Source: Clostridiales bacterium
GTDB lineage: Bacteria; Bacillota; Clostridia; Saccharofermentanales; Saccharofermentanaceae
Length of the DNA: 64,000 nt
Assembly: GCA_017615325.1 (NCBI GenBank)
Contig: JAGAAI010000074.1
Span: 20,675-84,674 of the forward strand
Direction of reading: 5' to 3'
A program made the translations under genes and the position numbers. Positions within the stretch are counted from its first letter, which is position 1. Each line of letters begins with the position of its first letter. The notes beneath the pieces were generated by a model. That model had not been told where the DNA came from. It did not search any database and saw nothing but the letters and a program-made list of their open reading frames with translations. Below, piece after piece: positions 1 through 64,000 of the stretch.

Positions 1-148
1 GAACCTTTCCCTTACGGAAACCGGGAACCTGGAACTTGCCCTTATTCTTGGAATATGCCTTCTGCATGGAAGCATCAAGTTCTTCCTTAGTTGCTTCGAA
101 GTTGATGACGACCAGATTGCCGTCTTTCTTGTCGATCGTAGATGCCAT
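1..148 (-). CDS. tig: trigger factor, N-terminal 49 codons (gene runs off the left edge)
   Basis: Reverse-strand ATG at 146-148. Translation is MASTIDKKDGNLVVINFEATKEELDASMQKAYSKNKGKFQVPGFRKGKV, which carries the GFRKGK ribosome-docking signature of trigger factor. Too short to appear in the ORF track. Confidence 0.8.
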   Translation of the reverse strand, partial: MASTIDKKDGNLVVINFEATKEELDASMQKAYSKNKGKFQVPGFRKGKV

Positions 149-230
149 TATATGTCCTCCATTTATTTAATACTTATTAACCGAAATAGGATTGTATCAC
201 AGCGGACCGCCATAATGCAATCAAAAAAGC

Positions 231-746
231 TCAGATCACCTCTATCTGAACACCCCTCATTACATCCAGAGCTGCCTTGTGAAGATCCGGGAAGGCTGAA
301 GATGTCAAGGACGAATCAACGATTATCTTCGCCTCGGGAGCGAAAGCCTTGGCCAGCATGGCATTGGAGATAACGCAGATATTGGATACCAGACCGCAGA
401 GTTCGATCGAGTCGTAACCGCCTGCTGCGATAAATTCACCAAGTTCTGTACTGCCGAATGTGGGCTTTTTGAAGACCTTACAGCCCGAAAGAGCATCTTC
501 CAGAGCAGGAGTAAGCTTATGTCCTTCTGTACCCTCGATACAGTGAACTACAGGGAGGTTTTGGCCTTCCTGCGTCGAAAGGTAATCCTCATCGTGAGTG
601 TCGAGCGTATAAACGACATCATCACCTGAAGCTTTGTATTCTTCGATCCTTGACGATATTCCGGGTATGATGGTCTCTGCCCCGTCAAAACCGAGGCTTC
701 CGTCGATAAAGTCATTCTGCATGTCAACTACTACGAGTAATCTCAT
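231..746 (-). CDS. cysteine hydrolase / isochorismatase-family protein (nicotinamidase-like)
   Basis: 171-aa ORF. The start MRLLVVVDMQNDF and the C-terminal LCGLVSNICV (catalytic Cys context) are typical of the isochorismatase/PncA family. Confidence 0.8.
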   Translation of the reverse strand: MRLLVVVDMQNDFIDGSLGFDGAETIIPGISSRIEEYKASGDDVVYTLDTHDEDYLSTQEGQNLPVVHCIEGTEGHKLTPALEDALSGCKVFKKPTFGSTELGEFIAAGGYDSIELCGLVSNICVISNAMLAKAFAPEAKIIVDSSLTSSAFPDLHKAALDVMRGVQIEVI

Positions 747-773
747 GGTCTTTCCCTCCCGCTAGAAGATGAT

Positions 774-802
774 AAAAAAGGCTGCCACCCAAGGTGACAG
801 CC
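774..802 (-). terminator. rho-independent terminator after tRNA-Arg
   Basis: On the minus strand, GGCTGTCAC-CTTGG-GTGGCAGCC is followed by TTTTTT. Confidence 0.7.
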
Positions 803-806
803 TGTC

Positions 807-883
807 TGGCGCGCCTGGCAGAGATCGAATCCACAACCTTCTGATCCGTAGTCAGACACTCTATCCAATTGAGCTACAGGCGC
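807..883 (-). tRNA. tRNA-Arg (anticodon ACG), 77 nt with encoded CCA
   Basis: The reverse complement folds as a cloverleaf. Acceptor is GCGCCTG/CAGGCGC, anticodon arm is TCTGA-CTACGGA-TCAGA, T-loop is TTCGATC, and the 3' end is G-CCA. The T-stem GTGGA/TCTGC is weak (two G.U pairs and a closing A-U). Confidence 0.85.
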
Positions 884-908
884 ATGTACATCCATAAGAT
901 GCGCGAAT

Positions 909-937
909 ATATTAATCCCTAACTATTCAAATGTCAA
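909..937 (-). promoter_or_regulatory. sigma-A type promoter for tRNA-Arg
   Basis: Minus strand reads TTGACA (932-937), a 17-nt spacer, then TAATAT (909-914), about 25 nt upstream of the tRNA 5' end. Confidence 0.65.
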
Positions 938-987
938 CCTTTAAAGCCAAACTCGAGACATTATGAGAAGGCATCTTATGAACCCGG

Positions 988-1027
988 TCAAAAAACAGGG
1001 GATGTTCCGAAAAGACGGAACATCCCC
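988..1027 (-). terminator. rho-independent terminator after the first SLH gene
   Basis: A 12-bp perfect stem GGGGATGTTCCG/CGGAACATCCCC is followed on the minus strand by TGTTTTTTG. Confidence 0.8.
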
Positions 1028-1051
1028 ATTTCTTGCGTCACTTTAAAAAGG

Positions 1052-3076
1052 TCAGCCCTTCCCGTTAATAAATTTATCGTATTTGTAGAGGAACGTTACC
1101 ATCTGGCGCCTCAGGCACTTACCCTGAGGCTTGAATGTGCCGTCACTGTATCCTGCAACGATCTTCTTCTCGGATGCCCAGATAACAGGATTATAGAAGT
1201 AATCCTTCTTCTTCACATCGGAGAACTTGCAGGTCTTCGCCTTAGGTGCCGGCTTATTCGCCATCCTCCAGAGGAAGGTTACCGTCTGGGCACGGGTGCA
1301 TACACCCTGAGGGTCGAACTTGGTCTTGGATACACCTGTGGTGATCCCTTTCTCCACTGCCCAGATTACAGGCTTGAAGAAGTAATCCGTCTTCTTTACG
1401 TCCTTGAACTTGCAGGTGCTAGACTTTGTCTTAGGCTCACCCTGGAGTCTGTAAAGGAAGGTAACCATCTGAGCTCTTGTACAATCGTTGGCGGGCTTAA
1501 ACCTGGTCTGATTGTCGTAACCCTTGACGATGCCCTTTGCTGTCAAGTAATTGGTCGGTGCATACCAGAAGTCCTTGCTGTTAGTTACATCCTTATAGAG
1601 TACGGTAACTAGACACGATGCACTTACTCCTTTGCAGGATGCAGTAATGGTTGCAGCTCCAGCCATCTTACAAGTAACCTTACCGTTAGCATCAACCGCT
1701 GCGATCTTGCTGTCAGATGACTTCCAGGTCACCTTGTCTGACGTACCCTTAACTGTAGCTTTAAGGGCAACCGTCTTACCGCATATAACAGATGCAGCAC
1801 TCTTATCCAGTTTCAAAGATACTGCAGGTGTCGGTGTTGCAGTTGGCTCGATCACGGAAGGTGCGGCAAGTTCAAAAGGTTCACTGGCATAATCTGTCGC
1901 CTTCGCTCCATTTGCAGATTCCGCCATGATGTAAACATGGTATTTCTTTCCCCAATCCTTAACGCTGAGATTAGCCGGCAAATCGAATGTTCCGTTCCCG
2001 TTCTTAGAGAACTTTCCTTCAAGAGTGGCATAGTAAAGGATTTTTGCATTGTTATTGTTGAACGATCCCCCGTACTCTTTATCCAGGACCAGTGCAGATA
2101 CACGGTTAGCCGCACCGTCAGTACTATATGGCACTGTTACGGAATTGAGTATTGAAGATGCTTTCTTCCCGGACTGAAGTTCAACTTTAAGGGATTCATC
2201 TCTTAAAGTAAGTTTATATTCAGCACCGGATTCATCAGACTTATCGGCAATCAGTGTTGAGAACATGATCTTACCCTTGAAGATATTTAGCGCAGGTGAT
2301 ACTCCGTAGGCCGCATCAGAATCTGTATCGGCTATACCACCAAGCCCCGTCATAACATAACAAACATAACCAAGATTGGTCTTAGAGTATGAATTTCTCA
2401 ACCACCAATCGTCATTCTTAGCTCTATTGTATACAGAGGTGAATGTAACATCAGGGATCGGGTATTTATCCCAGCTGCTTCCATCAGCCAACTCTATTCC
2501 TGACTCGGTTCTGTAACCATAATCTTCATTGGTTACATCCTCTGCATCCAGAAGGAAGACCTTATCTCCGGAAAGGCCTACAGTTCTGCCACTTATGTAA
2601 TTCAAAGAGGGATCGGAATATGCATATCCGCCATCTATCTTGCTTGAATATATTGCAGCCTGTTCTACCGAAGAGAATGAATCAGAAAGGAAATCATTAT
2701 TCAAATATGACCTCAACGAACTGGAATTCCATGAAGAAACATAAGGATCAAATTCCTTTTCGAAAAGGACTTTATCACAGTCAAGGAACAGTGTAGCTGC
2801 ACCAAACTTCCCCTCGTTCGTCGACAGGACCCTAAACTTGATAGGCTCCCCGTTATAAGATCCATAGTAGACATAACTTCCGGACCATCTGGAATTAACC
2901 CCCGCAGGCTTATCAGGCGATGAGATCTGAGAAATACCTATATCGGTATTGTCCTGTGATTTATCTCCTTCGGAAGCTTTCACAGCGCCGTTCCCGGCAA
3001 TCGCAAAAATGACTGCACATGCCGTGGCAGCAGACATAACGACTGCGCCGACCTTCCCTAAATGCCGCATACTCAT
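1052..3076 (-). CDS. SLH-anchored cell-surface protein, paralogue 1
   Basis: Signal peptide (VGAVVMSAATACAVIFAIAG). N-terminal module has a DDWWLR motif. An Ig-like Big_2-type segment is present (VTWKSSDSKIAAVDANGKVT). Three C-terminal SLH repeats follow the pattern F/YKDV..x..W..x..GI..G..F.P...TRAQ..TFL. RBS GAGGGGGA lies 8 nt before the ATG. Confidence 0.85.
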   Translation of the reverse strand: MSMRHLGKVGAVVMSAATACAVIFAIAGNGAVKASEGDKSQDNTDIGISQISSPDKPAGVNSRWSGSYVYYGSYNGEPIKFRVLSTNEGKFGAATLFLDCDKVLFEKEFDPYVSSWNSSSLRSYLNNDFLSDSFSSVEQAAIYSSKIDGGYAYSDPSLNYISGRTVGLSGDKVFLLDAEDVTNEDYGYRTESGIELADGSSWDKYPIPDVTFTSVYNRAKNDDWWLRNSYSKTNLGYVCYVMTGLGGIADTDSDAAYGVSPALNIFKGKIMFSTLIADKSDESGAEYKLTLRDESLKVELQSGKKASSILNSVTVPYSTDGAANRVSALVLDKEYGGSFNNNNAKILYYATLEGKFSKNGNGTFDLPANLSVKDWGKKYHVYIMAESANGAKATDYASEPFELAAPSVIEPTATPTPAVSLKLDKSAASVICGKTVALKATVKGTSDKVTWKSSDSKIAAVDANGKVTCKMAGAATITASCKGVSASCLVTVLYKDVTNSKDFWYAPTNYLTAKGIVKGYDNQTRFKPANDCTRAQMVTFLYRLQGEPKTKSSTCKFKDVKKTDYFFKPVIWAVEKGITTGVSKTKFDPQGVCTRAQTVTFLWRMANKPAPKAKTCKFSDVKKKDYFYNPVIWASEKKIVAGYSDGTFKPQGKCLRRQMVTFLYKYDKFINGKG

Positions 3077-3150
3077 AACTATTTCCCCCTCGTGTTCAGA
3101 AAGTCAAATATCCAAGCCGCTTTTACCGGGACCTGAACACTGCTACCCGT

Positions 3151-3179
3151 AGGATAACAGACACGCATATAAATTGAAA
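3151..3179 (-). promoter_or_regulatory. candidate promoter of SLH paralogue 1
   Basis: Minus strand reads TTTCAA-17-TATCCT. The block TGTTATCCTACG is shared with the paralogue 2 upstream region. Confidence 0.35.
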
Positions 3180-3234
3180 GAGTTGTCACCATTTACATGA
3201 TGACAGCCTTGTTTGAGATTAATTGTATCGAATC

Positions 3235-5316
3235 TTATTTCTTCTTGTTTACGAAGTTATCGTACTTGTAAAGGAAGGTTACCATTTGGCGCCTCAGGCA
3301 CTTGCCCTGAGGCTTAAAGGTTCCGTCGCTGTAACCTGCGACTATCTTCTGCTCGGATGCCCAGATAACGGGATTATAGAAGTAATCCTTCTTCTTCACA
3401 TCGGAGAACTTGCAGGTCTTCGCCTTAGGTGCCGGCTTATTCGCCATCCTCCAGAGGAAGGTTACGGTCTGTGCTCTCGTGCAGACTCCCTTAGGATTGA
3501 ACTTAGTCTTGGATACACCGGTAGTGATTCCCTTCTCTACTGCCCAGAGCACAGGCTTATAGAAGTAATCCTTGCTCTTGATATCCTTGAACTTTGTTGT
3601 CGTAGACTTGGGAGCAGGTTCACCGGCAAGTCTCCAAAGGAAGGTTACCATCTGAGCACGGGTACAGTCGTTTGCAGGCTTGAACTTTGTCTGCTTATCG
3701 TAACCCTTAACAACATTGGCTGCCGTCAAATAGTTCGTAGGAGCAAACCAGAAGTCCTTGGTATTCGTTACATCCTTATAGAGGACTGTGACCGTGGCAG
3801 TTGCAGTATTGCCTGCAGCAGCTGCTGTAATCGTGACTGTACCTGCCTGCTTGGAAGTAACCTTACCAGAAGAATCTACTGTTGCGATCTTGGTATCTGA
3901 AGACTTCCAGCTGATCTTGTCTGATGAACTTTTCAGTTTTGCCTTAAGCCCAAGTGTCTTCCCGCAGATTACGGTATAAGCATCGCTGTCAAAAGACATC
4001 GATGATGAAGGTGCCTTTGTCGGCTTCGCTGTAGGAACTGCAGGAGCTGATGTAGGAGCCGGCAATCCGTCCGGAACATCAACCTTTACGGGAACACTCG
4101 CATAATCTGTATCCTTCTCTCCGTTAACATCTTCAGCTACGATATAAACATAAAAGTCTTTATCCCAACCATAGATATCTATCGAGTCTGGAAGACTGAA
4201 AGTCTTTGTCCCGCTTGCAGCATATACACCATCCATAGGGGCATAGAAAAGAATATCAGCGTTATTGGAGTTACCTTCAGTATATTCTTTATTGAGGACA
4301 AGGACTGACACTCTCGTTGCATTGTCTGCATCTGCCCCTCCCACAGAATAAGGTATGCTGATCTTCGATCCTGATACTGAGATTTTGCCGGACGAGGGTA
4401 TTGTCATCGCAAGGTCCTTATCGATTACCGTAAGCTTATATTCTGCTCCTGCCGAATTGAACTCACCGGAGATCAGCGAAGAGAACAGGACTGACTTCTT
4501 ATCGATATTCATTGCCGGTGCGATACCGTAAAAATTCCCGACAGAGTTAAACCAGACTCTTCCGGTAGGTGGAACACTGATCAATCCGGCATAACCCTCA
4601 GTCCTGATATCCGCAGAACGGAGCCACCAGTCATCTTTCTCTCCCAAGCGCAGTTTGGCGCGGTTAACGACACTGGAATAAGACCAGGAATCATCCTTGT
4701 CATAATCACCATCCGCATACCAACCGGGATCAGAAGAATAACCATACAGAGGATCTGTAACTTCACTATAATCGAGCAGAAATATCTTGTCATTAAGCCC
4801 GACCGTCTTCCCGAAAACAACTTTCCCGAAAGATCCGTCAGGATAAGCCTTTCCGCCGTCTAAAACACTGGTGACGATAACACCCTTCTCAAGTCCGGAG
4901 AAGTAATCGTTGTAAAACTCTTCGTTAAGTTCCTTGCGGATCGGGCTGTCAGCCCACACATTGGTATGCAGGCCGTTATATTTGCCGTCAAAAGGAGATG
5001 TGTACAGGATCTCATCACTGTCAAGAAACACAGTCGTTCCGCCATACTTTGTCGTTGACGGAGACAGAACGCGGAACTTTATAGGCTTTGTATAATAGTT
5101 CCCAAAATATACATAACTGCCGGCCCAGAGAACATCTTTCCCCGTGGGAGTCTCAGGACTTGAGATCTTGGAAGTGCCAAGACATGTATCCTCTTGGGTC
5201 TTTGCTATATCATCAGCCATAAGAGGATCAGTTCCCGCGATCTTAGGAATGACCGCAACACTCAAAACAGCGACCAGAACAAACGCCATGATCCTGCCCG
5301 AAAATCGATTCTTCAT
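3235..5316 (-). CDS. SLH-anchored cell-surface protein, paralogue 2
   Basis: Same architecture as 1052-3076 (DDWWLR module, Big_2-like segment, three SLH repeats). Start is placed at MKNRFSG (ATG 5314-5316) behind GGGGGTGA, rather than at the ORF-track start 5346. Confidence 0.85.
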   Translation of the reverse strand: MKNRFSGRIMAFVLVAVLSVAVIPKIAGTDPLMADDIAKTQEDTCLGTSKISSPETPTGKDVLWAGSYVYFGNYYTKPIKFRVLSPSTTKYGGTTVFLDSDEILYTSPFDGKYNGLHTNVWADSPIRKELNEEFYNDYFSGLEKGVIVTSVLDGGKAYPDGSFGKVVFGKTVGLNDKIFLLDYSEVTDPLYGYSSDPGWYADGDYDKDDSWSYSSVVNRAKLRLGEKDDWWLRSADIRTEGYAGLISVPPTGRVWFNSVGNFYGIAPAMNIDKKSVLFSSLISGEFNSAGAEYKLTVIDKDLAMTIPSSGKISVSGSKISIPYSVGGADADNATRVSVLVLNKEYTEGNSNNADILFYAPMDGVYAASGTKTFSLPDSIDIYGWDKDFYVYIVAEDVNGEKDTDYASVPVKVDVPDGLPAPTSAPAVPTAKPTKAPSSSMSFDSDAYTVICGKTLGLKAKLKSSSDKISWKSSDTKIATVDSSGKVTSKQAGTVTITAAAAGNTATATVTVLYKDVTNTKDFWFAPTNYLTAANVVKGYDKQTKFKPANDCTRAQMVTFLWRLAGEPAPKSTTTKFKDIKSKDYFYKPVLWAVEKGITTGVSKTKFNPKGVCTRAQTVTFLWRMANKPAPKAKTCKFSDVKKKDYFYNPVIWASEQKIVAGYSDGTFKPQGKCLRRQMVTFLYKYDNFVNKKK

Positions 5317-5360
5317 ACCAATCACCCCCATATGAAAATCAGTCATATCTGACTATGCGT

Positions 5361-5389
5361 AGGATAACAAAAATACAGATGAGTGTAAA
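5361..5389 (-). promoter_or_regulatory. candidate promoter of SLH paralogue 2
   Basis: Minus strand reads TTTACA-17-TATCCT, embedded in the conserved TGTTATCCTACG block. Confidence 0.4.
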
Positions 5390-5430
5390 GAATGGCGTCA
5401 TAAAGTGCTTATGTAAGTAATCACCACCTG

Positions 5431-5467
5431 TAAAAGAGGTCTGCCCGGAATGATCCGGACAGACCTC
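5431..5467 (-). terminator. rho-independent terminator after SLH paralogue 3
   Basis: Stem GAGGTCTGTCCGG/CCGGGCAGACCTC (one mismatch) is followed on the minus strand by TTTTAC. Confidence 0.7.
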
Positions 5468-5491
5468 TTACATTTCAAATGTCTGTAAGTC

Positions 5492-7045
5492 TCAGCCTTT
5501 GCCGTTGACGTACTTGTCGTACTTATAAAGGAACGTTACCATCTGTCGCCTCAGGCACTTACCCTGAGGCTTGAAGGTGCCGTCATTGTATCCTGCGACG
5601 ATCTTCATCTCGGATGCCCAGAGCACTGCTTTGTAGAAATAATCCTTCTCCTTTATATCCTTGAACTTGTTCTTTGTAGTCTTGGGACTGGGCTTTTCTG
5701 CCATTCTCCAGAGGAAGGTTACCGTCTGGGCACGGGTGCATACACCCTGAGGGTCGAACTTGGTCTTGGATACACCTGTGGTGATCCCATTCTCCACTGC
5801 CCAGAGCACAGGCTTATAGAAGTAATCCTTGCTCTTGATATCCTTGAACTTGGTTGTCGTTGACTTCGGCGCAGGCTCTCCTGCAAGTCTCCAGAGGAAC
5901 GTTACCATCTGGGCTCTTGTACATTCGTTGGCAGGCTTGAACCTTGTCTGCTTGTCGTAGCCCTTGACAACGTTGGCTGCGGTAAGATAATTTGTCGGAT
6001 CAAACCAGAATTCCTTGGCTTTGGTTACATCTTTGTAGAGAACCGTTAGCACACAGGATACGCTCTCCCCTGCTGCAGTTGCAGTTATGGTAACAGTACC
6101 TGCCTGTTTGGAAGTGATCTTACCCTTGGCATCCACACTGGCGATCTTGGGATCAGAGGATGTCCAGTTTACTTTGTTGGAAGTCTTCTTCTGGGTTGCT
6201 TTCAGAGTCAGTGTTTTTCCGCAGACAATTGATGCCGAACTCTTATCAAGAGTCAGGGATCCTGCGGGTGCAGGTTTTGCAGAAGGGTCAGCCTTTATCT
6301 CAAAAGTCTTATTTACGCTGAAACAATAGTTACCGATCCCCTTTAAAGTTAACGTTGCCTTACCGATATTTATATTGTTCTTATAGGAGATGTCATAATC
6401 AACTCCCTTAACCAGAGTTTTTCCGTCAAGCTTAACCGTCGGAGTCTGCGTGATCTTCTTCCCGGTAAAATACTTATCTTCTATACCTGTGATTTCTGCA
6501 GTTTTAATACTCGTCCTGACATTAAGCGGAATGTAAAAATCACAACTGTGATCATCAGGCAGGCGCAGCATCATTACATCGTTTCTGAGTTTACCGTTAA
6601 GATACACGTCAAAACCGGAACAGTCCCCGGACAAAGTGAACTTTGTGCAGTCAAAAACCGAATCAGCCCAATCGAATCCTGATTCCTCGTAAATATCAAA
6701 GCCTTCAATACCGAGAGCATACTTCTTGTTTGGATCAACTTTTTCATCTTCATCACACATGACCCAATACTCATCGTCTCCGTCAAAGAACCAATAGAAA
6801 AGACCTACCGCACTCCTGTTATAGAAAACTTCCATGTCGTAATCCAGATTGTCGATAATGAGGCCACTTACTTCAGATTCCTTATATGCCGGATTCAGGA
6901 CAACCTTGTCCATGTCACACGTTAATTTGAGTTCTGTGACTTTCTTTGTAACTGCAAGATCAGTTTTCGAAGCAAACGAAACAAAGACTGATGTTAGCAA
7001 AACCGTTGTGAAAACAGCTGCTAGTGCACGTTTAACCGTTAACAT
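5492..7045 (-). CDS. SLH-anchored cell-surface protein, paralogue 3 (different N-terminal half)
   Basis: Start is placed at MLTVKRALAAVF (ATG 7043-7045, signal peptide) behind GGGGGGAA. It has a unique N-terminal region, a YFTGKKITQTPTVKLDGKTLVKGVDYDISYKNN repeat-type segment, a Big_2-like segment and three SLH repeats that are near-identical in places to paralogues 1 and 2. Confidence 0.8.
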   Translation of the reverse strand: MLTVKRALAAVFTTVLLTSVFVSFASKTDLAVTKKVTELKLTCDMDKVVLNPAYKESEVSGLIIDNLDYDMEVFYNRSAVGLFYWFFDGDDEYWVMCDEDEKVDPNKKYALGIEGFDIYEESGFDWADSVFDCTKFTLSGDCSGFDVYLNGKLRNDVMMLRLPDDHSCDFYIPLNVRTSIKTAEITGIEDKYFTGKKITQTPTVKLDGKTLVKGVDYDISYKNNINIGKATLTLKGIGNYCFSVNKTFEIKADPSAKPAPAGSLTLDKSSASIVCGKTLTLKATQKKTSNKVNWTSSDPKIASVDAKGKITSKQAGTVTITATAAGESVSCVLTVLYKDVTKAKEFWFDPTNYLTAANVVKGYDKQTRFKPANECTRAQMVTFLWRLAGEPAPKSTTTKFKDIKSKDYFYKPVLWAVENGITTGVSKTKFDPQGVCTRAQTVTFLWRMAEKPSPKTTKNKFKDIKEKDYFYKAVLWASEMKIVAGYNDGTFKPQGKCLRRQMVTFLYKYDKYVNGKG

Positions 7046-7142
7046 AACCGATTCCCCCCGATAATGATTAAGATCTGAAAACAAAACGGTATACCGATAG
7101 ATGTAGCATATCAAAAGACATATTACATGTAAACAAATATAA

Positions 7143-7189
7143 TAAGACCGCCCCGGTCGAAGTAGGGGGACTTCAGGCCGGGGCGGTCT
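7143..7189 (-). terminator. terminator hairpin after the alcohol dehydrogenase gene
   Basis: 13-bp stem AAGACCGCCCCGG/CCGGGGCGGTCTT. The downstream tract on the minus strand is AT-rich but not a clean U-run. Confidence 0.55.
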
Positions 7190-7205
7190 TGGGACAGACT
7201 ATTTA

Positions 7206-8381
7206 TCAGATCATCAAACGGTAGATCTGTTTGATGTCGTCCTCATTCAATTCGACAAAGCCACGGAGATATCCGTCTCTGCCGTTACCATAGCAGGCTG
7301 TATGAGCGAGCTTATCTATATCCTGCTCATTCCCGCCAAGTTCGCCTAATGTCTGAGGCATGCCTATGTCTCTTAAGAAGGCTCTGTATCTTGCGATTCC
7401 TTCGAAGATTACAGCCTTGGGATCTTCTTTATCGTCTTCCACTCCCCAGACACGGGTAGCCCACTGAACGAGCCTTGACGTGTCATGTTCATAAACATAG
7501 CTTAAGTAAGCCGGGAAAGTTACAGCCAGACCTGCACCGTGAGCACAGTCGTAAAGAGCTGACAGTTCATGCTCGATGTCGTGGCTTATCCAGTCCTGGG
7601 ATCTTCCGACACCACAGGAATTGTTATGCGCCATCATGCCGGCCCACATGATATTAGCTCTTGCTTCGTAATCGTCAGGGTCTGCGATCACCTTGGGCGA
7701 CTCTTCGATCATGGCAAGAAGGAGTCCTTCTATCATGCGGTCTGTCGTAACTACATCTTTTGTATTGGTAAGATATCTTTCGAGAAGATGAGCCATGATG
7801 TCCGTAATACCGCAGGCTGTCTGGTAAGGAGGCAGGGTCTGGGTAAGTTCGGGATTCAGGATAGAGAACTTGGGCCTTATTAGATCCGAACCCGTCCCTC
7901 TCTTGAACATACCCTCTTCTTTGGTTATTACCGAATCGCCTGATCCTTCGCTGCCGGCAGCGGCTATCGTAAGGACAGTACCAACAGGGAGCGCCTGGGT
8001 TATGGGGGTACCGCTGTAAAGATCCCAAAAATCACCGTCGTAAAGAGCTCCTGCCGCAATGGCTTTCGCAGAGTCGATCGAGCTTCCGCCGCCTGCCGCC
8101 AGGATGAAATCGATCCCTTCCTTACGGACGATGTCGATGCCTTCATAGACAAGGCCGCTCCTGGGATTGGGCTTTACTCCGCCCAGTTCGACACAGCCTA
8201 TTCCTTCATTGGCAAGACTTTCCTTGATCCTGTCGATGAGACCTGACTTCTTGGCTGAACTTCCGCCGTAGTGAAGAAGGACCTTAGATCCGCCAAATCG
8301 TCTGACCAATTCACCTGCTCTCTTTTCTGCTTCCTTGCCGAAAGCAAAATATGTAGGACTGTAAAATGAGAAATTATCCAT
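7206..8381 (-). CDS. iron-containing (group III) alcohol dehydrogenase, butanol dehydrogenase/YqhD-like
   Basis: 391 aa. It has the AAGGGSSIDSAKAIA cofactor motif and the His-rich metal site HDIEHELS...AHGAGLA. Confidence 0.85.
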   Translation of the reverse strand: MDNFSFYSPTYFAFGKEAEKRAGELVRRFGGSKVLLHYGGSSAKKSGLIDRIKESLANEGIGCVELGGVKPNPRSGLVYEGIDIVRKEGIDFILAAGGGSSIDSAKAIAAGALYDGDFWDLYSGTPITQALPVGTVLTIAAAGSEGSGDSVITKEEGMFKRGTGSDLIRPKFSILNPELTQTLPPYQTACGITDIMAHLLERYLTNTKDVVTTDRMIEGLLLAMIEESPKVIADPDDYEARANIMWAGMMAHNNSCGVGRSQDWISHDIEHELSALYDCAHGAGLAVTFPAYLSYVYEHDTSRLVQWATRVWGVEDDKEDPKAVIFEGIARYRAFLRDIGMPQTLGELGGNEQDIDKLAHTACYGNGRDGYLRGFVELNEDDIKQIYRLMI

Positions 8382-9111
8382 AGTTCACCTCCGCTGTACT
8401 TACCGCTTCTTCGATCGTCATTCCTTTATATTCCTGGGCCCGGAAGATCCTTCCGGAATGCTTATCATCCATGAAGGCTCCCAGTACGACTCCGGGGATC
8501 GCGCTGTCCGGACTGTTCGGGGCATTGGGCCCGCCGAGATCCGTCCTGCACCAGCCGGGATCTGTCAGGTTTATCATGACATCCGATCCTTCCAGGCGGG
8601 AAGCTATATCTGTTGTTACTTTATCCAATGCAGCTTTCGCAGCCGAATATCCTGCCTGCTCGGGTTCCAATGCGATCCCGCTCGTCGTGTTTACTATCCT
8701 GCCGAATCCCCTTGCTTCCATCTTGGGAAGGAAATGGTAGCAGATCATCATTGGTGCAGTTGTATTTACGAGGAAGCTGACCGTATAATCATCAGCCGGA
8801 GTCTCATAGTAATCCGTCCTGTATGCGATCTGGTAACCTGCATTATTGAGGACGATATCAACATCCACCCCATAAGAATCAATGGTCTTGAGCATCTTGC
8901 TGATCTCGTCCATATCTGTGAGTTCCGCTTCTACTGCAAGGACCTTGACTCCGAGATCTCTTATCTCTTTAACGGCATCGTCGAGATTGGAGAGTTTCCT
9001 TCCGTGCAGGATGATGTTGCATCCACGTTCGGCAAGAAACCTTGCAGCAAGCCTCCCGAGACCTCTGGAACTTCCGGTAACAAGCGCCCATCTGCCCTTG
9101 ACATCAACCAT
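8374..9111 (-). CDS. short-chain dehydrogenase/reductase (SDR)
   Basis: TGSSRGLG (TGxxxGxG), NNAG and YSAAK (YxxxK) motifs are present. Start is chosen at MVDVKG (ATG 9109-9111), 9 nt after AAGGAGG. It overlaps the upstream stop as ATGGTTGA. Confidence 0.85.
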   Translation of the reverse strand: MVDVKGRWALVTGSSRGLGRLAARFLAERGCNIILHGRKLSNLDDAVKEIRDLGVKVLAVEAELTDMDEISKMLKTIDSYGVDVDIVLNNAGYQIAYRTDYYETPADDYTVSFLVNTTAPMMICYHFLPKMEARGFGRIVNTTSGIALEPEQAGYSAAKAALDKVTTDIASRLEGSDVMINLTDPGWCRTDLGGPNAPNSPDSAIPGVVLGAFMDDKHSGRIFRAQEYKGMTIEEAVSTAEVNYG

Positions 9112-10123
9112 TTCTGATATCCTCCTTAGCCTTCTCAAGCGCTATGATGACCTTATCGCACCACTCATCAAATTCAGGATCCTCAATTTGGAACTCAGGA
9201 TGCGAGAGAACGAACTCTATCGTCTCCCGCACCCCTTGTTCAAACCTTACAGCCGGGGTAAATCCCGGCACCACCCTCTTTACCTTCCTGTTGTCGAAAA
9301 CGACTGAACAGGCTTTATCACCTGTAAGACTCCCCTCGAAGTCATAGTCACCGGCAGCAGTCAGGAATTCGCTTGATACATGAACAGCATGAAGCGGCTT
9401 ATTTAAGATCCGCGCAATGGTCTCGTAGATCTGGTTCCATGTAAGTGTCTCATCATTTGTGATCTGGAATGCTTCTCCTATGGCATGAGGATTCCCGATA
9501 AGCCCGGCATAAGCTTTAGCAAAATCGGAATTATGAGTCATGGTCCAAAGTGATTCACCGTCACCATGGATAATGACGGGCTTTTCTTCCATTATTCTCT
9601 TAACGACCTGCCATGAGCCCTTCCTGCCGTGTACGCCAAGAGGAACTGACCTGTTGTCATAGGTATGGCTGGGTCTTACGATCGTTACCGGGAAACCGTT
9701 TTCGCGGTATTGTTCCATAAGGTATTCTTCACATGCGATCTTGTCCCTGGAATACTTCCAATATGGATTAGCAAGAGCTGTTCCTTCATTAATAACATAG
9801 GAAGCACAGGGCTTATGGTATGCAGACGCAGAACTTATATATATGTATTGTCTTGTCTTCCCTGCGAAAAGCCTTACGTCACGCTGAACCTGTTCGGGAA
9901 CGAAGCCTATGAATTCCCCAACGCAATCGAACGACATATCTTTGATAATGGAAGATACTTCTTCTTCATTACCGATATCGGCATTGATAACCTGAACGCC
10001 TGAGGGAAGCTCATCTGATCTGCTGCCTCTGTTAAGGAGGATAACTTCCTCTCCCATCTTCGCAAGAAGCTTTGTGATTGCCATACTTATCGTGCCGGTT
10101 CCGCCGATCAACAGAATCTTCAT
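9104..10123 (-). CDS. NAD-dependent epimerase/dehydratase family protein (extended SDR)
   Basis: 339 aa with an N-terminal GGTGTIS Rossmann motif and YSRDK (YxxxK). Confidence 0.75.
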   Translation of the reverse strand: MKILLIGGTGTISMAITKLLAKMGEEVILLNRGSRSDELPSGVQVINADIGNEEEVSSIIKDMSFDCVGEFIGFVPEQVQRDVRLFAGKTRQYIYISSASAYHKPCASYVINEGTALANPYWKYSRDKIACEEYLMEQYRENGFPVTIVRPSHTYDNRSVPLGVHGRKGSWQVVKRIMEEKPVIIHGDGESLWTMTHNSDFAKAYAGLIGNPHAIGEAFQITNDETLTWNQIYETIARILNKPLHAVHVSSEFLTAAGDYDFEGSLTGDKACSVVFDNRKVKRVVPGFTPAVRFEQGVRETIEFVLSHPEFQIEDPEFDEWCDKVIIALEKAKEDIRNG

Positions 10124-10184
10124 AGAAGTCCCCCTTATGTTTAAGATGTCCTCATCTTATATTTGGAAAAATGAACATACCAAC

Positions 10185-10206
10185 GATAAATTGTTAACAA
10201 CTTATC
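10185..10206. promoter_or_regulatory. 22-bp near-perfect palindrome (candidate operator) in a divergent promoter region
   Basis: GATAAATTGTTAACAACTTATC is self-complementary except for one base pair. It lies between the oxidoreductase operon start (10123) and the araC-family start (10260). Confidence 0.45.
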
Positions 10207-10259
10207 AATTTTTGCGGTCCTCCATTGATTGTAAATGCCATTAGAATTAACATAAAAAC

Positions 10260-11144
10260 ATGAAGACATTTGCTGACAGCCATTACCTGTTTGAGAAAGG
10301 TTCACCTGACGGGGTAAACACCTTTACAAGCCCCGACAAGTTTGTTGCGCACTGGCACAGAGCAGGTGAGATACTGTATTTAATGCCTTCTGAAGACTCC
10401 TCGAAGATCAAAGCCAGGGTTATAGTGGGAGATACTTTATATGAGATCACACCGGGAGATATCATATTTATCCCGGGCCAGCAGATCCACGAAGTCCCCG
10501 ACGGATGCAAGGGGAGATTATACGGACTCCAGTACAATACCAATATCCTCTCTTCCCAGTCCGAATTCCTTCCCTATATCCGCAGATTCGCCCGTATAGC
10601 GGTTTTGAGGAAATCAGATACTCCTGAACTCACGACTTATCTTATAGCAAAATTTGAGGAAATCCGCGCTATGAACAACGCTGATGAAAGATTCAAGAGG
10701 ATCAGGTCCGCCATGATCCTCTGTGATTGTTTCATGTCGATAGCGGATTATATCGATAAAAAGTATTCTGTGGACGACAGTTCCGTAAGTCCTTCAGCCA
10801 TACTTGCCATCAACAGGGTATGCGAATACGTCAAGGATAATCTTACAAAAGACCCTTCACTTGAAAACGCAGCCAAGCATGTCGGTCTATGTACTTCCTA
10901 CCTTTCCAGGACATTCAAACAGGTCCTCGGGATAAGCTATACGGATTATGTCAACCGCAACAAGGTCAGTCTTGCGATCTCCCTCATGGCATCAGACGAA
11001 TATTCGATCACCGAGATCTGCTATCTTGCCGGCTTTAACAGCATCTCCTCCTTCAACAGGGTATTTCTTAATGTGACTGGGCTTACACCAAGAAAGTTCC
11101 GCCGTTATAACAGCGGACAAAGCTTGAACAACGAACTTCAGTAG
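10260..11144 (+). CDS. AraC-family transcriptional regulator
   Basis: N-terminal cupin-like half (GDIIFIPGQQIHEV). C-terminal double HTH (AAKHVGLCTSYLSRTFKQ ... ICYLAGFNSISSFNRVFLNVTGLTPRKFR). Confidence 0.85.
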   Translation: MKTFADSHYLFEKGSPDGVNTFTSPDKFVAHWHRAGEILYLMPSEDSSKIKARVIVGDTLYEITPGDIIFIPGQQIHEVPDGCKGRLYGLQYNTNILSSQSEFLPYIRRFARIAVLRKSDTPELTTYLIAKFEEIRAMNNADERFKRIRSAMILCDCFMSIADYIDKKYSVDDSSVSPSAILAINRVCEYVKDNLTKDPSLENAAKHVGLCTSYLSRTFKQVLGISYTDYVNRNKVSLAISLMASDEYSITEICYLAGFNSISSFNRVFLNVTGLTPRKFRRYNSGQSLNNELQ

Positions 11145-11182
11145 TGATAAGATATCTTCGTTTTGTGAAACGGAGGTGTCAT

Positions 11183-11923
11183 GTGTCAGATTACGATCCC
11201 AAAAGTCAGCTCATTACACGCTGGTCTCTTCTCAACTTAAGAGAACTTGGCGGAATGCCGCTTAATGACGGCAGGACTTTTGCATCCGGCAGATTCTGGA
11301 GATCCTCTTCCCCGTCGAGATTAAGTCCTGATGAAGTATCCGCTATCCGTGATGCCGGAGTTACCACCGTTATAGACTTCAGATCCGTTCAGGAATTGGA
11401 AAGATGCGGAAATCCTTTCTTAGATGACGGAATAACCGACTTCCATTCAATTCCACTATTCGCCGGCGACCCTTCCAACTTCAAGGACAAAGCCATGGCA
11501 TTCCTTAAAGATAATACATTAGGGGATTTCTATGTCATCATGATCAACAAACTTGCAAAAGAGATCGCCCAAGTCATGAGGATATTGAAAGATGCTCCCG
11601 GGATCACTCTTTTCCACTGCACGCACGGGAAGGACCGGACCGGAGTCATTACCGCTATTCTCTATCTTCTGGCAGGAGCCTGTCAGGAAGACATCATAAG
11701 CAACTACAAGATCTCCTATGAACTCATCAAGCCTGTTGTCGATCCCATCATCGAAAGAGCGCCGGATGTCATGAAGCATGCGCTCCGGTCTGACGAATCA
11801 AATATGGAAACTTTCCTTGACTATATTGATAAGACTTATAACGGAGATATCACGCCCTACTTAAGCTCTGCAGGCCTTACGGATGAAGAGATATCTGACC
11901 TTCGCAGCAAGTGCATAGGATAA
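11183..11923 (+). CDS. tyrosine-protein phosphatase family protein
   Basis: C-x5-R P-loop HCTHGKDRTG. The ORF is open from 11144. Start is set at GTG 11183, 6 nt after GGAGG (11172-11176), and is uncertain. Confidence 0.7.
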   Translation: MSDYDPKSQLITRWSLLNLRELGGMPLNDGRTFASGRFWRSSSPSRLSPDEVSAIRDAGVTTVIDFRSVQELERCGNPFLDDGITDFHSIPLFAGDPSNFKDKAMAFLKDNTLGDFYVIMINKLAKEIAQVMRILKDAPGITLFHCTHGKDRTGVITAILYLLAGACQEDIISNYKISYELIKPVVDPIIERAPDVMKHALRSDESNMETFLDYIDKTYNGDITPYLSSAGLTDEEISDLRSKCIG

Positions 11924-11927
11924 AAGA

Positions 11928-13175
11928 TCATCTCATCAGGATATTTACGATGTTCCCCAGGTCATCCAGTTCAAAAGATATCGTCCTTTTGCCTGACCCG
12001 TCCTCATACTCGAATACATAATCGTATTCATCCACGAAAGGATATATCAGCATCAGTTCGGATATATTCATTCCGACATATACGCTGTTATCGACTGTAA
12101 AATCACCCTTGCCGAAGATCCTTATGGATACGAGGGTGCCGTTCCAGTTGCCGGTCTCATCAAAGGTGGCGTCAAAAGCCAGATCCATTCCGTTATAACA
12201 GACTACAACTCTCTCCATACCGGACTTGGGATCCTGATGGCTTACAACAAAGAGAGGTTCACCCAATGTATCCTTTACCTTGGACATGGTAAGAGAATCC
12301 CCGACAGCAAAGGCTCTTGTTGATCCGCCAAAAAGGAAGATCTGCTTGTTATCCGGATTTAAAGGCATCTTATCGTCTATGAAGAAGTCACCGTTTCTGT
12401 TGATGATGCTTACATCCTTCGTGAACACATCACCATTGCCGTTCTTTACCTTGGGAAGGTTGAAGCGCACGAGACAGGGACTCGCCATGGAGACCTTTAT
12501 GTCATCGTATCCGCTCGACACGAACTTGGAGTAGTAGTCGATAACATAATCCGCCTTGGAACGCATAACCGAATCGATATAAATGTCTTCAGTATAGGAC
12601 GGATCAAGGATCGATACGAGAGCCGCGGAATTCGAATCATATACCATGTTCATATAGTGGAAGAGATAGTTATAGGAAGCTATCGTATCAGACATCGCCT
12701 TGCCGTCAAGGCTGATGTTATCAGCTTTAAGAAGAGGGAAATAAACTTTCTGATCACTGTCATCGTTACAGATGATCTCTATAAGATCCTCATTGGGATA
12801 AGTTTCCGCAACATCTATACCGCATGCGTTGGAAACTTTTTCGAAGATAGAAGCCTTGATATCGTCCGGCAAAACCCTGAAAGCGGTAACGGCCCCTCTT
12901 CCCTTGATCATAGTACGCAAGATATTCGTGTATTCAGCGAAAGTCGAATATGTTACTGAATCCAGCTGGGAAGACGGGATCGAAGAAAAACCTGAAGCAA
13001 CATTATCCTTATCCTGAACCGACAATGTTATGATCCTGGCAAGTTCCTCTTCAGATAAAGACGCATTCAGAGGCTGCCCGTTATTAAATATCTTTGCAAC
13101 AGAGCACGAGGAGAACACAAACGACATGACTGCCGCCGTGATAATGACCGCTACTGACTTACGCATGCGGATCAA
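11928..13175 (-). CDS. hypothetical lipoprotein
   Basis: 415-aa ORF with a signal peptide and lipobox-like VFSSC. No recognisable catalytic motif. Confidence 0.7.
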   Translation of the reverse strand: MIRMRKSVAVIITAAVMSFVFSSCSVAKIFNNGQPLNASLSEEELARIITLSVQDKDNVASGFSSIPSSQLDSVTYSTFAEYTNILRTMIKGRGAVTAFRVLPDDIKASIFEKVSNACGIDVAETYPNEDLIEIICNDDSDQKVYFPLLKADNISLDGKAMSDTIASYNYLFHYMNMVYDSNSAALVSILDPSYTEDIYIDSVMRSKADYVIDYYSKFVSSGYDDIKVSMASPCLVRFNLPKVKNGNGDVFTKDVSIINRNGDFFIDDKMPLNPDNKQIFLFGGSTRAFAVGDSLTMSKVKDTLGEPLFVVSHQDPKSGMERVVVCYNGMDLAFDATFDETGNWNGTLVSIRIFGKGDFTVDNSVYVGMNISELMLIYPFVDEYDYVFEYEDGSGKRTISFELDDLGNIVNILMR

Positions 13176-13957
13176 GACCTCTTCCCCTCCCTTCTCATTC
13201 TGGAAGCTTCGAAAATTACTATACCTGCAGCAACTGCAGCATTAAGGCTGTTAACATGACCTGTCATGGGGATGGAGATCATGAAGTCACAGCTTTTCGC
13301 GACACCGTCTCTTATCCCTGAGCCTTCGCTTCCTATAACGACAGCAAAGGAACCTGAATAATCAGCCTTGTCGTAGGTGGTGTCACCGTCCATGTCACAG
13401 CCTGCGATCCAGAACCCGTCATCCTTAAGATCCCTTATGGTAGAGGCGATGTTGGTGACTCTGCATACGGGAACGTATTCGACTGCGCCGGCAGATGCCT
13501 TGGCAACATTGGAATCAACGGCAACTGATCTTCTCTCCGGGATCACGACGGCATCAACTCCTGCCGCATCGGATATCCTCAGGATAGAACCCAGATTATA
13601 GGAATCCTTGAGTTCATCACATATAACGATAAAAGGAGCCCTTCCTTCGCTTCTTACTTTGGCGATAACCTCATCAAGATCCGAATACTCGTGAGCCGCA
13701 GCAAGAGCTATAACTCCCTGATGACGCTTTGCATCGCTCATCTTATCAAGGGTATTCCTGGGGACCCTGGTTACGGGTACTCCCTTTTCATCGGCAAGCT
13801 TCATGATCTTTATGAGCGCCGGATCAGGCTTCTTGCCGCCTTCGGGAGACAATACCCATAGTTTATTAATAGGGCGTCCTGCTGCCAGCGCTTCAAAGAC
13901 AGCGTTTCTTCCTTCGATATGGTCCAGATTCTTATCCTGATCAGGTCTTGAGCTCAT
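13172..13957 (-). CDS. rlmB: 23S rRNA 2'-O-methyltransferase, SpoU/TrmH family (RlmB-like)
   Basis: Motifs VIGSEGSGI and IPMTGHVNSLNAAVAAGI are present. It follows cysS-mrnC as in Bacillus. Its ends overlap both neighbours by 4 nt. Confidence 0.8.
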   Translation of the reverse strand: MSSRPDQDKNLDHIEGRNAVFEALAAGRPINKLWVLSPEGGKKPDPALIKIMKLADEKGVPVTRVPRNTLDKMSDAKRHQGVIALAAAHEYSDLDEVIAKVRSEGRAPFIVICDELKDSYNLGSILRISDAAGVDAVVIPERRSVAVDSNVAKASAGAVEYVPVCRVTNIASTIRDLKDDGFWIAGCDMDGDTTYDKADYSGSFAVVIGSEGSGIRDGVAKSCDFMISIPMTGHVNSLNAAVAAGIVIFEASRMRREGKRS

Positions 13958-14364
13958 AATTCCACCTTATCGTCAATGATATCAAATGACTTATAGAGGA
14001 GATATTCCATCCTCTCAGTCTGGTTGTCAAGGAAGAGATAGCCCATCAGAGCCTCGAATCCGGTTGCGTTCATATAATCTGCGATATCCGAATTCTTGGA
14101 CACGGAATGAGGATTTGAATTCCTTCCTCTCCTGTAATAGGAGTCCTCTTCTTCTGTAAGTTCGTCCTTCAGAGCGAGCATCGCCTTCGCCTGAGCCTTT
14201 GCATTCACATATTCGATCGTCTGCTTATGCATCTTCTGGCTCGTCCCTGCATGGAAAGCCGCAACATGGCAACGGGCATAAAGTTCGAAGACCGAATCCC
14301 CGATATAAGCCAATACAGCAGGCTGGACTTCCTTGAGGTTCTCGGCGATGAAGGGTTTTATCAT
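13954..14364 (-). CDS. mrnC: Mini-ribonuclease 3
   Basis: 136 aa with the RNase III signature LAYIGDSVFEL and no dsRBD. Conserved position between cysS and rlmB. Confidence 0.8.
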   Translation of the reverse strand: MIKPFIAENLKEVQPAVLAYIGDSVFELYARCHVAAFHAGTSQKMHKQTIEYVNAKAQAKAMLALKDELTEEEDSYYRRGRNSNPHSVSKNSDIADYMNATGFEALMGYLFLDNQTERMEYLLYKSFDIIDDKVEL

Positions 14365-15776
14365 AAAGCTTCCACCTTCGGTCCTTCGGGAGTGTCCTTA
14401 ACAACATAACCTTTGGACTGGATAAGATCCCTGATCCTGTCAGCCTCGGCATAATTCTTGTCTTTCTTTGCCTGAGCACGCTCTTCAACAAGATTCATGA
14501 TCTCATCAGGTATCCCCTTCTCTTCAGGGAACTTAACGCCAAGAACGTCAAGCAACTCAGCCAGAACATCTCTTGCAGACTTAATAGCCTCAACGGATGC
14601 ATCGTCAGCTGCGATGGCAGTATTGATCGCCGTTACGAGATTGAAGATATCCGTAATGGCATCAGCCGTGTTAAGATCGTCATCCATATGTTTTATGAAC
14701 TCTTCACGAGCTGCATTTGCAGCATCGGCTACAGCCTTGTCAGAATCAGAACCTGAAGAAGCAGCGGGATGTACGCCGCCTTCAGTTATTGAAGAAGCAG
14801 CCTTATAGCATGTCTCGATCCTCTTAAGTCCCGTCTGCGAAGCGCGAAGGAGCTCATCTGAGAAATCGATCGGCTTACGGTAGTGACCGGAAAGGATAAA
14901 GAATCTTATGACCTCGTAAGGGAAATGCTCCACGATATCCCTGATCGTAAAGAAATTGCCCAGGGATTTACTCATCTTCTCTCCGTCGATATTTACAAAT
15001 GCATTATGCACCCAGAAATTGGCGAAAGGCTTGCCGCTGGCGCATTCACTCTGAGCGATCTCGTTCTCATGGTGGGGGAAGATCAGATCACATCCGCCGC
15101 AGTGGATGTCGATAGTATCGCCTAAGAATTTTCTGTTCATGGCAGAGCACTCGATGTGCCAGCCCGGACGGCCTTCACCCCAGGGAGAATCCCAATAAGG
15201 CTCGCCTTCCTTCTTGAACTTCCATACGGCAAAGTCACCATGATTCCTCTTGCCCTCAAAAGACGTTACGCGTTCGCCTGCGCCGGCCTGGAGATCTTCC
15301 AGCTTGTAATGGGAAAGCTTGCCGTAGTCAGGGTCACGTGAGACATCAAAATACACACCGTCATCCGGGATAACGTATACAAAGCCCTTCTCCTCCAGAG
15401 ACTTGATGAGATCTATGATCGCATCGATCGTCTCCGTAGCTCTCGGCTGATAGGTATGTCTCTTTATGTTTAAGCCGTCAGCATCAACGTAGTATTCGGC
15501 AATAAACCTGTCTGCCAGCTGGCTGACTGTGATACCTTCCTTGTTTGCGCGGTTGATCATCTTGTCATCGATATCGGTGAAGTTCTGACAGAACTCTACA
15601 TCGTATCCCCTGTACTCAAGATATCTTGCTAGAGTATCAAAAGTTACGAACGGCCTTGCATTCCCCAGATGGAAATAGTCATAGACCGTAGGACCGCAGG
15701 CATACATCTTAACGTGTCCCGCATCTATCGGGACAAAATCCTGCTTTGTTCTGGTCAACGTGTTATAGAGCTTCAT
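14361..15776 (-). CDS. cysS: cysteine--tRNA ligase
   Basis: 471 aa with HLGNARP (HIGH) and KMSKS motifs. The start [14 protein letters not shown] is typical of CysS. Confidence 0.95.
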
Positions 15777-16080
15777 GAGCCTTCCTCCTTAATACCGGCC
15801 AAAGCCGGGTCGATAACAACAAATAACCCCGTATGCCCTGCATAAGAGGACAACGGGATCTATCCCTGTCATAAAAGACATTCTGACTTGGAGATCTAAA
15901 AAGATCTCGTAAGTCAGAAACACTCGAAATGGCCACTCCTCTTGACACCCCGTCTCATCCAGGGCGGTTCCCGCTCGCCCGTCGTCAATCTTCCACTCGA
16001 TGGAGGCCTGATTTGTTACGCGCTGATTAGGATCCATATTACGTCATGTAGGTTCAACTTGGAGGTAACCACCTCGAGAT
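15777..16080 (-). promoter_or_regulatory. ~300-nt structured cysS leader with a terminator-like hairpin (class unresolved)
   Basis: An interrupted 15-bp hairpin TTCTGACTT-AC-GAGATC / GATCTC-C-AAGTCAGAA (15881-15919) is followed by UGUCUUUUA. Further hairpins lie downstream, including CCGGC-TTTG-GCCGG next to the SD sequence. Confidence 0.5.
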
Positions 16081-16086
16081 ACTTCA

Positions 16087-16114
16087 ATTATAAATTAAAA
16101 GGCGCGATATTCAA
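16087..16114 (-). promoter_or_regulatory. sigma-A type promoter of the cysS leader
   Basis: Minus strand reads TTGAAT (16109-16114), a 16-nt spacer, then TATAAT (16087-16092), directly after the comFC stop. Confidence 0.6.
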
Positions 16115-16141
16115 ATAATAATATGGAAATACCGCAAAATG

Positions 16142-16903
16142 TCACACAGTCTCGGCATTCTTGACCGTCCTGTTGCTGGCAAATGCAATACAGAGCACTT
16201 TGCCGGCCCCATTGTCAAGAAGAGCGCCCGCTGCCTCGTGGAGAGTCGCACCGGTCGTCGCAACATCATCAACCAATACGACAGTTGATCCTGCAATATC
16301 CCATTCGTCAGACATCCTGAAGGCACCCTTCACATTAAGGAACCTGGATTCGTTGTCTTTACACTCTGTCTGCCTGCCGGTATTCAAGGTCCTTTCGAGA
16401 AGACCTTCTGCCAGAGGCGAGCCTGTTGCATAAGCCACGGGGATGGCGAATTCAAGAGCCTGGTTGAATCCTCTTTCTTCTAGCCTTTCCTTAGACAGAG
16501 GGATCGGCGCTACCAGATCACAGCAGATCCCGTTTTCCTTTATCTTCTTTCCCAGGATCACGCCGAAAAGCCTTGCTATCTCCTTCTTCCTGCGGAATTT
16601 TATCGCGGGCATGGCCCTTTCGCAAAGATCGTCATAGGGGAAAGGTGCAAAGAGGGCAAGTTCCGGATAAGGGTCTCCGTCGTAGGGATTTGACAGGCAC
16701 AATGACCAGCCCCTGACCCCCTCCAAAGGAAGCAGTTGCGAAAGGCATCTTTTGCAGATATTAAGCCCGGGTTGCTCATGATACAGGCGTTCATATAAGT
16801 CCTTATATCCGGGTATATCGTCTGCGGTTACATTTGCAACATCTCCGCATATATCGCACTTATGGGGCAAAAGCCAATCCAGGGACTCCGATATCAAAGG
16901 CAT
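16142..16903 (-). CDS. comFC: ComF-family protein (ComFC-like phosphoribosyltransferase-fold)
   Basis: N-terminal Cys pairs (CDICGD ... CKRC). C-terminal PRTase loop VVLVDDVATTGATL. Confidence 0.8.
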   Translation of the reverse strand: MPLISESLDWLLPHKCDICGDVANVTADDIPGYKDLYERLYHEQPGLNICKRCLSQLLPLEGVRGWSLCLSNPYDGDPYPELALFAPFPYDDLCERAMPAIKFRRKKEIARLFGVILGKKIKENGICCDLVAPIPLSKERLEERGFNQALEFAIPVAYATGSPLAEGLLERTLNTGRQTECKDNESRFLNVKGAFRMSDEWDIAGSTVVLVDDVATTGATLHEAAGALLDNGAGKVLCIAFASNRTVKNAETV

Positions 16904-16904
16904 A

Positions 16905-19247
16905 TCACACTCCTGAGTTTATCTTGAGAAAATCCCCCAAAGATGAGGGTCTTTTAGTCTCCCTCGTATTGCTTAAGTATTGTCTTATGCTTTTCTTCAC
17001 GTCTATTATCACGACACGGCTGCGGCCTCTCGTAACTGCCGTATAGAGCAGCCTTCTCTGCTTTAAGAGATAGTTGACGCTGCCCAGTACTATATAGACC
17101 GTATCGAACTCACAGCCCTGGGATTTATGGACCGTTACCGCATAGGCCAAAGACAGGTCAGCCAGGTTCTCCCCTTCATAATCGACAAGCTTGCCGTCGT
17201 CAAAAAGGACCCGGAGCCTCTTTTTTCTTTTAAAGACTGATACTTCCGTAACGATGCCTATCTCACCGTTATAGACACCGACTCCTTCTTCCTCCCCTGC
17301 CTTACCGGGACATGTCCACTTTATCTTGTAATCGTTGCGCATCTGCATGACGCGGTCTCCGACATAATACGAACTGTCTCCCCTCACAACAGATTCCCTG
17401 CCGGCCGCCTTCTTTCCTTCTTCCCCGGAAAGTCTCAGTTCTTGAAGTTTGCTGTTAAGGTTAACCGTGGAAAGGAGCGCCCGCTCATCCTTAGTCGGTG
17501 TCAGCACGGCATAGTCGTCATTAGTAAGATCCATCGTATTGCAGAGCCCCAATAGGACGTCCAAAGCCTCTTCATCGCTGTCTACGTTTATTACACGGAA
17601 GCTGTCATTATCACAATGGGGTTCTGTTGATTCAAGTATCCTGTTGGCATTTGCGGCAATGGAACCTTCAGATTCCGCCCTGTGCTGATAAGCAAGGTGT
17701 ATATGGGGAACCATATCACAGCTTATGAGATCTGCCAGGACATTACCCGGGCCCACCGATGGCAGCTGGTTCGGATCACCAACAAGAATAACGGATGTTC
17801 CCTCTGCCACGGCATCAAGGAATCTTGCGAACAGAGCGCTGTCCACCATGCTCATCTCGTCGATAACTATTACTCTGGCATCTATCGGATCTGAACTGTC
17901 CTTACCGAAACTGAATGATTCATTGAAAACATCCGGCGTGATCTCAAGGAGCCTGTGTATCGTCGTGGCTTCGATCCCTGTCGAATCGGCGAGCCTCTTG
18001 GCCGCCCTGCCGGTAGGCGCGGCAAACGCAGCCTTGATCCCTCTTTCTTCAAAGAATCTTCCAAGGACGCCCATTATGGTCGTCTTTCCCGTTCCGGGAC
18101 CTCCCGTTATGACACACAAAGGAAGATACATTGCCATATAGACAGCTTCCCTTTGAGAATCATCCAATACCAGGCCCATGTCCTCTGCTATCTTATCCAT
18201 CGTGTCATAAGCTTCGAGCTTTGACGGGATCGGTGCGGGGGAATTTACAAGATCAGTTACTATATCAGAAGCAGACGATTCATAGTAATAAAACTGGGAA
18301 GAACTTATCCTTGCCCCCTCATCTGTCAGATCACACTCCTCGACGATCCCCTTGAGGGTCCGGTAGATATAAAGCCTCCCGTTCTCACAGGCCCGTCTTG
18401 CAGCATTGAATATAAGGCCGTCATCCGTATCGAAAAAAGATTCCGGCGAACTGCTCCTCAGCATATTCTTCATGCCGTTCGTGTATTCAACGGCAGTTGC
18501 ATAAGTTGCGCAACTCCTGTAGCAAATATCATTTACCAGTGAGACTGCCATGGCTTCGATCCTGTAATCCATATCAGGGGGAAGATCAAACTGTTTTGCA
18601 AGATTATCGCACTCGGCAAATGAAGCTATGCCGCCGAAGAACATCGAATAGGGATTGTCCTTAAGAAGATCATCGTCAACAAGCCCGATCTTCTGGCACC
18701 TTCTGATCGAAGGTTTGGACAGCCCTGCCTTGACGAGTTCATATATCCTTCTGCTCCTGTCAGGATCTTCTGCAACAAGTTCATGAAGAAGCTTAAGATC
18801 ATCTTCCGCAGCTTTCTTGAACTTGTACTTTGCCGTAAATTCTTTCTTGCCATAGAGGAGGATATCGTCGATCAGCCTGTCCTTTAAGAGCTTTGCTATC
18901 TCCTTATCAGCAGCTTTTGCATCTTTATCCTTCATGTATTCAATGAAGCGTAAAGGAACGGCGATCTTCTCTTCCTCCTCATCGGCAGCTTTCAAAGACG
19001 ATATTTCAAGGGATGCTTTCCCCTTATATTCCTTGATGACACCGGATACTTTGTAGCGCATTCCCTCAGTAACGGGAATGCCGAGTTTGGATACACAGGA
19101 GAAATTGCCGGCAGCAAAAGATATGAACCTGCCGTCAGATGACACAAAGAAAACTTTACGGACGATAACTTCGGCATCATCAACATTTGATCCGATATCG
19201 GATAGATCAAGAGATCTGATAATGCCGGTCTTATCGTCCGTTACCAT
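16905..19247 (-). CDS. recD2: RecD2-type SF1B ATP-dependent DNA helicase
   Basis: 780 aa with Walker A GGPGTGKTT, Walker B VIVIDEMSMVD and the C-terminal AVTVHKSQGCEF motif. Confidence 0.85.
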   Translation of the reverse strand: MVTDDKTGIIRSLDLSDIGSNVDDAEVIVRKVFFVSSDGRFISFAAGNFSCVSKLGIPVTEGMRYKVSGVIKEYKGKASLEISSLKAADEEEEKIAVPLRFIEYMKDKDAKAADKEIAKLLKDRLIDDILLYGKKEFTAKYKFKKAAEDDLKLLHELVAEDPDRSRRIYELVKAGLSKPSIRRCQKIGLVDDDLLKDNPYSMFFGGIASFAECDNLAKQFDLPPDMDYRIEAMAVSLVNDICYRSCATYATAVEYTNGMKNMLRSSSPESFFDTDDGLIFNAARRACENGRLYIYRTLKGIVEECDLTDEGARISSSQFYYYESSASDIVTDLVNSPAPIPSKLEAYDTMDKIAEDMGLVLDDSQREAVYMAMYLPLCVITGGPGTGKTTIMGVLGRFFEERGIKAAFAAPTGRAAKRLADSTGIEATTIHRLLEITPDVFNESFSFGKDSSDPIDARVIVIDEMSMVDSALFARFLDAVAEGTSVILVGDPNQLPSVGPGNVLADLISCDMVPHIHLAYQHRAESEGSIAANANRILESTEPHCDNDSFRVINVDSDEEALDVLLGLCNTMDLTNDDYAVLTPTKDERALLSTVNLNSKLQELRLSGEEGKKAAGRESVVRGDSSYYVGDRVMQMRNDYKIKWTCPGKAGEEEGVGVYNGEIGIVTEVSVFKRKKRLRVLFDDGKLVDYEGENLADLSLAYAVTVHKSQGCEFDTVYIVLGSVNYLLKQRRLLYTAVTRGRSRVVIIDVKKSIRQYLSNTRETKRPSSLGDFLKINSGV

Positions 19248-19257
19248 ATGGGTAAGA

Positions 19258-20451
19258 TCAGTTTAAACCGCAGGCAGCCTTAAGAGCATCAATCCTGTCA
19301 CACGCCTCCCAGGGAAGTTCAAGATCAGACCTTCCGAAATGACCGTAACTTGCAATATCAGAATAGATGGGTCTCTTAAGGTCAAGATCACGGATAATGG
19401 ATGTAGGCCGGAGGTCAAAGACCTCATTTACTGCGCGGGATATAACTTCATCCGGAACTACACCTGTTCCAAACGTATCAGCCATGACAGAAACAGGCTT
19501 TGCAACTCCGATTGCATAAGCAAGTTGAATCTCACACTCTTTGGCAATGCCTGCTGCTACTACATTCTTGGCAATATATCTTGCAGCGTATGCTGCGGAT
19601 CTGTCCACCTTCGTAGGATCCTTGCCGGAGAATGCCCCGCCGCCATGACGGGCGAATCCGCCGTATGTATCAACGATTATCTTACGGCCGGTAAGACCTG
19701 AGTCACCCTGGGGACCTCCTACTACGAACCTGCCTGTAGGATTTACAAAGAACTTGGTATCCGGATCGATCATGCTTTCGGGAATGACATTCTTGATTAT
19801 ATTCTCGATAACAAAAGCATGAAGTTCTTCCTGGCTGATATCTTCACTGTGCTGGGTCGATACGACGACCGTGTCGATCCTTACTGCTTTATCGTCTTCA
19901 TATTCGACCGTTACCTGGCACTTGCCGTCAGGTCTTAAGAAAGGAGCATTACCCGACTTCCTTACGATAGCCAGTCTCTTGGCAAGTTTCTGGGCAAGAG
20001 AGATCGGAAGGGGCATCAGCTCCTCGGTATCATCATTGGCGTAACCGAACATGAGGCCCTGGTCACCTGCTCCGTTATCCAGGATATCGTCATTGTCATC
20101 CCTCGTCTCAAAGGATTTATCAACGCCCATGGCGATATCGGGAGACTGTTCGTCGATCGAGGTTAAGACTGCAACTGAATCACAATCGAAGCCGGCTTCC
20201 TTGTCGTATCCGATCTGCTTCAATCTGTCTCTTACGATAGAAGGGATATCAACATAAGCTGAAGTGGATATCTCACCCATAACAAGCACCATACCCGTCG
20301 TACAACAGGTCTCGCATGCAACTCTTGCACTGCTGTCCTGTGTAAGTATGGCATCAAGGATCGAATCAGATATCTGATCACATACTTTATCAGGATGCCC
20401 CTCTGTTACTGACTCGGATGTGAATAACCATTTACCTTTTCTGTTCCTCAT
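19258..20451 (-). CDS. metK: methionine adenosyltransferase
   Basis: 397 aa with [12 protein letters not shown] and [16 protein letters not shown] signatures. Confidence 0.95.
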
Positions 20452-20484
20452 GAGAAGTCACCTCGAAATTTAGTTTAACAATTA

Positions 20485-20513
20485 ATTCTATATCAAATTC
20501 TTCCGGAATGTAA
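20485..20513 (-). promoter_or_regulatory. candidate metK promoter
   Basis: Minus strand reads TTACAT-17-TAGAAT, about 30 nt before the metK start. Confidence 0.5.
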
Positions 20514-20530
20514 CCCTTTTGTCGAAAACT

Positions 20531-20591
20531 GAGACTTTGTGAGACTTTGTGAGATTTTGTGAGATTTTTGGCCACTTTTGCGATGTATGAT
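20531..20591 (+). promoter_or_regulatory. phased 10-bp repeat cassette (4 x GAGAYTTTKK) plus TATGAT box upstream of the Tad operon
   Basis: GAGACTTTGT GAGACTTTGT GAGATTTTGT GAGATTTTTG, then GGCCACTTTTGCGATG-TATGAT. The same geometry recurs at 58579-58658. Confidence 0.5.
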
Positions 20592-20633
20592 TTATACACA
20601 AAAACCAAACAATCAACAAGGAGGAACAAACAA

Positions 20634-21515
20634 ATGGCATTCGGCATAAAGGTCTTCATCAAGGACGAATACTTATTCACACTTTTGCGTCAGCGTTTGG
20701 GTTACTGCTTCCCTGAAGCATATATCATGAGGTTCTCATGCCCGGATGCCCTGGCAAAGTGTGACAAAGATCAGGAGAGGTTCTGCGAATTCGAGAAGAC
20801 CCTCTACGACCAGAGACAGTTTAAAGCCCAGGACACGGGTGATCCTGGAGCGGTAGCTCTGTTTGATGAGAAGGGCATCATAGACTGCAAGAGGATCATC
20901 CGGGCATTGGGGATCAATTCCAAGGTCACTCCCGTATCCATGTCGAGCAAACCCGGAAACAAAGTCACCGTGCTCTTATCCTTCGTATACCGCAAGGAAC
21001 TCGAGGATTATATACATGATCTCACTGATCCTTACGATTACGATATTCCCTTAAGGCTCGACTTCACGGGAGGATTCGGACTCAATTCCAAAGAGAGCGA
21101 AAACATGAACGAACTCGTAAGGCGGTCTGCCTCAAGGAGATTTACGGCAAGCGATATCCTGTCCTATGTCAGAAGGGATGATCAGGGCTTCATGACTCCC
21201 GGAGGATCCTTAGATCCCGATATCTGCCATGAGATAGGGTCAGCCGGGATCATAAAGATCCTTAACATGGCAAAGACTATCTCTTCTGAGGATTCATGGT
21301 CAGTATCGGTCCTTGCGGTATTGGATTCATTCTCATCAAAAGACATGATCGCAGTCGCCAAAGAAGCAGACCGCGTGATCGTATTGGCTCACGATATGTC
21401 CCAGGGATTATCTGATTTCGTGTCCGGGATCAACAGGGCTCTTCCGCCTGACATAAAAGCTGAACTGATCCTCACGGAAGAAAGGACGGCAGCATATGAC
21501 AAGAATGCAGTATAG
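20634..21515 (+). CDS. hypothetical protein in the TadZ/CpaE position of a Tad operon (no Walker A)
   Basis: ATG 20634 lies 9 nt after AAGGAGG, and the ORF-track start 20559 falls inside the repeat cassette. 293 aa. The role is inferred from position only. No GK[ST] motif is present. Confidence 0.6.
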   Translation: MAFGIKVFIKDEYLFTLLRQRLGYCFPEAYIMRFSCPDALAKCDKDQERFCEFEKTLYDQRQFKAQDTGDPGAVALFDEKGIIDCKRIIRALGINSKVTPVSMSSKPGNKVTVLLSFVYRKELEDYIHDLTDPYDYDIPLRLDFTGGFGLNSKESENMNELVRRSASRRFTASDILSYVRRDDQGFMTPGGSLDPDICHEIGSAGIIKILNMAKTISSEDSWSVSVLAVLDSFSSKDMIAVAKEADRVIVLAHDMSQGLSDFVSGINRALPPDIKAELILTEERTAAYDKNAV

Positions 21516-22701
21516 ACCCGAAGATATCAAAGAGCAGATGACATATTACGTCTTAAGCGCCATCAGGACCGGCGGTGACCCCTCTGACGATGAACTCAAG
21601 GAGATCATCGCCAATGTGATATCAGACCGTGCCAAGGATCTTAAGATGACTTTAGATGAGAGGCGGGCTCTGGCAGGGGTGGTCTTCAATTCCCTGAGAA
21701 GACTTGATGCGATCGAACCTCTGATGGAAGATCCTTCTGTCACAGAGATCATGGTCAACGGCCCTGACAACGTCTTCTTCGAAAGAGACGGCAAACTCTA
21801 CAAGTCAGCCCTAAAGTTCAAGGATGCCAAACACCTTACGACAGTGATATCGGCATTCTTCGCCAACCGCAACAGGCCGCTGAACGAAGCCAATCCTATA
21901 GCTGACCTAAGGCTTCCTGACGGGTCAAGGGCTAACGCCGTCCTCCCGCCGGTCGCACCGGACGGCCCGATAGTGACGATAAGGAAGTTCACGGGTGTGT
22001 CACACGACATAGCTTCCCTTATAAGAAACGGCTTTATAAGCGAGGAATGTGCGAGATTTCTGTCTGAATGCGTGAAAAACAGGAAGACGGTCTTCCTATG
22101 CGGAGGCACAGGATCAGGCAAAACGACCTTCCTCAATTGCTTATCCGGCTTCATTCCCACGTCCGAAAGAGTTGTCACCATCGAGGACTCGGCCGAGCTC
22201 AATCTGCGCGGCATAGATAACCTCGTCAGGATGGAGAGCCGCCTCCCAGGGCCTGACGGTTCCGGTGAGGTAAATATCAGGATGATGATCAGAGCTGCCT
22301 TGAGGATGCGACCGGACAGGATCATAGTAGGTGAAGTCAGGGGCGAAGAAAGCGCGGACATGATCCACGCCCTCAATACAGGGCACCCCGGGTCCATGTG
22401 CACAGGTCACGCCAATTCCTGCAGTGAGATGTTAGACCGCCTGACCGTAATGGTCATGGCAGGTTCCAACCTGCCCTACGAAGCCATCGTCTCCCAGATA
22501 TCGATGGGACTCGACATAATCCTGCACATAACCCGTGCCAGGAACGGAAAAAGATACATAGACGAAGTCTGTCAGGTATTAAAGTCCTCGGGGCAGACAT
22601 TTAACACAAAGGTCCTTTTCGCGGCAGAAAAAGGAGGTGGTCAGCTTGAAAGGATCGCCAGCATTGAAGAACTCCGGGCATGCCAGACTTATTCATATTG
22701 A
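21496..22701 (+). CDS. tadA: CpaF/TadA-family type IV pilus (Tad) secretion ATPase
   Basis: 401 aa with Walker A GGTGSGKTT, RIIVGEVRGEE, and TGHPGSMCTGHAN (His box). Confidence 0.9.
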   Translation: MTRMQYRPEDIKEQMTYYVLSAIRTGGDPSDDELKEIIANVISDRAKDLKMTLDERRALAGVVFNSLRRLDAIEPLMEDPSVTEIMVNGPDNVFFERDGKLYKSALKFKDAKHLTTVISAFFANRNRPLNEANPIADLRLPDGSRANAVLPPVAPDGPIVTIRKFTGVSHDIASLIRNGFISEECARFLSECVKNRKTVFLCGGTGSGKTTFLNCLSGFIPTSERVVTIEDSAELNLRGIDNLVRMESRLPGPDGSGEVNIRMMIRAALRMRPDRIIVGEVRGEESADMIHALNTGHPGSMCTGHANSCSEMLDRLTVMVMAGSNLPYEAIVSQISMGLDIILHITRARNGKRYIDEVCQVLKSSGQTFNTKVLFAAEKGGGQLERIASIEELRACQTYSY

Positions 22702-24193
22702 ACCGGATGAAAGGCAGAAAACTCTTGTAAAGTATATATGGATCTACCCTGCATTCGTTGCAGCAGTTTTCTTTCTGTCATCCCTCTTCATGGATTCGTT
22801 TAAGATAAGGCTTGTATCCGCACTCTTTCTCGGCTTTTTTCCCTGGAAAGAGACAGTCTACAGGATCTATAACTCCGCCTATGAGCAGATGAGGACTCAG
22901 CTTCTTGTCCTCCTGCAGGTGCTTTGTACGGGAGTAAGTTCAGGTTACTCGATAGAAAAATCCCTGACCCTGGTCCGCCCTGTCATAGAGCATACTTTCG
23001 GCAAAAGGAGCCCTCTTATCAAGCCTCTTATAAAGATGGAGAACAAGCTCAAGATGCATATCGACTCGGAAAGGGTCTTAAGCGAGTTTGCGTCTGACCT
23101 TAATTTCCCCGAGACCATCCCTGTTTTCCATGCATTGTCCATATCAGGCAGGATCGGCAGCAGCACCTTGGCGATCTTAAGATCCTCATGTCAGATGCTG
23201 TCGGAGATGAATGCCGTCCATAACGACATAAACGCCGAGAACGCCGGCAAGAACGCAGAAGCCGTAATGCTCTGCATCATGCCCTTCGCCATAACATTTG
23301 CCCTCAATCAGATGAGCAGCAATTATTTGGCCGAAGCGAAAGCCTCCGGCGCCGGGAAGATCCTCATGGCAGTGGCATTTGTGCTCTGCATAATCGCGGC
23401 AGCCCTTCTCTTCAGGTTCATGACCCACCCGGAGAATTCTCCGGCCAAAAATCCGGATACCGACTCATCCCCCGGGAAGAAGACACCCTTAGCAGATATG
23501 CTGACTTCCATCCTTCCCACATCATTTATCGCGCGCCGCCACACCATGTTCAACGAACTGTCTTATAACCCGAGGATAAGTTATGAGAAATATATCCGGA
23601 AACAGATCATCACGACCTTAGCTGCAGGAGCACTGGTGTTCACGATAACGGGAGCTATAGGCAAGCCTCAGATCCTGTCGGTCCCCGCAATGATACTTAT
23701 CTATGTCCTTAACATCAACGATATAAGGACCAGGGTCAACCTGAAGCATGAAGACTTAATGAGAGACATCCCCCTCTTCTTATGTCTCATGTCAACACTG
23801 TTAGAAGCCGGATTGCAGCTGCCGAAAGCTATCGAAATCTGTTCTAAGGCATTCGATGAACACGGAACCATCTCTTACGAGATCAATGCGATGAGGGCGG
23901 GGATCCTAAGCGGACTTTCCGCTTCGGAAGCTGTCGAAAACTTTTCCATAAGGACTCAGATACCGGAAGCCAAGGCCGCCCTCCTCCTTGTAGCGAGATA
24001 CGGCAGGCTCGGCACCGCTGAAGTACTTAATCTCTTATCCTTACAGGCATCAGCCTGTTGGAATCTATGCCGCAACGCAGCCCGCAAAAAACAGGAGCGC
24101 GAGTCCCTGGGCATGCTCCTGCCCATGACTCTGGACTTCATCTGCGTGCTGATAGTTGCAGTAACACCGGCGATCATTTCCATGGCCATATGA
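22637..24193 (+). CDS. fused TadB-TadC-like type II secretion system F-family membrane protein
   Basis: Two T2SSF-like modules (VLCTGVSSGYSIEKSL... and LCLMSTLLEAGLQLPKAIE...) with transmembrane segments. The start is either GTG 22637 or, more likely, TTG 22646 (8 nt after AGGAGG). Either way it overlaps tadA by 56-65 nt. Confidence 0.75.
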   Translation: MVSLKGSPALKNSGHARLIHIEPDERQKTLVKYIWIYPAFVAAVFFLSSLFMDSFKIRLVSALFLGFFPWKETVYRIYNSAYEQMRTQLLVLLQVLCTGVSSGYSIEKSLTLVRPVIEHTFGKRSPLIKPLIKMENKLKMHIDSERVLSEFASDLNFPETIPVFHALSISGRIGSSTLAILRSSCQMLSEMNAVHNDINAENAGKNAEAVMLCIMPFAITFALNQMSSNYLAEAKASGAGKILMAVAFVLCIIAAALLFRFMTHPENSPAKNPDTDSSPGKKTPLADMLTSILPTSFIARRHTMFNELSYNPRISYEKYIRKQIITTLAAGALVFTITGAIGKPQILSVPAMILIYVLNINDIRTRVNLKHEDLMRDIPLFLCLMSTLLEAGLQLPKAIEICSKAFDEHGTISYEINAMRAGILSGLSASEAVENFSIRTQIPEAKAALLLVARYGRLGTAEVLNLLSLQASACWNLCRNAARKKQERESLGMLLPMTLDFICVLIVAVTPAIISMAI

Positions 24194-24218
24194 TCTTATG
24201 AGAAAGGAGGTAAAAGCT

Positions 24219-24392
24219 ATGACCCGGATCAAAAAGCACAATAAAAGAGGCATGGGCACGGTTGAAGTCGTGATCATCATCGCTGTCCTTGTTGCACTGG
24301 CTCTGATCTTCAGAGAAAGTCTTACCAGCTATGCAGGGAAAGTCATCAAGTTCTGCTTCAACGAAGACAAAGTCGTCTCAGCTTTAAGCTGA
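24219..24392 (+). CDS. flp: Flp-family type IVb prepilin
   Basis: ATG 24219 lies 8 nt after AAAGGAGG. The 57-aa product is MTRIKKHNKRG/MGTVEVVIIIAVLVALALIF: a basic leader, Gly, Glu at +5, then a hydrophobic helix. Confidence 0.75.
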   Translation: MTRIKKHNKRGMGTVEVVIIIAVLVALALIFRESLTSYAGKVIKFCFNEDKVVSALS

Positions 24393-24417
24393 CAGCATCG
24401 ATAAGTGAGGTATGTAT

Positions 24418-25713
24418 ATGATAAACAGAAAAGGTCCTTTCGGATGTTATGCGACAGAACAGATCAGATCTGATCTATCTGTCAGCGAATATGCCATGGC
24501 AGTGATCAACGGCAACAGCTCCGGTTGTTTTCTCCCGTGCATCATAAACCGATACGGCGAGGTCAAAGAATTCTCTTTCGATTACTCAGGGATGATCCCC
24601 CTGACAGAATTTGACGGTGCCGGATCAGCCAAACACAAGTTCCCGAATCTTCTTTCGCGCGGGGACAAACTGAAGTTGCGCCGCAAAGCCGTCGGGACTT
24701 TTCTCATGCAGATACTTATCCTCATGAATAATCTCCTTCCTCCGGAAGGAATAGTACTGACACTTAAGAACATCTATACTGACAAAGACGGTACCGTCTT
24801 AAAATTTTGTTACAGACCGGAAGAATTCAAAAGTTCCTCATTAAGACTGAGCTCACTTAATGAGGACGACATGGAAGAACTTATAAACACTGATTTCATA
24901 TCAGAAATATTGACCGAAGACGAGAAACAGTCCATACTGCACGCCATCAGCACAGGTGACGAAGACATGTTCTGCAACTGCTGCCGGATCATCATGTCAG
25001 CCAAGGGATCAGTATCAGGATCAAAAGATACAGGTAAGATGCGGTCTTTAAACAACGCACTCTGTGTAAGATCTGATCTTATCATCCCCTCCCTTACCGT
25101 CATCTGTTCCGTTTATTCTTTGCAAAACATCGGCCGTAAGGCTGCTTTCCTTTTCGCATGGGCAGGCCTGATCCTCATAGCGCGTGTGATATGGAAAGAC
25201 AGAAATACAAAAGAAAACACTTGCACAGCGAAAAAGGAGGACACCGACTATCAGGGACAATTAAGAAGAAAGATCTTATTCTCTAGACCACGGTCCGGGC
25301 CTGTCGCAAACGGCAGCGTATATACGGGAGACAATGAAGATAATTGCTTTGACCTGAATTATGCTTCCCTTAAGTCATTGACCAAAGAGATATCGGCGGA
25401 CGGTATCCCCAGGGAAGAACGATACTCTATATATACGGACAAAGTTACGGTAGGCTCGGACCAGTTCCTCTCTGATATCGTGATAGACGACGATTCCGTG
25501 GAATCTCAGCACGCAACGATAACATTCGAAAACAAGCAGTATTACCTTACGGACCTCAGCATATCCCACAAGACATATATAGACGACAAATCCTTGCTGC
25601 CGGGCAAGCGGTATGAGATCAAGAACAATCAGAAGCTGACCTTCGGAGATAAAGACTACAGATTCCTGATATCGCTTTCGGAAAGCGCTAAGGATAAGGG
25701 AGAGTGGTATTGA
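24418..25713 (+). CDS. FHA domain-containing membrane protein (pilus-operon associated)
   Basis: C-terminal FHA (VTVGSDQFLSDIVIDDDSVESQHATITFENKQYYLTDLSISHKTYIDDK) and a central transmembrane pair. Start is at the second ATG (24418), 7 nt after GTGAGG. Confidence 0.8.
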   Translation: MINRKGPFGCYATEQIRSDLSVSEYAMAVINGNSSGCFLPCIINRYGEVKEFSFDYSGMIPLTEFDGAGSAKHKFPNLLSRGDKLKLRRKAVGTFLMQILILMNNLLPPEGIVLTLKNIYTDKDGTVLKFCYRPEEFKSSSLRLSSLNEDDMEELINTDFISEILTEDEKQSILHAISTGDEDMFCNCCRIIMSAKGSVSGSKDTGKMRSLNNALCVRSDLIIPSLTVICSVYSLQNIGRKAAFLFAWAGLILIARVIWKDRNTKENTCTAKKEDTDYQGQLRRKILFSRPRSGPVANGSVYTGDNEDNCFDLNYASLKSLTKEISADGIPREERYSIYTDKVTVGSDQFLSDIVIDDDSVESQHATITFENKQYYLTDLSISHKTYIDDKSLLPGKRYEIKNNQKLTFGDKDYRFLISLSESAKDKGEWY

Positions 25714-25720
25714 ATCAGCA

Positions 25721-25748
25721 AGAAAAAACCGGCCCCGCAAGGAGCCGG
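25721..25748 (-). terminator. rho-independent terminator after rfbA
   Basis: Minus strand reads CCGGCTCC-TTGC-GGGGCCGG followed by TTTTTTC. Confidence 0.75.
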
Positions 25749-25767
25749 TCCGAAGGTCAATTACAAC

Positions 25768-26637
25768 TTAGATATCATCCACCAAAGTACTTAAGTACTG
25801 GCCGTAGTTGGTCTTGGACATCTCGTCTGCAATGGCAGACAGGTCTTCCAGACCAATCCACTGGTTACGCAGAGCTACTTCTTCCAGGCATCCGATCATC
25901 TTACCGGACCTTTGAGCGGACTTGATCTGGCCTGCTGCCTCGTAAAGACTGTCAGCCGTACCTGCGTCAAACCATGAGAACTCGTCTTCAAGCGGGATGA
26001 CACGGAGGGCGCCCTGTGCAAGATATGCATTGTTTACTGAAGTGATCTCAAGCTCGCCTCTTGCAGAAGGCTTAACGTTCTTCGCGATGGATACGACCTG
26101 CTTATCGTAGAAATAGAGACCCGGAACAATGTAATTGGACTTGGGCTTTGCAGGCTTCTCTTCGATGGATACGGCCTTACCGTCAGCTGCAAACTCAACG
26201 ACGCCGAAGGGCCTGGGGTCTGCCACATAGTAACCGAAGATGGCAGCTCCGTCCTTGCAGAGCTCGACAGCCTGCTTGAGCTTCCTTCTGAAACCCGGAC
26301 CATAGAAGATATTATCTCCTAATGCAAGACAGCAATTGTCTTCTCCGATGAACTCCTCGGCCAGGATAAATGCATCTGCAATGCCTCTTTGAACAGGCTG
26401 CTCCTTATAGCAGATATTGATACCAAGCCTGTGTCCGTCATTAAGAAGATTCTCGAAAGGCTTGGTGTCTCCCGGAGGAGTGATTATCATGATGTCCTTG
26501 ATGCCGGCATTCATGAGGACCGACAAAGGATAATAGATCAAAGGTTTGTCGTAGACCGGAAGCAATGGTTTACAGATCGGGAGTGTAATAGGATAAAGTC
26601 TTGTTCCCTTCCCCGCCGCAAGAATAATACCTTTCAT
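25768..26637 (-). CDS. rfbA: glucose-1-phosphate thymidylyltransferase
   Basis: 289 aa. The start MKGIILAAGKGTRLYPIT carries the G-x-G-T-R-x-x-P signature. The sequence is RmlA-like throughout. Confidence 0.9.
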   Translation of the reverse strand: MKGIILAAGKGTRLYPITLPICKPLLPVYDKPLIYYPLSVLMNAGIKDIMIITPPGDTKPFENLLNDGHRLGINICYKEQPVQRGIADAFILAEEFIGEDNCCLALGDNIFYGPGFRRKLKQAVELCKDGAAIFGYYVADPRPFGVVEFAADGKAVSIEEKPAKPKSNYIVPGLYFYDKQVVSIAKNVKPSARGELEITSVNNAYLAQGALRVIPLEDEFSWFDAGTADSLYEAAGQIKSAQRSGKMIGCLEEVALRNQWIGLEDLSAIADEMSKTNYGQYLSTLVDDI

Positions 26638-26770
26638 AAAACACCTCGTAAATCATCTTGTGATCGATGTCTATATTTTATCAGAAGATAAAGTTATCCT
26701 CCACTCCCTATCCAAAGGACAAAGAGTGGAGGACCTGACTCTAGTGCGCTTACCCTATCCGTTATTCTAC

Positions 26771-27877
26771 TTATTCTTCTTTTGTCTCAGCGTTTTCTTT
26801 AGAAGCCTCTTCTTTTACTTCAGGTGTTTCAGCCTGTGCAGATGCAGCAGCTGCTGCCGCTCTCTTTGCAGCTCTCTTCTTGCGGCCTCTCTTGATGCAG
26901 ATAAGGACGATGATGCCTGCGATGATGAGGACTACTGTCAAGGGGAGGAGCATGATGAAGAGGATGACTGCGCCTTCACCGAATTCGACAACGTTCTCGA
27001 GCATCTCGCTGAATGCATCCTTGATATCGTCTAAGAATGTTCTCTTCTTGATCTCGGGCTGATCTTCTTCCTCGATGACTTCCCTGATCGTTAAGTTCAG
27101 TGTTGCATATGTAACCTGATTGTCGATAGTCTTGAGCTGTGTCTCATAGGACTCGATCTGGTAGCGGATCTCAGACAGGCGGTTCTGAAGAACGATGATG
27201 CTGTCGAGGGAATCTGCTTTTGCGAGGAGATCCATCAGGGTCTGCTGTTCGACCTTAAGGGATTTTACCTTGGATTCCATATCAACATACTGCAAGGTCC
27301 GATCTACGGAATTCTCGGATGTTGATGTAACCGTAACTGCACCGTTAACGGATTCGATCAGGGCGTCGAGCTTATCCTGAGGTACTCTTACGACATAAGT
27401 TCCGGTCCTGAACTGGTTGTTCTTACCTGTACCATTCACATTGGAGTTCTCAAAATAACCTCCGAGTTCATTGACCTTTGCCTTGAAGTTAGCGACGACC
27501 TCATCGAACTTCTCCGTCTGTGCTGTGATGGTACAGGTGCGGATAAGCTTACGCTCGGTAAGAGTGTCGGCTCCTGCGACAGCACCTGAGTCGCTGTTCA
27601 CATCAGCTCCCGCATCGCGGGCTTCTGCAGGTTCATAATCAGCTGTAGCGGCATTCGTCTCATATGAATCATAATCATCTCCTGAAAGGCTCTTAACACC
27701 CCAGTCTCCATTCAGTGCAACATCACCTGTGTCAGCGATTTTGTTCGAAGCCATATTGTAACTTAAAGCCGGAGCCTTGGAAGCGGACTTTGAGCATGCA
27801 GCAAGAGATGACATGATCATCAAAACAGCCAGCAGGACTACAAGTCTTTTGCTAATATGTTTCCTTAAGTTCTTCAT
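26771..27877 (-). CDS. lipoprotein with coiled-coil region and C-terminal TM anchor (DUF4349-like)
   Basis: Lipobox LAAC, a central heptad-rich region, a C-terminal transmembrane helix and a Lys/Ala/Glu-rich tail. The family name is from memory and was not searched. Confidence 0.65.
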   Translation of the reverse strand: MKNLRKHISKRLVVLLAVLMIMSSLAACSKSASKAPALSYNMASNKIADTGDVALNGDWGVKSLSGDDYDSYETNAATADYEPAEARDAGADVNSDSGAVAGADTLTERKLIRTCTITAQTEKFDEVVANFKAKVNELGGYFENSNVNGTGKNNQFRTGTYVVRVPQDKLDALIESVNGAVTVTSTSENSVDRTLQYVDMESKVKSLKVEQQTLMDLLAKADSLDSIIVLQNRLSEIRYQIESYETQLKTIDNQVTYATLNLTIREVIEEEDQPEIKKRTFLDDIKDAFSEMLENVVEFGEGAVILFIMLLPLTVVLIIAGIIVLICIKRGRKKRAAKRAAAAAASAQAETPEVKEEASKENAETKEE

Positions 27878-27966
27878 TTTCTGTCCCTCCTTCTGGGATT
27901 CTTTTTGCGTTTATACCTGTTATACAACGTCAAGAACGAAAATGTTGCAAATGGAAGATCAAAAGA

Positions 27967-29028
27967 TCAGTGATCGTATGTAGCCTTAAGGAGAAGATAC
28001 TCTGCTATCTCTATCATAATAACAGACATAAGATAGAATATAGTCATGGGAACCGCAAAAGGAATAAGGTGGACTCCCAGCATGCAGATAAGATAATAAC
28101 TTATGTATTTTGCGATAGACAGAGCCAGTCTTCTGACACCCGGCGTATAGAAGAAATCCCGGAAAACGATATATCTTTCGATGACAAAACATAAGAGAAG
28201 ATAGATGAGCCAGTTTAAGACAGTGATGATATAGAAGAAGCCGACGTGCAGGATATCCGACAGGACGAGCACCGTAAGTATATTGATAAGCAAAGATATG
28301 GCTGCACAGGCGACTGTCTGGATATACCTTACATATATAAGGATCGTATCACGCAAAGGCCTGAAGTGAGAGTCGGCGTTATTGTCGATATAGATGGCTT
28401 CTATCGGAACCGTAGATATCTCAAGGCCCTGCTTCTCTGCCATAAGGACCACGTTGAGTTCGTAGTCGTACTTGTCTCCCCTGACCTTCAGCATCCAGTT
28501 GATATTTGATGTTGCAAAGCCGCGAAGACCTGACTGGTTATCAGGCAGGTATCTCGCATTTGCGATCGCGAAAAAGAATCTCGACATGGTATTGCCGAAT
28601 CTTGACCTGAATGGAGCATCTTTCTTGATGCCGCGGACGGTAAGGACTATGTTGTTGCCGGCCTTGAGCTTATCTGCGACACGGCATATGTCCTCGGGTT
28701 TATGCTGGCCGTCGCAGTCGGCGGTCACGAGATAGGTGTAGTTTTTCGTGGCAACGTATTCGAATCCGTACTTTAAGGCATGACCTTTACCGCAGTTGGT
28801 CTCATAACCTATTACCATGGCTCCGGCCTCGGCGCACTGGCGGAATATATCTTCATATTCCGGCCCGCTTCCGTCGTTTACGATCACAGCATCAAGACCT
28901 GATTTTCTAAGATCTGCGATAAGTTTTAAGAGCCTTGGGCCAGGTTTATAGGATGGAATAAGAACCACGACATCAGAATAATCCTGTCTTACGTTATCAG
29001 TTATCTTAATGTCAGCGGTTCCAGCCAT
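27967..29028 (-). CDS. family-2 glycosyltransferase fused to a GtrA-like membrane domain
   Basis: N-terminal GT-A features (VVLIPSYKPG, NDGS, DCDGQH). The C-terminal ~120 aa has four transmembrane helices. Confidence 0.75.
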   Translation of the reverse strand: MAGTADIKITDNVRQDYSDVVVLIPSYKPGPRLLKLIADLRKSGLDAVIVNDGSGPEYEDIFRQCAEAGAMVIGYETNCGKGHALKYGFEYVATKNYTYLVTADCDGQHKPEDICRVADKLKAGNNIVLTVRGIKKDAPFRSRFGNTMSRFFFAIANARYLPDNQSGLRGFATSNINWMLKVRGDKYDYELNVVLMAEKQGLEISTVPIEAIYIDNNADSHFRPLRDTILIYVRYIQTVACAAISLLINILTVLVLSDILHVGFFYIITVLNWLIYLLLCFVIERYIVFRDFFYTPGVRRLALSIAKYISYYLICMLGVHLIPFAVPMTIFYLMSVIMIEIAEYLLLKATYDH

Positions 29029-29047
29029 CTTACGTCCTCAAGAGTCA

Positions 29048-30973
29048 TCAGAAATAAAGATTCGTGTCGATACCGTTCGTCATCTTGGAGTAATCGATCG
29101 TATCGTAGTAGAGATAGTATATATCTTCGCCCTCGGAAAGACCTGACGTGACTTCAGTATATTCAATGTCGGACTTGCCTGTCGTTATCTCGCGGAGCCC
29201 GCCGAGTTCTCCTGTCTGCTCGTCCTTGGTCGTGTAAACATAGGTCTTGTTGTTCTGCTGGACAAGAGATGCGATCGGGACAGCAAGTACAGGTTCGGAA
29301 TTGATGGTTATACTGACCTTGGCGGTCATTCCGGGCTTCAGTTCGGGAATGCGGTCGAAGCTTACGGTAACCTTAAAGTATGCCTTCTTGCCTGACAAGG
29401 TTCCCTTCCTTGAAACTGAGGTGACCTTGCCTTCAAATCTTGTATCTTCGAGCGCTGTAGGCGCTATGACACAAGGCATCCCCTCTTCCATCTTAATGAC
29501 ATCCTTGTCTTCCACTTTTATAGTGATCTCATAGGTCCCGGCTTCCTCGATCGAATAGAGGACTGCCTTATCGTTGATGTACTGTGTCTGCGGCATATCA
29601 GCATCCGAAGAAGGATCGGACATGTCAGGGATCATACCGGCATTGGGATCTATCGTGCCTCCGCCGTTGATAAGCGCATAATACTGCGCGGGATCGATCC
29701 CTGCAGGGATCGAAGGGATCGTAGGATCTCCCGAAGGCATTGTAACATCTGTAGGGATCGTCTGATCGGAATTATCCGTAGGCATAGTCTGATCAGGTTC
29801 GGAAGGAGCCGTGGGCTCTTCAGTCTTTGTCGTAGTAGTGGGTTCATCATTATCGTGCTTAACGATGAGAGCCATTCCTGCCTTGCCCTTATAAGGAGTC
29901 TCTTCTTCCTCGTAAAGATCTTCATCAAGACCTCTTACGATGCCGTCCTTTTCTGCAACTATATTGCCCGACTCATATATTGCGAGCATGTCCTTCAGAT
30001 CTTCAAGAAGATCCTCGCGCTGAGACATCAATGTATTGTATCTTTCGGAACTTACATCATCGGTCAGTGTAAAGAGTGTGTCCCCCTGTTCAACTGTATC
30101 TCCGACCTTAACCTTTATCTTTTTGATCTTCCCCGCAAAAGATGTGATCTTGAGCGGACAGTTGACATAAAGTTCCGCTTCACCAAGGTTATCACCTTCG
30201 TAGCTGACCTTGATCCTGTCACCGACACCAGGTGTCTTATCCGAGAATGTTACCTTCATCTCACCTTCAGAATATGCTGCGACACGGCCCTTGAGTTCGG
30301 TTCCGTCGGAAAGCTTCCCCTTTACTGCAGTACCTACTCCGATATTGACGTCAGTCTTAAGATCGCAGGCCATCTTGCCGTCAACAGACAGGATCAGAAG
30401 AGCGCCCTTATCGTAAACAACATCAGACACATTGTCGGAAACCTGCGCATAGATCTCCTTGACCCTGCCGTTGGAAGGCGCCTTGATCTTGCTGCCGGAA
30501 TTATCAACATCTTCAGTGTGAAGTTCCTTATCAAGATCTACGATCATCTTTCTGGTGTTTTCCATCGATGCGGCCAGAGATACAAGATCTGCCGTACCTA
30601 TGATGTCACCTTCCAAGACATTATCACCGTTCTTGAAATAAACTTTCTCAAACCCGATGCCTTTAACATATTCAAAATCTTCCTTGTCTCCACCTTTGAT
30701 CGTGCCTGAACGGACGACCTTGTGCTCGATCTCGCGCATGGAAGCCTTGATCCCGATAAGGGACTGTGATGTCAGGTCGTTGGTCTGCTCGGCATTCTTC
30801 TTGGAATAATATGTAAGCACATTTACACCAACGACCGTAGCTGCAACGATTATCGCGACAACGATGAGCCAGACCTTGGAAGACTTGCGCTTGCTCTGGA
30901 TATGCTCCTTGCTGCGGTCTTCCCTGCCCGGATCGAAAAGTATCTTATTATCATTAACATTTTGCATAGCCAT
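29048..30973 (-). CDS. HlyD-family periplasmic-adaptor-like protein (long form, adaptor 1)
   Basis: N-terminal transmembrane segment, lipoyl-like hairpins (GDNVLEGDIIG, GDTVEQGDTLF) and a C-terminal barrel (KPGMTAKVSITI). A Pro/Thr/Asp-rich insert is present. Start is set at ATG 30973, 9 nt after GGGGG. The ORF is open from TTG 30982. Confidence 0.75.
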   Translation of the reverse strand: MAMQNVNDNKILFDPGREDRSKEHIQSKRKSSKVWLIVVAIIVAATVVGVNVLTYYSKKNAEQTNDLTSQSLIGIKASMREIEHKVVRSGTIKGGDKEDFEYVKGIGFEKVYFKNGDNVLEGDIIGTADLVSLAASMENTRKMIVDLDKELHTEDVDNSGSKIKAPSNGRVKEIYAQVSDNVSDVVYDKGALLILSVDGKMACDLKTDVNIGVGTAVKGKLSDGTELKGRVAAYSEGEMKVTFSDKTPGVGDRIKVSYEGDNLGEAELYVNCPLKITSFAGKIKKIKVKVGDTVEQGDTLFTLTDDVSSERYNTLMSQREDLLEDLKDMLAIYESGNIVAEKDGIVRGLDEDLYEEEETPYKGKAGMALIVKHDNDEPTTTTKTEEPTAPSEPDQTMPTDNSDQTIPTDVTMPSGDPTIPSIPAGIDPAQYYALINGGGTIDPNAGMIPDMSDPSSDADMPQTQYINDKAVLYSIEEAGTYEITIKVEDKDVIKMEEGMPCVIAPTALEDTRFEGKVTSVSRKGTLSGKKAYFKVTVSFDRIPELKPGMTAKVSITINSEPVLAVPIASLVQQNNKTYVYTTKDEQTGELGGLREITTGKSDIEYTEVTSGLSEGEDIYYLYYDTIDYSKMTNGIDTNLYF

Positions 30974-30978
30974 ATCCG

Positions 30979-32205
30979 TCAACCCCCGTAATGAAGCGCA
31001 TCGATAGGATTCATCTTGGCTGCCTTATTGGCAGGATAGAGTCCGAACAGAATACCTATAACAAAGCAGAATGTGACCGCGATCATGACGATCGTCGGAT
31101 CCATGACGAATTCAACACCGAGGGATGCTGTGATCAAAGAACCTATCTTAAGAAGGACCCAGGACATGAATATGCCGATACCGCATCCAATGAGACAGAT
31201 AACGACCGACTCAAAGAGGAACTGTCTCAGAATTACGCCGCGCGATGCGCCGATAGCCTTGCGGATACCGATCTCCCTCGTTCTCTCCGTAACGGTAACG
31301 AGCATTATGTTCATGATGCCGATACCGCCTACAAGGAGCGATATGCCTGCAATGGCGCCAAGAACGATGGAAAGGATAGATGTAACGTCGCCTAACGCAT
31401 CTTCTATGTAAGAGATATCATATACCTCGACTTCGTAATCCTTATAATCCTTATCGAAAAGCGCCTGGGCATCAGCCTTGACCTCATCTATCGTATATCC
31501 TTCGGAAGGACCAAAGTAAAGTGTACATGTTGAGAAGTAACCCGATATGGACTCTTGGGCGATTATGCCATAGGGAACATAGATGGTGTTATAACTCCAT
31601 GTCATCATGGCCTCAAGGCTGTTATCGTTATCATCAAGGACTCCTACGATCGTATAGTCCAGGTCACCTACTGTGATGGTCTCACCGATACAGTCAAAGT
31701 AACCTATGTAATCTTTTGCAGTCTTCTCTGTAATAACGCAGACAAGGCTGTTGTTGTTTATATCGACAGGAGATAAGAGCCTTCCCATCAGGACTTTCTT
31801 TCCCATGATGGAAAAATACTCGCTCGTAACACCGGTCTGCATGACCGTATCATAATTACCGTTGATCTCACAATCAGAGAAAACTGTATATTCAATACCA
31901 ACACTGTTGAATGAAGGGTTGTCGGAAATCCACTTGTCGTGAGTCTCTTTCTTTGCTACTTCAGGAGGCACATCATTTGAAAACTGCGCATAGACCATGT
32001 CGTTGCCAAGCTCAGCTATCGTATTGGTGATCGATGATGTTCCGCCGTTGACGATACTTACGAGAACGACCAGTGCTATGACACCGATAATGATTCCCAG
32101 CATGGTAAGGAAAGATCTCATCTTATTGGAGAGTATCGACTTTATCGCCATCCTGAAAGACTGAACGATACCGGAATTGAAGATCGCATCAAAGAACTTG
32201 ATCAT
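30979..32205 (-). CDS. MacB/FtsX-type ABC transporter permease
   Basis: 408 aa with an N-terminal transmembrane segment, a large extracytoplasmic domain and a C-terminal FtsX-type three-TM bundle ([11 protein letters not shown]). Confidence 0.85.
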
Positions 32206-32876
32206 TGCTTCGTCACCTCCGATATCTTTCCGTCCTTGATCCTTACGACGCGCTTGGCTTCAGCCGCTACATCGGGATCATGTGTTATCAGGAGGATGGT
32301 ATTGCCCAAAGCATTGAGTTTCTTGAAGATCTCAATGATATCACGGCTCGTATGCGAATCGAGGTTGCCCGTAGGTTCGTCTGCCAGGATCAGTGAAGGC
32401 TTCGTAACGATAGCCCTTGCTATAGCGACCCTCTGCTGCTGACCGCCCGACAGCTCCGTGGGCAGATGGTGGACCCTGCTCTGCAGGCCGACTGCTGCGA
32501 CCGCTTCCTTTACCTTCTCGACTCTCTCGGATCTCTTCATGCCGCGGTATATGAGAGGGAGTTCTATGTTCTCCTCTACTGTCATGTTCGAAATGAGATT
32601 GAAATTCTGGAATACGAACCCTATCTTCTGATTACGGACCTCTGCGAGCTTATTCTCCGTATAGTACTCGATCGGGATACCGTCTAACATGTAATTGCCG
32701 GCATCAGCCTTGTCGAGACAGCCGATAACGTTCATGAGCGTGGACTTGCCTGATCCTGACGGACCGATTACGGATACGAACTCGCCCGGGTATACGTGCA
32801 TTGTTACATGATCCAACGCACATACTTCTTCCTCACCAACGAGGTAAACTCTGGTTATATCCTTAAGATCGATCAT
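32202..32876 (-). CDS. ABC transporter ATP-binding protein (MacB/LolD type)
   Basis: Walker [10 protein letters not shown], signature LSGGQQQRV and Walker [16 protein letters not shown] overlaps occur at both ends. Confidence 0.9.
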
Positions 32877-34666
32877 TGTTCTTCACCCTGATCGCTCTCT
32901 TCTGCTTCCATGGAAGCAATGGCTGCATTATGCTCATCGATCTTGGCCTGAGCGGGGTCCTCTTCTTCCGTCTCTTCAGAGGTCTCTTCACCGTACATCA
33001 TATCGCTCATCGCGCTTCTGTCTGACTCATAGTAAACGGTGTCACCTTCCTTGAGGCCGTCCTTGATCTCCGTAAAGTCATCGTTGGAAAGACCTGTCGT
33101 AACATAGACCATTCCGCCGAATTCACGCGTCTCGCTGTTGTACTCTGTATATACGAATTCACCGTTGCCGGACTTGCGGATAGCAGATGTCTTTACTGAA
33201 AGAACATTATCTGCGCTGTTGACCTCGATCTTTACGGCTGCATACATTCCGGTGAGCATCTCATCAGTCTTTTCGAACTCTATCGTAGCTGTATAGATGC
33301 CGTTCTGCTTATCGGAAGGCTCATCGGAGATCTCCGTGACCTTTCCCTCGCCCTTGTAGTCTATAGCCTCGATCTCGATCTTTGCTTTCATGCCTTCCTT
33401 GATCTTAAGGATATCCTTCTCGGCAATACCGACATTGGCCGCGAAAGTCGTGTTGGGAGAGATCCTGGCAACACGGGTATAACCCGCTTCAACTTCCTCT
33501 TCCTCATCCTCGATGTTGGCAAGATCACTTCCTGTGTCCTGACCCATATAGTCGGCATAATCAGCAGGATTCATGGACATATCGTCATCGTTGTCTTCTT
33601 CCGTCTTGGCATCAGGATCGTAGATCGTCTTGATGACACCTGCTTCCCCTGCAAAGATACCGCCCTCTTTATAGATCTTGAGGTATTCATTAAGGATATC
33701 TTCCTGTTCTTTCCTCTGCTTCAGGAGAGAATCGTAATCAGCCGAGATCTTGGTATCGGACAAAGTAAGGAGCACATCTCCTGCCTTGACCTTATCACCT
33801 GCCTTGCACTTGATCGTCTTAACGGTTCCCTTATAACCCGTAATGGACAAGGGCTTATTGATCTGAACCTGTGCATCTGCGATGGTATTGTTGTTTTCAT
33901 CCTTCACCGTAACCTTGTCATCAGGCATAAGGACCTTATCTGATACGAGGATCTGAGCCTTGCCTGCCTTGACACGGCTTACCTGGCCCTTATATTCGTT
34001 GCCGTCCTTATCAAAGACCTTAACCTGATCGCCGGCCTTAAGTCCTGTCTCGGGAACATCACATGTCATCTTCCCGTCGAGTGATAAGACGATCAGAGCC
34101 CCGTTATCACATACGGTATCAGCAACAGAATCTTCTTCCTTACAGTAGATCAGCTTGACTCTTCCCTCGAGAGGAGCCTTAACCTTGCCTGAGATCTTAT
34201 CATCGGAAACGTCTGCTATGGAATCGTCCAGTGAGTCTATCTTGCCCTGAACCTGGGAGATCGCATCCATGAGCGAAGATTCCGTTACGGTCATGAGCAT
34301 GGTGTCTGCTGTAACCTTGTCGCCCTCTTCAACGAAAACCTCATCTACTTCCAGGCTGTTCCTTATATCAACAAAACTTATGTCTGCAAGACCTATTCCC
34401 CCGCCGCTCTCGACATACTGGGACAGGTCGCTTCTTGTAACCTGGGCCTGCTCGACATTAAGGTAGGTCTTGTTGATCATATCGTTGATCGCGTTCATGG
34501 CCATGCTGATCAGAAAAACGATCAGAGCGAACACGGCTACAACGGATATAAGAACGATGATGATTATCTTTCTCTTCTTGCGCTTGCGCAAATCGCGCTG
34601 CATCTTAATAAGCTCGGTATTCGACTTGGTCGAATTCCTGCTCTCGTCAACAGGATTCTCTGACAT
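32873..34666 (-). CDS. HlyD-family periplasmic-adaptor-like protein (long form, adaptor 2)
   Basis: N-terminal transmembrane segment and lipoyl-like hairpins (GDKVTADTML, GDKVKAGDVLL). Acidic inserts and an acidic C-terminal tail. Confidence 0.75.
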   Translation of the reverse strand: MSENPVDESRNSTKSNTELIKMQRDLRKRKKRKIIIIVLISVVAVFALIVFLISMAMNAINDMINKTYLNVEQAQVTRSDLSQYVESGGGIGLADISFVDIRNSLEVDEVFVEEGDKVTADTMLMTVTESSLMDAISQVQGKIDSLDDSIADVSDDKISGKVKAPLEGRVKLIYCKEEDSVADTVCDNGALIVLSLDGKMTCDVPETGLKAGDQVKVFDKDGNEYKGQVSRVKAGKAQILVSDKVLMPDDKVTVKDENNNTIADAQVQINKPLSITGYKGTVKTIKCKAGDKVKAGDVLLTLSDTKISADYDSLLKQRKEQEDILNEYLKIYKEGGIFAGEAGVIKTIYDPDAKTEEDNDDDMSMNPADYADYMGQDTGSDLANIEDEEEEVEAGYTRVARISPNTTFAANVGIAEKDILKIKEGMKAKIEIEAIDYKGEGKVTEISDEPSDKQNGIYTATIEFEKTDEMLTGMYAAVKIEVNSADNVLSVKTSAIRKSGNGEFVYTEYNSETREFGGMVYVTTGLSNDDFTEIKDGLKEGDTVYYESDRSAMSDMMYGEETSEETEEEDPAQAKIDEHNAAIASMEAEESDQGEEQ

Positions 34667-34702
34667 CTTGTTTACCCCTCACCCAAATAAATTTTTAAGA
34701 TC

Positions 34703-35242
34703 TCAATTCTCTTCCTGATCGTCAAAATTAAGATCCTTAGTTACGTCATATGGCTCGAAAGTCGTATTGAGGACTTCCTTTGCCGCATCAAGTTCAGCCT
34801 GAGCCTCTGCCTCTGCCTTCTCTATGGCTTCTGCTTCCTCGGGGGCAGGCTTTGAAAGATCAATGGCATCATACTTCTGGAAAGGATTCTGCGTCTTCTC
34901 GTAACCGCAGTAGTAGCACATCTTCTTAAAGATGTACTTCTCCATTGTCTGGAGGCCTCTTCCGCAGGAAGGACACTTAACGTCATCGGCATAATCGGTA
35001 CGGGTAGACAGTTTGGATGCAAGATCCAGCTTGGAATCGAGTTCGGAATATTCGTATCCCTTATCCTTCATCAGCATCCACATGCCGTGAACGAGGACTT
35101 TGAGTTCATCAACTTCATGCCTTAACTCGGCAACAGTAGCTTCTTCGGTAAACTCTTCAGCCATCTTCTGAGCCTTTGCCTCTTCAGGATTCTTGATGCT
35201 GTTCATGAATTCAAGCATTCTCTCATTCTCGGTAGATCCCAT
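34703..35242 (-). CDS. hypothetical zinc-ribbon protein
   Basis: 179 aa with CPSCG...CYYCG Cys4 spacing, acidic flanks, and RBS GGGGGAAG. Confidence 0.6.
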   Translation of the reverse strand: MGSTENERMLEFMNSIKNPEEAKAQKMAEEFTEEATVAELRHEVDELKVLVHGMWMLMKDKGYEYSELDSKLDLASKLSTRTDYADDVKCPSCGRGLQTMEKYIFKKMCYYCGYEKTQNPFQKYDAIDLSKPAPEEAEAIEKAEAEAQAELDAAKEVLNTTFEPYDVTKDLNFDDQEEN

Positions 35243-35258
35243 ATAATCTTCCCCCTAT

Positions 35259-36515
35259 TCACTTGATCTGGTCGCAGAATTCCGCTAAAGAAACCGCAAC
35301 ATTGTATATATTACCACTATCTGTCAAAATTGTCTCATCATTCTCGTTCGAAAGGAATCCCAGATTCAGCTGGAAAGCGTGGACCGACGTGGCATAATTA
35401 AGCCCCGAATAAGCCATCGTGGTAACAACCCCTCCGTCTTCCATGTTCTCTGCACCGGCTATGATCTTCGAAAGGTCCTTTCCAGTCGCAAAGTCTTTTG
35501 TCTTGCTCTTGCCGTACTCGGGGATACAGACCCTGACGCCGGTAAGCTCGGGATCCTCAACGCTCCTGGCCTCGAGCCTCAGATATATATCGCAGTTAGA
35601 AGATGTCGCGATCTTCGCCCTGTCCTGATTCGACAGATCTATGTCATTGGTATTCCTGGTAAGAACGACCTCTGCTCCGCACCCCTCAAGGTATTCTTTG
35701 GCCGTGAGTGCATAATCCAGCATCAGAGAAGATTCGGCAACTCCTGTCTTAACACCCTTGCCGCCTTCTGTTGCCGCCGGCTTGAAAGCTGTCTTGTTGG
35801 GCATCAGTTCTTCCGTATTAGGTGAAGTCTCTGCCTGATGCATGGGATCGATGACTATCTTAATGTTTGAAAGGTCCGGCGCATCGGCTTTAATCGGAAC
35901 AGGACTGGGGCTGGCTGTAGGCGCTGCAGGATCAGTAGTTTCTTTACTCTCTTCACTACTGCCAGAAGAAGCAGAAGAAGTCTCCTTTCCTTCCCCGGGA
36001 TCTGAAGTCTCAGAACTTTCGGTCGCAACAGTCGTATCAGGTTTAGCAAAAAGCCTGTTTATCTCTTCCTTGTTCGTAAGATAGGCCAAGCCCAAAGTCA
36101 TAAAGCAGCCCAATACGACGATAACGGTCAGGCCATTGACTATGCGGTTGAAGTTGGGGCGCTTTGTCTGCTTTAACTGCTTGGAGTCTTTTTTGATCTC
36201 AGCCTTAGAAGGAGTCTCGCTCTTTGCAGGTGTCCTTGCCTTTACAGCCGTCTTGGCTTTGCCCTCTTCATTCGTCTTAGCATTGCTCTGAGGCCGGGGG
36301 CGCTGCTGCGAAGGTCTTTGCTGAACTTTAGATCCGGCCTTGCCTTCCTGCTTCTTTTTGGGAGCAGTTTTTGCCAGGATCTTCCTGATGGCTTCATTAC
36401 GCTCCTCCGCATCCATCTGGCGGAAATGTTCGTATAAAGCCTTCTTCCTGTCAGGGGGCAGAGAGGCCAGAAATTTCTCAAATCTTGCTTTCTCGCTTGA
36501 ATTGAGGCCGGACAT
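35259..36515 (-). CDS. N-acetylmuramoyl-L-alanine amidase (Amidase_3-like) with basic N-terminal region and TM anchor
   Basis: The C-terminal ~200 aa starts KIVIDPMHQ...AEVVLTRNT, typical of the CwlC/AmiC-type fold. ATG 36515 lies 8 nt after AAGGAG. Confidence 0.7.
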   Translation of the reverse strand: MSGLNSSEKARFEKFLASLPPDRKKALYEHFRQMDAEERNEAIRKILAKTAPKKKQEGKAGSKVQQRPSQQRPRPQSNAKTNEEGKAKTAVKARTPAKSETPSKAEIKKDSKQLKQTKRPNFNRIVNGLTVIVVLGCFMTLGLAYLTNKEEINRLFAKPDTTVATESSETSDPGEGKETSSASSGSSEESKETTDPAAPTASPSPVPIKADAPDLSNIKIVIDPMHQAETSPNTEELMPNKTAFKPAATEGGKGVKTGVAESSLMLDYALTAKEYLEGCGAEVVLTRNTNDIDLSNQDRAKIATSSNCDIYLRLEARSVEDPELTGVRVCIPEYGKSKTKDFATGKDLSKIIAGAENMEDGGVVTTMAYSGLNYATSVHAFQLNLGFLSNENDETILTDSGNIYNVAVSLAEFCDQIK

Positions 36516-36639
36516 CAGCAATTCTCCTTAGTAAGTAAAATCAGTTTCTTTGAAGATTATAACATTGTTATATTAAAATCTTTTCGATTATTGTATATTT
36601 AATCCAAAGACCAATTATCCGGGAGCGTTCAGGACTGTT

Positions 36640-38349
36640 ATGGACAGATTTGCCAGCCTTATAAAGAGATCCTTCAAAGCATATAAGACACACTGGATCG
36701 CAAATATCGCGATCGTATTCCTTGTCAACATCCTGATCGGCGGTTATGCCCTGTCATCATCAGGACTCCTCCGGAACATCCAGCCTCAGGAATCTTTCAA
36801 GAACGCGGCTATCTCCAGGATAGAAGACAAGATCAACATAGATGAGGACCTTGCAGACCGATACGGGATCGATGACCTGGACAAAGGGACGGATAAGGCT
36901 ATCAAGTCTTTCGAGAGGGCGACCGGTAATTCCAACGCAGGAACGATAAGCGAACTCATCAACGGTGTTATCGGCATCAAGGAAGATGCCCCGGACCAGG
37001 GCATCCTTCAGGGAACCGAATACTACCGCGGCGTCATCACCACCATGATCAACAAGATAACATCTTCGGGATCGATCGTATTCGGCATCGTCGGCGGCGT
37101 CAACACCCTTATATTCCAGGACAAGATAGCAAACTCGGTCGTGATCTTCGTAGCGACCCTGATATTGCTTTTGATCACGATCTTCGTAAAGAACGTCGTA
37201 TCAGTAGGCATGTGCCGTTACTTCGCCGAGCACCGCCTCTACCGCGGTACAAAAGCTGACCGGATCCTCTTCGTCTACCGTTACGGCAAGACATTGAATG
37301 TCGCAAAGATCATGTTTTTACGGTCAATGTTCCAGGTCTTCTGGGATCTTACGATCATTGGCGGATTCATAAAATACTATGAATACTCCATGATCCCTTA
37401 CATCCTGGCCGAGAACCCCACGGTCAAGGCCAAGGAAGCCTTCCGCTTGTCCAAGGAAATGGTTAAGGGATATAAGTGGCGTATGTTCTTATACGATCTC
37501 ATCTTTATCCCGGGCTACCTTCTGTCAGGTTTCTCCTACAATATCCTCTCAGTCCTTTTCTTAGACCCCTTGAAGACCTGTCTCAACACAGAGATCTTCG
37601 CAGATCTGCGCAAGACCTGCATCAAAGAAGAGAAAGCAGATAAAGCCCTGCTCTGGGACAGAGGATTGGATCTTGACGACATGCGCCATGCATCCTACCC
37701 GGAAGGGATCTTCCCCCTGTCCCCCATCGCCCACAGGAACTGGCTCAAATACGATTACGAGAGAGACTATACATTCTCATCAATAGTCCTCCTCTTCTTC
37801 ACATATTCTATGGTCGGCTGGGTCTGGGAAGTATTCTATAATCTTTTCGATACGGGATATCTTTCCAACAGAGGAACATTAAACGGCCCCTGGCTCCCCA
37901 TCTACGGCTGCGGCGGACTCCTCATCATCATGCTCCTTAAGCCATTGAGACGCCATCCTGTATTCATGTTCCTTGGGGCAGTAATCTTATGCGGAGGTCT
38001 TGAATACTTCACTTCCTGGATGTTAGAGCAGCTCTTCGATTCAAAGTGGTGGGACTACACGGGAATGTTCATGAACCTCAACGGCAGGATCTGCCTTGAG
38101 GGCCTTATCATCTTCGGTGTCGCAGGGCTCATGTTTACCTACATCTTCTCGCCCATCCTGGATAATCTCTTCCGTAAGATCCCCGCAAACTTCAGGACTT
38201 CTCTATGCGCCATCCTTCTTGCGGTATTTATCCTGGATGTCATGTTCTCGGTCGCAAGTCCCAACAGAGGAGTCGGGATCACAGAAGAAGACACACCACG
38301 ATCATATAACACGGTGGTAACGACCGTCAGCGACCAATCCGACAGCTAA
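36640..38349 (+). CDS. polytopic membrane protein, apparent fusion of a DUF975-like half and a PF06541-like half
   Basis: 569 aa. The C-terminal part has the motif YSMVGWVWEVFYNLF and about six transmembrane helices. Family names are from memory. Confidence 0.6.
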   Translation: MDRFASLIKRSFKAYKTHWIANIAIVFLVNILIGGYALSSSGLLRNIQPQESFKNAAISRIEDKINIDEDLADRYGIDDLDKGTDKAIKSFERATGNSNAGTISELINGVIGIKEDAPDQGILQGTEYYRGVITTMINKITSSGSIVFGIVGGVNTLIFQDKIANSVVIFVATLILLLITIFVKNVVSVGMCRYFAEHRLYRGTKADRILFVYRYGKTLNVAKIMFLRSMFQVFWDLTIIGGFIKYYEYSMIPYILAENPTVKAKEAFRLSKEMVKGYKWRMFLYDLIFIPGYLLSGFSYNILSVLFLDPLKTCLNTEIFADLRKTCIKEEKADKALLWDRGLDLDDMRHASYPEGIFPLSPIAHRNWLKYDYERDYTFSSIVLLFFTYSMVGWVWEVFYNLFDTGYLSNRGTLNGPWLPIYGCGGLLIIMLLKPLRRHPVFMFLGAVILCGGLEYFTSWMLEQLFDSKWWDYTGMFMNLNGRICLEGLIIFGVAGLMFTYIFSPILDNLFRKIPANFRTSLCAILLAVFILDVMFSVASPNRGVGITEEDTPRSYNTVVTTVSDQSDS

Positions 38350-38373
38350 CCACAAGATGATTGCATAAAACAA

Positions 38374-38430
38374 TAAAAATGGCAGCAGTTACTGCTGTCA
38401 AAAGAGCAATATTCTGCTGCCACTTATTTC
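38374..38430. terminator. bidirectional terminator between convergent genes
   Basis: TGGCAGCAG (38380-38388) and CTGCTGCCA (38414-38422) form a perfect 9-bp stem, with an alternative inner hairpin. An A-run lies before it and a T-rich tract after it. Confidence 0.6.
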
Positions 38431-38455
38431 AGGTTATTGGAACTATTAAGTTAGT

Positions 38456-38950
38456 TCAGTTCTGCTTCTCGCGGCTGAAGGAAAGGAAATCCTTGCTGTC
38501 GAATTCGATCTTCTCCTGCTTGCCGGGCTGTTCAACTGAATTGACCTTCATGATGTCTCCATTCCCAAGATCAAACTCGAAAACAGGCTTATCATCTTCC
38601 ACTACGAAGTTGATCGTACCGAACATGGCTCCGCCGCCTCTGAATTCGATCGTAAAACTACCGTCTTCCTCGATCTTCATTACTCTCGCGTCAAGCTCGG
38701 TATCCTCGATCCAGACACCTGCGATACCCTTGATGTAAGCTGTTCCGTCGGGTTTAAGAGGCTCTTCTGATACTACCGGTGATGTATCCGATGTTGATTC
38801 AGTTGTCTCCTCTGTCGTTGTAGTAGCTTCTGTTGTTGTCTCAGTTACGGGAGCTTCTGTAGTTACTGAAGTCTTGCTGCCGGATGCGTTGCAGGCCGTC
38901 ATTGCAAAAGCCATTGCCAAAGCCGTAACGATAACTATTGATCTTTTCAT
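38456..38950 (-). CDS. hypothetical lipoprotein
   Basis: 164 aa with lipobox MTAC and a Thr/Glu-rich linker. Confidence 0.65.
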   Translation of the reverse strand: MKRSIVIVTALAMAFAMTACNASGSKTSVTTEAPVTETTTEATTTTEETTESTSDTSPVVSEEPLKPDGTAYIKGIAGVWIEDTELDARVMKIEEDGSFTIEFRGGGAMFGTINFVVEDDKPVFEFDLGNGDIMKVNSVEQPGKQEKIEFDSKDFLSFSREKQN

Positions 38951-38978
38951 TTCTACTCACCTTTCGTATTGGATTCCG

Positions 38979-39016
38979 GAAAAAAATCATTCCCGGATCA
39001 TCGGGAATGATTTTAT
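38979..39016 (-). terminator. rho-independent terminator after ktrA
   Basis: An 11-bp stem AATCATTCCCG/CGGGAATGATT is followed on the minus strand by TTTTTTT. Confidence 0.8.
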
Positions 39017-39056
39017 CATTATTTTCCTTGCTGTAAACTTACAATTTGAAGGCAGA

Positions 39057-39707
39057 TCAGCTGATCCTGAAGCACTTAAGGATTGCCTTATGATCACCTA
39101 TTACCAGGAGATTATATCCTTCAGTGAAAACATAATCAGGTGTGATGGATGCGTTGAGCTTGCCGTCCTTCTTTGTTCCCAGGATGTTGATATTGTACTT
39201 CTTCCTGATATCGATATCAGCGACTCTCTGACCGATCCAGGACGAAGGAATGGATACTTCGTAGATAGCATAGTTTTCATCGATCTCTATGTAATCGAAA
39301 ACGAGTTCAGAAGAATATGTGATCGCAGTCCACTTTGCAGCCTGCTTCTCAGGATAGACGACGTGGTCAGCTCCGTTACGGAGAAGGAACTTCTCCTGGA
39401 TGCTCGTCTCAGCACGGGATACGACCAGCTTGGCTCCCAATTCCTTGAGAAGCGACGTCGTCTCAAGAGAACTCTGGAAATCGTTGCCGATAGTAACGAT
39501 GCAGGCATCGTAACTGTTGATGCCCAAAGACCTTAAGAACTCCTCGTTCGTGCTGTCTCCGATCTGGGCATTGGTAACATAAGGCAGGACATTATTGATC
39601 CTCTCCTCGTCATCATCTACAGCCATTACCTCGTGACCAAGATCATTAAGTTCTTTGGCAACGAGTCTTCCGAATCTTCCTGTACCTATGAGCAATATCG
39701 ATTTCAT
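39057..39707 (-). CDS. ktrA: K+ uptake system peripheral NAD-binding subunit (TrkA/KtrA family)
   Basis: 216 aa with IGTGRFG (GxGxxG) RCK_N followed by an RCK_C-like half. Confidence 0.8.
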   Translation of the reverse strand: MKSILLIGTGRFGRLVAKELNDLGHEVMAVDDDEERINNVLPYVTNAQIGDSTNEEFLRSLGINSYDACIVTIGNDFQSSLETTSLLKELGAKLVVSRAETSIQEKFLLRNGADHVVYPEKQAAKWTAITYSSELVFDYIEIDENYAIYEVSIPSSWIGQRVADIDIRKKYNINILGTKKDGKLNASITPDYVFTEGYNLLVIGDHKAILKCFRIS

Positions 39708-39749
39708 ATCATGCCCTCCCTGTTATTCACTATCAGATATTATAACGCA

Positions 39750-41075
39750 TCATCCGACGGTTATCTTCTCGAGCGGCGGCTTTGAGAGATTTCTCGCGGG
39801 GCCCGAGAACGCGGAGAATATTATCGTAAGGCCTCCTACTCTTCCAAGGAACATCAGGACCACGAGAACCGCGCGGGATATGAGTCCCAGTTCAGGAGTG
39901 ATGCCGACTGTAAGTCCTACCGTACCTACCGCAGATGCGGTCTCGAAAAGAGCCTTAACAAAGGGTATGCCGTCAGCGAGGCTTATCACTACCGCACCCG
40001 TAAAGAAGAGTGTGATGTACATCATGAGGATCGTAGCTGCATTCCTGACGATACCGGAATCGATCCTTCTTCCGAAGAGCTGGGTATCTTCTTTTCGGGA
40101 GAAGACCGAGAAGACATTAGCAATAAGGACAGCCAGAGTGGTGGTCTTCATACCGCCTGCAGTGGAACCCGTGGATCCGCCGACGAGCATCAGTGCCATA
40201 ACAAGTCCCAGGGAGGCGCCTCTCATCGCACCGAAATCACCGGTATTGAATCCTGCCGTTCTGGTCGTAACCGTCTGGAACAAAGAAAGAAGGATCCTTC
40301 TTCCCATAGGTTCAGCTGCATATTCCGTGAAGAAGAAATAGATCGCAGGAATCACGACAAGGCATGCTGACGTGACCAGAACGATCTTGCTCTGCAGGGA
40401 ATACTTAGCAAACTTAAACTTATATGTGCGCATATCATTCCATGTAAGGAAACCGATTCCGCCTATGGTAATGAGGAGCATTACGATTATGTTGATGTAA
40501 GGATCAGACGCGAAGGATGTGAGCGACTGATACTTGCTGTCAGGGGTCCCCATAAGATCGAAGCCTGCATTGCAGAAGGCTGAGATCGAATGGAAGAATG
40601 CCATCCATATTCCTCTGGGGCCGAACCTTGATATGAAGGAAGGCATCATGAGAAGCGCGCCGGTCACTTCTATCGCACCTGTTGCGATCAGGATGAACCT
40701 CGTGAGCTTAACGATACCTCCAACCTGGTGGGCAGAGAGCGCCTCCTGCATCGTGCTCCTCTGCATGAGAGATATCTTCTTTCCCGACAGGAGCGAAAAC
40801 ATGGCAGCCATGGTAACAACACCGAGTCCGCCGATCTGGATCAGGATCAGGATAACGGCCTGCCCGAAGTAAGACCAGTAGGTTGCCGTATCGTGAACGA
40901 CCAATCCCGTAACGCAGCCTGCCGATGTGGCCGTAAAGAAAGCCTCATCGAAAGGCGTTACGACACCTTCAGCCGAAGATATGGGGAGCATCAAAAGGAG
41001 CGCTCCTAAGAGAACGAGAGCAGCAAAGCCGAGCAGTATAGTCTGGAAAGTTGATAATCTCTTTTTGACGGCCAT
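39750..41075 (-). CDS. ktrB: TrkH/KtrB-family K+ transporter membrane subunit
   Basis: 441 aa. Four pore-loop glycine motifs are present (SAGCVTGL, CNAGFD, RTAGFNTG, VGTVGLTVG). Confidence 0.85.
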   Translation of the reverse strand: MAVKKRLSTFQTILLGFAALVLLGALLLMLPISSAEGVVTPFDEAFFTATSAGCVTGLVVHDTATYWSYFGQAVILILIQIGGLGVVTMAAMFSLLSGKKISLMQRSTMQEALSAHQVGGIVKLTRFILIATGAIEVTGALLMMPSFISRFGPRGIWMAFFHSISAFCNAGFDLMGTPDSKYQSLTSFASDPYINIIVMLLITIGGIGFLTWNDMRTYKFKFAKYSLQSKIVLVTSACLVVIPAIYFFFTEYAAEPMGRRILLSLFQTVTTRTAGFNTGDFGAMRGASLGLVMALMLVGGSTGSTAGGMKTTTLAVLIANVFSVFSRKEDTQLFGRRIDSGIVRNAATILMMYITLFFTGAVVISLADGIPFVKALFETASAVGTVGLTVGITPELGLISRAVLVVLMFLGRVGGLTIIFSAFSGPARNLSKPPLEKITVG

Positions 41076-41165
41076 ATAAACCCCGTGATTTCTTACTTAA
41101 GGCCGTAACTCAAGTTACGACCTAATATAATATAGCACAATGCGTTCCTTTCAACAAAAAGATAT

Positions 41166-42626
41166 CTACAGGGTTATCTCCATATCCTCAACGCTTTCCG
41201 CAAAGCCCCGGTCGTGCTCGACGAAGAGAAGGGTTATGTCACTGTCCTTAACGAGCCTTTCGATCTCCTTACGCATATAGACATCAATGTAATTCAGGGG
41301 CTCATCCCAGAGATATAAGTCCGCCTGTTCACAGAGGGACAGGGCGATCATTATGAACTTCTTCTGTCCCAAGGACAGGGCATCAACATCGCGTGTAAGC
41401 ATCTCCTTGGTAAAGCCCATCTTAACGAGTATCGTACTGAGCTGCGTCTTGTCCGCACCGCGGTCATCAGCGATCTCATAAATAGTCCCCTTAAGTGATG
41501 AAGTATCCTGCCCGACATATGAGATCTTAAGACCCGGAGCAATATAGATATCGCCTTCTGCCGTGATACCTTCAGCTTCGCCTATGCCTGTCAGATACTT
41601 GATAAGAGTACTCTTGCCTGATCCGTTCCTGCCCTGAAGCGATATCTTGGCGCCCCTTTCTATCGTAAGGTCGATTTTTTCCGTTATCAGCTCACCATAG
41701 CGGTATAAAGATACGTCTTTCAGGATCACGGGAGTCCTGTTGTGGTGACTCGTGCCCTCTATCTTAAGTTTCTGTTCCCTCTCAAAGTCTTTGAGAAGGC
41801 CCTTTTTCTCTTCAAGCTTCTTCTCGTTGCGCGATTCCAGGTTCTTGGACAAAGACATGAGCTTTTTGGACTTGGAACCCTCGTACGCCCTCCTCCAGTG
41901 ATCCTGGGCAACCTTGGAAGGAGCCTTTGACCTGTTCTTATATGCCTCTGCCTTGTTGGACCACTGGGCATTCTTCTTCATGGCAGTCTCGATGGACGAC
42001 ATCTCTTTTTTTATCTGGTCGTTCCTCGCCTTCTCGCTTTGCATCCTCTGCTCGTTGTTGTCCCACCAGGTGGAGAAAGTCGAAGATGTAAGCTCGACTC
42101 CCGTCCTGGTGATGACGAGCGTGTGATCAGTACAGATGTCCAGGAAGTTGCGGTCGTGGGATATCAGGATAAATCCGTTCTTTGAGGACAGGTATTCAGC
42201 GACCTTCTCTCTTCCCTTTCTGTCAAGGTGATTGGTGGGCTCATCTATCAGGGGATAGAGTCCGTCCGTGGCAAATAGACCTGCCAGCATGAGCTTGGTC
42301 CTCTCTCCTCCCGACAAAGTTTCCATGGGCCTATATATTATGTCAGGATCAACATCCATCAGATTTAATTCTTTCCTGATCTTCCATTCATCACAATCGG
42401 GGAGTTCCTCAGAGGGAAAAGTCACTGTCTGAGGGACTCCGCTTATCGTGCCTGAATAAGGGAGTTTACCCTGAAGGAGCTTTAAAAAAGTCGTCTTGCC
42501 CCTTCCGTTCCTCCCGGCTAATGCAAGTCTCCAGGTCGTGTCTATCCCGATGTTAATGTTTTCGAAAAGAAGATCTTCCGATCCGTCGTATCCGAACGAC
42601 ATGTCTCTAATATTTATCAAAGCCAT
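41166..42626 (-). CDS. ABC-F family ATPase, Lsa-like (candidate ribosome-protection type)
   Basis: 486 aa. Two cassettes (GRNGRGKTT and GRNGSGKST) are joined by a charged ~80-aa linker, with no TMD. The N-terminus resembles Lsa-type ARE proteins. Confidence 0.8.
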   Translation of the reverse strand: MALINIRDMSFGYDGSEDLLFENINIGIDTTWRLALAGRNGRGKTTFLKLLQGKLPYSGTISGVPQTVTFPSEELPDCDEWKIRKELNLMDVDPDIIYRPMETLSGGERTKLMLAGLFATDGLYPLIDEPTNHLDRKGREKVAEYLSSKNGFILISHDRNFLDICTDHTLVITRTGVELTSSTFSTWWDNNEQRMQSEKARNDQIKKEMSSIETAMKKNAQWSNKAEAYKNRSKAPSKVAQDHWRRAYEGSKSKKLMSLSKNLESRNEKKLEEKKGLLKDFEREQKLKIEGTSHHNRTPVILKDVSLYRYGELITEKIDLTIERGAKISLQGRNGSGKSTLIKYLTGIGEAEGITAEGDIYIAPGLKISYVGQDTSSLKGTIYEIADDRGADKTQLSTILVKMGFTKEMLTRDVDALSLGQKKFIMIALSLCEQADLYLWDEPLNYIDVYMRKEIERLVKDSDITLLFVEHDRGFAESVEDMEITL

Positions 42627-42657
42627 ATATTACCTCCGTAATGGAAGCCCGCCGGAT

Positions 42658-42690
42658 AAATCAAAAGCCACGACCTGTGGCCGCGGCTGT
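42658..42690 (-). terminator. candidate attenuator terminator in the ABC-F leader
   Basis: Minus strand reads GCCAC-AGGTC-GTGGC followed by TTTTGATTT. The stem is short. Confidence 0.4.
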
Positions 42691-42762
42691 AAAACGCTAT
42701 ATTTCCGGAAAATGAACACGCATAAAAGATCGATCCGCAGGCAGTTTATAAGATTACCCCGA

Positions 42763-42774
42763 TCATCTCTTCAT
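42763..42774 (-). CDS. 3-codon leader ORF (Met-Lys-Arg-stop)
   Basis: ATGAAGAGATGA lies 7 nt after AAAGGAGG (42781-42788), between the promoter and the ABC-F gene. Confidence 0.5.
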   Translation of the reverse strand: MKR

Positions 42775-42806
42775 TGGTGTTCCTCCTTTTGCTTTAGTCT
42801 AAGAGG

Positions 42807-42835
42807 ATAATACAGAAGCTTCCGTTAATTGTCAA
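42807..42835 (-). promoter_or_regulatory. sigma-A type promoter of the ABC-F leader
   Basis: Minus strand reads TTGACA (42830-42835), a 17-nt spacer, then TATTAT (42807-42812). Confidence 0.7.
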
Positions 42836-42849
42836 TAAGCATGACAGCC

Positions 42850-43956
42850 TTATCTGTCGCACATCATCACGGCCATGTCGGATGCGAAGTTGGGGATGTT
42901 ATAGAGGACCAATACTTCATCGATAGCGTTTTCTTCAATGTATTTCTTGACGGTGCCGCGGAAGAACCTCATGTCGATAAGATGGGTCTCTTCAAAGTCG
43001 TCCACAGCAAACTGGGCAAAACAGTTGGCATAGGAATCCTTTAAGATCAGGCACTTGCCGGTCCCGCCGCCCTTCACGACAGTCGTTGCCTGATTGGAAT
43101 TAAGGAAGGCCGCATACTGGTCAGTTCCTTCCAGGTACTTGCGTTCGTAGATAGTATCGGTAACGTAGTCGCCTTCGTTGTAATCTACTTCGTGATCCAA
43201 AGTCTTATAGTAGGCATCGATCGTATCGTATTCTGCGAAAGGATAATTGACCTTGGCAAAAGTCGTTCCGCGGAAGTTATCGCAGAGGGTCTCGCGAGTC
43301 CAGGCATCGATGGGATCAAAATCCCTTCCCATGGCCTTCATCCATTCCGTATATGCGTAGTAGGACCCGAGACTCGTCCAGTGGTGGTCTGTCTTATAGA
43401 AGATGTATTCATCCTTGTGAGATGAAAGGACGTCCGCAACATCGACGATGTTAAGTCCCTGGCTTTTTGCATAGTCGATGACAGCCTTCTGGTCAGCGTA
43501 AGGTGCATATGCCGGAAGCTTATCAGACAGGATGGTTCCGGCTGTCGGGACCAGCATCACGTGCATATTTATGCCCTTTTTGTCCATATTGGCCTGAAGG
43601 TGCTTTAGCGCTTCGATATTTGTCTTGATCTGCTGGTCTGACAAAGTCTTATGTGTCTCGATCAGGTAACCGTCTTTGGCAAAGTAAACTCCGCCGCTTT
43701 CCTTCTTGCCGAAAGTCTTCTCCGTTAACGTCTTGACCGTGACCCAGCCGTCCCTTGCAGGGAACTGGTCCGCCAAGTACCCTTCGATCTCGTCTCCGAA
43801 TTTTCCGGTGCGGATATCTTCCCATGACACCTTGGGGAACTGCTTTAAGGTCCTCTTCTCATTCTCAGAGTAGTATTTGTCAGAGACCACGATATGCGTG
43901 ATCACTCCGGTTGCCAGGATGAGACAGAATAAGATCGTTATCACTTTATTTTTCAT
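42850..43956 (-). CDS. DHHW-motif protein (AlgJ/AlgX-like SGNH acyl-transfer partner)
   Basis: Contains YKTDHHWTSLGSYYAY. Start is set at MKNKVITILF (ATG 43954-43956), 10 nt after the MBOAT stop. N-terminal transmembrane anchor. Confidence 0.8.
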   Translation of the reverse strand: MKNKVITILFCLILATGVITHIVVSDKYYSENEKRTLKQFPKVSWEDIRTGKFGDEIEGYLADQFPARDGWVTVKTLTEKTFGKKESGGVYFAKDGYLIETHKTLSDQQIKTNIEALKHLQANMDKKGINMHVMLVPTAGTILSDKLPAYAPYADQKAVIDYAKSQGLNIVDVADVLSSHKDEYIFYKTDHHWTSLGSYYAYTEWMKAMGRDFDPIDAWTRETLCDNFRGTTFAKVNYPFAEYDTIDAYYKTLDHEVDYNEGDYVTDTIYERKYLEGTDQYAAFLNSNQATTVVKGGGTGKCLILKDSYANCFAQFAVDDFEETHLIDMRFFRGTVKKYIEENAIDEVLVLYNIPNFASDMAVMMCDR

Positions 43957-43966
43957 TAGAGTCTCC

Positions 43967-45370
<1,404 letters not shown>

Positions 45371-45376
45371 CCGTTA

Positions 45377-46063
45377 TCAGCCGCCGATCAGGCCTCCGCC
45401 ATTGCCGCCCTGATCAGGCTCGGGGATAACGGTAAGATTCTGCGGAACAGAACCGAAAAGATCCTTGATGGCAGCATCGACCTTCTCATACTCAGAGACT
45501 GCGAGCTTGGCAGCATCTTCTTCTGTTGCGTTCTCATCAGCAACAGCGCCCGCCATGATGAAGATGACAAGGTCATCTACCTTATAGAGTCTTGCACCCT
45601 CTACCTTAGCGACACCGAAAGGATACTGACGGATGTAGCTTACTGTCTGGGCATAGCTCTGATTGATCATTTCAACTGCTTCATCAGCATATCCGGCCTT
45701 GCACTTTGCAATAACGACCGAATCAACATTCAATGCGGGAACCTGAGTCTGCTTTGCAACATAGCTTTCAACCTTATCAAGGTCAAGCGCGCCCATCGGG
45801 CAGACATAGAGTTCATCCTCGGGAACATCTACAGTACAGAGGTAACCGTCACCCAGTGCGGCAGCAACTGCCTTCTCGACTGCTTCAGGTGTAACAGTTT
45901 CAGCCTTGGTCTCTTCCGTGTCCTTGGATTCTTCCGTATCCTTGGATTCCTCTGTTACCTTGTTCTCTGTCGTTGCTGTTGTCTCTCCGCCGCCATTTGA
46001 AGAACAGGCTGCAGCTGACAGCATCAAAGTGCCTGCAAGGATAAATGCCAATATCTTTTTCAT
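45377..46063 (-). CDS. lipoprotein (DUF4358-like) preceding MBOAT
   Basis: Lipobox SAAAC and a Thr/Glu-rich linker. It is the first gene of the three-gene cluster. The family name is from memory. Confidence 0.65.
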   Translation of the reverse strand: MKKILAFILAGTLMLSAAACSSNGGGETTATTENKVTEESKDTEESKDTEETKAETVTPEAVEKAVAAALGDGYLCTVDVPEDELYVCPMGALDLDKVESYVAKQTQVPALNVDSVVIAKCKAGYADEAVEMINQSYAQTVSYIRQYPFGVAKVEGARLYKVDDLVIFIMAGAVADENATEEDAAKLAVSEYEKVDAAIKDLFGSVPQNLTVIPEPDQGGNGGGLIGG

Positions 46064-46108
46064 AACGAATTAACTCCTCGTTTAAGTTGGTTTATTTAAA
46101 ACACTTGA

Positions 46109-46136
46109 ATTCTATCAATATAACGGCCTTTTGCAA
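46109..46136 (-). promoter_or_regulatory. candidate promoter of the DUF4358-MBOAT-DHHW cluster
   Basis: Minus strand reads TTGCAA-16-TAGAAT, about 45 nt before the start codon. Confidence 0.55.
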
Positions 46137-46164
46137 GTAATAAATTGACTTGTTTTGCGCTATT

Positions 46165-47064
46165 TCAGCGGTCATTTTCCATTATTTTGTACGAAGTCTC
46201 GATGCCTTTTTTCCTGAATTCATCCAATACCGTATCGATGGAGATCTTATTACTTATGGAGATTGAATAAGTCTGATCTTTCTCGTGAACATGCACGACA
46301 TGCCACTGGTTATTGGAATAGTTATCGGCTTTAGATTCCTCCACATTCGATACTCCACTTACGTCCATGACATCCCTTATTGGGCATACATGGACAATGT
46401 CCCTGTTATAGACAACATAATAGTCCTGGCCTATTACCATGAAGCCTCCGGGAAGGCTGTGGGTCGACCCTCTCATAAAGTCCAGGTTTACTTTGTCAGG
46501 ATCAAATCCTTTGACATAGAGTTCATTCTTAAGATCACCGGAGCTCTTGTATTTAATTGTCGCTTTATATGCTATCGCCCCTATCCCGAAGAAGATGAGG
46601 ACATAGAACACCGCCATGACCTGACGCGGGATAGTGATCCCTAAAACAGCCGTTTGTGGAGAGAGCCAGAGGACGGCGCCGATAAGGACAGCCAGGGATG
46701 CCATTATAAGGATCATGTTGAGGAAAGCTTTTTTCCTGTATCTGTCAAGGACATCGAACATATCCTCCCCGTCCTTGCGCTTATACATGGATTCTTTTGC
46801 CGGGTCTTCTTCACTGTCATTGATCTTGGGAAGAACAAACTTCTTAAGATGGTATCTGATGATGAGCCCCGTTATCACCGCAAAGATAACCGTGCAGACA
46901 ATTCCGGTTATGATCTCTTTTAGGGGCTGCTCAAGGATACACATGCCGATAACGACACAGATCAGCATAAGAAGAAAGACAACGCAGATCACGACATTCA
47001 ATGTCGATGTCCTGCGTTCCCTTTCGTAATAGTCTTTTGACCCTCTGTCGTGGCGGTTCCCCAT
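46165..47064 (-). CDS. hypothetical 4-TM membrane protein with C-terminal soluble domain
   Basis: 299-aa ORF, third gene downstream of the LytTR / membrane-protein pair. Confidence 0.65.
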   Translation of the reverse strand: MGNRHDRGSKDYYERERRTSTLNVVICVVFLLMLICVVIGMCILEQPLKEIITGIVCTVIFAVITGLIIRYHLKKFVLPKINDSEEDPAKESMYKRKDGEDMFDVLDRYRKKAFLNMILIMASLAVLIGAVLWLSPQTAVLGITIPRQVMAVFYVLIFFGIGAIAYKATIKYKSSGDLKNELYVKGFDPDKVNLDFMRGSTHSLPGGFMVIGQDYYVVYNRDIVHVCPIRDVMDVSGVSNVEESKADNYSNNQWHVVHVHEKDQTYSISISNKISIDTVLDEFRKKGIETSYKIMENDR

Positions 47065-47068
47065 ATGG

Positions 47069-47503
47069 TCAGTTCATCTCCCGGATCTTCTCATTCATCT
47101 TCTTTGCTTCCCTGCGGTAGTATCTGCTGAAGCAGAACCAGATAACGAATGCGACAGCCAGCTGTATAGCCGCTATGATGACTCCCTGCCGGATGTTGGT
47201 CGTATTGCCCATCCAGCCTACGGCATAAGCAACAACAGTATAGATCACACAGCCCGTTCCCATGTGGATAAGGACTTTTACCGGCATCGGCAGGCTCTCC
47301 TTGCCGTAAACGACCGTAGGAACTCCGAAGCCCAGGCCGATCAGGACACAACCTACGACCATCTTAGTGAACCTGTAATCTTCAAGACTGAACGAACCCT
47401 TGTAACCTATGTCAAAGACGATCCCCGCAAGACAGAATATCGTCATTGCCATACCGATGCTGATCACTATGCTCTTCAAAAGGTCTTTCATTGTTTCCTT
47501 CAT
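47069..47503 (-). CDS. small 4-TM membrane protein (DUF3021-like), partner of the LytTR regulator
   Basis: 144 aa with four hydrophobic helices. RBS AAGGAGG. It lies 13 nt after the LytTR gene. Confidence 0.75.
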   Translation of the reverse strand: MKETMKDLLKSIVISIGMAMTIFCLAGIVFDIGYKGSFSLEDYRFTKMVVGCVLIGLGFGVPTVVYGKESLPMPVKVLIHMGTGCVIYTVVAYAVGWMGNTTNIRQGVIIAAIQLAVAFVIWFCFSRYYRREAKKMNEKIREMN

Positions 47504-47516
47504 CTTTCTATCCTCC

Positions 47517-47954
47517 TTATAATCCGAGATATTTCTTAAAATCCTTCAAATATGTTCTTGATACATAGTCCTTGCATCCGTTCTTCATCTTCAGGAGCAT
47601 CGTCCCGCCGAATCCCGGCTCAATGCTGTCCATATAGGAGAGGTTCACAAGTGTTGACTTGGAGATCTGCATGAAGCCCTTGCCGAGCTGTTCGGCAAGT
47701 TCGTAGAGTCTCTTGCGGGACCTGAAACTCGTGCGTTCCCCGTAGATGATGGTATCACCGTTTTCGACCCTGACCATAAAGATATCCTGTGGCTTTAAGA
47801 CAACTATGTCTTCTTCATTCTGCAGGGCTGTTATCGGGGTCTCACCGGAACTGAACATATCGATCATGCGGGAGATCTCATCCGTCATCCTGTCGGTATG
47901 GATAACGGCATAAGGCTCTTTATGTTCAGGTGAGATATCAACGCTTACCTTCAT
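47517..47954 (-). CDS. stand-alone LytTR-family DNA-binding protein
   Basis: 145 aa with no receiver domain. The C-terminal LytTR-like segment is FMQISKSTLVNLSYMDSIEP. Confidence 0.8.
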   Translation of the reverse strand: MKVSVDISPEHKEPYAVIHTDRMTDEISRMIDMFSSGETPITALQNEEDIVVLKPQDIFMVRVENGDTIIYGERTSFRSRKRLYELAEQLGKGFMQISKSTLVNLSYMDSIEPGFGGTMLLKMKNGCKDYVSRTYLKDFKKYLGL

Positions 47955-48016
47955 TTCCCAAAGCTCCTTTCGGATTGCTGATCTAATGATACATCAGACG
48001 TTGAAATCTGTCCTGC

Positions 48017-48049
48017 GATTTTAGGTAACCGGCAGATTTTGGCAGGTAA
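48017..48049 (-). promoter_or_regulatory. imperfect direct repeat upstream of the LytTR gene (candidate LytTR site)
   Basis: Minus strand reads TTACCTGCCAAAATC and TTACCT---AAAATC, with TTACCT starts 21 bp apart. It ends 25 nt upstream of a TATCAT box (47986-47991). Confidence 0.35.
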
Positions 48050-48054
48050 AATGC

Positions 48055-48087
48055 AAAAAGGACTGTCTTATATAACAAAGACAGCCC
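48055..48087 (-). terminator. rho-independent terminator after the histidine kinase gene
   Basis: Minus strand reads GGGCTGTCTT-GTTATAT-AAGACAGTCC followed by TTTTTG. Confidence 0.7.
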
Positions 48088-48120
48088 TAAATGCACCCCA
48101 AAACTATTTACCGTCTAATA

Positions 48121-49800
48121 TCACCAGCGGACTATAGCCTTGAACAGATCTCCATCCACTTCAATATCAAGTTTGTGTCCTGCCGCGATAAGGCTCGTAT
48201 CGGCTATGGAAAGTCCTAAGCCTCCGCCGCTCTCTTCGCCTCTTGAATCCTCACCCTTAACGAAAGGGTCCTTGAGTGATCCCGCATTCTCTATCTTCTG
48301 ATCCGTGAAGTTTTGCATCGTAAACCCTTTTGGATCGACAGCAACTTTTACTTCTGTTCCGGATCTTGCGTATTTAGCAGCGTTGCTTACGAGATTCCTT
48401 ACGGCCTGTTCAAGGAGTTCCCTGTTGCTCGTAACATTGCCCTCCCCTTCGACACTAAACTCTATCTTATTCTTCTCGAAAAGAGTTGCTGCCGCTTTAT
48501 ACTCCTTAAGGATAAGTTCACGGACATTGATATCACTGATACCGACTGTGACCGCGCCGTTCCCGGTCTTGGAGAATTCCAGGATACTCTCTACAGTCCT
48601 GCTCATGGAATCTACGTTCTCACGGATCTTGGAAGTATAGTAGGTCCTCTTGTCGGAGTTGACATCATATTCAAGGTTCTCTGCATAAGCTGCCAGAGCA
48701 GCAAGAGGAGTCTTGAGATCATGTGCCATAGCAGCGGTCGTCTTCTTCCTGTATTCGAAGATCTCCCAGACAGCCTTTTTCCTATGATAGATGACCGTCG
48801 ATATAACGAAAGCTATGATGAGAGCTGTCAGGACCGTTATGGTAATGACAAGAGCAACTGTTAAGGGCATCAGTTTGAATACTGATATGTCGCTTATCTG
48901 TTCTGTATCAGTCGTACGGAAGCTCCAGGGATGATCCCATTCTCCCTCATCTGTTTCCCGGGTATTACGTTCTTCAAGATAATCATCATAGAAGTAATAT
49001 TTGACAGGCTCATTACTTTTAGCCGGATCCCGGTAACCCATTATATGGAAACTGAATCCGCCATCACCCTCTGCTTCTATACGTTTATATCCTTTGGTGT
49101 CAGAAGGCGTGCAGTCGACCGTACATTCCGGCTCCCCAAAAGAATCCAATCTGCAGATCTTTGCTTTGCCGGGGATAAAACGGTGTGTATTCTCGTCAAG
49201 ATACAGATTTTCCCAATTATATTCGTAATGGCCGGCAAGAAGGCCCGCACGTGTCGCGAATAAGCGCAGCTCACTTTCCAGATTGGGCATGTAACTATTT
49301 ATATATATGTCATTAATCCTACGGATATTAACTTCAGGATCATATTTCCCGTTTTCGCATGATGCAAGCGGAGCAAGATAAGATGCATCTTCAAGGAAAT
49401 CGAATTGGGTATGCCCGTCTTCACCATCGGTTAAGCAGGCTGCATAAAGACCTTTGGGGGTCTCCATTATCTTCTCATCACCGATATAGACTGCACCGTA
49501 TTCACCTGTTACATATGAAAACCATATCAGATACCATTCCAGAACGTTATAGCATCTGTCACGGTTTTCATCATCAGCCTCATAATAATTCTTGAGGCAT
49601 TTTACTGCATTTTCCACCCTGTAATATTTGATATCTTCAGCATCAGATAAATACTGATCCCTTAAAGAAAAGATTATGCAATACGATGCTATCGAGCCTG
49701 CCAAAAGGCAGCTTACCAAACAGACTGCAAATATCGCAAGAAAGTTCGGCTTTTTGATAGTCCGCATCTTAAGGGTATTATTTCCTTTTTTGTCATTCAT
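48121..49800 (-). CDS. sensor histidine kinase with large extracytoplasmic domain
   Basis: Two transmembrane segments flank a ~280-aa loop. H-box MAHDLKTPLAAL, N-box RNLVSNAAKYA and G-box GGGLGLSI are present. Confidence 0.85.
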   Translation of the reverse strand: MNDKKGNNTLKMRTIKKPNFLAIFAVCLVSCLLAGSIASYCIIFSLRDQYLSDAEDIKYYRVENAVKCLKNYYEADDENRDRCYNVLEWYLIWFSYVTGEYGAVYIGDEKIMETPKGLYAACLTDGEDGHTQFDFLEDASYLAPLASCENGKYDPEVNIRRINDIYINSYMPNLESELRLFATRAGLLAGHYEYNWENLYLDENTHRFIPGKAKICRLDSFGEPECTVDCTPSDTKGYKRIEAEGDGGFSFHIMGYRDPAKSNEPVKYYFYDDYLEERNTRETDEGEWDHPWSFRTTDTEQISDISVFKLMPLTVALVITITVLTALIIAFVISTVIYHRKKAVWEIFEYRKKTTAAMAHDLKTPLAALAAYAENLEYDVNSDKRTYYTSKIRENVDSMSRTVESILEFSKTGNGAVTVGISDINVRELILKEYKAAATLFEKNKIEFSVEGEGNVTSNRELLEQAVRNLVSNAAKYARSGTEVKVAVDPKGFTMQNFTDQKIENAGSLKDPFVKGEDSRGEESGGGLGLSIADTSLIAAGHKLDIEVDGDLFKAIVRW

Positions 49801-49811
49801 GAGATCCTCCT

Positions 49812-50483
49812 TCAGACGGCTTTGTAACCGCCACCCCTTATGGTCTTGATCTGATCTCCTGAACGGCCCAGCTTATGACGGATGTTCTTTATGTGGGTAT
49901 CTACGACCCTGTCACTTCCGAAATAATCCACACCCCACACGAGATCCAGAAGCTGCTGCCTTGAGAGAACGTGGCCTTTGTTCTCGAGCAAGGCCTTAAG
50001 GAGGAAGTATTCCTTGCAGGCAAGATCTATCTCTTCTTCACCTGCGAACACCTGCATTCTTGAAGGATAAAGTCTGATGTCGCCTGAAGCTAAGACCCTC
50101 TCCTTATCCTTCTTGCCCATCCTGTCCAGAAGGACCAGGCATTTGGTATAAAGGATCATGAGAGAGAAGGGCTTTACGATATACTCATCGGCACCCATCT
50201 CGTAGCCTTTGAGTATATTGTCTTCAGTTCCGAGCGACGTAAGAAAGATGATCGGACAATCGCTCTTCTCACGGAGTCTTTTGCAGATCATGTAACCTGA
50301 TGGTCCGGGAAGCATGATATCCAGAATGACGATATCGTAGTCGTTACAGCTTACGGCCCTCATTCCTTCTTCGCCGCTAGCCGCTGACTCAACAGTTAAA
50401 GCACCCTTGCTCCTGTCCGCAAAAAAGTCCGTGACAGCTTCTCTGATCTGAACTGAATCTTCAACGATCAAGACTTTAGCCAT
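49812..50483 (-). CDS. OmpR/PhoB-family response regulator
   Basis: Receiver domain (DIVILDIMLPG) plus a winged-helix output domain (VDTHIKNIRHKL...IKTIRGGGY). Confidence 0.9.
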   Translation of the reverse strand: MAKVLIVEDSVQIREAVTDFFADRSKGALTVESAASGEEGMRAVSCNDYDIVILDIMLPGPSGYMICKRLREKSDCPIIFLTSLGTEDNILKGYEMGADEYIVKPFSLMILYTKCLVLLDRMGKKDKERVLASGDIRLYPSRMQVFAGEEEIDLACKEYFLLKALLENKGHVLSRQQLLDLVWGVDYFGSDRVVDTHIKNIRHKLGRSGDQIKTIRGGGYKAV

Positions 50484-50569
50484 CCTTTTGCAACCTCCTT
50501 ACGGACAATGATATTAGACTTTTGTGTGTTCTGTGTGTGGTTTATGTGTTGTGTTTATGTTTTCTTGAA

Positions 50570-51217
50570 TCAGTCTTTTTTCGAGAAATCGTAGTTCAAA
50601 GGACTTGTAAGCGAGAATGTATTGCATACATCGTCGATCAGGTCACTCTGCTTCTCTTCCAGTATATAGTTTATCACCATTACTTTATCTTTTATCTGGT
50701 AAGCACAGCCCCCCGAATTTGCCGAGAGCTTAAAGACATAGTATCTGATCCCGTCTTTAACAATGGTCCTCTCCTGCGAAGGAGCGGCATATGCGTCAGG
50801 GTCAATGGACTTGGAATTTTCAGCTGTTACATTGATATAATTATTGCGGATATAATCTTCCGCCTCATTCTCTGATCCGAACGATCTGAGTTCCACGTTC
50901 ACGAGATCCTGCTGTCCTGCTGCGGATATTGCACCGGTAAATTTCTCCCGGCTTTCATCGCCTTTTGTGATCTTGTAGTAGGCAAAGCCTCTATTGAGGT
51001 CTGCAGGTTCTACATAAGAGCCTAAGTATTTGTCAAAGGATTCTCCCGAAGGCAGAGGCTCTGCCTTGTGTTTTGTGAATATCTGTTCCAATGAATCAAA
51101 TGACAGACCGCTTGCTTTTTTTTCGCAGCCAGTGGCTCCAAAGATCATTCCTGCAGCCAGCGCAAAAACTGATGCCTTCAATAAAGTATCTGAGATCTTC
51201 ATGATCTGTACCCCCAA
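50570..51217 (-). CDS. hypothetical lipoprotein
   Basis: 215 aa with a signal peptide ending GATGC. Confidence 0.65.
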   Translation of the reverse strand: MGVQIMKISDTLLKASVFALAAGMIFGATGCEKKASGLSFDSLEQIFTKHKAEPLPSGESFDKYLGSYVEPADLNRGFAYYKITKGDESREKFTGAISAAGQQDLVNVELRSFGSENEAEDYIRNNYINVTAENSKSIDPDAYAAPSQERTIVKDGIRYYVFKLSANSGGCAYQIKDKVMVINYILEEKQSDLIDDVCNTFSLTSPLNYDFSKKD

Positions 51218-51293
51218 TACAAATAGTTTATATCAATTAATACAAACTAAAACATGAAATTGTTGCAGGAAAGATCTGCGCACCGGCTCTTTC

Positions 51294-51410
51294 TTAATGA
51301 TATCTGAATATCTCTCCAAAAGGATAGGCCAGACAATCTTCAACCTTAAGATTAAATCTGTCCAAAACTGCTTCCCATTCTTTGTCAGCTGCAACACTTA
51401 TACCGATCAC
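51294..51410 (-). pseudogene. 38-codon ORF resembling the N-terminus of a nucleoside phosphorylase/MTA nucleosidase-family protein (possible gene remnant)
   Basis: GTG lies 7 nt after AGGAGG. Translation is (M)IGISVAADKEWEAVLDRFNLKVEDCLAYPFGEIFRYH then stop. No continuation is seen in any frame. Confidence 0.3.
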
Positions 51411-51460
51411 CTTAGCGCCTCCTTGATATCCTCATCTATTCGATAATAATAAAAGCCGTC

Positions 51461-51502
51461 ATAAAATCAAAGAAGGAAGCCTCTTAGCTAAGCTCCCTTC
51501 TC
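51461..51502 (-). terminator. rho-independent terminator after the GG-leader peptide gene
   Basis: Minus strand reads AGAAGGGAGC-loop-GGCTTCCTTCT followed by TTGATTTTAT. Confidence 0.65.
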
Positions 51503-51537
51503 TGATTAATGCTGATCCATTAACTTCCCTTATCAGA

Positions 51538-51801
51538 TCACAGGGCTATGTTCGCCCACTCGGTAACGTAGGTCGTCCCGTTCAATTCAACAGTGCAGTA
51601 ATCAACACCTGCGATATTGTAACGGAACTCAGGGTGAACTCTGATCTTCTGACCGGCCTGGATCTGACCTACGACCTCCCTGATATTTCTCGGGTTATAG
51701 AGGTTCCCGTTCTGAGCTACAGTTGCATCAGTAAAGCTCTCGGGTCCTTCGATCTCACCGCCTGTAACAAAATCCAGATCATTAACATTCAGCTCATCCA
51801 T
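51538..51801 (-). CDS. double-glycine-leader peptide with SH3b-like 72-aa core
   Basis: MDELNVNDLDFVTGG / EIEG... has hydrophobic residues at -4, -7, -12 and -15 and Asp at -8. The core VVGQIQAGQKIRV...YCTVELNGTTYVT fits the bacterial SH3 pattern. AAGGAGG lies 10 nt before the ATG. Confidence 0.75.
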   Translation of the reverse strand: MDELNVNDLDFVTGGEIEGPESFTDATVAQNGNLYNPRNIREVVGQIQAGQKIRVHPEFRYNIAGVDYCTVELNGTTYVTEWANIAL

Positions 51802-51969
51802 AAAGCATCTACCTCCTTATGTTCTACCAGTTAATTATAAATCTCTTTTTCGTTTTCTGTGTTGCACAAGTGTTAATTAGTTATAAAATTTGAACACCGG
51901 TATCTGTTTACATTCCAAATACGATATGCGACAATAAGCAGGTAATAATTTTATTAACAGAGGTGCGAT

Positions 51970-53253
51970 ATGCCTGAATTCTTAAAAGATCTGACAGCCG
52001 TTGGCATTGTCGATCAGGTCATCTTCTATTTCTTCCTCGTCCTCTTTATCTGGGGCGGGACCAACAAGTTCGGACGCAAAAACGAAATCAACGACGACTA
52101 TACAAGTCTTGAGACCATGAAGTCCTTAAGAGGCTTTGCTGCGATCGGCGTTATCCTCCACCACATTTCACAGGTGGATATGTTCCAGCAGAAAGGGATC
52201 CTGGCACCCTTCCTTAATGCCGGTGCCTACTTCGTAGCGATCTTCTTTTTCTGCTCCGGTTACGGACTCATCAAGAGTCTTGATTCAAAGCCGGATTACC
52301 TTAAGGGATTTGTCAGGAAAAGGATCGTAAAAGCCATCGTCCTTCCCTTCTACGTTAATATTCTTTTCTATGTTTTCTATAACCTGGGCGATGCTCTTAC
52401 CGGAACCAATATACCGGCAGAAAGATGGATCCTGAACTTAACGGGTATCACCATGATGAACCCCTTCGGCTGGTACCCTGTCGTCATCGCGCTCCTCTAT
52501 CTGGTTTTCTTCCTAAGCTTCCGCTTCATCAAGAAGCGTCCCATTGCGCTCGGCATAGTTCTCCTCTTCATCATCGCAATGGGAATCGGATTCTGCTTCA
52601 ACGGACACTTCGTATGGTGGGTCGGAAAGAAAAACTGGTGGCTTAGTCCCGCAGCAAACACCGCGCCCTGGTGGCAGCAGCAGAAGGTCTTCTGGTTCAA
52701 CGGTGAATGGTGGGTCAATTCGGCTCCCGCTTTCTTCACGGGACTTCTTTTCGCAAGTTACGAGAAACATATCGCAGGATTCTTCAAGAAACTTTATGTT
52801 GTTAAGTTCCACGTCCTGCTCATCCTCACCATGATCTTCTACAAGCTCTCAGCTTTCGGTCAGACTAAGTTCGGCTACTGGACAGAATACGCCGGCAAGG
52901 GTCCCGGTATCGAAGACAAGATCAAGACATACTTCTGTCAGGTTCCTCTCTTCCTCTTCCTGGGTCTTACGATAATCATCTTCCTCATGAAGTATCATGT
53001 GAGCAACCCCATAAGCCGCTTCTTCGGCAAGTATTCGTTCCACACATATCTTATGAACCTGCTTGCGATCGGGATAATGATCCTTATCTTTACTCCCCAG
53101 GTACAGAAAACCGTCGGCAAATTCTCTACCATCGTCTTTGCAATAGGCGTGTTCGCGTTTACGATCGGCCTCGGCATCCTGGAGCAGAAGGTTACCGGGC
53201 TGCTTCAGAAAGTCCTCTTCAAGGAGAAGAAGAAAAAGGAAGTTGCTGCCTGA
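51970..53253 (+). CDS. acyltransferase family 3 membrane protein
   Basis: 427 aa with about ten transmembrane helices. The LRGFAAIGVILHH motif is typical of the acyltransferase_3 family. Confidence 0.8.
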   Translation: MPEFLKDLTAVGIVDQVIFYFFLVLFIWGGTNKFGRKNEINDDYTSLETMKSLRGFAAIGVILHHISQVDMFQQKGILAPFLNAGAYFVAIFFFCSGYGLIKSLDSKPDYLKGFVRKRIVKAIVLPFYVNILFYVFYNLGDALTGTNIPAERWILNLTGITMMNPFGWYPVVIALLYLVFFLSFRFIKKRPIALGIVLLFIIAMGIGFCFNGHFVWWVGKKNWWLSPAANTAPWWQQQKVFWFNGEWWVNSAPAFFTGLLFASYEKHIAGFFKKLYVVKFHVLLILTMIFYKLSAFGQTKFGYWTEYAGKGPGIEDKIKTYFCQVPLFLFLGLTIIIFLMKYHVSNPISRFFGKYSFHTYLMNLLAIGIMILIFTPQVQKTVGKFSTIVFAIGVFAFTIGLGILEQKVTGLLQKVLFKEKKKKEVAA

Positions 53254-53301
53254 TATTAGATTAAGCAGATCTGATCATCTTTCTTTGTTAAAAAAATCAG
53301 C

Positions 53302-53389
53302 GTGTTCCAAAATGTTTCTATAGGACTTTTGGAGCACGTTTTTTCTTTATATCGTGCTCCAAATTGTTTCTACAGGACTTTTGGAACAC
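53302..53389. repeat. 88-bp composite palindrome: two direct 37-nt copies, each with inverted arms
   Basis: GTGTTCCAAAA-TGTTTCTATAGGAC-TTTTGGAGCAC(G) at 53302-53338 and (C)GTGCTCCAAAT-TGTTTCTACAGGAC-TTTTGGAACAC at 53353-53389. The first copy is followed by TTTTTT and can terminate the acyltransferase gene. Confidence 0.7.
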
Positions 53390-53441
53390 AAAGCCAAATC
53401 AAGGAAGCGGAGTCCCTTTCAATTTGTTTTCCACTATAGCT

Positions 53442-54296
53442 TTACTTTATTTCGAATATGAAAGAATCATAACCTGTTATATTTCCGCTCTCTTCATCGA
53501 CCCGTTCGCAGAGGAGCCTGTAGGTACCTGAGGCAAGAGGACTTTCAAAGACAAGAAAAATATCGTTTTCATCTGAAGGGGTAGATGACCATGTACCGGA
53601 TTCACCCATTATCGGAAGATCATACCATTCGCCATCCTTCTGATACTGAACATGTGACGGACCCGGTGAATAGTTATCGAATAAGAACTCCACCTCGATA
53701 TCACGCACCTTTTTCCATGATGCGATCGATATTTCACCGATTATCTTATCCTCCGGGATCTCAGTTTTCCTGAGCGGCTCCGGCTCATCTGTTTCTTTGG
53801 CAAGATCAAACTCGGCAGCCAGACAATAATCATTCCCGCCATCTTCCGATATATCCTTTATCATCCTGTAATGGCCCTCGGGTAAAGTGCCCGTTCCGTC
53901 AAGGTAGACCGTAAATGATCTTGTGTTAGCGATTTTCTCCTCAAAACCATCGATCATTGCCTTCCCATCGACAGATCCCAACATATAGGCTTCCATAGTA
54001 AATCCATAGTTTTCATCGAAAGGTATCTGATACCATTCATTCCCGTATCTGTATTCGAGATGATAGAGATTGCCGTAAGAATAAGACTTGTCACTGTTAT
54101 TTACCAACGTGACCTCTACCTTACGGTTCCAGATGACCTTTACGGTCATATCCACCTTATGATCGTTATAATCTGACAGTACAGTAGTAGATTTCTCCTT
54201 GTAGGGATTAACATCTGCCTGGCAGGCTGCAGCTCCGATCGCCATAGATATAGCGATCGCTGACAGCAAAATGCTTTTTATTCTTCCTGATCTCAT
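53442..54296 (-). CDS. hypothetical lipoprotein
   Basis: 284 aa with lipobox GAAAC. No catalytic motif recognised. Confidence 0.65.
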   Translation of the reverse strand: MRSGRIKSILLSAIAISMAIGAAACQADVNPYKEKSTTVLSDYNDHKVDMTVKVIWNRKVEVTLVNNSDKSYSYGNLYHLEYRYGNEWYQIPFDENYGFTMEAYMLGSVDGKAMIDGFEEKIANTRSFTVYLDGTGTLPEGHYRMIKDISEDGGNDYCLAAEFDLAKETDEPEPLRKTEIPEDKIIGEISIASWKKVRDIEVEFLFDNYSPGPSHVQYQKDGEWYDLPIMGESGTWSSTPSDENDIFLVFESPLASGTYRLLCERVDEESGNITGYDSFIFEIK

Positions 54297-54318
54297 TTAG
54301 TCCACCCCTTTACTCATG

Positions 54319-54603
54319 TCACCAGTCTTCTTTTAATTCCGTACTCACGGGGCTGCCGCACTCCGGACAAAAAAGTGCGTTGTCGCCGCCCAGCCGTCTA
54401 ACATTCCAACTGTATCCGCAATCTGTGCAGGTATGAGTCGTCACCATGGGCGGACCATAGACACAGCAATTGATATTCTCATAAGGAAGGAAATCGCCTT
54501 CTCCCCTGGGAGTACCGCAATATCTGCAAAAAAGGTCGTTGTCTCTCATCGGTTCGTGACAGTTACCGCAGCGTCCGCTATAGTCAGTCGACATTTCTCT
54601 CAT
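54319..54603 (-). CDS. double zinc-ribbon protein
   Basis: 94 aa with CGNC...CRYCG and CTDCG...CPECG pairs. Confidence 0.65.
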   Translation of the reverse strand: MREMSTDYSGRCGNCHEPMRDNDLFCRYCGTPRGEGDFLPYENINCCVYGPPMVTTHTCTDCGYSWNVRRLGGDNALFCPECGSPVSTELKEDW

Positions 54604-54667
54604 AGCAAGATCCTCCCGAAAGCATATATCTTCATTATACTCCCCGGCAAGAACAATTAATGTGGCA

Positions 54668-55507
54668 TTAACTATTCAATATCTCGATCACACCCTTGGC
54701 ATCAGGATCGCCTTTGATGATCTCTCCTACTGAATTTACAGAAAGTTTGCCGCTGTAGAAATTCTTGATACTTATAAGATCAGATAAGATGACACCCTCA
54801 GCCTCCGACTTCTCGAAAGCAAGATCTGCGTCTTCCATCCTGCAGTCTATGAGCTTTAAGCCCTTACAATAACAGAAAGGCTGAGTACCCCTTATCGTGC
54901 AATTGACGAAGGTCAGGTTTTCGCTGTACCAGCCTATGTATTCGCCGTTGATGGTGCAGTCTTTAATGGTAATGTTCTTAGCATGCCAGAAAGCATCTTT
55001 CGTATCGAAGATGCAGTCCTTGATCTCACCGCGTTCAGTGTATTGGAAAGAGTACTTGCCCTTAAGTCTAACGTCTTTAAGCACAATATCTGTTGATCTC
55101 ATGAGAAAGTATTCGCTCACAACAGCACAGTTGGTCATGCTGATATCGTTGACAAACCAGCCGAATTCAGGCGATTCGATGTCGCAGTTGTTAAGTTTAA
55201 TCTTCCCGCACTCTCTTACAGCCTTGATCCCGTGAAGCTTTGTGTTTTCGATGACGGCATTGTCCGTATACCAGAGGGCGGCGCGGCAGAGCGGAGTCAT
55301 CTCGGAATCTTTGATCTTAAGGCCGTGGTTATGCCAGAAAGGATATCTTAAATTGAAGTAGCAGTCGCTGGCAACGATATTGCTGCTCTCCTTGAACGCA
55401 CTCTCGCCATCGGCGGGGCCGTCGAAGCGGCAGGATCTGGCTTCCAGGTCCCGGCTGCCATATAGAGCCCTTTCTTCGTCAGTTATAAGATTACTGATTA
55501 TCTCCAT
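54668..55507 (-). CDS. right-handed beta-helix repeat protein (DUF3737-like)
   Basis: Repeating ~22-aa turns (NC.I/ F.N... motifs). Start is set at MEIISNL (ATG 55505-55507), 6 nt after AGAGGGA. Confidence 0.7.
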   Translation of the reverse strand: MEIISNLITDEERALYGSRDLEARSCRFDGPADGESAFKESSNIVASDCYFNLRYPFWHNHGLKIKDSEMTPLCRAALWYTDNAVIENTKLHGIKAVRECGKIKLNNCDIESPEFGWFVNDISMTNCAVVSEYFLMRSTDIVLKDVRLKGKYSFQYTERGEIKDCIFDTKDAFWHAKNITIKDCTINGEYIGWYSENLTFVNCTIRGTQPFCYCKGLKLIDCRMEDADLAFEKSEAEGVILSDLISIKNFYSGKLSVNSVGEIIKGDPDAKGVIEILNS

Positions 55508-55575
55508 AACAGTTCCCTCTTTATCAAAGATGCATTTATTATACATTTTTCTTTTCGCGTCTTATACTCAAACAG

Positions 55576-56499
55576 TTAACTTATCAAGGCGAAAAGTGAC
55601 ATCATCGCAGTTATCGTAAAGAGGGATATGACAGTTGTTACCGCGATGGCAAGTGAGAGGGTCGATGTATCCTCCCCCATCTTCTCAGCCTGTATCAGAG
55701 GCAGGTTTCCTATGGGCACGCAGGCCATGAGCGAGAGGGCCAGGACTGCCGTGTCGTTTACGTTCATGAGCGTAAAGAGACTGTAGATCAGGACAGGCAC
55801 CAGGATCATCCTGATAACGACATAGGCCCAGATCTTCTTATCCTTGAATCCTTCCCTGATGTTAGACCTGTAGATGGCTGCACCGAGGAGCGTCATCGAC
55901 AGAAAGACCGTTGCGTTCCCTATGTATGAGATCGTGCTGGAAAGGAAGGCCGGAAGCTTTATTCCGAACGCAAATATCACCAGACTTAAGACCGCCATTA
56001 TGGTGCCGGGATTTAAGATCTTCTTTAAGTCGGGCTTGCCCTTTTTGCCGGAGAGGATCATAACACCATGCGTATAGAAGAGGAGGCTATAGAGGACATT
56101 GATGACCACAACATAGATCATGGCATTAGGCGGCAATATCGCCCTGGCAACAGGTATCCCTATGAAACCGGTATTGGTATAGACGACCATCATGTTGAAG
56201 ATCCTCTTGCGGTCAGGTCCGACCCTAAGGATCCCGGGCAGCACGAATCCTAAGATCACGAGTATGGCGTAGAAGATCGCGCCCAGTCCCAAAGCGATCA
56301 GGACATCGAAGGGTCCTGCCGTAATGTCCCCCGACAGGATCGAAGCCAGGATAAGCGCCGGATTGCAGACATCCATGACGATCGTGGAAAGCTGCTTGGA
56401 TGTCAGCTTATCCGTAACGCCCCTGCGGCAAAGAAAGATACCGATCGAGACCAGTATCAGTATCACCGCCATCTGCTGCAAAATGCCCAAAGGACTCAT
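55576..56499 (-). CDS. AEC (auxin efflux carrier) family transporter
   Basis: About ten transmembrane helices in 5+5 organisation. Start is set at MSPLGILQQ (ATG 56497-56499), 7 nt after GGGAG. Confidence 0.75.
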   Translation of the reverse strand: MSPLGILQQMAVILILVSIGIFLCRRGVTDKLTSKQLSTIVMDVCNPALILASILSGDITAGPFDVLIALGLGAIFYAILVILGFVLPGILRVGPDRKRIFNMMVVYTNTGFIGIPVARAILPPNAMIYVVVINVLYSLLFYTHGVMILSGKKGKPDLKKILNPGTIMAVLSLVIFAFGIKLPAFLSSTISYIGNATVFLSMTLLGAAIYRSNIREGFKDKKIWAYVVIRMILVPVLIYSLFTLMNVNDTAVLALSLMACVPIGNLPLIQAEKMGEDTSTLSLAIAVTTVISLFTITAMMSLFALIS

Positions 56500-56575
56500 A
56501 AAAACACTCCCGCTTAAAAATCTATTGCACACTATACCACAGATTCCGAGCGGGAGTTATAACTTATCTTCTATA

Positions 56576-57859
56576 TCACTTCGTATGGTCGAAAAGCCCC
56601 TCTGTCATGCCGTAGGCTATAACGTTTCCGACAATCCCGTCGACCCCGGTATTTAAGGAAGTGAGCTTGGTCTCAAAACTGTCGCCACTTGACATGTCCA
56701 GCACAAAATGCACCTCCTTGGGCTCGCACCTTAATGCCACGACATATATCCTGTATCCGTGAGTATCTTCGGGATAGGGCCCGACATAGCCTTCTTCCTT
56801 CTTCTTAAACTGGCCCTCATCCACATGAGTTCCTTCAACGACCGTATACCAGTGGAGCCAGTTAACCGCTTCCTCGTCGATCATAAGGATCGCATAGCAG
56901 GATGCGCCTTCAACTTCATCCCAGCTAAGTTCAGGTGAGATGTTCTCTTTCTTGACGCCTATCGCAGGCTTAAAGAAGTCCCCTTCCATGCTTTTCGATG
57001 CGACATTAAAAGTCGGCAGTTCCTCTTTATAAACCTTATCCTCACCTGCTCCGCCTAACACCTCAATGTCGTAAACCCTGCCGCCTATCGACTCGAAATC
57101 CCTGGTCAGTGCGATCTGGGCCTTCCCCTCATCCGTTGTCGCATTAAGGGTAATATCCCCCTTATCCGTAATCACGCCATCCAGGAACTTAAACTTCTGC
57201 TCGACCCTGCCGGCCCTACCTATCCATGTAAGCACGCCGTTTCCCATCGTCCCGAAAAGATGTTCATGCGGGTCATTCACGTCCTCCGTCAATCTGAAGG
57301 CAAACAGGCCCATATTGGGAGTAAACTTGATATAAAGATCCCCCATATCATCAGACGGCACCTTATCACCCATAAGTGTTCTGGCATAATCGGCCGATGC
57401 ATTGGTCATCTTCCACCTGCTCGCAGGGAAGAGTTCGTTATCAACCACCCATGAAGTGCAGTTCTCCTTCTCGATCTTCCATTCCCCCGTTGCAGGGTCA
57501 GGAACAAAGCTTACATCCTTGCTGATAGTCTGGGGCAAAAGTCCGGTCAGGTTTCCTGCAGCAAGTTCTATGCTGACCGTATCGCGGGCCGGTATCTCAC
57601 CGGAATCAAGTTTTTCTACATTATGAGACTTGATCTCCCCTTCTTCATACTGATCCAGATTAAGCAGTTCACTGACCTTGTCATCTGACACACCTGCGTT
57701 GTAATCGATATCTGTATTTATTTGCGGCTGGGTCGTCTCCGCCTCTGTGGGAGTGTCACCGGGGACAGCATCCCCAGCCGCCCCCGGCATTGAACATCCC
57801 ACAAGGGAACAAAGCAAAATTGCCGTGCAAACATTTATTGCTCTTTTCTTAATTTCCAT
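56576..57859 (-). CDS. lipoprotein with C-terminal PEBP (YbhB/YbcL) domain
   Basis: Start MEIKKRAINVCTAILLCSLVGC (ATG 57857-57859), 7 nt after GGGAGG. The C-terminal segment is ELSWDEVEGASCYAILMIDEEA...GYVGPYPEDTHGYRIYVVAL. Confidence 0.75.
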   Translation of the reverse strand: MEIKKRAINVCTAILLCSLVGCSMPGAAGDAVPGDTPTEAETTQPQINTDIDYNAGVSDDKVSELLNLDQYEEGEIKSHNVEKLDSGEIPARDTVSIELAAGNLTGLLPQTISKDVSFVPDPATGEWKIEKENCTSWVVDNELFPASRWKMTNASADYARTLMGDKVPSDDMGDLYIKFTPNMGLFAFRLTEDVNDPHEHLFGTMGNGVLTWIGRAGRVEQKFKFLDGVITDKGDITLNATTDEGKAQIALTRDFESIGGRVYDIEVLGGAGEDKVYKEELPTFNVASKSMEGDFFKPAIGVKKENISPELSWDEVEGASCYAILMIDEEAVNWLHWYTVVEGTHVDEGQFKKKEEGYVGPYPEDTHGYRIYVVALRCEPKEVHFVLDMSSGDSFETKLTSLNTGVDGIVGNVIAYGMTEGLFDHTK

Positions 57860-57967
57860 GATCATTCCTCCCGAATCCATTTGATCTTGACTAAACTTTA
57901 CAGTGGAAATAGTTTTTTCATGAGGAATATATGCATGGTTTTTGGTAATATCCGCACAAGATAAGAC

Positions 57968-57995
57968 TTGCAATCCCGCATAGAAATTATATAAT
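57968..57995 (+). promoter_or_regulatory. sigma-A type promoter of ssrA
   Basis: TTGCAA (57968-57973), a 16-nt spacer, then TATAAT (57990-57995), about 30 nt before the mature tmRNA 5' end. Confidence 0.65.
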
Positions 57996-58025
57996 CAGTT
58001 ATTCGCATAACAGCGGTTAAGACAC

Positions 58026-58402
58026 GGGGGCGTTCCGGTCTCGACATGGCTGTTGCAACCGAGAAAGCGGGTGGAGGATTCTCGTTGTGCCTCCTTAAAA
58101 AACGGGAACTTGCAAGTAATTGCAGACAATACACAGCTCGTAGCAGCTTAAGCTACCTGCCCGGTCACTCTATCTGCGGATGACCGGGGTGGTCCTTAGC
58201 AGACCTTTGCCGAAGGAGGTCAGTCGGCAGGAGGATCCGGCAAAGCTTTGAGCCGGTGACGCCTTAAATCCATGAAGCTACCGGAACCGACGCCCGTCGA
58301 CGGGCTACGCGGGAATGGGAATGATCCATCCGTCGACTGCACCCGGAGATGTCTCGGTGAATACGGTTGTGGACAGGAGTTCGACTCTCCTCGCCTCCAC
58401 CA
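58026..58402 (+). ncRNA. ssrA: transfer-messenger RNA (tmRNA)
   Basis: 5' GGGGGCG pairs with 3' CGCCUCC-A-CCA, including the G3.U alanine identity pair. T-arm is GGAGTTCGACTCTCC. The internal tag reading frame ends ...GCA GAC AAT ACA CAG CTC GTA GCA GCT TAA (ADNTQLVAA*, stop 58149-58151). Confidence 0.95.
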
Positions 58403-58406
58403 ATAC

Positions 58407-58486
58407 GCAAATACCCTTTGCTCTTGGCTTCGAACAGGTCCTCGGCGCGAGGCACCTGCGGAACTTGCAGAGCAAAGGGTATTTGC
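58407..58486 (+). repeat. 18-bp perfect inverted repeat with nested hairpins immediately 3' of ssrA
   Basis: GCAAATACCCTTTGCTCT (58407-58424) pairs with AGAGCAAAGGGTATTTGC (58469-58486). The 44-nt spacer contains CAGGT/ACCTG and CCTCG-GCG-CGAGG stems. Confidence 0.8.
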
Positions 58487-58578
58487 TTGCCGAGTGCGGA
58501 AACAGCCAGGCATTTGTTATTTGCTTCACAGAGGTGCTTCTCCTCTTTTGATCAGTCCTTAACTACAGAAAACGTAGT

Positions 58579-58658
58579 GGTTTTTGTAGGTTTTTGTAGG
58601 TTTTTGTAAGCATTTGTGAGCATTTGTGAGATTTTCCGGCCGCTTTAGGGTTTATGAT
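58579..58658 (+). promoter_or_regulatory. phased 10-bp repeat cassette (3 x GGTTTTTGTA, 2 x AGCATTTGTG) plus TATGAT box
   Basis: Five in-phase decamers lie at 58579-58630. Then GATTTTCCGGCCGCTTTAGGGTT-TATGAT follows. This parallels 20531-20591, with the same 23-nt distance from the last TTGTGA to TATGAT. Confidence 0.5.
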
Positions 58659-58688
58659 TAGAGTATATAAATCCAAGGAGGCAAAGCC

Positions 58689-59432
58689 ATGTCATCACCA
58701 TCATATGAACCTCACTTTTCAGCAGAACATCTGGCACGAAAGATCTTTTACCTCCAGAACAAATTGGATTCCCTTCCCAGAGGCTATGTTGTTACACGGC
58801 ACAATAACAAATACATTCGCATAAAACTATCTTCCGGCACTATAGAACGAAGCATAGCCACCCCGGAGGGCAAGGATTTACTCGCGCAGGCAAATAAATA
58901 CAAACAGACTCTGACCGAACTTCAAAATACACAGAAAGAGTGGTTAACGCACTACCCTGGACTTGATCTTCAGGAGCCCAAACCCATCAACAGAAGCCTT
59001 CCGATCCCCGAATGCATGACACTGGCCTATTATGAGAATCCGCCGGACATAAAGAATGATTGCAAGATCCTGACTCCTTATCCTTTTGACGATCTCATAT
59101 TAAAATCCAGGTTCGAGTATATTGCCGCAGAGACATTTAAAGAGATGGGAATTCCTTTCAAGTACGAGATCCCGATAATAACTCCGGGAGGAGTATTGTT
59201 TCCTGATATGATCGTACCTGTACCCGAGAGGGGCCGCTGCGTTGGGTTCGAGTTTTGCGGCAAATCCGGAGAGCATAAATACATGACCAACAACAGCAAT
59301 AAGATGATCTACTACAACGATACAGGACTTGTTTTAAACCATGACATCATCTTTGTGTATGGTGGCGAGAACTGGCTCCCTCCTATTAGTGAGATCAAGA
59401 ATGCGATTATTTTCGGGATCGAAAACTGTTGA
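58689..59432 (+). CDS. hypothetical protein with PD-(D/E)xK nuclease-like motif order (TnsA/Vsr-like C-terminal half)
   Basis: 247-aa ORF with ATG 7 nt after AAGGAGG. The ordered motifs are KSRFE, VLFPDMIV and VGFEFCGK. No homology search was possible. Confidence 0.7.
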   Translation: MSSPSYEPHFSAEHLARKIFYLQNKLDSLPRGYVVTRHNNKYIRIKLSSGTIERSIATPEGKDLLAQANKYKQTLTELQNTQKEWLTHYPGLDLQEPKPINRSLPIPECMTLAYYENPPDIKNDCKILTPYPFDDLILKSRFEYIAAETFKEMGIPFKYEIPIITPGGVLFPDMIVPVPERGRCVGFEFCGKSGEHKYMTNNSNKMIYYNDTGLVLNHDIIFVYGGENWLPPISEIKNAIIFGIENC

Positions 59433-59453
59433 CCCATGCTACAACTAATATTT

Positions 59454-59658
59454 GGCAGAGTCATCCAACACTTCCAACAAATCAGTGTTTCAGTGACTAA
59501 TCTGGGTGACTCGAGGCACTTTTAGGGGGCAGAGTCACCCAACACTTCCAACAAATCAGTGTTTCAGTGACTAATCTGGGTGACTCAAGGCACTTTTAGG
59601 GGGCAGAGTCACCCAACCCTTCCAACAAATCAGTGTTCCAGTGACTAATCCGGGTGAC
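59454..59658 (+). repeat. tandem repeat, 74-bp unit x 2.8, each unit internally self-complementary
   Basis: Units 59454-59527 and 59528-59601 match at 72 of 74 positions. A third, decayed copy starts at 59602. The outer stem is GAGTCACCC/GGGTGACTC and the inner stem is AACACT/AGTGTT. Confidence 0.9.
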
Positions 59659-59680
59659 ACCTGCCAGGCTGAAAGCAGAC

Positions 59681-59735
59681 AAAAATTAAGAACCCGATGT
59701 ATCGAGGGGTGGGGGGGGTGATGCATCGGGTTCTT
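59681..59735 (-). terminator. rho-independent terminator after araD
   Basis: A 12-bp stem AAGAACCCGATG/CATCGGGTTCTT has a G-rich loop. It is followed on the minus strand by AATTTTTG. Confidence 0.75.
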
Positions 59736-59778
59736 ACTTAATATAGAGGCAAACTGTTACGAACAATGTTTGTGGGGG

Positions 59779-60477
59779 TTATTTGCTGTCCCCCTGACCA
59801 TAATAGGCGTTGGCGCCGTGCTTTCTCAGATAGTGCTTGTCGAGCAATACCTGTTGCATCCTTCCTGCTTCAGGATTCAGCATCAGCGCATGCAGATCCA
59901 TGAAAGCCACTTCTTCCATAACCACAGCGTTATGGACGGCGTTCGCGGGATCCGTCCCCCAGGCGAAAGGCCCGTGAGAGAACACGTTGACACCGGGGAT
60001 GGCGTCAGGATCTTTATCCTTGAAGGTCTCTACTATCACGTTACCTGTCTCCTTCTCATACTCACCCTTTATCTCCTCGTCTGTCATGGGACGGGTGCAG
60101 GGGATGTCACCGTAGAAGTAGTCACCGTGTGTGGTGCCCATTGCAGTGATGGCACGGCCTGCCTGGGCAAAGCTTACGGCCCAGCGGGAATGAGTATGCA
60201 CGACGCCTCCGATATTGGGGAAAGCCTTGTAGAGGACAACGTGCGTGGGGGTGTCGGAAGAAGGCTTCCACTTTCCTTCCACTACATTGCCGTCCAGGTC
60301 GACTACGACCATATCGTCGGCTGTCATGGTGTCATATTCTACACCAGAGGGCTTGATAACGACAAGACCCTTTTCGCGGTCGATGCCGCTGACGTTGCCC
60401 CAGGTGAAGGTTACTAGACCGAACTTCGGGAGCAGGAGATTGGCATCTAATACTGTCTTTTTGAGATCTTCTAACAT
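59779..60477 (-). CDS. araD: L-ribulose-5-phosphate 4-epimerase
   Basis: 232 aa of the class II aldolase/adducin fold. [22 protein letters not shown] and VVHTHSRWA are AraD-like. Confidence 0.85.
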
Positions 60478-62030
60478 CAGAGCACCTCCGTAGCCAGTTT
60501 TTCGATGGGAAGGGCTGCCTTGTACTTGGCAAGGAACTTCTCGAAGCCTTCGATATCGGCATCGGATGCCATGACGGAAGAGCTCTTTGCATTTGCGAAA
60601 ACCCTGTTATCAAGGAAGTCTTCCAATGACTCGCCGTCTTCTTTCCTTAACATATAGGATACCAGAAGAGCCATACCGTAAGGTCCTCCCTCTCCTGCCG
60701 TCTCCATAACGGATACGGGGGCAGAGACTGCCGCACTTAACATGATCTGGCCGACTTCGGGTGTCTTGAAGAATCCGCCGTGACCGTAGAGCTTGTCGAT
60801 CCTGACGTTCTCACTTCCCTGGAGGATATCCATTCCGATCTTGAGAGTTGCCAGAGCCGACAGGAGATGTGTTCTCATGAAGTTGGCAAGACTAAATGTA
60901 CTGTCGGGGTTTCTCATGAAGACGGGACGGCCCTCATCGAGTTCCGTAACGCCCTCTCCCGAGAAATAGTTAAATGACATGAGTCCTCCGCAGTCAGGCT
61001 CACCGTCAAGAGCCTGCTGGAAGAGCTTGGTATATATCTGCTTCTTCTCGACTTCATAGCCGAATAATGACGTGAATTCCTTGAAGAGGTTCACCCAGGC
61101 ATTGATGTCTGATGTGCAGTTATTGCAGTGGACCATGGCAACGGGAGCTCCTGCGGGAGTCGTTACCATGTCGATCTGCTTATGGACTCCGAGATCGTGA
61201 TCTACTACGATCATGGCAAAGTCAGATGTGCCGGCACTTACATTACCGGTATAGACACGGACTGAATTCGTTGCGACCATACCCGTGCCCGCATCACCTT
61301 CACAGGGAGCTATAGGGATCCCGGCCTTGAGTTCACCCGTGGGATCCAAGAACTTCGCGCCTTCTTCGGTAAGTGTTCCTGCATCGTCACCTGCAACCAG
61401 GACCTTAGGCAGGATAGTACGGAGATCGACACCCGTAAGGTCAGTGAACTTTGCAAGCATCGTCTCATTGTAATCACACTTAGAGCTGTCTATGGGGAAC
61501 ATTCCGGATGCTTCGCCGACGCCCATTAGCTTAAGGCCGGTCAGGCGCCAGTGGATGTAGCCTGCAAGCGTCGTAAGGTAATCTATATCCTTAACGTGAG
61601 TCTCGTTATTGAGCATTGCCTGATAGTAGTGGGCGATGCTCCAGCGCTGGGGGATATTGAATCCCAGGACCTCGGTAAGCTTATCTGCGGCTTCGCCCGT
61701 GATGGTGTTACGCCATGTGCGGAATTCAGCAAGCTGATTGCCGGCCTTATCGAAAGGCAGATAACCGTGCATCATGGCCGATATGCCGATGCCGCCGACT
61801 TCGTCTAAAGTTACGCCGAACTTCTCCTTAACGTCAGCTTTCAGATTTGCAAAGCAAGTCTGAAGACCTGTTGTGATGAGGTCGGACGAATAAGTCCAGA
61901 TGCCGTTCTCCAGGCGGTTCTCCCATTCGAAGTCGCCCTGTGCTATGGGCAGAAACTTCTCATCTATAAGAACCGCTTTGATACGGGTCGAACCGAGTTC
62001 TATTCCAAGTGCTGTTTTCTTAAGATCCAC
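60477..62030 (-). CDS. FGGY-family carbohydrate kinase (ribulokinase/xylulokinase-like)
   Basis: 517 aa with an N-terminal [12 protein letters not shown] phosphate-1 motif. It abuts araD (1-nt overlap), suggesting a pentulose kinase. Confidence 0.8.
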
Positions 62031-62064
62031 GTTACTCCTCCTTAACTTGCGAGATGATATAAGA

Positions 62065-63123
62065 TCATTTCTTATTTTTGTTCTTACGTGCTAGTATAAC
62101 ACTCTGAACGAGAAGGAAGATACATAACATTGCGGCAACTGTGATATTTGTCCACCATGCTTCGTCAAGACCTAAGGATGCAACGATGTTCTTGATGGTG
62201 CTTAACGACAGTACTCCGAAGAATGTTCCTGCGATGTTTCCTACACCGCCGGTCAGCATCGTGCCGCCGATGATGGATGAAGCGATAGCGTTCATCTCGG
62301 CGCCTGCAGCGTGTGACGGAGAACCTGAACCTACGTGCATGAAGTATACATATCCGCCGATACCTGCGCAGAGACCGCAGATCAGGTGAGCCATGAACTT
62401 GGTGAACTTGACGTTGATACCGAGCATGTTGGCGCTCTGGCTGTTGCCGCCGACTGCATAGAAGTTACGGCCGAGCTTTGTCCATCTCAGGGAAACAAAG
62501 AGGGCTATTACGACGAAGATCGCAACAAGAACTCCAACCTCGACATATGCAGGGATATAATCACCTAATTTGTTATAGGAACCCATGAGAGGCACCGGGA
62601 CCTCGGTCGACTTCAATGCCTTGAACTGTTCGTTTTCGACGTTGAACTGGGAAGCGTTGATTATCGTGGTCATGCCTTTCGCGAAAAAGAGTCCTGCCAG
62701 AGTAACTATAAAGGGCTGGATCTCAAGATATGCTACGAGGAAGCCCTGAACGAGACCGAACGCCAGGCCTATGCCCAGAGCGATCAGCATTGACGTGAAT
62801 ACGTTGCCGCCCTGGAAGTCCAGATGTACGGCGCAGGCCATGCAGACCAGGGCCGTTACCTGACCTACGGAGATGTCGATACCGCCGGAGATCATGACTA
62901 CGCTCATGCCGCAGGACAGAACGATCAGGGATGCGTTTTCGTTGAGGATATTAAAGAATGCCTGAGGCTTCGTGAATCCTCTTCCGAGGAATATGATCGC
63001 GCATACATACATTACGATGAATACGCCGATCGTTATGAACAAGAGGAGATTGGTATCTGTAAGAGCTACTTTGTTCTTAAGCGTTTTCTTACCTGTGCTT
63101 ACGTTAACAGACATATTAGACAC
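62065..63123 (-). CDS. sugar ABC transporter permease (ribose/galactofuranose type)
   Basis: 352 aa with about ten transmembrane helices, of the RbsC/YjfF-like family. It overlaps the upstream permease gene by 8 nt. Confidence 0.8.
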   Translation of the reverse strand: MSNMSVNVSTGKKTLKNKVALTDTNLLLFITIGVFIVMYVCAIIFLGRGFTKPQAFFNILNENASLIVLSCGMSVVMISGGIDISVGQVTALVCMACAVHLDFQGGNVFTSMLIALGIGLAFGLVQGFLVAYLEIQPFIVTLAGLFFAKGMTTIINASQFNVENEQFKALKSTEVPVPLMGSYNKLGDYIPAYVEVGVLVAIFVVIALFVSLRWTKLGRNFYAVGGNSQSANMLGINVKFTKFMAHLICGLCAGIGGYVYFMHVGSGSPSHAAGAEMNAIASSIIGGTMLTGGVGNIAGTFFGVLSLSTIKNIVASLGLDEAWWTNITVAAMLCIFLLVQSVILARKNKNKK

Positions 63124-64000
63124 CCTCCTTTCCTACCTGCGCTTTGGGAGCGGTGATCTTGTTCTTGAGTTCTATGAGCTTCTTACGTACGAAAGGAGCT
63201 GAGAGAACAACAAGGATGATTACTACTACAGCCTTGTATGCCGAGATGGCAGCGGAGTTGACCTTGAACTTAAAGAGTGTCGTTGTAAGGAACTGGATAA
63301 CGTATGCACCGAGGATAGATGCCGTCATGTTGAACTTACCGCCCGACAGAGCGTTACCGCCAAGGGCAACTGCGAGGATGACGTCCATCTCGATGTCCTT
63401 TGCAACAACCGAGTAGTTGATTGTAGAAAGACGTGATACCTTGATAAAACCTGCAACTGCAACACAGACACCAAGGATGATGAATGTGATGAGCTTAATG
63501 GTCTGAGGGTTGATACCGTTAAGTCTTGAAGATGAAGGGTTGATACCGACAGACTGTGAATAGAGTCTTAAGTTGGTGAACTTCAGGACAAGAGCTATTA
63601 CGATCATGCAGGCTGCAGCGATGAATACCGGAGTCGGTACGGGGCAGCCGGGAATGAAGTTGCCGTAGTAACCGAATGAAGGATCGCTTATAACAGGAAG
63701 CTCATTGTTGTTGATCCATGCAGCGATCGAACGGCCTGCCGTAAAGAGGATCAGGGTTGCTACCATCGGCTGTATCTTGAAGTATGCTACGAGCACGCCG
63801 TTGAAGGCACCGAAAAGAGCCGATACGACGATGCAGATGAGGAAAGCTACGATGATGGGAGCCTTCATTGCTTCAGGTCTGGAATCCGTTCCGCAGAGGA
63901 CTCTTAATACGACTGAACCTGCGATCGCGATCGTGGAACCTACGGAGATATCCTGTCCGCCGGATGCTGATGTAACCAGGGTCATTCCGATGGCAAGGAT
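63116..64000 (-). CDS. sugar ABC transporter permease, partial (5' end beyond the right edge)
   Basis: The reading frame is open to the window edge. RbsC/YtfT-like transmembrane pattern. It is paired with the 62065-63123 permease. Confidence 0.75.
   Translation of the reverse strand: MLAIGMTLVTSASGGQDISVGSTIAIAGSVVLRVLCGTDSRPEAMKAPIIVAFLICIVVSALFGAFNGVLVAYFKIQPMVATLILFTAGRSIAAWINNNELPVISDPSFGYYGNFIPGCPVPTPVFIAAACMIVIALVLKFTNLRLYSQSVGINPSSSRLNGINPQTIKLITFIILGVCVAVAGFIKVSRLSTINYSVVAKDIEMDVILAVALGGNALSGGKFNMTASILGAYVIQFLTTTLFKFKVNSAAISAYKAVVVIILVVLSAPFVRKKLIELKNKITAPKAQVGKEGV

Follow-up and report, generated by a model that had tools for sequence, protein, structure and literature searches.

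Among the described systems, the type III toxin-antitoxin systems (ToxIN, CptIN, TenpIN and AbiQ-antiQ) are among the closest to the locus presented here; they likewise consist of a single protein gene beside a short tandem array (about 2-5.5 copies) of structured non-coding repeats. Their antitoxin arrays ToxI and CptI vary in copy number (PMC3401426). Cognate specificity, variable copy number and a link to defence are also held in common, and type III systems are, as here, small loci, scattered over chromosomes and often multi-copy. The catalytic half of the protein is related to nucleases of the TnsA/Vsr/DUF2726 kind and to the C-terminal domain of PDC-S68, with which it shares the ordered motifs S-x-x-E, hydrophobic-P-D-F and E-x-x-G; we know of no TnsA, Vsr, DUF2726 or PDC-S68 nuclease that is coupled to hairpin arrays. 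The present locus, in which such a nuclease ORF is followed by a tandem array of hairpin-forming units, lies in a 64-kb stretch of DNA (the window). We propose, with a probability of about 0.35, that ORF and array form a module of a nuclease and its cognate hairpin RNA, which would operate in the manner of type III toxin-antitoxin or abortive infection systems but belong outside every known family.

The left neighbour of the locus is the tmRNA gene ssrA (58026-58402, + strand; ARAGORN, 134 bits in Rfam) and the right neighbour is araD (59779-60477, - strand), an ORF with an Aldolase_II Pfam domain. The block between them (58403..59680, no strand) differs between strains whose flanks, the tmRNA on the left and the sequence from the araD terminator onwards on the right, are 99-100% identical, as seen in the identity profile of the window against the related locus L001; we call it the variable cassette. 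The terminator hairpin of araD, a host structure (59684..59739, - strand), is an inverted repeat with a T-run on the - strand, is identical in L001, and lies outside the cassette, whose right border it marks. Directly after the tmRNA 3' end there is an inverted repeat that forms a long hairpin with 18-bp arms and a 44-nt loop (58407..58486, + strand). Its arms are allele-specific and its loop is partly conserved, L001 having other arms in the same layout, and it probably either terminates ssrA or forms a structure at the left side of the cassette. L037 carries a third allele at the tmRNA-araD site. The ORF is present in 15/15 contigs with the window's exact AraD, none of which has an empty tmRNA-araD site; as neither an empty site nor an identical second copy was seen, a recent foreign insertion is not shown. 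The protein had no match in phage and plasmid collections (tblastn) or in two IMG/VR scans that could indicate a phage or plasmid origin. In relatives the ORF is found at rpsO/H+-PPase, at rqcH/queH, in a tRNA flank and at other sites, the genes downstream of the family ORFs being convergent. An earlier note on this DNA had regarded the tmRNA flank as a special insertion point, a view that the several unrelated sites occupied by the relatives do not bear out.

The ORF itself (58689..59432, + strand) encodes a protein of 247 aa and is well initiated, as the earlier note stated, with the Shine-Dalgarno sequence AAGGAGG (58675..58681, + strand) and a 7-nt spacer before the ATG. The ORF call, the family alignment and an AlphaFold2 model (pLDDT 91.3, pTM 0.84) describe a two-domain protein. 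It has no Pfam (E<=10), NCBIfam or PHROG match, and sequence searches of the PDB with the single protein and with a profile yielded no significant match. The literature was searched for a described equivalent of the nuclease/hairpin-array pair and nothing relevant was found. The pair is thus, as originally claimed, assignable to no known family, Pfam, NCBIfam, PHROGs, PDB and Rfam all being empty. The ORF belongs to a large, unannotated protein family, which numbers 172 clusters when E<=1e-10 is required and 1,420 when the limit is E<=1e-3.

Residues 131-247 (59079..59429, + strand) constitute a PD-(D/E)xK nuclease domain, recognised by conserved residues, PADLOC and Foldseek. The alpha-beta-beta-beta-alpha-beta core of this fold was found in the AlphaFold2 model by Foldseek. 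Helix 1, strand 2 and strand 3 each bear a conserved acidic residue, as the superfamily demands. These are E143 (codon 59115-59117), D173 (59205-59207) and E188 (59250-59252), all on the + strand, which the family alignment shows to be invariant in 50 members sharing 19-83% identity. Foldseek against BFVD retrieved DUF2726, Vsr, TnsA_N, a Holliday-junction resolvase and restriction endonucleases (E 1e-4 to 2e-2, probability 0.9-1.0), and weaker matches were obtained in the PDB (R2 RLE domain, probability 0.77; AF1548, 0.69); the structural relatives of the catalytic domain are all DNA endonucleases, some of them structure-specific. Sequence homology to the domain is found in PDC-S68, whose C-terminal domain matches 50/50 family members (best E 5.7e-17), and in HEAT_CxxC_PD-DEXK, which matches 8/50; the PADLOC matches are limited to the PDC-S68, PDC-S69 and PD-DEXK nuclease domains. 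The Pfam models TnsA_N, Vsr and DUF2726 match neither the window protein at E<=10 nor any of the 50 family members at E<=1. The assignment of the C-terminal half to the TnsA/Vsr-type PD-(D/E)xK nucleases, first made from its motifs, is therefore upheld by fold, PADLOC and the invariant E143, D173 and E188, and the motifs themselves stand in part: S140, E143, D173 and E188 are conserved family-wide, but the lysine of the proposed E-x-x-x-K, K192, is not conserved, its position being occupied by K, R, M, L, S or A. The canonical (D/E)xK lysine, two residues past the second acidic residue, is absent in the family alignment. At +2 after E188 there is Cys or a hydrophobic residue, and G191 never varies, which, together with the variable K192, makes the active site a variant one, of the E-x-x-G / E-x-D-G kind. 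Close-family members all have K205, which lies on the following helix. Purifying selection on the nuclease domain is strong (dN/dS 0.02-0.04).

The N-terminal ~110 residues of the window protein have no detectable relative. Within them lies a variable domain (aa 30-100; 58776..58988, + strand), modelled by AlphaFold2 as three beta strands and a long helix, which is the fastest-evolving part of the protein, dN between same-site alleles being 0.20-0.37 there vs 0.03-0.04 in the nuclease domain. It is a candidate specificity domain. When it was modelled alone, Foldseek found no significant structural neighbour in the PDB. The predicted topology (H12-28, E31-37, E40-47, E50-55, H59-88) fits the alpha-beta-beta-beta-alpha order of a dsRBD, with best dsRBD-type Foldseek matches at E 0.085-0.9 and TM-scores <0.3. 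We dropped a dsRBD identity as evidence, the likeness being one of topology only and the PDB search having returned no significant neighbour.

The array follows 21 nt past the stop codon. Tandem Repeats Finder (TRF) reports 2.8 copies of a 74-bp period at 59454..59658 (+ strand; 96% matches, score 375), and the repeat alignment resolves units at 59454-59527, 59528-59601 and 59602-~59658 on the + strand, the second being 97% (72/74) identical to the first and the third, decayed copy 81%. Both analyses agree with the array as first described, a self-complementary unit with no terminator before it; no terminator-like hairpin is present between stop codon and array in the window, and the array hairpins have no U-tract. 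The nested arms and the cross-junction pairing that had been pointed out are all present among the inverted repeats. On the + strand of unit 1, the outer arms lie at 59458-59466 / 59504-59512 and read GAGTCA(T/C)CC / GGGTGACTC (written also GAGTCACCC / GGGTGACTC), the inner arms AACACT / AGTGTT lie at 59467-59472 / 59484-59489, and AGTGACT (59492-59498) offers an alternative 3' partner; pairing across unit junctions takes the form TGGGTGACTC-N19-GAGTCACCCA. The array folds with a z-score of -2.68 when read on the + strand and of -2.09 when read on the - strand. A search for the 55-nt unit core away from the ORF, suggested beforehand as a check, recovered only the array copies in the 64-kb window, even with <=3 mismatches, and shuffled sequences gave 0 matches. 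Rfam 15 matched the array neither in the window (E<=10) nor, at gathering score, in 12 related loci.

A downstream array is a regular companion of this ORF. At 12/12 distinct close-family loci (~45-83% protein identity; the window, L001, L005/L007, L009/L018, L010, L011, L013, L014, L037, L039 and L041) it directly follows the stop codon, starts 1-26 nt past it with no terminator in between, and comprises 1-4.7 tandem units of 63-78 bp, with one to five two-stem hairpins of ~50 nt. Among five distant family members (~24% identity), one (L033/L035) has a downstream array with the layout of the close family; the distant members L029, L030 and L043 have clusters of palindromic motifs upstream of the promoter repeats, not after the ORF, and these look more like DNA sites. 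The unit folds as outer stem, internal loop, inner stem and loop, plus a linker. The hairpin sequence differs from locus to locus and the arms of each pair remain complementary: cognate 5' and 3' arms have a mean of 13.8 complementary positions vs 5.4 +/- 3.2 for non-cognate arms, a comparison chosen in place of column-wise covariation, since no positional alignment can be made of units that come from different elements. C-G to G-C swaps distinguish the outer stems of the window and L001; L001 and L037 differ by a T/A insertion that is compensatory and by a T-A pair swapped for G-C. In L014, L041, L039, L011 and L010 the inner and outer stems share one motif of 6-8 nt, 12 nt apart, which would be expected if a protein reads the duplex and not of a bare terminator; in L013, L009, L005, L001 and the window the inner and outer motifs differ and each keeps its own complement. 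Conservation between copies within an array is uneven (5' arm 100%, 3' arm 86-90%, loop 50-64%, linker 35-68%), implying a constraint that acts on the hairpin and is directional. A constraint strictly at the RNA level should strongly favour G.U on one strand, but stem mismatches of the G.T and A.C types number 45 vs 57 in one count and 12 vs 6 in another, and in several arrays folding of the - strand equals or surpasses that of the + strand; this lack of a strand signal counts against a constraint of that kind. The unit is no protein repeat, as the earlier note held, and no REP element or generic terminator, being coupled repeatedly and specifically to one ORF family. Since the relatives in rumen Clostridia all carry their own, different hairpins, the arrangement looks like an undescribed system of two parts, protein and nucleic acid, and neither like junk nor like a repeat of a generic kind.

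Where strains have flanks that are 99-100% identical, the type of protein and the type of repeat co-segregate. The same-site alleles are anciently diverged (dS 0.7 to saturated), the N-domain and the array being their most diverged parts. Cassette-like allelic replacement with sharp borders was found at two independent sites. When L005 is compared with L013, the breakpoint on the left falls within the ORF, in its conserved 5' end. Single metagenome-assembled genomes (MAGs) contain two diverged paralogues, and all family ORFs seen are intact. The array copy number differs between strains (2, 3, 4 and so on), L019 having one unit more than the window. The combination of ancient alleles, intact ORFs and low dN/dS would fit balancing selection or an addiction module and not a decaying selfish gene. 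The flavour of a conflict system that had been sensed in the locus is in keeping with the ancient co-segregating alleles and with the homology to PDC-S68, a phage-defence candidate.

Upstream of the ORF, TRF detected direct repeats phased at 10 bp (GGTTTTTGTA x3, GCATTTGTGA x2-3; 58579..58634, + strand), which form the upstream part of a promoter module. The promoter alignment adds a -10-like hexamer, TATGAT (58653..58658, + strand), TAT(G/C)AT being conserved at this position in 8/8 aligned promoters. Scanning with the sigma-70 consensus gave no canonical -35/-10 pair, from which we infer an activator-dependent promoter. The same module stands upstream of every close-family ORF compared and of a Tad-type operon (window positions 20510-20636), so that the Tad-pilus/T2SSE operon in the window and the nuclease gene have one promoter type, TTTGTGAGAn x3-4 plus TATGAT. 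We read the 10-bp repeats as a host-type promoter; an autoregulatory operator was rejected on account of the presence of the module on an unrelated operon. The repeats of the distant subfamily (TGTCGAA) resemble Spo0A boxes, a consensus that the TTGTGAG of the window does not fit.

In the cognate nuclease/RNA module that we propose, ORF and array would be transcribed together from the regulated promoter, with the array as the 3' untranslated part of the transcript. Each ~50-nt hairpin would offer one or two short duplex motifs to the cognate variable N-domain, and its binding may keep the nuclease inactive or control nuclease synthesis. If the RNA were lost or outcompeted, upon phage infection, transcription shut-off or loss of the locus, the free nuclease would cut nucleic acid. 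The logic would be that of type III toxin-antitoxin or abortive infection, carried out with another toxin fold, gene order and RNA.

The hairpins may act as DNA instead. In one such reading, a selfish cassette at the DNA level, which we hold to be somewhat less likely than the RNA module, the palindromic units, either extruded as hairpins or cruciforms or folded on single-stranded DNA, would serve as substrate or landmark for a structure-specific nuclease; after cleavage, recombinational repair would copy or exchange ORF and array between genomes in a homing- or gene-conversion-like manner, integron attC being the analogy for structure-based recognition. The catalytic domain, similar to those of Holliday-junction resolvases, T7 endonuclease I-type enzymes, TnsA, Vsr and phage "homing endonucleases", would suit such a selfish cassette, and so would wobble and A.C mismatches without strand bias and palindromes upstream of the promoter in distant members, but purifying selection is very strong, unlike the gain-decay-loss cycle of homing endonucleases. 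Allelic replacement with sharp borders at two independent sites and the presence at several unrelated intergenic sites, often beside terminators, a tRNA or the tmRNA gene, also argue for mobility of this kind; against it, 15/15 contigs of the species carry the ORF with no empty site, identical copies at other sites, pseudogenes, terminal inverted repeats and target duplications are all absent, paralogues inside one genome are deeply diverged, and phage, plasmid and IMG/VR collections hold no matches.

That the ORF is an ordinary solitary nuclease gene of a restriction, repair or competence type within a host regulon, its 3' hairpins only stabilising or terminating the mRNA and co-varying because the whole block diverged together, appears unlikely. 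The promoter common to the Tad-pilus/T2SSE operon would indeed mean that the gene is wired into host regulation, and the hairpins stand where a 3' stabiliser or terminator would stand, before convergent genes. A terminator, however, agrees poorly with hairpins devoid of a U-tract, with a tandem period of 63-78 bp kept across proteins only ~24% identical, with one motif repeated by inner and outer stems at 12-nt spacing in many arrays, with a 5' arm perfectly kept inside the array while linkers drift, and with family members that have palindromes upstream instead; nor are ancient balanced alleles expected of a housekeeping nuclease. Quite improbable is a double-stranded DNA platform, on which the protein would multimerise at operator- or centromere-like sites (cf. 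sopC after sopB on the F plasmid, and the parC repeats), the arms being one motif in two orientations. Identical motifs, direct and inverted, stand at regular spacing in L014, L041 and L039, motif clusters surround the promoter in L029, L030 and L043, and the gene-then-tandem-repeat layout recalls sopB-sopC. But where inner and outer motifs differ and yet keep their own complements (L013, L009, L005, L001 and the window), either base pairing or two separate specificities are required; a spacing of 12 nt does not keep the phase of B-form DNA, that of the promoter repeats being exactly 10 bp; and the invariant catalytic residues would be left without explanation. Finally, we give hardly any credence to a generic REP/BIME-like repeat or a chance tandem duplication with no relation to the ORF: the intergenic location between convergent genes would allow it, whereas the unit is unique to the array in 64 kb, every relative has its own array at the equal position relative to the ORF, and no Rfam family matches.

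A wider reading, which we offer as rather unlikely, is that ORF and array represent a widespread, unannotated class of hairpin-specified nucleases, in which the rapidly diversifying N-domain would read a private two-stem hairpin, as RNA or folded DNA, encoded next to its gene, and balancing selection would keep matched pairs at fixed chromosomal sites as alleles of ancient origin. Such a principle, of self/non-self or anti-phage nature, would stand apart from toxin-antitoxin types I-VIII, CRISPR, retrons and TIGR-Tas, seemingly co-regulated with a Tad-type pilus operon. If the hairpins are the cognate RNA (or DNA) partner of the protein, a new fold and a new architecture would be added to the nucleic-acid-controlled toxins and defence systems, and a family of no fewer than 172 protein clusters (up to ~1,400), now without annotation, would gain a function. 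Ancient alleles beside 99-100% identical flanks clearly exemplify balancing selection among Clostridia of the rumen that are uncultured. The allelic series, with different protein/hairpin pairs at one site, is a natural specificity-swap set for the reading of hairpins by a small domain, which could serve as a programmable recognition module.

Several described systems resemble the locus in layout. An integron cassette is also an ORF followed by an imperfect palindrome (attC, 57-141 bp) with two paired boxes around an unpaired spacer, its structure is kept while the sequence varies, and ORF and hairpin are exchanged as a cassette. Here, however, the units are tandem, one ORF family is always attached and the cassettes are not in arrays. 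The attC consensus R''/R' (RYYYAAC / GTTRRRY) is absent in the window and most loci; the L005 arms ATTCAAC / GTTGAAT do fit it, which we take to be chance. The genes with Pfam annotation at the fetched loci, and the few ORFs of the window that were scanned, included no integrase, and the attC reading was rejected on the lack of R''/R' core sites and of an integrase among the annotated genes of the fetched loci. In sopB-sopC of the F plasmid a gene likewise precedes tandem repeats of ~43 bp that each contain an inverted repeat, and parR-parC of R1/pSK41 likewise has 10/11-bp direct repeats around the promoter (parC), but the present locus is chromosomal, has a single gene for a nuclease with catalytic residues and no ParA-type partner, and shares its upstream repeats with an unrelated operon. 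REP/BIME elements with RAYT and the subterminal hairpins of IS200/IS605 are also structure-recognised hairpin repeats tied to a small nuclease gene; their nucleases have the HUH fold, unlike the one described here, and REPs occur in hundreds of dispersed copies whereas the present units are private to each locus. The REP/BIME reading was rejected because only the array copies occur in 64 kb with <=3 mismatches allowed. A CRISPR array was rejected because repetition, at 97% identity, extends over the entire 74-bp unit; the differing linkers of L005 are diverged copies of one another, not unique spacers.

The type III toxin-antitoxin likeness drawn in the earlier note holds as an analogy at most, every sequence-testable defining feature failing. 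The window protein has no match to the ToxN/AbiQ, CptN or TenpN families (Pfam, NCBIfam, PADLOC). The promoter is common to a host operon, and a regulated host-regulon promoter of this kind is, to our knowledge, not a trait of known type III systems. In type III systems the array lies upstream of the toxin gene with a terminator between them; here it lies downstream with no terminator, an opposite order that is found in all close relatives. The type III toxin, moreover, cuts the repeat transcript into single units, which then bind to it and inhibit it. Type III repeats are 34-45 nt long and form pseudoknots, whereas those described here are extended hairpins of 63-78 nt, and where type III toxins are ToxN/AbiQ-type endoribonucleases, the protein of this locus is a two-domain PD-(D/E)xK nuclease.

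The 247-codon ORF (58689-59432, with AAGGAGG and a 7-nt spacer in front) lies between the tmRNA gene (ssrA, ending at 58402) and araD (59779-60477, minus strand), whose terminator spans 59684-59739. The tandem array (59454-59658; period 74, 2.8 copies, TRF score 375) starts 21 nt past the ORF stop codon. Its copies 1 and 2 are identical at 72 of 74 positions and copy 3 is decayed; the unit contains nested arms (GAGTCACCC/GGGTGACTC and AACACT/AGTGTT), and alternative pairing is seen across unit junctions. All the features described in an earlier note (the ORF, the tandem units, the nested arms and the cross-junction pairing) are present in the sequence. No further copy of the unit occurs elsewhere in the window (0 matches in shuffles), and each strand of the array has a better fold than shuffled sequence (z = -2.7 and -2.1). 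A G-run in the loop of the araD terminator (59704-59719, GGGGTGGGGGGGG) has 7, 8 or 9 G among otherwise identical contigs, which may reflect slippage at a homopolymer or noise from assembly. TRF also detected an 18-bp tandem repeat at 45904-45962 (2.6-3.3 copies, CCTTGGATTCTTCCGTAT), which may be a coding repeat since its period is a multiple of 3.

The protein has no match in Pfam, NCBIfam or PHROGs, and the best hit of a PDB sequence search (E 1.5) is not significant. Only 16 relatives, each either unnamed or labelled "hypothetical", came out of a word-indexed search of 5.8 billion proteins. A full HMMER profile search against 1.84 billion cluster representatives gave 172 clusters at E<=1e-10, a number that rises to 1,420 at E<=1e-3, the best 150 listed matches being mostly full-length and of ~250 residues. 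The family is unannotated, with a Pfam or NCBIfam assignment in 0 of 50 sampled members. The AlphaFold2 model (pLDDT 91, pTM 0.84) has two domains. In the C-terminal one (aa ~131-247), E143 (SRFE), D173 (FPD), E188 (FEFxG) and G191 are invariant in 50 family sequences with identities down to 19%; all 50 match the C-terminal domain of PDC-S68, a PADLOC phage-defence candidate (best E 5.7e-17), and 8 of the 50 match HEAT_CxxC_PD-DEXK. Foldseek comparison of this domain with viral models retrieved DUF2726, Vsr, TnsA_N, Holliday-junction resolvases, T7-endonuclease-I-type and restriction endonucleases, and phage "homing endonucleases" (probability 0.9-1.0). On the basis of the invariant acidic residues, the PADLOC matches and the structural matches, it is a PD-(D/E)xK nuclease domain with a variant active site devoid of the canonical lysine. 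The nuclease motifs given in the earlier note, and their resemblance to those of TnsA/Vsr-type nucleases, were borne out, except for the proposed lysine (K192), which is not conserved. The N-terminal domain (helix 12-28, three strands, long helix 59-88) has the element order of a dsRBD; when it was modelled alone (pLDDT 90), no structure matched it significantly (best E 0.085, TM-scores <0.3), and its topology was not counted toward RNA binding.

Relatives were taken from metagenome and MAG contigs, the hosts being rumen Clostridiales including Saccharofermentans. In every distinct locus of the close family (~45-83% protein identity), hairpin units lie directly 3' of the stop codon (offset 1-26 nt), with periods of 63-78 bp and 1 to 4.7 copies; a member of only ~24% protein identity (L033/L035) has this layout too, with a 64-bp unit. 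The array with its ORF is a real, non-random feature that recurs across loci. That the repeat is not a protein repeat, as claimed from the 74-bp unit, holds across loci, since periods of 63, 64, 72, 73, 74 and 78 exclude a coding repeat. Unit sequences are unrelated between most loci and share a common fold: an outer stem of 7-12 bp, a small internal loop, an inner stem of 6-12 bp, an apical loop and a linker of ~10-24 nt. Arms are complementary at 13.8 positions within a unit versus 5.4 +/- 3.2 against the arms of other elements. Among the alignable units, double changes keep pairs between the window and L001, an allele of the same site (C-G to G-C), and between L001 and a third allele, L037 (a T/A co-insertion and a T-A to G-C swap). 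In many arrays one 6-8-nt motif is found in both stems, 12 nt apart, such as CTCACAA (L014), AGTCAC (L041) and TGCACAC (L039). Loops and linkers drift within arrays, in contrast to the 5' arm, whose conservation there is perfect. No Rfam family matches the arrays. Three distant members, L029 (~900-1000), L030 (2803-2935) and L043 (~160-235), have no space for a downstream array; they have clusters of palindromic motifs upstream of the promoter, beside 10-bp repeats (TTGTCGA/TTGTCGG) that we take to resemble the Spo0A "0A boxes" (TGNCGAA). Three other loci, L010 (2606-2770), L016 (2064-2215) and L041 (1536-1686), contain a long, irregular, conserved hairpin of ~145 nt about 200 nt upstream of the ORF, with compensatory changes at 9 of its 45 predicted pairs in three sequences only. 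It has no Rfam match, is preceded by a tRNA gene in L041 and has no copy in the window.

At the tmRNA-araD site at least three alleles exist among contigs with identical tmRNA and 99-100% identical araD-araB: the window type (3 or 4 hairpins), the L001 type (83% protein identity, 2 hairpins) and the L037 type (81%, 1 hairpin), each with its own hairpin unit. The ORF is intact in 15 of the 15 contigs with the exact AraD of the window, and no empty site was found among them. The rpsO/H+-PPase site shows a like pattern: the profile of L005 versus L013 gave flanks 98-100% identical and an ORF plus array only 30-75% identical, the left breakpoint falling just within the ORF; L011 and L039, placed at one common site by their shared, unprofiled flanking sequence, have different hairpin arms and strongly diverged ORFs. 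As dS between same-site alleles ranges from 0.7 to saturated, the alleles are old lineages exchanged by recombination rather than products of fast evolution in place. The dN/dS in the nuclease domain is 0.02-0.04, and aa 30-100 have a dN about ten times that of this domain. Single MAGs (JAGCSR010000043.1, L010 and L014; JAEFAZ01, L011 and L013) contain the module twice; the two copies are deeply diverged and each has a hairpin motif of its own, and in one MAG they are separated by only ~15 kb of a single contig. Searches of phage, plasmid and IMG/VR collections turned up no relative.

Other parts of this region also vary. The tmRNA gene is closely preceded by a lipoprotein-like gene with a PBP domain (PF01161; 56576-57973, minus strand), for which the window and L001 share only 64-85% identity, most clearly at 57077-57700, against 94-100% on both sides; this gene is a second hypervariable locus beside the cassette. 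Directly 3' of the tmRNA gene, a long hairpin (58407-58486) has 18-bp arms that differ wholly between alleles (GCAAATACCCTTTGCTCT in the window, GCAAAACAATGCCTCGCA in L001) and a conserved loop part (GGTCCTCGGC...CCTGCGGAA); this hairpin is possibly the terminator of ssrA, or else a structure belonging to the left side of the cassette. A ~50-nt unit starting with GTGCGGAAACAGC between the tmRNA gene and the promoter is another copy-number-variable repeat within the variable block, with one copy in the window (58492-58550), two in L001 (5810-5870) and about three in L037 (about 1990-2200).

All close-family ORFs compared are preceded by a conserved module of AAAACTGAGAC, three to five 10-bp-phased repeats TTTGT(G/A)AGnn, ATTTTCGG and TAT(G/C)AT. 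A second copy, nearly identical to the family consensus (20510-20636: AAAACTGAGAC, TTTGTGAGAn x3, ATTTTTGG, TATGAT, AAGGAGG), drives an unrelated operon (20634-25713), and the pattern occurs at these two places only in 64 kb (0.03 expected). The operon encodes a 293-aa protein with no Pfam match (20634-21515), a T2SSE/TadA-type ATPase (21496-22701) and then ORFs of 518, 64 and 433 aa; its gene sizes suggest a pilus operon of the Tad/Flp type. The repeats as a private operator of the cassette are thereby ruled out: they are a host regulon-type promoter, which explains why they are constant while the hairpins change and implies a common regulator of the pilus operon and the nuclease. Since a consensus scan upstream of the ORF finds no -35, the promoter is probably activator-dependent.

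The data show that protein and hairpins form a pair of cognate specificity, which is under long-term selection and of which diverse alleles are kept at fixed sites; a generic REP or terminator element is excluded. The most likely reading, which accounts for most observations and to which we tentatively give a probability of about 0.35, is that a cognate structured RNA in the nuclease's own 3' UTR would hold the enzyme in check or control it, following, in a new form, the logic of type III toxin-antitoxin or abortive-infection systems. Against hairpins acting as RNA stand the structural relatives of the catalytic domain, all of which cut DNA, and the palindromes upstream of the promoter in three distant members; the types of stem mismatch give no strand signal. 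At the DNA level, hairpin or cruciform DNA would be the substrate of the nuclease and drive cassette exchange, which we consider conceivable, if unlikely. It is more doubtful that the nuclease is an orphan under regulon control and the units no more than stabilising hairpins at its 3' side, and we give very little credence to the array as a binding platform of duplex DNA.

A literature search found no description of such a nuclease/hairpin-array pair. The effector domain of PDC-S68 is homologous to the nuclease domain, which belongs to none of the Pfam families. Integron attC sites, sopC/parC, REP-RAYT and CRISPR each resemble the system in part and fail on a defining feature. The coupling of this protein family to private hairpin arrays appears undescribed, and the system would be categorically new should its hairpins work at the DNA level or serve as a recognition code.
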